Source: Zestosphaera tikiterensis (GTDB lineage: Archaea; Thermoproteota; Thermoprotei_A; Sulfolobales; NBVN01). Taken from it: 32,000 bases of DNA. A program made the translations under genes and the position numbers. A model generated the notes under the pieces. It had not been told where the DNA came from. It did not search any database and worked only from the letters and a program-made list of their open reading frames with translations. Every line of letters begins with the position of its first letter. Positions within the stretch are counted from its first letter, which is position 1. Positions 1-32,000 of the stretch are shown piece after piece. The stretch covers positions 360,001-392,000 of the forward strand of contig NBVN01000004.1 in assembly GCA_003056265.1 (NCBI GenBank), given 5' to 3'.

Positions 1-527
1 AGTAAGGATCTAATTGAAAGGAATTCCACGATAGGGCCTCTATCCTCATCGCTAATCATGTGGAACTCGTCGATAACCAGCGTTTTAACCTCTCTAAGCC
101 AGCTAGGTTTAAGTCTGAATATGGAGTCCATCCTTTCATAGGTGGCGACTATTACGTCATAGTTTCGAAGATACTCACCAGGCTCGTCATAATCACCGGT
201 TGTTATACCTACTCTTAAACCTAACCTCTCCCAATACTTAAATTCCCAATACTTCTCCTCTGCTAAGGCCTTAAGTGGTGTAACATACACGCCCTTACCG
301 CCGTTAAGGTAGGCGTTAATTAATGCTAACTCACCAACTAAGGTTTTACCACTAGCTGTCGGCGCTACAACCAAGAGGGAATTACCTTTCAAGAACCCCT
401 TACGTAAAGCCTCAACCTGCGGAGGAGTTAATTTAGAAATACCTCTAAGCTTAAGGAGCTTAATCACCTGCTCTGGCAAATCTATAATGTCAACGCTGGC
501 CTCTTCCGCTGCTGGCAACTCGCTCAA
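1..527 (-). CDS. Hel308/Ski2-like DExH-box helicase, N-terminal part (gene runs off the window start)
   Basis: Not in the ORF track. My minus-strand translation from TTG at 527 reads LSELPAAEEASVDIIDLPEQVIKLLKLRGISKLTPPQVEALRKGFLKGNSLLVVAPTASGKTLVGELALINAYLNGGKGVYVTPLKALAEEKYWEF...TLVIDEFHMISDEDRGP. It shows helicase motif I (APTASGKT) and motif II (DEFH). Confidence 0.8.
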   Translation of the reverse strand, partial: MSELPAAEEASVDIIDLPEQVIKLLKLRGISKLTPPQVEALRKGFLKGNSLLVVAPTASGKTLVGELALINAYLNGGKGVYVTPLKALAEEKYWEFKYWERLGLRVGITTGDYDEPGEYLRNYDVIVATYERMDSIFRLKPSWLREVKTLVIDEFHMISDEDRGPIVEFLSIRSL

Positions 528-669
528 CGACCATTAATTTAAGCTTAAATAGTCTTATATATCAAAACACTCAACAGTCCTCGCTGTGAAGGACTTCATT
601 TAAGGTCTTCGGCGAACCATGATGTATAGCGTTTTAGTTAAGTATTAATTATTCGTTGAAGTCTGATTC

Positions 670-2010
670 TTGGTGTGTATGGGCAAGTACGCTATCGTGT
701 TTGGATATTGGAGTAATATAAAATACAGTGTTCACGTGTTGGTAGGTGCGTTAGAGTCTTATAGAAGCTTTGAAGAAGTACGTGTTTTCCTATCTAGTTT
801 GGATGAGATACCGAAGCTTATTGAAACGTTAATAGGTAAGTACGATAGAATAGCTTACTTTCAAACTCTACTTACGACAGACCTCCCTTCCACATACAGT
901 AAGTTAATTCAATTGAATAAACGCTTGAAATCTCTGAATGTAACTAGTGTTGGTGGAGGACCTCACGCTACTGGAGACCCCTACGGAACCATACTTTCGT
1001 TAAATTTTAACTACGCCTTCGTAGGTGAGGTTGAAGACTCTTTAAATGAGTTACTAGGCCTTCTTTTCCATGGTGGTGACCCAACAGAGGTTAGGGGGCT
1101 CGCTTGGTTTGAAGGCGGGAGGATACGCTTAAATGGTAGAGGGCAAGTTAAGGATCTTGATAGGTTTCCGCCGTTTGCCCCTATCCATAGACTTTTCAAC
1201 CCTATCGAATTAACTAGGGGTTGTATTTACGCATGTAAGTATTGTCAAGTTAGTTATGCCTTTACAGCTAATTTAAGACATAGAAGCGTAGAGAACGTCA
1301 TTAAATGGTCTAACTATATGTTTGAAAGGGGTATTAAGGATTTAAGGTTTATATCTCCTGACGTATTGAGCTATGGTGCCTTAGGTAAGGAAGTTAACTT
1401 TAGCAAGCTTTTAGAACTTTTTGAAGGTCTTTCTAAAGTGCGGGAAAAAGGAGCTAAGGTGTATTTAGGGTCTTTCCCCTCAGAGGTAAGGCCTGAGAAA
1501 GTTAGTGAGGATATAGCCTCTACTTTACGTAGGTACGTTGACAACGATAGGATAGCTATAGGAGCTCAAACAGGTTCCGACTCATTATTGAAGGCCATAG
1601 GCAGAGGGCATACAAGCGAAGATGTTTTAAACAGTGTTGAGGCCCTAACTAAACACGGTTTTAAAGTTGACGTCGATTACATCTTCGGATTGCCTGGTGA
1701 AACTGATGAAGACGTTCAAGCTACTTTAAACCACATAAGCAGGGTTTTAAAGCTAGGTGGTAAAGCACACGTACATACTTTCATTCCATTGCCGGGAACT
1801 CCCTACGCATTAGCTGAACCTGGTAGGATATCACCTGAAGTAAAGAAGAAGTTGTTAAAGTTAGTGGGTGAAGGTAAAGCCTACGGCAACTGGTTACGTC
1901 AGGAAAAACTAGCTAATGAAATTAAAAAACTTAGGGAAGTTGGCGTGATTTTAATTACTCCAAAAAGAGCTTACGATTTATTATCACTTAAAGGCTTTCA
2001 AGTCATGTAA
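670..2010 (+). CDS. B12-binding-like domain / radical SAM protein
   Basis: 446-aa ORF with a CxxxCxxC radical-SAM motif (GCIYACKYCQV) after a Rossmann-like N-terminal domain. The real start is probably ATG 679 (MGKYAIVFGY). Confidence 0.8.
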   Translation: MVCMGKYAIVFGYWSNIKYSVHVLVGALESYRSFEEVRVFLSSLDEIPKLIETLIGKYDRIAYFQTLLTTDLPSTYSKLIQLNKRLKSLNVTSVGGGPHATGDPYGTILSLNFNYAFVGEVEDSLNELLGLLFHGGDPTEVRGLAWFEGGRIRLNGRGQVKDLDRFPPFAPIHRLFNPIELTRGCIYACKYCQVSYAFTANLRHRSVENVIKWSNYMFERGIKDLRFISPDVLSYGALGKEVNFSKLLELFEGLSKVREKGAKVYLGSFPSEVRPEKVSEDIASTLRRYVDNDRIAIGAQTGSDSLLKAIGRGHTSEDVLNSVEALTKHGFKVDVDYIFGLPGETDEDVQATLNHISRVLKLGGKAHVHTFIPLPGTPYALAEPGRISPEVKKKLLKLVGEGKAYGNWLRQEKLANEIKKLREVGVILITPKRAYDLLSLKGFQVM

Positions 2011-3049
2011 ACACTGCTTTCAACACCCTCATTACGTTACTATAGGCTATATTCCTTAGGTCGTTATCTCCAAGCCCTTTCTCACTTAATAAAGTAAGCA
2101 GGTGTTGTACCCTATCCACGCTTTCAAATCCCTCCGGCGGTGAAGAACCTAATAAACCGTGAAAATCCGTACCTATGCCTAATATGTGTGATCCGAACCT
2201 CTCGTATATGTATAGCACGTGGTTTATTAAGTCTTCAATGGTTGCCTTAGGTTTTGAGGTTATGAAGGAAGACACGGCTGTTACGCCTATAACGCCCCCG
2301 CATTTATGAAGTGCTTCTAAAACGTCGTCATCAACGTTTCTGGGGTGGTTATGAACTGATTTAACGTTAGCGTGACTTACGATAACGGGTTTTTTAGAGG
2401 CTTCAATAGCTTCGATTGCTGTTTTTTTGCTTGCGTGGGCTAAATCTATTAAAACGCCTTCCTCATTAGCTACCTTAACAAGCTCCTCACCATCGGGTGT
2501 TAAGCCGTAGTCTTTCCTTGAAGTGCATGATGAACCCCACCTATTGTTGTAGTTCCAAGTAAGGCCTAACGACCTAAGGCCTAACTTCTTAAGTAGCTTT
2601 AAATCGTAGGGATCGTCTAAAGCTTCCGCACCTTCTAAATGAATTATGAAGCCTAACTTAAACGCTTCAGCGTTTAAAACCTCCTCGACGTCGTTAAAAG
2701 ATTCTAAGATTTTAATCCCGTAAGCTTCAGACAACATATATAAAACTCTGAAATGCTCGAAGAGTTTTGTTTGAGGATACCTCATTATAGTGTCAGTGAT
2801 TCTCCTACTGTTACGTTTAAGGCTTTCCTTAACTGCCTTGAGGTTGAAGGTAGTTGTTCCCGGAAATATAGAAGCGAAAACAACCCTTACGTTTCCCTTC
2901 ATATACTTAGGTATGTCTGCGTCCCTACCCGGTAGATCCACATTGTAATCGTCGAGAGGCTCACCAGCTCCGAAACCTAAGTAATACATCGTAATATCCT
3001 CATGCAAGTCGATTACTGGTAATGGGTTTGCTGGGTTAGTTGCTTTCAT
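2003..3049 (-). CDS. membrane-dipeptidase family (peptidase M19) dipeptidase
   Basis: 348-aa ORF with M19-like blocks: IDLHED near the N-terminus, HLEGAEAL, LGLTWNYNNRWG, GLTPDGEELVKVANEEGVLIDLAHAS, PVIVSHANVKSVHNHPRNVDDDVL. Confidence 0.75.
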   Translation of the reverse strand: MKATNPANPLPVIDLHEDITMYYLGFGAGEPLDDYNVDLPGRDADIPKYMKGNVRVVFASIFPGTTTFNLKAVKESLKRNSRRITDTIMRYPQTKLFEHFRVLYMLSEAYGIKILESFNDVEEVLNAEAFKLGFIIHLEGAEALDDPYDLKLLKKLGLRSLGLTWNYNNRWGSSCTSRKDYGLTPDGEELVKVANEEGVLIDLAHASKKTAIEAIEASKKPVIVSHANVKSVHNHPRNVDDDVLEALHKCGGVIGVTAVSSFITSKPKATIEDLINHVLYIYERFGSHILGIGTDFHGLLGSSPPEGFESVDRVQHLLTLLSEKGLGDNDLRNIAYSNVMRVLKAVFT

Positions 3050-3060
3050 GCTTTACCACC

Positions 3061-4677
3061 TTAAACTACACCTAGCGGTAACCCATCCCCTCTAATGTCG
3101 CTGTAAGCAACGCGGACTTTATTAGGAAGTATCTCAGCAGCTGCGCTCACGCCAAGTCTTGACGGATACTTAACTTTAGATGTTTTAACTCCTTCGATCC
3201 TAACTTCTTCAAACCCTTCTTCAAACTCTATAAGGTCTGACCCTATGTGCCATACGAAACGTGGGTGTTCTATAGCTTCTTGCGTGTTTAAGCCATACTT
3301 AAATATGTTGAAGTATATTTCAGCATGTAGTTGAGGTCTGAAATGACCTCCTGAAAGACCTAACGATAATGTTCTGTTGGTTTCTGTATCGACGACTATC
3401 ATAGCTGAAAGTGTATGCAATGGTTTTTTATGTGGTGCTAGTGAGTTGGGGTGGTTAACGTTTAATACGAAGGAGGAAGCCCTGCAGTTTAAGGTTATGC
3501 CGTAAGTAGGTTCCGTAACTTTAGATCCGAACGGGTAGAAGAGGGATTGGATGCCTGAAACCACGGTTCCCTCACTATCTACTACGGTGAAGTATGTAGT
3601 GTCTCCATCACCCTTCACTTGAGTTAAGTTAATTATGTCGTCGCGATGTCTACTTAAAAATTCCTCAGATAAAAGCTCATCTAAGCTTACGTTCATATAT
3701 CTTAAATCCCCTATAAAGCTATCCCTAATGCTGTAAGCGATTTTAAAGGCCTTTAAATAGCTTGAAACCCTCTCAGCACTTCTTGAGTTTTTGAAGCTTT
3801 CCTCACGACTTAAAAGCATGAGTAAATGTAAGGTAGTGATTCCTTGAGTGTTTGGAGGCATTTCATATATATCCCTCCCCTCTAAATGTATCTTTATAGG
3901 CGTGCCGATCTCCGCCTTATATTTCCTCATGTCGTCGTAGCTTATCACGCCACCAACCGATTCAACATATTCCGAAAGTTTAAGGGCTATATCACCTTCG
4001 TAGAAAACCCTAGGATCTTCTTTAATCGTTTTCAACGTTTTAATCATGCCGTCAAATTTAATCACATCTCCAGCTTGGTAGGAGTCCTTAACTTTATAGT
4101 AGGTTTCTTTCGAACCTAGGTCTTTTGATAATACGTCCTTTAAGTTATTAAGTGCTGAAGCTAAGGAGTTACTTAATGGAAAGCCTTGATTAAGTGGGTT
4201 TATAACTAAGTCAACGATTTTAGGCCATTCAAGAGAGCCGAACTTCTCCCACATGACTCTTAATCCATCGATCATTCCTGGAACGACTGCAGAAAGGGGT
4301 CCCTCCAGAGGTACTTTACTTAACCCTCTAGACTTAAGTAGTTCTGGCGTTAACTTTGCTGGGGCGTATCCAGAGCCGTTGATGAAGCTTACTTTACCGT
4401 TAGGATTCATTACTAAAGCAAAGAAATCCCCTCCTAACCCCCCTAAGTGAGGTACGGTAATAGCTAAAGCTAGTGAGGTAGCTACGGCTGCGTCTACAGC
4501 GTTACCACCATTCAACAAAGTTTTCAACCCTATGAGTGAGGCGTACGGGGTCTCACTACTTACAACCGCGCTGCTGGAGTAGAAAGGATGTTTAAACACG
4601 TTAAACACCGTACTTAATATCATCGTTAAACAATATAAGCAAATAAGGAAACAAAAATTTATGGTTAACCCCTTCAT
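3061..4677 (-). CDS. ggt: gamma-glutamyltranspeptidase (GGT) with N-terminal signal/anchor
   Basis: 538-aa ORF with GGNAVDAAVA, GLGGDFFALV, an autoprocessing-site-like GDGDTTYFTVVDSEGTVVS, and LSGGHFRPQ. The N-terminus is hydrophobic. Confidence 0.85.
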   Translation of the reverse strand: MKGLTINFCFLICLYCLTMILSTVFNVFKHPFYSSSAVVSSETPYASLIGLKTLLNGGNAVDAAVATSLALAITVPHLGGLGGDFFALVMNPNGKVSFINGSGYAPAKLTPELLKSRGLSKVPLEGPLSAVVPGMIDGLRVMWEKFGSLEWPKIVDLVINPLNQGFPLSNSLASALNNLKDVLSKDLGSKETYYKVKDSYQAGDVIKFDGMIKTLKTIKEDPRVFYEGDIALKLSEYVESVGGVISYDDMRKYKAEIGTPIKIHLEGRDIYEMPPNTQGITTLHLLMLLSREESFKNSRSAERVSSYLKAFKIAYSIRDSFIGDLRYMNVSLDELLSEEFLSRHRDDIINLTQVKGDGDTTYFTVVDSEGTVVSGIQSLFYPFGSKVTEPTYGITLNCRASSFVLNVNHPNSLAPHKKPLHTLSAMIVVDTETNRTLSLGLSGGHFRPQLHAEIYFNIFKYGLNTQEAIEHPRFVWHIGSDLIEFEEGFEEVRIEGVKTSKVKYPSRLGVSAAAEILPNKVRVAYSDIRGDGLPLGVV

Positions 4678-4751
4678 GTGTAAACTATTAAGCGTAGCTA
4701 AAGGACACTAAGGAAAAGTTTTTAAAGACTATTCTAAGAATTTAAATTGAG

Positions 4752-4979
4752 GTGAAATCTCTGATGAGTTCTAAAAGTGAGGCTTCTAAAAGCCGTTTAA
4801 ACATTTTAGTGGCGGTAGTGTTAACGATACTTTATGCTGCTATATTCCTAATATACCCATTTAACACTATAGACCCTATGATCGGGGGCGTGAGTTTCGT
4901 ATACTTCTACAGTTTAGTGATATACGTATTCATAGTCATAACTATCGTAGCAGCAGCTAAATTCGTGTGGGGTGAATGA
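4752..4979 (+). CDS. small 2-TM membrane protein, DUF3311-like partner of the downstream symporter
   Basis: 75-aa ORF with two hydrophobic helices and the motif YPFNTIDPMIGGVSFVYFYSL. It overlaps the start of the SSS transporter gene. Confidence 0.5.
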   Translation: MKSLMSSKSEASKSRLNILVAVVLTILYAAIFLIYPFNTIDPMIGGVSFVYFYSLVIYVFIVITIVAAAKFVWGE

Positions 4980-6522
4980 CATGGAGGCATGGCAAGTTAC
5001 TTTAACTGTTATGTTCGTGTATATAATATTTATGATAGTTTTAGGTTATTTAGCAGGTAGGAAATTCAGGAAGACGTTGGAGGACTTCTACGTCTTGTCC
5101 AGAACCGCAGGTTTTATAGTTGTTTTCTTAGCTATTGCTTCCACATACCATAGCGCTTTCGCCTTCTTAACTAGCGTAGCTACGTACGCTACGACCGGTG
5201 TGACCTGGTGGATAGGCGCTATGCCTTGGACTACATTGGCGGCGGTCTTTGGATATTATTACGGAAAGAGGATCTTTAAGTTGGGTAAGGCTAAGAAGTT
5301 CATCACTCCAGCCGACCTACTAGCGGACTTCTACGGTGGTAACGCCATAAGGGTTATAACAGCCGTTATTCAAGCGATTTTCGTAATAGCGTATATAGTC
5401 GTGCAGGCAGTTGGTTTGGGAATAGTCTTCGACATAGGTAGTGGCGGGGTTATACCATATACCTATGGATCCTTAATATTGATTATGGTAACCTGCCTGT
5501 ATTTAATACTTGGGGATTTACGAGCTGCTTACTGGACTGACGTGGCTCAAGGTATTTGGATGTATGTAGGTGTTTGGGCGGCGGGACTGTACCTACTGTA
5601 TAAGTTCTTCCCAGGCGGTGTTGCTGAAGTGTTTACCGCAGCAAGGGCTGTAAACCCTGCTTTATTAACTCTTCAATGGAAGCCTGAAATGCTCCTTGGA
5701 AGCATACTGATATATAGCTTTGGTTTAATGGTCTTACCCCATCTCTTAATTAAATATTACGCTTCAAAAGACGTATGGACTATTAAATGGTCTTCCGTAG
5801 GTACTGCTCTATACTTAAGTAGTTTCTACATACCGACACTCTTCGTTGGTTTAGGAGCTGCGGTTTTAAACGCTAAGGGAATTCCAGGGATTCTTGAGGC
5901 AGGCTTCATCAAAGCCCTTCAAACAAAATACGGCTCTGCCGACGCGGTGATGGCATACATGATATACAACTTCACCCCACCTATATTCGCAGGGTTTTTA
6001 TTAGCTGGCGCCGCCGCCGCAGCTATGTCGACATTAGACTCATTCTTAGGAGCTACTTCAATGATCCTTACTAGAGACATCTACCAAAGGTACGTAAGAC
6101 CTAAAGCGTCTGAAAGCGAGTTAATCATAGTTAGTAGAGTTCTTTTACTTGCTTTTGCTTTAATTGGATGGTACTTAGCTCTTTTAAAGCCAGGCTTAAT
6201 ATTCGACATAACATCCATAGCCGTCGCCGGCGGGCTACAGTTCGTGCCGGCAATAATTCAAGCTGTCCTACCCACGAGGAGGAACTATATAAACAGGGAG
6301 GGCGCTATAGCAGGTATTTTAGCAGGTTCGATAGTCGTAATGCTTTTAACTCAACAAACAGGTAAGTACTTCGGAATACCTCCTACTTACCTATATCACG
6401 CTGCTATAGCCGCCTTAATAGGCCTCGCCGTTAATTTAGTCGTTACGTTTTTAGTTAGGGCTTTAACTAAGCCATTACCTGAAGATAAGATACGTGAGTA
6501 TGCAGAGATACTCAAAAGTTAA
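4972..6522 (+). CDS. sodium:solute symporter (SSS) family transporter
   Basis: 516-aa polytopic ORF with about 13 hydrophobic segments and SSS-like blocks (ADFYGGNAIR, GDLRAAYWTDVAQG). Alternative start ATG 4981. Confidence 0.8.
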   Translation: MNDMEAWQVTLTVMFVYIIFMIVLGYLAGRKFRKTLEDFYVLSRTAGFIVVFLAIASTYHSAFAFLTSVATYATTGVTWWIGAMPWTTLAAVFGYYYGKRIFKLGKAKKFITPADLLADFYGGNAIRVITAVIQAIFVIAYIVVQAVGLGIVFDIGSGGVIPYTYGSLILIMVTCLYLILGDLRAAYWTDVAQGIWMYVGVWAAGLYLLYKFFPGGVAEVFTAARAVNPALLTLQWKPEMLLGSILIYSFGLMVLPHLLIKYYASKDVWTIKWSSVGTALYLSSFYIPTLFVGLGAAVLNAKGIPGILEAGFIKALQTKYGSADAVMAYMIYNFTPPIFAGFLLAGAAAAAMSTLDSFLGATSMILTRDIYQRYVRPKASESELIIVSRVLLLAFALIGWYLALLKPGLIFDITSIAVAGGLQFVPAIIQAVLPTRRNYINREGAIAGILAGSIVVMLLTQQTGKYFGIPPTYLYHAAIAALIGLAVNLVVTFLVRALTKPLPEDKIREYAEILKS

Positions 6523-6530
6523 GGTTAAGG

Positions 6531-6536
6531 TTTTTT
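6531..6536 (+). terminator. T6 tract after the transporter gene (archaeal oligo-T terminator candidate)
   Basis: TTTTTT lies 9 nt after the stop at 6520-6522. Confidence 0.35.
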
Positions 6537-6572
6537 ATCAATAAAAACACCTGAGTTATGGAGGTTTAAGAC

Positions 6573-7343
6573 ATGGTTAAGAAAGTCGATTTAAACGTGG
6601 ATTCAGGTGAGTCATTTGGGAGTTATAGGATAGGCAACGATGAGGAGGTTTTTAAGTACGTTACCTCAGCTAACGTAGCTTGCGGTTTCCACGCCGGAGA
6701 CCCCAACGTCATGAGGAAGACTGTTAAGTTAGCTAAGAAGTTCGGCGTCGCCGTGGGTGCCCACCCAGGCTTTCCGGATCTGATGGGTTTCGGTAGACGT
6801 AATATGGAAGTCCTTAAAGATGAGCTAGAGAACTACATACTTTACCAGTTAGGTGCTTTAGAAGCTTTCGTTAGAGCTGAAGGTTTAGAGCTGCAGCACG
6901 TTAAAGCGCATGGCGCTCTATATAATATGGCCGTCACCAGACGTGACTATGCTGAAGCGTTAGTAAATGCGGTAAAGCTCTTCAACCCTAAGCTGATTGT
7001 AGTAGCACTACCTAACTCAGAGATGAGGAGGGTTGGTGAGGAAGCTGGGGTTAAGGTAGCTTATGAGTTTTTCGCGGATAGAAACTACAGAGCAGACGGT
7101 TCTTTAGTGCCTAGAACACACCCTCAAGCACTAGTTAAAGATGTGGAGGAAGCCATAAACAGAGCTGTTAAAGCGGTTGATCAAGGCGTGATACGCACTA
7201 TAGACGGTAAAGACTTAGAGGTTGTAGTGCATACGATATGCATTCATGGTGATTCTCCACACGCGCCTGAAATAGCTAAAGCCTTACGCTTAAAACTAAC
7301 TGAAGCAGGCATTAACGTAGTTCCCTTGCGTGAGATACTATGA
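6573..7343 (+). CDS. pxpA: 5-oxoprolinase subunit A (LamB/YcsF family)
   Basis: 256-aa ORF with DLNVDSGESFG, ANVACGFHAGDP and VKAHGALYN motifs typical of LamB/YcsF. Confidence 0.9.
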   Translation: MVKKVDLNVDSGESFGSYRIGNDEEVFKYVTSANVACGFHAGDPNVMRKTVKLAKKFGVAVGAHPGFPDLMGFGRRNMEVLKDELENYILYQLGALEAFVRAEGLELQHVKAHGALYNMAVTRRDYAEALVNAVKLFNPKLIVVALPNSEMRRVGEEAGVKVAYEFFADRNYRADGSLVPRTHPQALVKDVEEAINRAVKAVDQGVIRTIDGKDLEVVVHTICIHGDSPHAPEIAKALRLKLTEAGINVVPLREIL

Positions 7344-8071
7344 CTATATATGGAAAACCTAAGGTGAGGTTCGTCGGCGGCGATGCGATACACGTGGATT
7401 TCTGCGATGAGATCAGTTTAGACTGTAATAGAAGGGTTCACGCAGTTTATTACGCGATTTTAAACGATTTAAGGGAAGGTAGGGTATTAGATATTGTGGA
7501 GGCAGTCCCAGCATATTCAAGCCTAACTATATTTTACGACCCTAGAAAGGTAAGGCATGACAGCTTAACTTCATACGTAAGTAAGGTCTTCGAGTACGTT
7601 ATAACCCAACCTTTGAATGAGTTGGTTAAACCGCGTGTTTTTAAAATACCCGTAGCGTATGGTGGGGAGTTCGGACCGGACTTCAACGACGTCTTGAAGA
7701 TAACTAAACTCACGGCTGAGGAATTCATACGTATACATACGTCTAAGGAATACACGTGTTATATGTTGGGGTTTACCCCAGGTTTTCTTTACTTAGGTGA
7801 TGTTGACGATAGAATAGCTGTGCCACGTCTTGAAACACCTAGGACTAAAATACCGGCGGGGTCTGTGGGGATAGCTGGTAAGCAAACAGGTCTTTACGGT
7901 GTTGAAAGCCCCGGCGGATGGAGGTTAGTGGGTAGAACACCGATTAAAACGTTCGACTATAGGAGGACGCCGCCAATACCTATAAAACCCGGTGATTTAA
8001 TTAGATTTTACGCGATAGATTGTGACGAATACCTTAAGTTAAAGGATAAGTTCGTTGATGAGGTGCAGTAG
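7340..8071 (+). CDS. pxpB: 5-oxoprolinase subunit B (KipI / allophanate hydrolase subunit 1 family)
   Basis: 243-aa ORF with IAGKQTGLYGVESPGGWRLVGRTP. An ATGA start/stop overlap with pxpA indicates translational coupling. Confidence 0.85.
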   Translation: MTIYGKPKVRFVGGDAIHVDFCDEISLDCNRRVHAVYYAILNDLREGRVLDIVEAVPAYSSLTIFYDPRKVRHDSLTSYVSKVFEYVITQPLNELVKPRVFKIPVAYGGEFGPDFNDVLKITKLTAEEFIRIHTSKEYTCYMLGFTPGFLYLGDVDDRIAVPRLETPRTKIPAGSVGIAGKQTGLYGVESPGGWRLVGRTPIKTFDYRRTPPIPIKPGDLIRFYAIDCDEYLKLKDKFVDEVQ

Positions 8072-8073
8072 TT

Positions 8074-9066
8074 GTGGATCATGTACCAACCATTAAAGTT
8101 TTAAAGAGTTTTTACTCGTCTATCCAGGACTTAGGTAGGTATGGGTTTAGAGCTTTAGGGGTTCCGGTATGTGGAGCTATGGATAAGCTTTCAGCAGCCT
8201 ACGCTAACGCTTTAGTCGGTAATGACGTTAACGAAGCTTTAATAGAGGTTATAGGAGGTAATTTCGTTTTCGAGGTGTTGAGGGATTCTTTAATAGCTTT
8301 AACCGGAGCGGATTCTAAGGTTACAATAGATAACATACCAGTTAAGGTGTGGAGTTCAGTCTTAGTTAGGAAGGGTAGTGTAGTAGTTGTAGAACCCCCT
8401 AAGAGGGGATTTATAACGTATATTGCTGTAGATGGTGGGTTAGACGCTGAAGTAGTTATGGGGAGTAAATCAACGTACGTAAGAGGTGGTTTCGGAGGTT
8501 TTGAGGGCAGGCTTTTAAAACCTGGCGACGTCCTCTCAACTAAGGATGTAAGGCTTAAGAGCGTGTTTAAGTTAGCCGGATCTTACGAAGTACCCAATGA
8601 AGTCGTTGAAAGGTTGCCTGATTCAAACACAGTACTTGAGTTGAAAGCCACCGAAGGCATGCATGTTGATTTACTAGGTGAGGATTTTATTGAATTGCTT
8701 AAAAATGTATACGTTGTTGACGTAAGTTCTGATAGGATGGGTTATAGGCTTAAAGGAGAACCTATTAAAAAAGCTTCTAAGTTAGGTAGGTTGATAAGCA
8801 TACCGACAAATAGAGGCTATGTACAAATACCTCCGGACGGGCAACCAATAGTTTTAATGTCTGATGCTCAAACGACCGGGGGTTATGCCGTGGCTTTAGT
8901 CCTTACGCAACGCTCTGTAGACGTTCTGGCACAAGCTCAACCAGGGCAGAGAGTGAGGTTTAAGGTGGTTAGTGTGGAGGAAGCAGAAGATGAAAACGCT
9001 AAGTACCTAGAGTTGTTGGGGAACCCACCGCTAATCTTTAAGGAAGGCGAGGAAAGTTACTACTGA
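8074..9066 (+). CDS. pxpC: 5-oxoprolinase subunit C (KipA / allophanate hydrolase subunit 2 family)
   Basis: 330-aa ORF with IQDLGRYGFRALGVPVCGAMDKLSAAYANALVGN and DAQTTGGY. GTG start lies 2 nt after the pxpB stop. Confidence 0.85.
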   Translation: MDHVPTIKVLKSFYSSIQDLGRYGFRALGVPVCGAMDKLSAAYANALVGNDVNEALIEVIGGNFVFEVLRDSLIALTGADSKVTIDNIPVKVWSSVLVRKGSVVVVEPPKRGFITYIAVDGGLDAEVVMGSKSTYVRGGFGGFEGRLLKPGDVLSTKDVRLKSVFKLAGSYEVPNEVVERLPDSNTVLELKATEGMHVDLLGEDFIELLKNVYVVDVSSDRMGYRLKGEPIKKASKLGRLISIPTNRGYVQIPPDGQPIVLMSDAQTTGGYAVALVLTQRSVDVLAQAQPGQRVRFKVVSVEEAEDENAKYLELLGNPPLIFKEGEESYY

Positions 9067-9068
9067 AC

Positions 9069-9800
9069 TTAACTTTTTGAAGATAACCACTCACTACATA
9101 AGGGAAGGTCGGCATCGTCTAAAATCACCCATCCTTGAGGATCCATGTAGATGGATAAAGCTTTAACGTTAACCCCACTATCTAGCGCTACCTTAAGAAG
9201 TTTCTCTAACTGAGGATCAGCTTCTCTATAAGGTTTAAAACACTTAGGTTTAGGTAAAGCAGCTATGAAAACTACGTAGGCCTTACATCCTTTATCGCTT
9301 AATTCAATAAGCTTACTAACGTGTTTCCTACCACGCGCTGTTGAGCAGTCTGGATACATAGCTTCGTTGTTAAAACCTCTTAACACAGCGCTTTTCGTTT
9401 CAATAACCGCTTCATCCTTCCCACATTTAAAGAGGTAGTCAAACACAACGTCGTCTATTTTAGGGTTTCTCTTTAATACAAAACAATCTTTAAAATAAGG
9501 TATAAGACCTTCATCCACCAACTTAATGAAGGCTTCATTTTGGGTTATCGTATCTACAATAGCGTAAAGACCTTCAACATCTTTAACGCTTACCAACCTA
9601 TGCGTGAGCTTAACACCTTTAATAGGTTTAATCAATACTTCCCTACCGGTAACTAAAAACTCCTCTAAACGACCTGTGTTGGTGTTATGCACTGGAAATA
9701 CAGAAATACCGTCGTCTACCATCACAGTAAACCTGTTTACCCGCTTAACTAAGATAGCTTTAGATAAGCCTTCAACGCACAGCACCGTTTTTGACAGCAT
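9069..9800 (-). CDS. sfsA: SfsA family (sugar fermentation stimulation protein homolog) DNA-binding/nuclease-fold protein
   Basis: 243-aa ORF with VKRVNRFTV, HNTNTGRL, ETKSAVL and YPDCSTARGRKHVSKL. Confidence 0.85.
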   Translation of the reverse strand: MLSKTVLCVEGLSKAILVKRVNRFTVMVDDGISVFPVHNTNTGRLEEFLVTGREVLIKPIKGVKLTHRLVSVKDVEGLYAIVDTITQNEAFIKLVDEGLIPYFKDCFVLKRNPKIDDVVFDYLFKCGKDEAVIETKSAVLRGFNNEAMYPDCSTARGRKHVSKLIELSDKGCKAYVVFIAALPKPKCFKPYREADPQLEKLLKVALDSGVNVKALSIYMDPQGWVILDDADLPLCSEWLSSKS

Positions 9801-9889
9801 AATAAAAAACCCCGACGATTCTATCGCTGTTATGTTTTATATAGCTTTTGTTTCTCATGTAATCTTGTTTACTTTTAATATTAGTAAAA

Positions 9890-9896
9890 TTTATAA
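9890..9896 (+). promoter_or_regulatory. TATA-box candidate for the RHH gene
   Basis: TTTATAA lies 29 nt upstream of ATG 9925, which fits a leaderless or short-leader archaeal start. Confidence 0.4.
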
Positions 9897-9924
9897 GCTA
9901 GATATCATGTTATACTTGGGGGTA

Positions 9925-10458
9925 ATGCAAATGAGCGGCGATCGTGGTGAAGGTGAAGGACGTGAAGGAGAACGTAAAGGTAAGATTGTGATAGCTGTTA
10001 GAGGTGTTGATGAAGATCTATATAGGAGGGTTAGCGCTTTAGCTAAAGAAACCGGGAGGACTATCGGGGAGCTTGTTAATGAGTCTATGAAGTTGTTGCT
10101 GGGTGCGGCTAATACGGCTTTAGAGAAAGGTAAAGAGTTAACTGGAACGACGGTGGTTTTAGCCCGTACATTCGGTGAAGGTCTTAAGGAAGGGTTTAAA
10201 GATGCATTAGTGATAAGTGATGTGGAGGAATTAAACTTAAGTAAGAAGGACTTAGAGGAAGTGTCTAAACCGGTTGTGTTGAAGAACGTTAAGAAACTCA
10301 TAATAGAGGATGACGTACCTTACGAACTATTTAAGAGTAAGGTCTTAAGCATCACGTTCTGTGATGAAGTGGTTATACCTTCGAACTATCCAAAGCTTGA
10401 GGTCTTAAGCGTCTGTAGAATGGTTAAGAAGCTCATGTTTAAAGATAGGAAGGTTTGA
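9925..10458 (+). CDS. ribbon-helix-helix (CopG-like) domain protein with uncharacterised C-terminal domain
   Basis: This is the trimmed form of track ORF 9604-10458; the upstream third is antisense to sfsA. It reads MQMSGDRGEGEGREGERKG, then KIVIAVRGVDEDLYRRVSALAKETGRTIGELVNESMKLLL (an RHH pattern), then about 110 aa of unknown domain. Confidence 0.5.
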   Translation: MQMSGDRGEGEGREGERKGKIVIAVRGVDEDLYRRVSALAKETGRTIGELVNESMKLLLGAANTALEKGKELTGTTVVLARTFGEGLKEGFKDALVISDVEELNLSKKDLEEVSKPVVLKNVKKLIIEDDVPYELFKSKVLSITFCDEVVIPSNYPKLEVLSVCRMVKKLMFKDRKV

Positions 10459-10511
10459 TTTTCATCATGGCTTTAGACGTAAAGCTTATATACTAAACCC
10501 AATAGAGTTTT

Positions 10512-11822
10512 TTGGTGTCAAGCATGGATCTTACGGCGATTTTTCCGGGGCTCGCTGTAGGCGATCCTGTGGAGTTGGGTATAAGGCTTATTTTTATGGT
10601 GTGGGGTTTCGTCCTACTTTATTTAGGCTTAAGGAAGGTTGAGCCTTTGCTAATGATTCCGTTGGGTGTGGGGATGATATTAGCAAACGCTCCAGGGTTA
10701 CACTTAGCTCAATATAATTGCGCTGTTTATACATTAGAGGAATATAGTAAATTAAATTTAGGTGGTTTTGCGGGATTGGCTAACGTAATTCAAGTAGGTG
10801 ACCTAGTTAAGGTATGTAGTCCTGGAGCGACGTCGTTGCTTGCTTGGATATTTCATTTAATCGTTAGGACGGAGATAGGGCCTATACTGATTTTCGTCGG
10901 TATAGGCGCGATTTCAGACTTTAGGCCTTTACTTTCGTTTCCAGTAGGTGCTTTAATAGGTTCAGCCGCTCAACTCGGTATTACGGTGGTTACGTTACTC
11001 GCCTTAGCTATAGGCGTTTTTAAACTACCTGAAGCCATGGCTATAGGGGTTGTTGGAGGTGCTGACGGACCTACAACCATATATACAGCTACCAACATCG
11101 CACCTCAGTTGATAGGTCCTCTAACTATAGCTGTTTACAGTTACATAGCTTTAGTCCCGATAATTCAACCTCCGATAGTGAGGGCTTTAGTTCCTAAGAA
11201 GATTAGAGGTGTGAAAATGCCTAGACCTAGAGAGGTCGGCTCTAAGGAGATCATAATCTTCTGGATAATAACTATAGCTGTGATAGCTTTTTTAGTTCCA
11301 GCCGCTCTACCGTTGGTTATAGCTGTTGCTCTGGGCAACATAGTTAAAGAGTCCGGCATTTCTGAGGTCGTGGCTAGGTACGGTAAAACCATAGCGGATC
11401 CCCTACTCGACACAGCCACTATATTGACGATGATTGGCGTGGGTTCGACCTTATCCTACGATTTCCTAGGCCAGTACGTCATGGAAGCTGGTCACGTAGC
11501 TTACTTAACCTTCATAGGTAAGGCATTCTTAATACTTGGGCTGGGGTTGGTTGCTTTCGCCGTATCAACAGTAGGTGGGATTGCTTTCGCTTGGGCTCTT
11601 TACGTAATAACGAAAGGTAAGGTAAACCCAGTTATAGGCTGTGCTGGAGTTTCAGCAGTACCTATATCCGCTAGAGTAGCTCAAAGAGAAGCTCAATCTG
11701 TAGATCCTACAACATACGTGTTATTCCACGCTTTAGGACCTAACGTAGCGGGCGTCATAGGAACGGCTATAGTGGCTGGATACTACATATCTTACATAAA
11801 GAGCTTCTACCCACTACCTTAA
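10512..11822 (+). CDS. Na+-translocating decarboxylase beta subunit (OadB/MmdB/GcdB family)
   Basis: 436-aa polytopic ORF with family blocks VEPLLMIPLGVGMILAN, GGADGPTTIY, NPVIGCAGVSAVPISARVAQ and LFHALGPNVAGVIGTAIVAG. Confidence 0.85.
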   Translation: MVSSMDLTAIFPGLAVGDPVELGIRLIFMVWGFVLLYLGLRKVEPLLMIPLGVGMILANAPGLHLAQYNCAVYTLEEYSKLNLGGFAGLANVIQVGDLVKVCSPGATSLLAWIFHLIVRTEIGPILIFVGIGAISDFRPLLSFPVGALIGSAAQLGITVVTLLALAIGVFKLPEAMAIGVVGGADGPTTIYTATNIAPQLIGPLTIAVYSYIALVPIIQPPIVRALVPKKIRGVKMPRPREVGSKEIIIFWIITIAVIAFLVPAALPLVIAVALGNIVKESGISEVVARYGKTIADPLLDTATILTMIGVGSTLSYDFLGQYVMEAGHVAYLTFIGKAFLILGLGLVAFAVSTVGGIAFAWALYVITKGKVNPVIGCAGVSAVPISARVAQREAQSVDPTTYVLFHALGPNVAGVIGTAIVAGYYISYIKSFYPLP

Positions 11823-11837
11823 GCTCTAATCACTTAG

Positions 11838-11842
11838 TTTTT
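11838..11842 (+). terminator. T5 tract after the oadB-like gene
   Basis: TTTTT lies 16 nt after the stop. Confidence 0.3.
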
Positions 11843-12249
11843 ATAAACTTTCTCAACTCTTTAAGACTACTAAGGGTTGAGACTATAGTTAGAATCGATA
11901 AAGACAGGATTTTTAAAGCTATATGGATCTCGGCTTTTATAGTGGCTAATCTAACAGTGTTTCTCCTAATGCCTTATAGGGCTGTAGTCCATTTAATGAT
12001 GTTCTACACATCAAGCTTAATGACATACTTCATAACTTTAACAGCTTTAATCGCCATCACCCACATAAAAGAGGAAGCAAACCTAAGTTACTGACTTAAA
12101 CCTTAAACATACAACGCATAATTACGTCTTTGACTCTGTTTTACTTGACAGTCCCGACGAAGTAACTTATATCAACACCTTCTAAAGTGTGGTACGAGTT
12201 AAGTTAACCTCTTGTTCAATAGGGGTTGAAAGTAACCTTTAGTTAAGGC

Positions 12250-12257
12250 TTTAAATA
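12250..12257 (+). promoter_or_regulatory. TATA-box candidate for the Lrp/AsnC gene
   Basis: TTTAAATA lies about 23-32 nt upstream of the GTG 12280 and ATG 12289 starts. Confidence 0.45.
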
Positions 12258-12279
12258 GTGATGAGCGTATTTTAGTGAG

Positions 12280-12714
12280 GTGTTGTTGATGAAGGAGAGG
12301 ATTGATGAAATCGATATGAAGTTGATTAAGTTACTTAAGGAGAACGCTAGGATGAAGTACTCTAGTCTGGCGTTGGAGTTAGGTATAAGTGAGTCAGCCG
12401 TTAGGAAAAGGCTTAGGAAGTTAGTGTCTTTAGGAATCATCAAGAAGTTCACTATAGAGTATGTAGTCCCGAATGAGGTGAGGGCGGCTATACTTATAAA
12501 AACATCGCCTCTAAAACCCGTGCCTGAGGTTTCTAAGGAGATAGTGAAGATTGAGGGTGTGGATACAGTTTATGAAGTTACAGGCGATAACGACATATTA
12601 GTTATTGTGAAAGCACCGTCTATAGACGCAATAAACAAATGCATAGATAAAATAAGAGCTATTCCAGGAGTGGCTAGTACGAACACCTTAATAATACTAA
12701 GATCTTGGAGTTAG
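12280..12714 (+). CDS. Lrp/AsnC family transcriptional regulator
   Basis: 144-aa ORF with an HTH_AsnC pattern (IDEIDMKLIKLLKENARMKYSSLALELGISESAVRKRLRKLVSLGIIKKF) and a C-terminal RAM/AsnC_trans_reg-like domain. Alternative start ATG 12289. Confidence 0.85.
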   Translation: MLLMKERIDEIDMKLIKLLKENARMKYSSLALELGISESAVRKRLRKLVSLGIIKKFTIEYVVPNEVRAAILIKTSPLKPVPEVSKEIVKIEGVDTVYEVTGDNDILVIVKAPSIDAINKCIDKIRAIPGVASTNTLIILRSWS

Positions 12715-12852
12715 TATACGCGATCACTTAAAGAACTGCGGAAGCTCACGCTTACACAGCCTCTAAAGCATTTATCAAGCGACATGTTTAAAAAAGTTTA
12801 AACTAATGACGTTAAGTTACAACTGAAAGCCTCGCCTTTTAAGATGGGCGCG

Positions 12853-12863
12853 AAGGTTTATAA
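12853..12863 (+). promoter_or_regulatory. TATA-like box AAGGTTTATAA in the left arm, pointing into the palindrome
   Basis: An identical 11-mer is present on the opposite strand at 13456-13466. It is conserved in a part of the arms that is otherwise about 80% matched. Confidence 0.3.
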
Positions 12864-13024
12864 GTTGTTTCTTCTAATTTGTTTTGGTGATGATGTTTAA
12901 TGTGTGTGGGAGGTAAACCTCAAGCGAAACAATTAAAGCATACGCACAATCCATACCATGCCTCCCACACGAAGTCTTGAGATCATCTAAAGGTCGATGA
13001 TTGATGAAGGTATTCCATAACCCC

Positions 13025-13292
13025 GAGTCCCTATGGGATAGGGGTAATGGGCCGGAGGCCCGGCCCGGAGGTGAATGAAGAAAGATGTACCTCCAAACCA
13101 ATGAACCGCTTAGGAAGGGGGAACCCTCACCCTTCAGGACGGGGAGAGGGTCATAAACGCTTAAGTTAGCTGAAGAAACGCCGCAAACGCTCCTGATAAT
13201 GGATAGGGGATTAGCTCAGAGAAACTGACCTCCTCCCCGTCCTGAAGGGCGGGGTTTCCACTGCTGGGTCTTGAGCGATACCCCTCCTTAAG
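13025..13292. other. GC-rich structured core of the palindrome (candidate structured RNA or DNA junction; family unknown)
   Basis: Hairpins at 13049-13066 (7 bp, loop AGGC) and 13067-13094 (6 bp, 16-nt loop). Stem 13109-13120/13281-13292 has 11 of 12 positions paired. Stem 13125-13153/13226-13254 contains a perfect 16-bp run, 13130-13145/13234-13249. Confidence 0.4.
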
Positions 13293-13451
13293 GGGGTTAT
13301 GGAATACCTTCATCAATCATCGACCTTTAGATGATCTCAAGACTTCGTGTGGGAGGCATGGTATGGGTTGCGTGTATGCTTTAGTTGATATTGCTTAAGT
13401 TTTACCTCCCACACACATCAAGCATCATCACCAAGAATAAATTAGAAGCAA

Positions 13452-13778
13452 TTATTTATAAACCTTTCCATCCCCACCATAAATGGCGAGGCTTTCAGTT
13501 GTGACGGTGTTCCAGTGTTGAGGCGGTGTTTTAACATCTTTAAGTTCAACCCTACCTCCTCGATCGTTAATGTATTCGTAGATTTTCATTGCGTGGCTTA
13601 ATTCCTCTTTAGCCTGTATTTTCATCGAGTGAGCAAATCCTTTAAGGCCTTTATGGTCGAAGAACGTGGCCATAGAAAGATATAAATATGCTGAGTAGAG
13701 CTCATTGTTAAGTTGGGTGTTTAAAGCTTCTAACACTTTATCGCTTAACGTTTTTAACACCGTTAATATATCTAACAA
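13452..13778 (-). CDS. ferritin-like protein, 3'-truncated (probable pseudogene; only the N-terminal half of a ferritin)
   Basis: The 108-aa ORF matches the canonical ferritin N-terminal half (LNTQLNNELYSAYLYLSMATFFDHKGLKGFAHSMKIQAKEELSHAMKIYEYINDRGGRVELKDVKTPPQHW). Similarity stops there, and the last 16 codons are read from palindrome-arm DNA. Confidence 0.6.
   Translation of the reverse strand: MLDILTVLKTLSDKVLEALNTQLNNELYSAYLYLSMATFFDHKGLKGFAHSMKIQAKEELSHAMKIYEYINDRGGRVELKDVKTPPQHWNTVTTESLAIYGGDGKVYK
13456..13466 (-). promoter_or_regulatory. TATA-like box AAGGTTTATAA in the right arm, pointing into the palindrome
   Basis: Mirror copy of 12853-12863. It overlaps the last codons and stop of the truncated ferritin ORF. 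Confidence 0.3.
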
Positions 13779-13829
13779 TAGAGTTAATATATTTTATTGC
13801 TTAGGTGATTAACTTACTCTGAAATTTGG

Positions 13830-14129
13830 CTAAGCTTGCTTGAAGACTTTAGCTTTCATAATCCATAAACCTACTATAACGCCAGTTAAAGCTATAGAGC
13901 TTAACACAAAGTCTATAGTGGTTTTGGATATGACTGACACGTATATCTCCCTAATAGCTACGACTACGGCTGTCTCCATAAGTGCTAAGAGGTAGTCTTC
14001 ACTTCTAGCTGCTAAAACACTCCTTAAAAGCTCGGAAAATATGAATAGCAGAAGTATATAATCAACAATTATCTTCAACTCATTAACTGTTGACGAAGAT
14101 GAAAATATAACTGAGAGATCCCTTATCAT
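13830..14129 (-). CDS. PsiE-like membrane protein, C-terminal two-thirds (downstream half of a split gene)
   Basis: 99-aa ORF. DYILLLFIFSELLRSV and METAVVVAIREIY resemble the PsiE family blocks ([23 protein letters not shown] in E. coli PsiE, from memory). Confidence 0.45.
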   Translation of the reverse strand: MIRDLSVIFSSSSTVNELKIIVDYILLLFIFSELLRSVLAARSEDYLLALMETAVVVAIREIYVSVISKTTIDFVLSSIALTGVIVGLWIMKAKVFKQA

Positions 14130-14130
14130 A

Positions 14131-14331
14131 TTACCCTGAGACCGTTGCTATCATAACGGTCAGCGTTGCTAAGATTATCAAATCTATAACGTACATCAAC
14201 CAGTTAACGTATTTCCTTAACTTACTCTGTTCGGTAATACCCATAAAACATACCGTATTTAAAGTGCATCCAAACTTAAAAAGATGGAGATATAAGTTAT
14301 CTCTAGCTCTGATTACGATGTTTTCAAACAT
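14131..14331 (-). CDS. PsiE-like membrane protein, N-terminal fragment (upstream half of a split gene)
   Basis: 66-aa ORF ending in one TM helix (WLMYVIDLIILATLTVMIATVSG). Its stop TAA is separated by a single nucleotide from the ATG of ORF 13830-14129, which is in another frame. Confidence 0.4.
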   Translation of the reverse strand: MFENIVIRARDNLYLHLFKFGCTLNTVCFMGITEQSKLRKYVNWLMYVIDLIILATLTVMIATVSG

Positions 14332-14445
14332 TAAGTTAGATCCGTTAGTTTCATAAAGACTGTAGCTTTAATATTCGTGATTGCTTAACTAATTGTGGAC
14401 TTAACCTCTATGGAGTAATGAATATTAAGCTTTCTGTAGTTTAAG

Positions 14446-15303
14446 ATGTGGGTGTTAAACCTGAAGGTTTATGTTTCCGTAGATGCGGAAGGTCTTCCAG
14501 GTGTAGGTTCTATACATCACCTCGTTCCTAAAGGTGTTTTATACGATGAAGGTAGGACGATCTTCACGAAGTTCGTTAAGGAGGTATCGCTTAAACTCCT
14601 TAGTTTAGGAGTTAAGGACGTGTTGATTGCTGACAGTCACGGCTCTATGATTAATGTGAAGTATTTGGATGTTCCTGAAGGTGTGAAGCTACTCCACGGT
14701 TATCCAAGGATATATTCTATGGTTTATGGAGTGGGTAATTACGATGCAGCCATGTTCGTCGGTTATCACGCCCCGGCTGGGGGTTCAGCAGGTGGTTTTC
14801 TAGCTCATACCTATAGCGGAGCAACGATTCAGAGGGTTAAAGTCAATGGTGTACCGGTAAGTGAGTTTTACTTAAATGCTTTAGTGGCTGGTAAGTACGG
14901 CGTTCCCGTAGTGCTTGTCGCGGGGGACGAGGTTTTAAGAGGGGATGTTCAGAGGGTTTCCAAGGATATAGTTTTCGTATCTCTTAAATCTGGTGTCGGT
15001 CGATACGCTGCGATATCTAAAGACTTTAACACAGCTGTTAAAGACTTGCTAGCAGGTGTTGAGGAAAGTATGGTAAGGTTTAAGGAGGGTCGTATAAAGC
15101 CGTTAAAGCTTACTAGCCCAGCAACTGTTGATATAGAGGTTAAGAACGCTGGCGTAGCTGACATGGCTGAAACAATTAAAGGCGTTGTCAGAATTGATGA
15201 GTACACGTTAAGAGTTGTTACGGAGGACCCGGAGGAGATCATGAAGGTAGTTGAGGTTGTGGCTTGGTTAGGTACGGCGCTGCAGCAATTAACCAGCGTT
15301 TAA
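14446..15303 (+). CDS. dppA: D-aminopeptidase DppA (peptidase M55)
   Basis: 285-aa ORF with an M55-like N-terminus KVYVSVDAEGLPGV, plus DSHGSM and GYHAPAG. Confidence 0.8.
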   Translation: MWVLNLKVYVSVDAEGLPGVGSIHHLVPKGVLYDEGRTIFTKFVKEVSLKLLSLGVKDVLIADSHGSMINVKYLDVPEGVKLLHGYPRIYSMVYGVGNYDAAMFVGYHAPAGGSAGGFLAHTYSGATIQRVKVNGVPVSEFYLNALVAGKYGVPVVLVAGDEVLRGDVQRVSKDIVFVSLKSGVGRYAAISKDFNTAVKDLLAGVEESMVRFKEGRIKPLKLTSPATVDIEVKNAGVADMAETIKGVVRIDEYTLRVVTEDPEEIMKVVEVVAWLGTALQQLTSV

Positions 15304-15331
15304 CATTGTTAAAGAGGTTTGCTTTTAAATC

Positions 15332-16018
15332 TTAAGGTGGTATTTTCTCATCCTCTATTATATGGAATCTTTCAACAGTTACTTTAACCGCCGTAACCAC
15401 AGCTTTAACAACTAGATCTAAGCTCATACTCGGAGGTATGCCACACCAGCTTCTCTTAACTGATGCTTGCTCGGGTAGGTATGGTATATGCATATACCCA
15501 GCTCTTTTCGGGTAGCCGAACGTTGCTCCATGATGCAGTAATTCATAAAGAGCGAAGTTGCATAGGAACGTTCCAGCCGAATTCGAGATCATCGCCGGTA
15601 TACCTTCCTCCCTTAACTTCTTTAGAATGGATTTAATAGGTAGCGTTGTGAAGTATGCTGCCGGACCTTCAGGCTCTATAGGTTCATCTATAGGTTGATT
15701 ACCGTCGTTATCAGGTATTCTAGCGTCCATGACGTTTATAGCAACTCTTTCAAGCGTTACGTAGGAAATCCCACCCCATAAACCCAAGCTTAAAGCTATG
15801 TCTGGTTTATGGGTTTTTAGAAGTTCGTTTAAAGCTGTTCTAGCTCTCTTAAATGATACAGGTAACACAGCAGCAACAACGTCAACGTTCTCCAGCTTAC
15901 CTACAGCTAAAGCCGCCTCCTTAGCCACTATTTCTGAAGGGTTGACCTTCTCCTCCCCGAAAGGTTCATACCCAGTTATTAAAACTTTAAATTTATTGCT
16001 TGTTGACATACTTACCAC
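15332..16018 (-). CDS. pcp: pyroglutamyl-peptidase I (pyrrolidone-carboxylate peptidase, C15)
   Basis: 228-aa ORF with KVLITGYEPFGEEKVNPSE, LERVAIN, the catalytic-Cys context SNSAGTFLCN, and HIPYLPEQ. Confidence 0.9.
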   Translation of the reverse strand: MVSMSTSNKFKVLITGYEPFGEEKVNPSEIVAKEAALAVGKLENVDVVAAVLPVSFKRARTALNELLKTHKPDIALSLGLWGGISYVTLERVAINVMDARIPDNDGNQPIDEPIEPEGPAAYFTTLPIKSILKKLREEGIPAMISNSAGTFLCNFALYELLHHGATFGYPKRAGYMHIPYLPEQASVKRSWCGIPPSMSLDLVVKAVVTAVKVTVERFHIIEDEKIPP

Positions 16019-16105
16019 CCGATGATAGATTGTCGACGCCTTTTAATTTACATGTTGGGGATTGGTTTTAGTGTTTAAACGTTTTATTCCACATGAATTT
16101 CATAT

Positions 16106-16831
16106 TTGGTGGGGTTATTGGGTAAGGGAATCTTTACTTTGTTGGTTGGCTGTATGTATGCTGGTAAGACGGAGGAACTTATTAGGAGGATTAAGAGGTT
16201 CTCCATAGCTGGTTATGAGCCCGTGGTTTTCGCCCCTAGCAATTCTAGGAATAGGTATGGTTTAGGGTTAAGTTCCTATTCAGGGTTAAGGCATGAGGAT
16301 GTTTACTGGGTTGATAACGGTGTTAACGGGATTAAAGAGATGGCTGAGGTGTTGAGGGAGAGGATTGCTAGAAACGGTAAGCGGAAGGTCGTAGGTATTG
16401 ATGAGATTCAATTCTTTAGCTTGGAAACATATGACGTCTCAACACCTGAAGGTAGCGTTTTTAAAGTGCCTTATGTATGGGATTTCATCGAGTTAGTTAA
16501 TGATTTAGGGATTAACGTCATCGGTGCCGGCTTAGATAAAAGCTTTAGAGGGTATCCGTTCTCCGTAGGTATGATGTTCCTCATGAGCATGGCTGACGAG
16601 TTAGTTAAGCTTCACGCAGTATGTGACGTGTGTAAGAAGGATAACGCAACACACACCTTAAGAATGCATAACGTACCCGGTGAAGGTTTGAAATACGCTA
16701 GTTGGGACGAGCCTCTAGTCATGGTGGGATCTAAAGACTCGTATATGGCGGTCTGTAAAGACGACTTTAAAGTGGTTGGTGAACCTAAATCAAGCTTTAA
16801 GGAATCACTTAAGAAAGTCCTGAGTTTTTAA
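16106..16831 (+). CDS. tdk: thymidine kinase (TK1-type), with an internal insertion
   Basis: 241-aa ORF with P-loop GCMYAGKTEELIRR, IDEIQFF, GLDKSFRG and KLHAVCDVCKK. It is about 50 aa longer than the usual TK1 size. Confidence 0.7.
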   Translation: MVGLLGKGIFTLLVGCMYAGKTEELIRRIKRFSIAGYEPVVFAPSNSRNRYGLGLSSYSGLRHEDVYWVDNGVNGIKEMAEVLRERIARNGKRKVVGIDEIQFFSLETYDVSTPEGSVFKVPYVWDFIELVNDLGINVIGAGLDKSFRGYPFSVGMMFLMSMADELVKLHAVCDVCKKDNATHTLRMHNVPGEGLKYASWDEPLVMVGSKDSYMAVCKDDFKVVGEPKSSFKESLKKVLSF

Positions 16832-16997
16832 ACTGATTACCCGGTTGAGTAGGGTCGTAGATAATCCGTAGAGGACCTTCAACCTAACGCTTACCGTGCT
16901 TAAATCTCTTTAATTATAATCACTCGTACTTTATCAAGTTCTTATGGTTTTATGATTTTGAAGGTTTATATTAGCTAAAGACTACGTTAATATGCTT

Positions 16998-17019
16998 ATG
17001 TAAACAATTTCATTTACAT
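16998..17019. promoter_or_regulatory. 7-bp inverted repeat ATGTAAA-N8-TTTACAT upstream of the ABC transporter operon
   Basis: Seen directly. It lies about 15 nt upstream of a TTTTAAA TATA-like box (about 17037-17043) and 46 nt upstream of the start at 17065. Confidence 0.3.
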
Positions 17020-17064
17020 TTAAGTGATTTTAAGCTTTTAAATGTTAATCATACCCATTTATGG

Positions 17065-17919
17065 GTGCCTTATTTGAAGCGATGGGTGTTTACGTTAGTT
17101 GCTGTGGTTTTATGCCTTACTTTGCTTGCTGGCGTTGTTGTTTACTACAACGCGTCGTTAGTTAATTCTTCCCTGAATAGAAAGTCGTTGTTTGTTTTAT
17201 CCGCTCCAGTAGCTCAGCCTATATTGAGTAGGGTTTTACCCGTTTTTGAATCTAAATACGGTGTGGAGGTTCACGTATCTTACGGTGCGTCAGGCTCCAT
17301 CTTCGCTACTCTAAAGTTAAGAAATGCTAGTGTTGATTTGATTATATTTGCTTCTGAGGATTGGGGTGGACGCGCTGAGGCTGAGGGGCTGGTATTTAAT
17401 GAGAGTAAGTCTGTTTTTGCTTATCAGCTAGCCGTGGTTTTTGTTAGGGAGGGCTTACAGGGCATCGCATGTGTTGATGATTTAGCTAGGCCGGGTTTGA
17501 AGATAGGTATAGTTAACCCTAAGGTTGCTCCTATAGGGTATGAAGCCCTTCATTACTTCAATCAATCGAAGAGTTCTGAGAAGATTAAATCTAACGTTGT
17601 TTACTTAGCTAAAGACGTGGGTGAGTTAGTCGCAGTTTTTAAAACGGGGGCGTTAGACGCTATAGTAGCGTGGCATGTATATTACGAACAGCTTAGGAAT
17701 ATCTCGTATGTTGTTTACCCATGGTCTTGCGGCTATAGATATAACATTTATGGGTTAGTGGGTTACGTAGCTAAGGCTTCCACACAACCTGAGCTGGCGC
17801 AGGAATTACTTAATTTCATAGTATATAGTGATGTATCTAAAGATGTGATGAAGGACTTAGGTTACTTCACCTCAGTAGATGAGGTGTTATCGTATGTTAG
17901 CGCGTCTTTCAAGGGTTAG
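17065..17919 (+). CDS. molybdate/tungstate ABC transporter substrate-binding protein (ModA/WtpA-like)
   Basis: 284-aa ORF with an N-terminal TM/signal and a ModA-like block (VHVSYGASGSIFATLKLRNASVDLIIFASED). It sits in an operon with a permease and an ATPase. Confidence 0.7.
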   Translation: MPYLKRWVFTLVAVVLCLTLLAGVVVYYNASLVNSSLNRKSLFVLSAPVAQPILSRVLPVFESKYGVEVHVSYGASGSIFATLKLRNASVDLIIFASEDWGGRAEAEGLVFNESKSVFAYQLAVVFVREGLQGIACVDDLARPGLKIGIVNPKVAPIGYEALHYFNQSKSSEKIKSNVVYLAKDVGELVAVFKTGALDAIVAWHVYYEQLRNISYVVYPWSCGYRYNIYGLVGYVAKASTQPELAQELLNFIVYSDVSKDVMKDLGYFTSVDEVLSYVSASFKG

Positions 17920-18718
17920 GATATCCTTCGATGGGGCTAGGCTTGCTGGGGCTTTGCTCTTAGTTTTATCGCTGGGTCTTTTCCTCACGGTTTTAATTTC
18001 AACGTTTAGTTCTGTTGGGCTTAAGGAAGCTGTTTTAACTCTTACGTCGAATGAAGTTTCTTTTGCTTTATCCTTAAGCTTAACTACTTCAGCAACTTCC
18101 ACGTTGATTGCGTTGTGGCTTTCAATACATGTGGCTTACTTCCTATCTAGGTATGACTTCTACGGCAAGACTTTATTGGAGGTCTTGATTTTACTTCCTT
18201 ATGCTTTAACTCCTGTTGCGTTAGGTACTTTACTGCTGGTGTTTTTCAGTAGGACAAGTTTCGGTGTTTTCCTCGATAGTTTATTTAACGTAGTTTTCAA
18301 CGTTAATGCCTTACTCCTAGTTCAGTTTTTAGTTTCTTTTTCCGTAATGACTAATGCGTTGAAATCCTACTTAGACTCCGTAGACGTTGAGTATGAATCC
18401 GTTGCTTACAGCTTAGGTTACGATAGGTTAAGAACCTTATATAAGGTGACGCTACCCATGATTAAAAACGGTGTTATAACTGCTTACGCTTTAGGTTTTC
18501 TTAAAGCTTTTTCAGATTTCGGCGCTTCAGTGATGTTAGCTGGCGCTACGTTATTTAAAACGTCCACATTACCTATAACGATATACCTCTTCATGAGTTC
18601 CGGCGAGGTTGATAAGGCGTTAACGGCTGTAGGGTTGGATGCCTTAGTCTCGATGTTTGCTCTAATAGTGATTAAGAAGTCAGCTGCTGGTGTTAAGTAT
18701 GGGTTTAGAGGTTTTTGA
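17894..18718 (+). CDS. molybdate/tungstate ABC transporter permease
   Basis: Polytopic ORF with an EAA-loop-like ESVAYSLGYDRLRTLYKVTLPMIKNG. The track start is 17879; I prefer ATG 17894. Confidence 0.75.
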   Translation: MLARLSRVRISFDGARLAGALLLVLSLGLFLTVLISTFSSVGLKEAVLTLTSNEVSFALSLSLTTSATSTLIALWLSIHVAYFLSRYDFYGKTLLEVLILLPYALTPVALGTLLLVFFSRTSFGVFLDSLFNVVFNVNALLLVQFLVSFSVMTNALKSYLDSVDVEYESVAYSLGYDRLRTLYKVTLPMIKNGVITAYALGFLKAFSDFGASVMLAGATLFKTSTLPITIYLFMSSGEVDKALTAVGLDALVSMFALIVIKKSAAGVKYGFRGF

Positions 18719-19769
18719 TTTAAGCGTGCGCTTAGGTGGTAGAGAGGTTTTAAAACATGTTAGCTTTACGTTAAGTAGCGGTTCTATACTTGTGTTGTTA
18801 GGCCCTAATGGAGCCGGTAAGACTACATTGCTTAAGTCTGTAGTGGGTCTTGTGAGACCTTATCAAGGCAAGGTAGTCTTAAATAGTGGGGTTGTGTTCA
18901 ACGCTTTAAACGGTAACGTATTTGTTAACGTACCCCCGTGGTTGAGGAGGGTTGGTTACGTGCCTCAGAAAGCTTACGTATTTCCTCACATGAGTGTTTT
19001 CGACAACGTAGCTTTCGGTCTTAAGAGACTTAAACTAAGTAATGTTGAGTTGAGGGAAAGGGTTAAGGCGGTTTCGGAGATAGTTGGGATTGAAGGGATC
19101 CTCCATAGGAAGGCGGCAGAACTTTCAGGTGGTGAAGCGCAACGCGTTGCTTTAGCTAGGGCTCTAGCCATTGAGCCTGAGTTGCTATTGCTGGATGAGC
19201 CGTTCGCAAATATAGACCCTTCATCCAGAGATAGAATAAGGTTTGAGTTGATGTCGTTGTTTAAGAAGTTGAAGGTAACGGCTATTATAACTACGCATTT
19301 ACTTGAGGATTTATGGGTTTCGGACGTGGTAGGCGTAATAATTGATGGGCGTTTAAAGTATTTTGGTTCAGACCCTAAAGCTTTGGAGGGTGTGGATGTT
19401 GAGACAGCTAAGTTTCTTAACATACCCGTTATTTCAGGGAAGGTTGTTGAGGTTTATGAAGGCCGTGTTAAAGTTTACTTAGGGTTGGATAGCTTCATAT
19501 ATGCTTATAGCGATAAACGTTTAAAACCTGGGGATGAGGTTTACGTCGCTGTAGATCCTGAGGAAGTTAAAGTTTCTGAAGGTGGTGATGGCGTTAAAGC
19601 TGAAGTGCTTTACGTCAAGGAGACTTCATACTTAAGGAAGGTGGTTTTGAAGGTAGGTAATGCTGTCGTCACCTTACCGGGCGGTAGGTATGGGATAAAA
19701 CCTGATGTTAAGGTTGTTTCGCTTGTGTTTAATAAAGCTAAGGTTGTAGGGGTAAAAAGCTTGGTGTGA
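18699..19769 (+). CDS. molybdate/tungstate ABC transporter ATP-binding protein with C-terminal TOBE-like domain
   Basis: Walker A GPNGAGKTT, signature LSGGEAQRVALARAL, Walker B LLLDEP, and a C-terminal beta-rich ~110 aa. The track start is 18690; I prefer ATG 18699. Confidence 0.85.
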   Translation: MGLEVFDLSVRLGGREVLKHVSFTLSSGSILVLLGPNGAGKTTLLKSVVGLVRPYQGKVVLNSGVVFNALNGNVFVNVPPWLRRVGYVPQKAYVFPHMSVFDNVAFGLKRLKLSNVELRERVKAVSEIVGIEGILHRKAAELSGGEAQRVALARALAIEPELLLLDEPFANIDPSSRDRIRFELMSLFKKLKVTAIITTHLLEDLWVSDVVGVIIDGRLKYFGSDPKALEGVDVETAKFLNIPVISGKVVEVYEGRVKVYLGLDSFIYAYSDKRLKPGDEVYVAVDPEEVKVSEGGDGVKAEVLYVKETSYLRKVVLKVGNAVVTLPGGRYGIKPDVKVVSLVFNKAKVVGVKSLV

Positions 19770-19800
19770 CGTGTTAGGTCTTAAGTCTTGTTTAGGTGGC

Positions 19801-21390
19801 CTATATTTCTTTAGGCATGTATTTCTCAATGATGTATTCTGGATCATCTCTAAGTATTTTGACGGCTTTAGGTAGGTAGTTCATAATGTCTTCAGGTGTT
19901 ACTCCATCCTCGCCTAATTCCTCAGCGGCTAAATCCCCAGCTAATCCATGCACCAACACACCCATTCTAACGGCGTCGCCTAATCTCCTATATCCTATTC
20001 CATACATAGCTGCTATAGTTCCTGTGAGGACATCTCCGGAACCTGCTTTAGCCATTCCCGGGTTTCCAGTCATGTTTATGTATGTTTGGCCGTCTGGATA
20101 CGCTACTATAGTGTGAGCGCCTTTAAGGACTATATAGGAGTTTAAGTCTTTAGCTGTTTCTTTAACTATGTTTATAGGGTCTTCTAAAACCTTACTTATC
20201 TCTAGCCCTGTAAGTCTGGAGAACTCGCCTAAGTGTGGGGTTATTACTGCGGGGGTTTTCCTTAACTTGACGCAGGTTAAGTCTTTAGATATCGCTGTTA
20301 TTCCGTCGCCGTCTATTATTACGGGTTTCTCGATTGTTTTAACTAGCTCTCTAATCAACTCCTGCGTTTCAGGGTTTAAGGAGGTTCCGGGGCCTACGGC
20401 TACTACGTCTATTTCGTAGTCCTCAACTATCTTAACTATTAAGTCGTAGTTGTTTTTAGATATGCTTCCCTCAGGGGTTTCCTCCAAAGGTATGTAAACT
20501 ACCTCACTTGCTTTTGAAGCTATGTATGGAACTACGCTTTTCGCGGTTGCTAGCCTTGAGTAACCTCCCCCAGCTTTAAGGAACGCGTATGAGACGTAGT
20601 ACGGTGCTCCGTAGTAGTATTTAGAGCCTGAAACAGCTAGGAACTTACCGAAGGTTCCTTTATGACCCCACCTAACCCTCTCCGGAGGTTTAAGCGGGGT
20701 GTTTAACCAAACATTAACTTCATTGAAGAGTTGTGGTGGGTATGAAAGCCTTGATACGTAGAGCTTACCGCAGTAGTGGTAGCCTGGATATAGTATGTTA
20801 CCGTATTTAGGGAGTCCGAAGGTTACTGTGTACGTGGATTTAACGGCGGCGCCGTAGATCCTGCCGTCGTTACCTCCAATACCTGAAGGTATGTCAACGC
20901 TAACTACGGTTTTGCTTGAGTTGTTTATCTCGTTTATGACTTCCTTATAGATGCCCGTAACCTCCCTGCTTAACCCCACTCCAAAAATACCTACTAAAAC
21001 TACGTCTGCTTCGTTTAACGCTTCTTTAAATTCTTTAAGGCTTGACTCGCTTGAGATGGTAGTTAACGGTAGGCCTAACTTAACAACTAACTCGTAGTTT
21101 TTCCTAGCTGGTTCTGGATACTTGCTTGGGTCTCCAACGATGAAAACCTTAACTAAGCCTCCGCCGGCGTAGAGCCTTCGAGCAGCGGCTAAAGCATCCC
21201 CGCCGTTATTACCTACGCCCGCCACAACCACGAACTTCCTACCTGAAACACCAAACTCGCGTACGATGAGGGTGTAGAGAGCGCTTGCCGCTTCCTCCAT
21301 AAGAAGGAGGTTATCAATATCGTAAACCTCACTAGCTATGGAATCAGCTTTACGTATCTCATCAACGCTACAAACCTTCATAACATACAT
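19801..21390 (-). CDS. nnr: bifunctional NAD(P)H-hydrate repair enzyme (epimerase / ADP-dependent dehydratase)
   Basis: YjeF N-terminal domain ([16 protein letters not shown]) followed by a carbohydrate-kinase-like domain ([34 protein letters not shown]). The track start 21441 adds a hydrophobic leader; I prefer ATG 21390 ([16 protein letters not shown]). Confidence 0.85.
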
Positions 21391-21492
21391 TGAAACCACA
21401 CCTTTAAAGCATGTAGAAAATAAGTTAATTAGCATTAACATATTAAAAAGAAGATGCGGTTATGTTTTACGTGTTTAAATCTGAAGCATTCG

Positions 21493-21768
21493 TTAAGACT
21501 TACCGGCCTTCTCAAGCTCCTTCAATCTATCCTCGACGCGTTTAATCTCTTCCTTAACTGCTGCTACCTCCCCCTCAACTCCCTTAATGTACCTCTCAAG
21601 CCATTCCTTATAACTTCTCAAGGCTTCAGCTTCTGTAACGGGTTGATACGGGCGGTATCCCCAGTACCACCAGCACCAGCCCCTGCCTCTAAATACCCAA
21701 CCAGGCCTTTCCCATGGCGGTAGATGCCTCCACGGACCTCTTCCTGGGTATGGACCCCACCAACCCAT
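21493..21768 (-). CDS. DUF5320-like small protein (W/R/G/P-rich N-terminus plus C-terminal coiled coil)
   Basis: 91-aa ORF MGWWGPYPGRGPWRHLPPWERPGWVFRGRGWCWWYWGYRPYQP, then EAEALRSYKEWLERYIKGVEGEVAAVKEEIKRVEDRLKELEKAGK. GGAGGTGA lies 4 nt upstream of the ATG. Confidence 0.65.
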   Translation of the reverse strand: MGWWGPYPGRGPWRHLPPWERPGWVFRGRGWCWWYWGYRPYQPVTEAEALRSYKEWLERYIKGVEGEVAAVKEEIKRVEDRLKELEKAGKS

Positions 21769-21780
21769 TTTATCACCTCC

Positions 21781-21800
21781 TTTTGTGATATGTCACAAAA
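21781..21800. promoter_or_regulatory. perfect 8-4-8 palindrome TTTTGTGA-TATG-TCACAAAA between the divergent DUF5320 and DUF134 genes
   Basis: Seen directly. It abuts TATA-like TTTATAA (21802-21808), which sits 33 nt before the DUF134 ATG. It lies immediately upstream of the DUF5320 ribosome-binding site. Confidence 0.55.
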
Positions 21801-21841
21801 GTTTATAAGCTTTTCCCTCACATCATTTAACTAGATGTGTT

Positions 21842-22201
21842 ATGCCTAGATGGTGTTGGAGGAGGAGATGGTTCGGGGTTGGAAGACCTCCTACGTACGT
21901 ATACGTAAGTTTAAAACCCGAGGTTAGTGAATTCCTGCCTAAACCAAATAAAGGCTTGAACCCAACCGTAATTACGTATCCAGAACTTGAAGCTCTTAAA
22001 CTAGTTGATTTAGAGAACTTAAGTTATGAAGAAGCAGCTCTTCACATGGGGGTTTCTAGAGGGACTGTGTGGAGGTTGGTTAGGTCTGGTAGGCGTAAGG
22101 TTGTTGAAGCTTTAATTGCCGGTAGGCCTATATCGATAGAGCCAGGCGGTGAGTTAGAGGAAGTTAAAGATAGTGAAGGCGGTGACGTAAGTAAAGCTTA
22201 A
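21842..22201 (+). CDS. DUF134 (UPF0251) family putative HTH DNA-binding protein
   Basis: 119-aa ORF with a family-like core: ITYPELEALKLVDLENLSYEEAALHMGVSRGTVWRLVRSGRRKVVEALIAGRPI (sigma-70 region-4-like HTH). The N-terminus is MPRWCWRRRW. Confidence 0.75.
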   Translation: MPRWCWRRRWFGVGRPPTYVYVSLKPEVSEFLPKPNKGLNPTVITYPELEALKLVDLENLSYEEAALHMGVSRGTVWRLVRSGRRKVVEALIAGRPISIEPGGELEEVKDSEGGDVSKA

Positions 22202-22222
22202 TTCAATCGATCCCTACCTTAG

Positions 22223-22228
22223 TTTTTT
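22223..22228 (+). terminator. T6 tract after the DUF134 gene
   Basis: TTTTTT lies 22 nt after the stop. Confidence 0.35.
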
Positions 22229-22290
22229 AAGTAACGTTTAACTCAGTAAGTTAACTTAACGCTTAATTGATTAACAACACCATATCTTAA

Positions 22291-22375
22291 GTAGTGTCTT
22301 AAGTTAAGTATTTAAACTTCATGAAAACGCTTAAGGAAGACTTAAGTAAAACGTCCTCAACACCGCCTAACCTTC
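22291..22375 (+). repeat. degenerate ~85-bp direct repeat, copy 1 (upstream of the MBL gene)
   Basis: GTAGTGTCTTAAGTTA ... GACTTAAGT (48 nt later) ... ACG..AACACC..CCTAA. The same motifs occur in the same order and spacing at 23240-23320. Confidence 0.55.
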
Positions 22376-22593
22376 AAACACTAACTTACGTTTCAATTGA
22401 TGAACTAGTACATCACGTAATACATTAAGTTAAGTATTAACAACCTTTAAAAGTTAATTAAAGGTAAAGACGTTACGTACATACCTTAAAAACTCAGTCT
22501 TTAAATAACTAAGGTTAATTAAACACACCTTAAACCCAGTTAAACACGTTAAAGCGTTTAAGAACTTAAAGCCTTACTTTCTTAGGTGGTTAA

Positions 22594-23232
22594 ATGAAGA
22601 TAGTGAAGTTCGTTTTAAGCCCTTTACACACAAACTGCTACGTCATATACTCAAACGTAGAAGCTATGGCAATCGATCCGGGATGGCCTCAAGGAGTTGA
22701 AGCCATAGTGAAGTTTTTAGATGACTTAGGTTTAAAACTTAAGTTTGTCGTAGCTACACACGGGCATTTCGATCATGTCTTAGGGGTTGCTAAACTTAAG
22801 GAATTAACGGATTTTACGTTCTTAACGCATGTGGCAGACCTACCGTTAATTAAGGAAGCTCATGTCCTAGCCCGTAAGCTCTTTAACGTAAGCACTTCAG
22901 AAGTTCCTGAGCCAGATAGCTACGTAGTTGAGGGTAGTGAGTTAAGCTTGGCGGGCGTTAAGCTTAAAGTTTTAGAAACTCCAGGACACACTATGGGTAG
23001 CATCACCTTAGTTGGTGAGGACGTAGCCTTCACCGGAGATACGCTCTTTAAAGGAACTATCGGTAGGGTAGACTTCCCGCATTCTTCATCAAAAGCTATG
23101 GTTGAAAGCTTAAGGAAGTTAGCTAACCTACCTAAAAACACGACACTCTACCCAGGGCATGGAGAGCATACGAGACTTGATGAAGAACTCTTAAGGAATT
23201 ACTACCTCAGGAAAGCCTTAAAGAAGCTTTAA
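22594..23232 (+). CDS. MBL-fold metallo-hydrolase (glyoxalase II-like)
   Basis: 212-aa ORF with the HxHxDH motif (THGHFDHV), TPGHTMGS, and GDTLFKGTIGRVDFP. Confidence 0.85.
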   Translation: MKIVKFVLSPLHTNCYVIYSNVEAMAIDPGWPQGVEAIVKFLDDLGLKLKFVVATHGHFDHVLGVAKLKELTDFTFLTHVADLPLIKEAHVLARKLFNVSTSEVPEPDSYVVEGSELSLAGVKLKVLETPGHTMGSITLVGEDVAFTGDTLFKGTIGRVDFPHSSSKAMVESLRKLANLPKNTTLYPGHGEHTRLDEELLRNYYLRKALKKL

Positions 23233-23239
23233 CTTCATC

Positions 23240-23320
23240 GTAGTGTATTAAGTTATGAATTCAAACCACGTAGTCTTTTACTTAATTGACTTAAGTCTTA
23301 CGAACACCTTCCTAAGCTTT
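23240..23320 (+). repeat. degenerate ~85-bp direct repeat, copy 2 (immediately downstream of the MBL gene)
   Basis: GTAGTGTATTAAGTTA ... GACTTAAGT (48 nt later) ... ACGAACACCTTCCTAAGC. By eye it is about 70% identical to 22291-22375, with small indels. Confidence 0.55.
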
Positions 23321-23775
23321 ATTTATGGAATGATAAACCACAAGCAAAAGTTAACTACACCGCAGTAAAGTTAAGTGCCAGTTAACTACACCGTCAAACA
23401 TTATAGGAGGACTCAATGATACAAAAACCCACTAAAATGGGATTGAGAAACGAAAGAAAACTCAATAAATAGAAAGTAAATCCAAAAGAAATAAAACTAA
23501 ATGAAATCTATGGTTTGAAAACACGCGAGCATATTAAACAATATTTTCCGACAATCTATATTTAGATTTAATTCCAATTTATAGTGTGCGTAAATTCTCC
23601 AAAAGTTCAAATTGGAGAATTTCACATGATATAATAAGAGAGTTTCTTTAATATAGAACGTTCTCACAAACTTCAATGAAGATCTTATATGTTGTTCATG
23701 AGTTGATTAATAAAAAATTTTACTTAGTTATTCATTAATTACTGCGGTGTTCACACGCTCTAAAAATTTTTTACT

Positions 23776-25314
23776 GTGATGGAGATAGTAATGTTATGGT
23801 GGTTTAAGTCGCCATTAGAAAGCGATAGGAGGTTGTGGGAGCATCCTATACTGTCTTTCCACCGCGGTAGGAAGGTTAAGTTTTTATTTGAGGGGCGGGA
23901 GGTTGAGGCTTACGAGGGGGAGAGTGTAGCCGTAGCTCTATATGCAGCAGGCATTAACGTCTATTCCTGGAGTCCATCGCTTCATAGACCTAGAGGCCCA
24001 TTCTGCATGATAGGTAAATGCAGTAGTTGTTTTATGGTTGTGAATGGCGTACCTAACGTTAGGACGTGTAGGGAACCGGTTAAAGATGGTTTGATGGTTG
24101 AGAGGCAGGCTGGGTGGGTACCGCCCCCCTCACCCCATAACGACTCTATCGGAAGTCAATCACGTGAGGAGGAGTTACGTACGGACGTCCTCATAGTTGG
24201 CGGTGGCCCGGCAGGTCTTGCCGCAGCTATTAAACTCTCCGAGTATGGTCTTGACGTAACGTTAGTTGACGAACATTTTAAGTTAGGCGGTCAACTACTT
24301 AAGCAAACACATAAGTTCTTCGGATCTCAAGAACTTTTCGGAGGTTTACGAGGTTTTCAAGTGGCTGAGAAGCTAATCTCTAAGTTACGTGAGGTAAGCA
24401 ACGTAAGGATATTCACAGAAACAACGGCTTTCGGGGTTTTCAGGGGTGGCGTCGTAGGTTTAGCGTCGAGAGACAGTGTTGTATGGGTTAAGCCTAGAGC
24501 TGTGATAGCCTCCACCGGAGCTCAAGAACGTTACTTAGACTTCATAAATAACGACCTGCCCGGCGTTATAGGTGCTGGAGGCGTTCAGACCTTAATGAAC
24601 GAGTTCGGCGTTAAGCCAGGTGAAGAAGCCCTCGTAGTGGGCTCCGGTAACGTCGGCGTGATAGTTTCATACCAACTACTTCAAGCGGGAGTTAAGGTTA
24701 GAGCCGTTTTAGAGCTTCTTCCCGAGATAGGTGGGTGGTTCGTCCACGCGGCGAAGTTAAGGAGGTATGGCGTGCCTATACTGACCAGCCACACCATAAA
24801 AGCAGCTCTAGGTAGTGAGAGGGTTGAGGGGGCTGTGATAACCGCGGTAGATGAGAGGTTTAAACCCGTAGAAGGTAGTGAAGAAGTGATTAAATGCGAC
24901 CTCATACTGCTTGCTGTGGGGTTAGAGCCTGACGCAAGGCTTCACGCGCAAGCGGGAGCCGTTATGAAGTGGGTTCCGGAACTCGGGGGTTTAGTTCCGG
25001 TGAGGACTGAATACCTTGAGACGTCCGTACCCAGTATGTACGTGGCTGGCGACGCTTCAGGAATTGAGGAAGCAACTACAGCGATGGTTGAGGGGTGGGT
25101 AGCGGCGCTTGCTATAGCGAGTAAAATGGTTGATGGATCTAAAGCTGAGAAAGCTCTAAACGAGTTGACAAAGTATAATAAGTTCTTATGGAGTGAGTAC
25201 AGATCCTCACCGGTAATAGCTAGGGCTAGGAAGGGTAAGGAATCTGTAACGGTAACTCAGGAGGAGATGGAGAGGCTTAGAGCTACGTACCCACCGCCGA
25301 TTCACTTCAGGTGA
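23776..25314 (+). CDS. proline-dehydrogenase-type complex alpha subunit (SoxA-like 2Fe-2S N-domain plus FAD/NAD(P) pyridine-nucleotide-disulfide oxidoreductase)
   Basis: 512-aa ORF with N-terminal FLFEGREVEAYEGESVAVALYAAGI..GPFCMIGKCSSCFMVVNGVPNVRTC, then the dinucleotide fold DVLIVGGGPAGLAAAIKL and a second one, VVGSGNVGV. A more likely start is ATG 23791, about 25 nt after an A/T-rich box. Confidence 0.75.
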   Translation: MMEIVMLWWFKSPLESDRRLWEHPILSFHRGRKVKFLFEGREVEAYEGESVAVALYAAGINVYSWSPSLHRPRGPFCMIGKCSSCFMVVNGVPNVRTCREPVKDGLMVERQAGWVPPPSPHNDSIGSQSREEELRTDVLIVGGGPAGLAAAIKLSEYGLDVTLVDEHFKLGGQLLKQTHKFFGSQELFGGLRGFQVAEKLISKLREVSNVRIFTETTAFGVFRGGVVGLASRDSVVWVKPRAVIASTGAQERYLDFINNDLPGVIGAGGVQTLMNEFGVKPGEEALVVGSGNVGVIVSYQLLQAGVKVRAVLELLPEIGGWFVHAAKLRRYGVPILTSHTIKAALGSERVEGAVITAVDERFKPVEGSEEVIKCDLILLAVGLEPDARLHAQAGAVMKWVPELGGLVPVRTEYLETSVPSMYVAGDASGIEEATTAMVEGWVAALAIASKMVDGSKAEKALNELTKYNKFLWSEYRSSPVIARARKGKESVTVTQEEMERLRATYPPPIHFR

Positions 25315-25320
25315 TCTTCA

Positions 25321-25818
25321 ATGGCTACACACACCCCAAACTACAGGAAAACAGGCGTTATAACTGTTGAGGAGCTTAAGAAACTTAATCAAATCCCCAC
25401 AGAAGAGAGGATGTCTAAAGGGCCTGCTGTAGTTATTGAATGTCCTGAACCGATACCATGTAATATCTGCGTGTCCGCATGCCCCTTCAAAGCTATATGG
25501 ATGGAGAGCATAATAGACCTACCGAAGGTTGATTGGAGTAAATGCGTAGGGTGTGGCGTATGCGTTGCTTTATGTCCTGGGTTGGCGATATTCGTCGTTG
25601 ACTTATCTAAGCCGGATAAGGCTTACGTAACCGTACCCCACGAGTTCCTACCGGCTCCTAAGGCAGGTGATGAAGTCATTCTGTTAAATAGGTATGGTGA
25701 GCGGGTAGGCAAGGGCAAGGTAGTTAAGGTGTGGGAGAGGAATAAAACCTACGTAGTCACTGTGGAAGCACCTAAGGAATTAGCTCTTGAGGTGAGGGCT
25801 ATATGGGTGGAGAAGTGA
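25321..25818 (+). CDS. 2x[4Fe-4S] ferredoxin-type subunit (gamma-like) of the dehydrogenase complex
   Basis: 165-aa ORF with Cys clusters CPEPIPCNICVSACP and CVGCGVCVALCP. Confidence 0.75.
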   Translation: MATHTPNYRKTGVITVEELKKLNQIPTEERMSKGPAVVIECPEPIPCNICVSACPFKAIWMESIIDLPKVDWSKCVGCGVCVALCPGLAIFVVDLSKPDKAYVTVPHEFLPAPKAGDEVILLNRYGERVGKGKVVKVWERNKTYVVTVEAPKELALEVRAIWVEK

Positions 25819-26090
25819 AGGGTAGGATAATAATCTGCAGATGTAATGATGTGACGTTAGAGGACGTAGAGAAAGCTATCGACGCAGGGATAGACGACTT
25901 CGAACTTTTAAGAAGGTATCTTAGGCTGGGATTCGGCCCCTGCCAAGGCAGGAGTTGTTTAGCTATAGCCGCGAGAGTCTTCGCGAGGAAGACAGGTAAG
26001 AAAGTAGATGAGGTGCTATCCGGCTGGAGAGTTCGGCCCCCTATAGTCCCCATCAACATAAGTGCTTTCATATCTGAAGGAGGTGATTAA
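25803..26090 (+). CDS. BFD-like [2Fe-2S]-binding small subunit (delta-like)
   Basis: 95-aa ORF with CRC...GPCQGRSC, the BFD-like 2Fe-2S pattern. It overlaps the previous gene by 16 nt. Confidence 0.7.
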   Translation: MGGEVKGRIIICRCNDVTLEDVEKAIDAGIDDFELLRRYLRLGFGPCQGRSCLAIAARVFARKTGKKVDEVLSGWRVRPPIVPINISAFISEGGD

Positions 26091-26091
26091 G

Positions 26092-27231
26092 GTGAGGGTT
26101 CTAATCGTCGGGGCTGGAGTAAGCGGTCTCTTCATAGCTTACGAACTAGCTATGAAGGGGGTTAGGGAAGTCGTAGTGGTTGATAAAAGCTACCCAGGCA
26201 GTGGAGCTAGTTTAAGAAACGTAGCGTGTTTTAGATCTTCGTTTACATCGCCTGAGCATGTCCTATTAATGAAGGAAAGCATTAAGAAGTGGTTGGAACT
26301 TAAGGACAGGCTTAACTTAGACATAGAGCAAAGCGGTTATTTATGGGTTGCTAGGAAACCAGAAACTTTAGACACGTTTAGAAAGTTAGTAAGTTTCTAC
26401 CACAGCTATGAAATACCTGCGAAGATACTTAACGTTGATGAAGTGAAGGGTTTAGTACCTAAGATAAACTCTAAAATAATCTCTGGAGCCATGTTCGACC
26501 CCACAGCAGGTAAGATGGGCATACTTAAGAACTTCGTTAAAATCTACTTAGAGACTAAGAAAGCAGGCGTTAAGATAATACCATACACGGAGGTTAAGAA
26601 GTTAATCACCTCAAACGATAGGGTTGTAAGCGTTGAAACAAGCAGAGGGGTTTTAGAAGCCGACGTTTACGTTGTGGCTGCCGCCGGAGATAGTAAGCGT
26701 TTGCTAGAGCCTCTAGGGGTTCACCTACCTATTAAGGACGTTCCCCGCCATCCGATGATTACAGAGCCCTACGCCGCAGACTATAGGCTCGGCCTACTTA
26801 TAGATTGGGACACGCCCGGATCACCGCATATAACGCAGACCGTGCATGGAGGCTTTATATTAGCTAGGGATTTAGAGGACATACCTGAGGCTTCGCTGTA
26901 CTCCCCAAGAAGTGACGCATTTAAAAACATAGTTAAGCCTCTTGCGGAACTCCTGCCGTTTCTAAAACACCTTAAGATAGTTAGGTATTGGATGGGATAT
27001 TACGACATGACACCGGATCACCACCCAATCTACGGTCCGGTAGATCAGTACATGAACTTATTCATAGCTGCTGGGTTCAGCGGGCATGGAATGATGCTCG
27101 CGCCAGTAACTGGCGAGGTCATCTCAAGCTGGATTATAGAAGGTAAGCCTTCAATACCAGTAGCTCAGAACCTCACGTTGGAGAGGTTTAAAACAGGTAA
27201 GCTAGTTAGAGAATTAGCCGTCATAGGTTAA
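26092..27231 (+). CDS. FAD-dependent oxidoreductase, beta subunit (L-proline dehydrogenase / sarcosine-oxidase-beta-like, DAO family)
   Basis: GTG 26092 (VRVLIVGAGVSGL) lies directly after the delta stop and is preceded by GGAGGTGA; the track start is 26062. It has a DAO-family dinucleotide fold and the C-terminal block AAGFSGHGMMLAP. Confidence 0.8.
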   Translation: MRVLIVGAGVSGLFIAYELAMKGVREVVVVDKSYPGSGASLRNVACFRSSFTSPEHVLLMKESIKKWLELKDRLNLDIEQSGYLWVARKPETLDTFRKLVSFYHSYEIPAKILNVDEVKGLVPKINSKIISGAMFDPTAGKMGILKNFVKIYLETKKAGVKIIPYTEVKKLITSNDRVVSVETSRGVLEADVYVVAAAGDSKRLLEPLGVHLPIKDVPRHPMITEPYAADYRLGLLIDWDTPGSPHITQTVHGGFILARDLEDIPEASLYSPRSDAFKNIVKPLAELLPFLKHLKIVRYWMGYYDMTPDHHPIYGPVDQYMNLFIAAGFSGHGMMLAPVTGEVISSWIIEGKPSIPVAQNLTLERFKTGKLVRELAVIG

Positions 27232-27331
27232 AATCAAGGAATTGTTAAACCTCCTAGTCTAAAGGATTTACATGTAGATAGACGTTAACGTTTAATACTT
27301 CATTAAGCGGAGATTATACGGTATAGACTCG

Positions 27332-28582
27332 ATGTTTAATGAGGGGGTTTGCGCTTTATGTAGGGGTAGTAAGTACTTATGCGGTCTTACGTACTGCCCC
27401 ATAGTCGTTAAGTTCTACAGCGAGTTAAGGTTGAAGCCAGTTATGTTTAAAGATGAGGTTGGGGGTTCTTCACCACCTTCAGTTTTTGTTGGGAGGTATG
27501 GCTACCCTAAAGTTAGGGTTGGTCCTTCAATACCGCCTGTTTCTGGGGATACGTCAGACTACGACTTACCCGAGGTTTGGGTCGGCAAACCTTTAGAGGA
27601 GATACTCTCGAAAAGACTCTCCATGGTTGTAGGCGTTACTGAAGTAAAGGTTGACGATCTAAACTCTAAAATCCTCGAGAAGATTCAGGAGATCGCGTTA
27701 TCGGAGAGATCTGTTTTCACGGAGTTGAAGCTCTCTAAATTGATAAGTAGGAAACCCGTGATCTCAGAGGAGGTTCCACCCCTCGGGGTTAGAGTTCTTA
27801 TTAACGACTTAAGACCTGAAAGCAACGTTAGTTTCGGTAGGGCTGTTGAGAAGGTTTTTAACGACTTCGACATGCGGGCATCTGAGGCAGTAATAAAACT
27901 ATATGTTGAGGGCATCCCGATATCGAGGATTCAGAGGGTTTTATCCGTTGGTGCTTTAGGTAAGAAAAGCAAGAGAAGGTTGGTTCCGACTAGATGGTCT
28001 ATAACGGCTGTTGACGACATAACATCTAAGCACTTGATTAAGAAGTTGCTGAATTATGAAGAACTTAATGAAGTGCTGGTTTACGTTAGGGAGTATATGA
28101 AGAATTTATTCATAGCTATTTTACTTCCAGGTATTTGGAGTTATGAGTGGATTGAAGCTTGGTTCCCGGGAAGTACGTGGAACGTCTTCGGAAGGGTTGT
28201 AAGTATAGAGGGGGATTACGAAGGCCCTAGCGGTAGGTCGGATTATGCGCTACCCGGGGGTTGCTACTACGCAGCTAGGTTAGCGGCAGCAGAGCATCTC
28301 TACTACCGCATTAAGAGGCAGGCTATGGTCTTTCTATATAGAGAGATATACGAGGGTTTCAACATACCCGTTGGTGTTTGGTTCGTTAGGGAGAACATTA
28401 GGAAAATGTTTGAGGGGAGGCCTATGAAGTTCAGCGACGTAAGTGAAGCCATAGCTGAAGTTAGTAAGTATACAGCAGTCCCGATTGAGGACGTGGTTAG
28501 GAGATCTAGGATATTAAGTAGTTATGGTAAGGTGAGGAGACTTGATTACTACTCAACATTCAGTAGTTTTAAACGGGGTTAA
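27332..28582 (+). CDS. nreA: Nre-family DNA repair protein (archaeal NreA-like)
   Basis: 416-aa ORF with the N-terminal Cys cluster CALCRGSKYLCGLTYCPIV, followed by SPPSVFVGRYGYPKV, RLVPTRWSITAVDD and GVWFVREN blocks, as I remember them for Nre. Confidence 0.7.
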   Translation: MFNEGVCALCRGSKYLCGLTYCPIVVKFYSELRLKPVMFKDEVGGSSPPSVFVGRYGYPKVRVGPSIPPVSGDTSDYDLPEVWVGKPLEEILSKRLSMVVGVTEVKVDDLNSKILEKIQEIALSERSVFTELKLSKLISRKPVISEEVPPLGVRVLINDLRPESNVSFGRAVEKVFNDFDMRASEAVIKLYVEGIPISRIQRVLSVGALGKKSKRRLVPTRWSITAVDDITSKHLIKKLLNYEELNEVLVYVREYMKNLFIAILLPGIWSYEWIEAWFPGSTWNVFGRVVSIEGDYEGPSGRSDYALPGGCYYAARLAAAEHLYYRIKRQAMVFLYREIYEGFNIPVGVWFVRENIRKMFEGRPMKFSDVSEAIAEVSKYTAVPIEDVVRRSRILSSYGKVRRLDYYSTFSSFKRG

Positions 28583-29390
28583 GTACGTCTGGATTAAAGT
28601 GAAGTCCGCCCTCGTTAAGTCCGGGTTGAAAGACTACACTTACGCGTTAAACCCCTACGTAGGATGTTACCATGGATGCAACTACTGCTATGCTAGAGCT
28701 TACGTAAGATACCCTGACGTAAGGGATAATTGGGGTTATGTCGTGTATATCAAGGAAAACCTCCCACAAATCTTAAGAAGTGAGGTAAGGAAGTTAAAGC
28801 CTGCTGTCGTTGGCTTAGGAACGACTACAGATCCTTACCAACCGATAGAAGCTGTAACTAAGATAACTAGGGAGAGCTTGAACACCTTACTTAAAAACAG
28901 GTTTAAAGTGGTAATTCAGACGAAGTCTTCGTTAGTAATTAGAGATTTAGACATACTTAAAGAACGGAAGGACTTAGTTGAGTTGGGATTCACGATAACT
29001 ACCTTAGATCAAAACTTAAGTAGGGCTTTAGAGCCTAGAGCGTCGCCGCCGAAAGCTAGGGTTGAAGCCCTACGTAAGGCAGCATCGGCGGGGATAAGGA
29101 CGTGGATATTCTTAGGTCCGATAATACCTGGAGTAAACGATTCTCCAGAGTCGATTAAGGAAGTTTTAGAGGTAGCTCGTGAGAGCTCATCAACCGTGTA
29201 TTACGACTGGCTTAGGTTTAAACCAGGTCTAGAGAGTTTCTTCAGCTATCTAAACATAGACTTAAGTAGGTACTTAAGCGGTGATGAATACAAGATATGG
29301 AGGCGTAAAACATCGCAAACCATACTTAAGATCTGTGAAGAGTTAAACGTTAAATGCGCTTCAGAATTTAACGAATATTCTATCACTTAG
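28542..29390 (+). CDS. radical SAM protein, SplB-like (COG1533 'DNA repair photolyase' type)
   Basis: 282-aa ORF with NPYVGCYHGCNYCYAR (CxxxCxxC) close to the N-terminus, a typical SplB-like layout. It overlaps the nreA end by 41 nt, and no alternative ATG is available. Confidence 0.75.
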   Translation: MITTQHSVVLNGVKYVWIKVKSALVKSGLKDYTYALNPYVGCYHGCNYCYARAYVRYPDVRDNWGYVVYIKENLPQILRSEVRKLKPAVVGLGTTTDPYQPIEAVTKITRESLNTLLKNRFKVVIQTKSSLVIRDLDILKERKDLVELGFTITTLDQNLSRALEPRASPPKARVEALRKAASAGIRTWIFLGPIIPGVNDSPESIKEVLEVARESSSTVYYDWLRFKPGLESFFSYLNIDLSRYLSGDEYKIWRRKTSQTILKICEELNVKCASEFNEYSIT

Positions 29391-30498
29391 CAACTAAATC
29401 AATCAACCACTTAACGCTATCTTCACTTAATAACTTCCTACCCCCTCTACAGACCTCCTTAATTTCCTCGGGGGCTTCAGAAACACATACATCGCTTAAC
29501 TCCCTAGCTAGTATATGAGGGAATTTCAGAAAAACACTTAATTCCTCAACTATAGAGTACTTAACTTTATGTCTGGGTAGGGCGTCAGCAATCACCCTAT
29601 AGTATATGTAGGGGAAGAAAAGCAACACAATTAAGAAGGATATAAACGCGTACGTTAGGAAAGCATCTTCAACAACTAGCCTCAGCCTTAACGGGTTGAT
29701 TAACGACGCAATTAAATACGATAGGTCGCCGGAGGTGATTAACTTCGATAGAGGTTCGGCCTCTAAGCCGTATTTAGACCCGTCGACGATCACCGTAGGT
29801 GGTTTATCACCGCATAAGTACGTCAGTATCGAGTTTAAGAACCTTACGTAGGGGTTGATGGATGATGGGGTAACCAGAGCTGCGTTAGTAAAGACGGACC
29901 CATCGCCTATAACCAACAATTTGCTTTTGCTTAAGTTCTCTTCAGCGGCAATTTTAAACCCACTGACCTCAGAAAGTACTTTAACCCCGCCCCCGGTAAC
30001 GTTTAAAGCTGATGCGTACGCAAAGTATATGCTATGCCTAACCCCGCCGATCTCAACAACGGCTTCAAAAGTTTCCTCACTACCTACGTAAACCCTAGTA
30101 TTGGAGATCCTCACGTGAGATTTTAAAGCGTTTAAAACTGCGTTGCTGAAAACACCTTCATCAGCTATAATTACATGAGTTCCTCTAAAAGTCAAGTCTT
30201 CAATTACGTTTAATTCATAACTGTAGTAAGGCTTCTCAGGGGATATTATCATCAACACATTACATGACCCCTCAACATTCGGCCTGGCAAGGAAATCCCA
30301 ACCTTTAATCACGTAAGTGTTGTAACCCCACATCCTCAAAAGCTGTATTAAGTTGCTAGTGCCGTCATACTCTACGTTATCAGGTGAAGCACCTGAATAT
30401 CTTACACCAACTAGTAAAGGCTCTAAAGACAGAGCAATCACCAACATCAACGTAAGGAGGTAAGTGGTTGACCTACGCATGCTCTCTACAACCTTCAC
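29383..30498 (-). CDS. DUF4350-like membrane-anchored protein
   Basis: 371-aa ORF with an N-terminal TM, a ~270-aa alpha/beta ectodomain (YDGTSNLIQLLRMWGYNTYVIKG...VLMIISPEKPY...THVIIADEG...LLVIGDGSVFTN), a C-terminal TM and a tail. Confidence 0.55.
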   Translation of the reverse strand: MKVVESMRRSTTYLLTLMLVIALSLEPLLVGVRYSGASPDNVEYDGTSNLIQLLRMWGYNTYVIKGWDFLARPNVEGSCNVLMIISPEKPYYSYELNVIEDLTFRGTHVIIADEGVFSNAVLNALKSHVRISNTRVYVGSEETFEAVVEIGGVRHSIYFAYASALNVTGGGVKVLSEVSGFKIAAEENLSKSKLLVIGDGSVFTNAALVTPSSINPYVRFLNSILTYLCGDKPPTVIVDGSKYGLEAEPLSKLITSGDLSYLIASLINPLRLRLVVEDAFLTYAFISFLIVLLFFPYIYYRVIADALPRHKVKYSIVEELSVFLKFPHILARELSDVCVSEAPEEIKEVCRGGRKLLSEDSVKWLIDLVAK

Positions 30499-30697
30499 TT
30501 CTTAAATACGTTAGTAAAGCTAACCCGCTAAGTAGTGAGATTATAGAAGATACGTATCTCTGAATTAAAGAGAGCCCCACCGACAATATTAAAAGAGCAA
30601 CACCGACGAAGAGTAGGAGTGACCTATACCTAACTTTAAATAAGTCCGTCAAACCTACGTAACACCTCCTCAATAATAGACTCTTCATAACCCTCAA
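30473..30697 (-). CDS. small 2-TM membrane protein
   Basis: 74-aa ORF with two hydrophobic helices. It overlaps both neighbours on the same strand. The coding call is weak. Confidence 0.35.
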   Translation of the reverse strand: MRVMKSLLLRRCYVGLTDLFKVRYRSLLLFVGVALLILSVGLSLIQRYVSSIISLLSGLALLTYLRSEGCREHA

Positions 30698-31454
30698 AAT
30701 AGCTTGCTGTTATATAGTCGTAATTCAAAATTAAGAGAGTTAGGATCAAAACGTAGGTAACGATGTTTAAACCTTTTTTAAAGATCATGATTGAAAAAAC
30801 CGTAGTTAAAGCTAAGGAAACCCAGACAGAGTTGAAAAACCCTAATGGAGTAAACCTAAAAACAGTTAAGAAAAGCAGGTAGGTAAGCAACCCTACGAAA
30901 AACGCTCTACTTAAGTATTGAAACAACGAATTTAAGCTAGGCAATCTTAAGTCCAGCAAGTTTAAAACTTTAAACTCACATTCCAGGCCGTAGAGAAACG
31001 TCTGAAAGCCTGTTAAACCATAACCTGAAATTAAAGATATGAAGACTAAAGTGAGTGCGTTAAAGATGTTGAACTCATAAATAGAGAATTTTAAGAGCGA
31101 TAAACCACATGCTATAAGTACTGGGGTTATATACGTTATTGAGGCTTTTTTAAAGCCTATGAAGGTTCTAACTATTAAAATAATGACGAAATACGTTAAA
31201 AACTCAGTGAAAAACTCCGTAGGCCTGAAAGCTTGAGTTATTAAAGCAAGCATCGTAATGACTAATACATACCTATATGAAGTCCTTAACGTAAAGTATG
31301 TAGCAACTACGGAAAGCGTTAACCACGTGAGTAGGGGGTTGCTTGAGATGTAGGCTATAATTAACGAGGAAATGAAGAAAAGCGCTTCAATAAAGTCTTT
31401 ATTAATTGATGCTAAGCTTTTTGAGTTTCTCGCCAATTCTCTTAACAGTTTCAA
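30636..31454 (-). CDS. polytopic membrane protein (about 7-8 TM), function unknown
   Basis: 272-aa ORF, hydrophobic throughout. It overlaps the upstream DUF4129-like gene by 53 nt. Confidence 0.6.
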   Translation of the reverse strand: MKLLRELARNSKSLASINKDFIEALFFISSLIIAYISSNPLLTWLTLSVVATYFTLRTSYRYVLVITMLALITQAFRPTEFFTEFLTYFVIILIVRTFIGFKKASITYITPVLIACGLSLLKFSIYEFNIFNALTLVFISLISGYGLTGFQTFLYGLECEFKVLNLLDLRLPSLNSLFQYLSRAFFVGLLTYLLFLTVFRFTPLGFFNSVWVSLALTTVFSIMIFKKGLNIVTYVLILTLLILNYDYITASYFEGYEESIIEEVLRRFDGLI

Positions 31455-32000
31455 TCACCTCCCCATTTTCCTCACGTCGAGCAAACCTAATTAATTCATA
31501 GTAGAGTGTGATCCTATCGATATCAGCTATTAAATCACTATGTCTAAATCCTTTAACTTTTAATTTATCAACAATTCTGTTTTTTATCTCCCTATGTGTT
31601 TCGTGATCTTCAACAACTATACCCAGCTTATGAGCTAACGAATCCACAACCTCCCAGAAAGTTTTAATAACCTCGCTAAGGTTCTCCATAACTACGAACC
31701 TATTCCTCGACGAGATACCGCCTTTGAAGCCTTTAAGGTTTAGGTTTGAGGTTAAATACCTGAATATTAAAGCTATGGAGGCTATAGCAGGGGCTATGAG
31801 GAGTATTACTGGGGTTAAACCCTCAAAAGCGGTTGTGATTGAGGGTTTACCGCCGATAATCCCTACCTCTACGTAGGGTTTACTCGAATAGTTTTCAAAG
31901 GTTTTAATCGTAGGTCCTAACTTGTTAATGTTCTCCAGTAAGGGCGCGATCTTCTGAAGTATTGCGTAGCCGAACTCATCACTTAAAGTTAAGTCTTCTA
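31402..32000 (-). CDS. DUF4129-like membrane protein, 5'-partial (open to the window end)
   Basis: The track lists only 31402-31689, but the same frame stays open to 32000 in my translation (...GLTPVILLIAPAIASIALIFRYLTSNLNLKGFKGGISSRNRFVVMENLS...). It shows a TM helix, then a tail with ETHREI...ITLYYELIRFARRE, the pattern I associate with DUF4129. Confidence 0.55.
   Translation of the reverse strand, partial: EDLTLSDEFGYAILQKIAPLLENINKLGPTIKTFENYSSKPYVEVGIIGGKPSITTAFEGLTPVILLIAPAIASIALIFRYLTSNLNLKGFKGGISSRNRFVVMENLSEVIKTFWEVVDSLAHKLGIVVEDHETHREIKNRIVDKLKVKGFRHSDLIADIDRITLYYELIRFARREENGEVIETVKRIGEKLKKLSIN

Follow-up and report, generated by a model that had tools for sequence, protein, structure and literature searches.

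A 690-bp imperfect palindrome lies within the 32,000-nucleotide stretch of Zestosphaera tikiterensis DNA that we analysed (hereafter, the window), and the question raised by this locus is what kind of object such a palindrome represents. The first-pass annotation had placed it in a 'rare non-coding gap', matched it to no IS or MITE, and proposed a long hairpin transcript, a cruciform-forming site or a foldback mobile element as candidates. Our analysis indicates that the palindrome very probably consists of two convergent non-autonomous IS200/IS605 derivatives (PATE/MITE type, ISDka2-like), located in a ferritin gene of this archaeon.

The inverted repeat with arms at 12816–13024 and 13293–13505 was confirmed as real by a repeat search, which resolved it into four arm pairs (Table 1). 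Global alignment of the arms showed that the inner 74 positions are perfect, and both the position of the palindrome and its perfect inner stem were thus borne out; identity over the outer 134 columns was 81.3%, close to the earlier estimate of about 80%. The outer-arm differences were ordinary mismatches and indels without arm-to-arm compensation. Under uniform divergence, a perfect run of 74 nt has a probability of approximately 2e-7, and the drop in identity from inner to outer arm is not random. The 690 nt were predicted to fold into a single long hairpin of −446 kcal/mol (z = −26 versus shuffles), with a GC-rich core in an AT-rich genome. The end motifs described below occur twice in the window versus 0.04–0.05 expected occurrences, and the palindromic structure is far beyond chance. 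The core had been described as not itself a palindrome; on the contrary, positions 13120–13153 and 13226–13259 form an 85% inverted repeat inside it, because these segments are the right-end (RE) modules of the two copies. The long arms exist because the homologous left and middle parts of the copies face each other, and the inner stem of the core results from pairing of the two RE modules.

Table 1. Coordinates of the features of the palindrome and its flanks (window positions; a dot in the strand column denotes no strand; LE, left end; RE, right end)
Feature	Position	Strand	Basis or remark
Region downstream of ferritin stop, up to the convergent Lrp/AsnC gene	12715..12820	-	
TTAC target/TAM-like tetranucleotide, directly 5' of copy 1 LE	12817..12820	+	exact TTACAACTGAAAGCCTCG match in window
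Copy 1, 334 nt: LE, shared middle, 'long' omega-RNA scaffold remnant (tnpB 3' end), RE ending GGTCAT	12821..13154	+	
Copy 1 LE subterminal hairpin CCTCGCC ... GGGCG	12829..12851	+	fold; position and sequence type as in ISDka2 LE hairpin
TTTATAA TATA-box-like motif in copy 1 LE, putative promoter	12857..12863	+	
Left perfect 74-bp repeat, holding HgcC-type 5' hairpin GATCATC...GATGATT	12951..13024	.	HgcC alignment
268-bp core	13025..13292	.	exactly inverted in independent assembly
Two omega-RNA scaffold hairpins (hairpins 1 and 2 of the first-pass annotation)	13049..13094	+	stems conserved, compensatory changes
Copy 1 RE module: hairpin CCCTCACCC-TTCA-GGACGGGG and tail AGAGGGTCAT	13124..13154	+	
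Ferritin 3' fragment, codons ~138-161, between the two REs	13155..13224	+	
Copy 2, 276 nt: LE, shared middle, 'short' scaffold, RE ending GGTCAG	13225..13500	-	
Right perfect 74-bp repeat	13293..13366	.	repeat search, arm alignment
TTTATAA TATA-like motif in copy 2 LE	13456..13462	-	
TCAC target-like tetranucleotide 5' of copy 2 LE	13501..13504	-	
Ferritin 5' part, codons 1-~84, truncated by insertion	13503..13748	-	tblastn aa 1-82
Arm pair 1	12930-13024/13293-13387		95 nt, 96%; repeat search
Arm pair 2	12884-12925/13393-13434		90%; repeat search
Arm pair 3	12853-12883/13436-13466		84%; repeat search
Arm pair 4	12816-12848/13473-13505		88%; repeat search

Each half of the palindrome has the anatomy of a complete short element. 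In both copies, the LE follows TTAC or TCAC (TTAC/AACTGAAAGCCTCGCC, the slash marking the junction) and carries a hairpin and a TATA-like box, and both finish at a conserved right end, CCCTTCAGGACGGGGAG(G/A)(A/G)GGTCA(G/T), with the RE hairpin and the tail GGAGGAGGTCAG. Near-terminal hairpins are present at both ends (LE, CCTCGCC..GGCG(G); RE, CCCTC(A/G)CCC-TTCA-GGACGGGG), and a single copy has no terminal inverted repeats, the tips AACTGAAAG... and ...GGAGGTCAG being unrelated as inverted repeats. Both copies lack tnpA and nearly all of tnpB; at 334 and 276 nt, they are too short to encode a transposase, and stops occur in all six frames. What they retain is the last ~70–140 nt ahead of the RE, the segment that in full-length IS elements forms the tnpB 3' end and the omega-RNA scaffold. 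The scaffold of copy 1 aligns with the 3' ends of full-length IS elements, with a 72% match of copy 1 to the ISDka2 orfB 3' end and weak TnpB C-terminal remnants at 13022–13075 and 13084–13152, while that of copy 2 carries an internal deletion of ~58 nt. Two departures from the consensus count against a reading as two PATEs, namely, TCAC for TTAC and GGTCAT for GGTCAG (one copy); at the position equivalent to TCAC, a related intact ferritin gene has TTAC.

The same ends are widespread. The 24-nt RE motif was found in at least 121 copies in at least 120 stretches, mostly of thermophilic archaeal genomes, and its conservation ends directly after GGTCA(G). The perfect 18-nt outer tip of the palindrome is the LE of this family, preceded by TTAC in 31 of 40 cases. 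The distances between LE and RE fall into three classes, of 38 nt, 208–422 nt and 1.3–1.8 kb, and the window halves (333 and 275 nt by this measure) belong to the middle class. Single-copy relatives of 208–422 nt and minimal forms of 38 nt occur across many thermophilic archaea, and the window halves are collinear with such single, non-palindromic copies: copy 1 over its full length with elements of 331 nt (L066) and 335 nt (L006), and copy 2 in the size class of elements of 275 nt (L058) and 272 nt (L054). Two full-length relatives (L044 and L028) encode Y1_Tnp and an OrfB_IS605/Cas12f1-like_TNB protein between the same ends. No further copies of the end motifs were present in the rest of the 32-kb window, a search of metagenomes for more host copies with a 19-mer from the inner stem returned four chance matches only, and, of 1041 TnpB relatives, the best 120 included none labelled Zestosphaera. 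It counts against the reading that neither another copy nor a tnpA or tnpB of the host was seen among the matches listed for the genome search.

The annotated relative is ISDka2, an IS200/IS605 family element of Hyperthermophilic Archaeal Virus 2 (GU722197). ISDka2 and the two full-length relatives, from Ignisphaera and Desulfurococcales MAGs, share with the window copies the LE tip TTAC/AACTGAAAGCCTCGCC, the LE hairpin and the TTTATAAG box, as well as the RE hairpin CCCTTYAGGGCGGGG and the tail AGGAGGTCAG, and the long scaffold of the window is 70–72% identical to the orfB (tnpB) 3' end. The position of TTTATAA is likewise conserved in ISDka2, in both full-length relatives and in short elements; this motif is a putative promoter, and in full-length IS elements it would be that of tnpA. 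Unlike ISDka2, the window copies are without tnpA, keep the equivalent of approximately the last 40 codons of tnpB, and measure 334 and 276 nt versus ~1.79 kb. Their ends are nevertheless homologous to those of elements carrying Y1_Tnp and OrfB_IS605, which places them in the non-autonomous class of IS200/IS605. PATEs are elements too short for a transposase gene, derived by core deletion, with near-terminal palindromes resembling those of IS605-type transposons and without terminal inverted repeats or target duplication (Dyall-Smith et al. 2011, PMC3119063). The window copies share these traits, and their family also has a 38-nt terminal-only version. PATE-like elements, as in Geobacillus, can carry an omega RNA dependent on TnpB supplied in trans (Meers et al., PMC10055086). 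The PATEs described in the literature come from haloarchaea and bacteria; the window family, by contrast, belongs to the Desulfurococcaceae. Beyond the PATE definition, the two window copies abut tail to tail and have probably recombined or been converted. REPINs, inverted REP doublets mobilized by the IS200-like Y1 transposase RAYT, have been named the counterparts of PATEs (PMC4615843). As in REPINs, two inverted short repeats related to Y1 transposases here form jointly a long hairpin. A REPIN, however, is a transposition unit and a recurring doublet, whereas each window half has its own LE and RE, on opposite strands, which leaves TnpA no way to mobilize the pair as a whole. The locus does not form a foldback or REPIN-like unit, with spacer and flanks of collinear ferritin DNA and relatives that are single copies. 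The earlier suggestion of a mobile element was thus right as to its kind, but the foldback architecture gave way to two separate elements, each with its own target, ends and ferritin flank.

The supposed non-coding gap proved to be a ferritin gene broken by insertions, as detected with Pfam and tblastn. The 5' part matches only positions 2–82 of the 142 of the Pfam Ferritin profile. The 3' fragment, located between the two REs, is 67% identical to amino acids 140–160 of the closest full-length ferritin (P0002; tblastn), the locus of which is not syntenic with the window, and the ferritin reconstruction was compared by local alignment with a closer partial relative (L131). This fragment is collinear with the intact L131 gene, as is the region downstream of ferritin with the corresponding region in L131. 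The ferritin stop TAA is at 12815–12817 (minus-strand reading), with a T-run at 12790–12795 and the Lrp gene at 12289–12714. When the 3' fragment is joined to the left flank, the reconstructed empty site, ...GTTAC/TTTCTC..., contains no target duplication and restores the ferritin reading ...LAQRK-stop. At the other insertion point, the intact L131 ferritin has GTTAC. Two separate insertions are indicated, since each half has its own junction and flank, collinear with ferritin. Ferritin codons 85–137 (53 codons) are missing, a loss for which simple insertion does not account. A by-eye match ('LINALEAV') in the left flank, considered as the missing middle of ferritin, had no tblastn support.

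By analogy with the mechanism of IS608 and ISDra2, the Y1 transposase TnpA would have moved each copy in trans as single-stranded DNA and integrated it on the 3' side of a TTAC-type site, leaving the target unduplicated. For one copy, this site would be the antisense-strand TTAC that overlaps the stop codon of ferritin, and the other would have entered the sense strand after GT(T/C)AC at codon 84; the 53 codons beside the RE of the codon-84 copy would have been lost later.

We then consider the RNA content of the copies. At gathering thresholds, Rfam gave no family and a tRNA search gave nothing, but E-value mode gave two hits below threshold, convergent in orientation, to HgcC and sot0042, which are RNA families associated with TnpB. 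HgcC (RF00062) scored 35.5 bits (E = 2e-6) at 13338..13212 on the minus strand and 17.9 bits on the plus strand, below the gathering score of 50, and sot0042 (RF02656) scored 32.1 bits (13015–13145, copy 1) and 12.9 bits, below the gathering score of 88. Together with the match to ISDka2, these hits overturn the view that the palindrome resembles no IS or MITE. Both RNA families have been linked to IS1341/TnpB right ends and omega RNAs (PMC4615843, PMC12558985). The window modules share with them a 3' hairpin with a UUCA loop and the GAGGAGGUCAG tail, with HgcC a 5' hairpin and GAUGA...AUGAA, and with sot0042 three stems in the same order. Unlike members, they score below gathering and are non-members by the criterion of Rfam; they are related modules of this type in a different lineage. 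A permuted or circularized SRP-like RNA with a processing stem was also considered and dropped, as E-value mode gave HgcC and sot0042 and no SRP or RNase P signal.

The hairpins at 13049–13066 and 13067–13094 were recovered in the folds of both the whole element and the isolated scaffold, and RNAalifold with 12 scaffolds kept both with compensatory changes. On this comparative evidence, these two are conserved stems of a putative omega RNA, whereas stems 3 and 4 of the four-part junction proposed in the first-pass annotation are only pairing between the two copies. The isolated long scaffold folds with z = −3.1; the short scaffold of copy 2 is without three of the stems, and its fold is no better than shuffles. 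In TnpB systems, the guide sits immediately 3' of the RE; here, ferritin sequence occupies this position and would be the guide of each omega RNA. Transcription from the putative TATA boxes of the LEs would yield one HgcC/sotRNA-like omega RNA per copy, with a ferritin-derived 3' guide, and only a TnpB encoded at another locus could use such RNAs. That the boxes act as promoters, that transcripts are made and that TnpB uses them is inferred.

An independent JGI contig of the same organism (L002) covers the structure from end to end and continues into unique sequence on either side; its arms and flanks are 100% identical to those of the window, while its core is the reverse complement of the window core. 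The JGI orientation is ancestral, because it puts the ferritin pieces on one strand. The orientation in the window reflects an actual inversion between the 74-bp repeats, or else the assembler chose it arbitrarily, and the chances that this orientation alone is an assembly artefact are about even. For the perfect 74-bp inner repeat, the best explanation is that the inverted copies recombined or underwent gene conversion with each other. Such recombination would also turn around the 268-bp core, both orientations of which appear in the two assemblies. The arm alignment and the flipped core together support the earlier proposal of gene conversion on the inner stem. A 75-aa spurious ORF across the arm/core junction, looked up for more contigs, returned no record.

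Palindromes often arise by fold-back or template-switch duplication, and a single PATE insertion duplicated in inverted orientation during such repair would produce the structure in one step. The identical inner 74 nt and the 53-codon ferritin deletion that accompanies the structure fit this origin, but we regard it as very unlikely: the halves differ by 19% in the outer 134 columns, by an indel of ~58 nt and by a divergent 3' scaffold, each has its own TTAC-type junction and flank, both collinear with ferritin, and the spacer between the REs is ferritin DNA rather than a duplication centre. An assembly artefact, through a chimeric join in inverted orientation or a repeat-flanked segment placed the wrong way round, would account for the palindrome, or at least for its arrangement in the window. 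In short-read contigs of the same organism, breaks fall within the arms (12880 and 13439); the right arm is where two JGI contigs overlap, and the core is opposite in the JGI contig, the only orientation that unites the ferritin pieces on one strand. Against this, two independent assemblies place both arms between the same unique flanks, the arms are non-identical, and the halves are complete elements with proper ends, unlike a chimeric join; an artefactual origin is accordingly rated as slight in probability.

Two further readings assign a purpose to the locus. A programmed switch, with expression controlled by a site-specific invertase that turns the 268-bp core around, would explain why two core orientations exist that are bounded exactly by inverted repeats. 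It is highly improbable, however, given that Pfam found no recombinase or invertase domain among the window genes, that the repeats are 74–95 bp of transposon sequence rather than short invertase sites, and that homologous recombination between inverted IS copies suffices; moreover, with identical repeats at both junctions, the flip has no obvious effect. The last reading, in which selection maintains the palindrome as a single dedicated RNA gene or regulatory element (a long hairpin or dsRNA transcript, or a cruciform site in DNA), can draw on the very stable predicted fold and on the GC-rich core in an AT-rich genome. We consider it barely credible, as every segment is assigned to an IS end, an IS scaffold or a ferritin remnant, the relatives are single and non-palindromic, the outer arm is decaying at 81% identity without arm-to-arm compensation, and no Rfam family reached threshold. 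A purpose-built dsRNA hairpin or cruciform, as first proposed, thus has no specific support, and a long stem is the trivial product of two facing homologous copies.

Two convergent IS200/IS605 derivatives therefore remain the preferred reading. No function has been demonstrated for the palindrome as such, and except for the flipped core it is ordinary mobile-DNA debris. A more speculative idea, which we hold to be unlikely, is that the core flip-flops naturally: homologous recombination between the 74-bp repeats may keep both orientations in the population and homogenize the repeats through gene conversion, and convergent transcription from the TATA boxes may give overlapping antisense omega RNAs (dsRNA) that could modulate TnpB activity in trans. 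If true, each flip would re-pair an omega-RNA scaffold and its ferritin guide with the promoter-bearing LE of the other copy.

These results remove a false lead, in that the 690-bp palindrome is transposon debris and not a new RNA or DNA device. They also document a PATE family of the ISDka2 type that occurs in full-length, ~300-nt and 38-nt forms across thermophilic archaea, with TTAC as its clear target and an RE defined to the base, and sub-threshold HgcC and sot0042 hits in Thermoproteota mark omega-RNA modules outside the current Rfam models. Finally, the locus exemplifies a pair of inverted PATEs by which a gene has been inactivated, 74 bp homogenized and the intervening DNA apparently inverted; such pairs give rise to unstable genomes and to breaks in assemblies in the Desulfurococcaceae.

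The 690-nt palindrome consists of two inverted elements, a long and a short copy, that agree with the testable criteria for palindrome-associated transposable elements (PATEs; PMC3119063). A repeat search of the window, which resolved four colinear inverted-repeat blocks between the arms, and a global arm alignment reproduced the perfect 74-nt inner stem and decayed outer arms described in the first-pass annotation. The inner 74 positions were perfect and the outer 134 columns 81.3% identical; under uniform divergence, such a perfect run has P ~2e-7. The core, previously described as not itself a palindrome, proved to be partly palindromic. Folded as RNA, the 690 nt were predicted to form a single long hairpin (−446 kcal/mol, z = −26) containing the core hairpins listed earlier. 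The GC content of the region (0.53) was somewhat above that of its surroundings (~0.35–0.45). The roles proposed earlier, namely, a long hairpin (dsRNA) transcript, a foldback element or a cruciform site, were not supported; neither was a REPIN-like unit or a programmed invertase switch.

Features of the palindrome and its surroundings (window positions)
Feature	Position	Strand	Remark
Lrp/AsnC gene	12289-12714		left of palindrome
Region downstream of ferritin	12715-12820
Arms	12816-13024, 13293-13505
Long copy	12821-13154	+	334 nt
Perfect inner repeats	12951-13024/13293-13366		74 nt
sot0042 (RF02656)	13015-13145	+	32.1 bits; + strand best, − strand match 12.9 bits
Core	13025-13292		268 bp
Hairpin 1	13049-13066
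Hairpin 2	13067-13094
Inner inverted-repeat pair	13120-13153/13226-13259		inside core
Surviving ferritin piece	13155-13224	+
Ferritin residues 140-160	13160-13222	+	tblastn; exactly between the two right ends
HgcC (RF00062)	13338..13212	−	35.5 bits; + strand match 17.9 bits
Short copy	13225-13500	−	276 nt
Surviving ferritin piece	13503-13748	−
Ferritin residues 1-82	13748..13503	−	tblastn
Ferritin gene 5′ piece	right of palindrome	−	Pfam profile positions 2-82 of 142 only

When one genome for each species was scanned for exact matches, the common 24-nt motif CCCTTYAGGRCGGGGAGRRGGTCA turned up in at least 120 stretches, nearly all from thermophilic archaea; among the matches listed were Desulfurococcales, Caldisphaera, Thermocladium, Vulcanisaeta, Sulfolobales, Archaeoglobales, Thermococci and others. 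When the 121 right-end copies among these matches were lined up, conservation stopped directly after GGAGGAGGTCA, usually followed by G, and the palindrome's outermost 18 nt (ACAACTGAAAGCCTCGCC), described earlier as perfect, were found again 5′ of the right-end motif in many loci. Among the matches listed, TTAC directly preceded the left end in 31 of 40 cases, and the left-end-to-right-end distance fell into three size classes: 38 nt (21 copies), 208–422 nt (12 copies, including the palindrome halves at 333 and 275 nt) and 1.3–1.8 kb (5 copies). Between these ends, the 1.79-kb versions in loci L044 and L028 carry a Y1 transposase (Pfam Y1_Tnp) and TnpB (OrfB_IS605 and Cas12f1-like_TNB). The nearest annotated record was the IS200/IS605-family element ISDka2 (orfA and orfB) of Hyperthermophilic Archaeal Virus 2, which shares both its ends with the palindrome halves and has, ~40 nt in from the left end, a TTTATAAG box. 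The long half is colinear end to end with single-copy ~335-nt elements (L066 and L006) and its scaffold retains faint leftovers of the TnpB C-terminus; the short half shares this backbone, less ~58 nt deleted internally. The earlier statement that no IS or MITE matched is thus superseded.

The 38-nt ‘terminal-only’ elements, TTAC|AACTGAAAGCCTCG-CCCTTYAGGGCGGGG-AGGAGGTCAG, join the left-end tip straight to the right-end hairpin; a similar form is known from Haloquadratum, whose terminal-only PATEs measure 52 bp. Of the 123 right-end copies among the matches listed, 21 belong to such elements, across many archaeal MAGs (L017, L027 from Zestosphaera sp., L030, L034, L091, L111 and 15 further loci). 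The right-end motif also occurred in a few bacterial records (L019, Sphaerisporangium; L057 and L074, a Synechococcus MAG), indicating that the hairpin-plus-tail is common to both domains. In locus L101 (~253–300), a second right-end-like hairpin, CCTCCCCTTAGGCAGGGAGGAGGTCGG, lies ~20 nt past the first and possibly represents a mini-element in tandem or nested position. Hot-spring metagenomes were extremely rich in TnpB proteins sharing at least 74% identity with the ISDka2 type (1041 matches at E ≤ 1e-30, P0104-P0223 among them). One is encoded by the virus genome HAV2 (L130, GU722197), through which it may pass from one host to another.

At curated thresholds, neither Rfam nor tRNA searches gave a match in the window. 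With E-value thresholds on 12700-13620, both strands matched HgcC and sot0042 in convergent orientation, all scores being below gathering scores. Both families are linked to IS1341-type (TnpB) transposons; the sotRNA is a sense-overlapping transcript of the tnpB 3′ end, today named omega RNA, HgcC likewise carries the right-end UUCA-loop hairpin, and PATE is the name for a transposase-free derivative with fused ends (PMC4615843, PMC12558985). The two halves appear to represent an RNA module of this kind, though by score neither belongs to either family. The consensus structure of 12 scaffolds (IS and short elements) showed compensatory changes in 13 of 33 pairs and included hairpins 1 and 2 of the four-part junction proposed previously; stems 3 and 4 of that junction are pairings between the two element copies.

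Contigs from the same organism were found in other assemblies. A 2,018-nt JGI contig (L002) covers the entire structure and extends into unique sequence to its left and right, which excludes an assembly artefact for the palindrome as a whole. Its sequence matches the window at 100% identity apart from the core, which is present there as the exact reverse complement. Logan contigs end within the arms (12880 and 13439). In one JGI assembly, two contigs share a 209-nt overlap at the right arm (13446-13654); these short-read breaks mark the PATE pair as a practical reason for fragmented assemblies. With the core oriented as in the JGI contig, the 5′ and 3′ ferritin pieces lie on one strand and the flanks of each copy make sense, so this orientation is ancestral. 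The window orientation then reflects either a true inversion, brought about by recombination inside the perfect 74-bp repeats, or the assembler's arbitrary choice for a repeat-flanked segment. The non-random identity gradient of the arms fits recombination or gene conversion between inverted copies. Deep selection on the inner stem, selection being the other explanation offered at first, is an unlikely cause, because the perfect stretch is not conserved in elements of other species.

The site is not a non-coding gap, as first described, but a disrupted ferritin gene. In this Zestosphaera genome the gene is a pseudogene retaining codons 1-84 and 138-161 and lacking codons 85-137, its surviving pieces lying on opposite strands in the window; tblastn with full-length ferritins did not find residues 83-139. 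The gene is intact in a related organism (L131, 80% DNA identity), where GTTAC corresponds in position to the GTCAC that the left end follows in the window. Its 3′ end and downstream sequence run colinear with 13155-13224 once this stretch is followed by the left flank in reverse complement; the junction reads ...LAQRK-stop, as in ferritin homologues. These observations indicate that the terminal G (GGTCAG) belongs to the right end and that the short copy inserted cleanly, without target duplication, behind the antisense-strand TTAC that overlaps the stop codon of ferritin. For the long copy, the L131 alignment places the left junction at codon 84 and the right junction at codon 138. The 53 codons were possibly lost when two direct copies, each at its own TTAC site, recombined, or through a TnpA-mediated deletion adjoining the right end. 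Beyond the Lrp gene, the 457 nt between it and the oxaloacetate decarboxylase beta-subunit gene (11823-12279) contain no ORF above 50 aa, and strong GC skew runs from ~12200 into the Lrp gene start.

No tnpA, tnpB or further element copy of the host was found in the window or among the matches listed. By analogy with IS608/ISDra2 and in line with PMC10055086, each copy would be mobilized as single-stranded DNA by TnpA provided in trans. Transcription from the TATA-like boxes of the left ends (12857-12863, +; 13462-13456, −) would yield omega-RNA-like transcripts with ferritin-derived guides, usable only by a TnpB encoded elsewhere.
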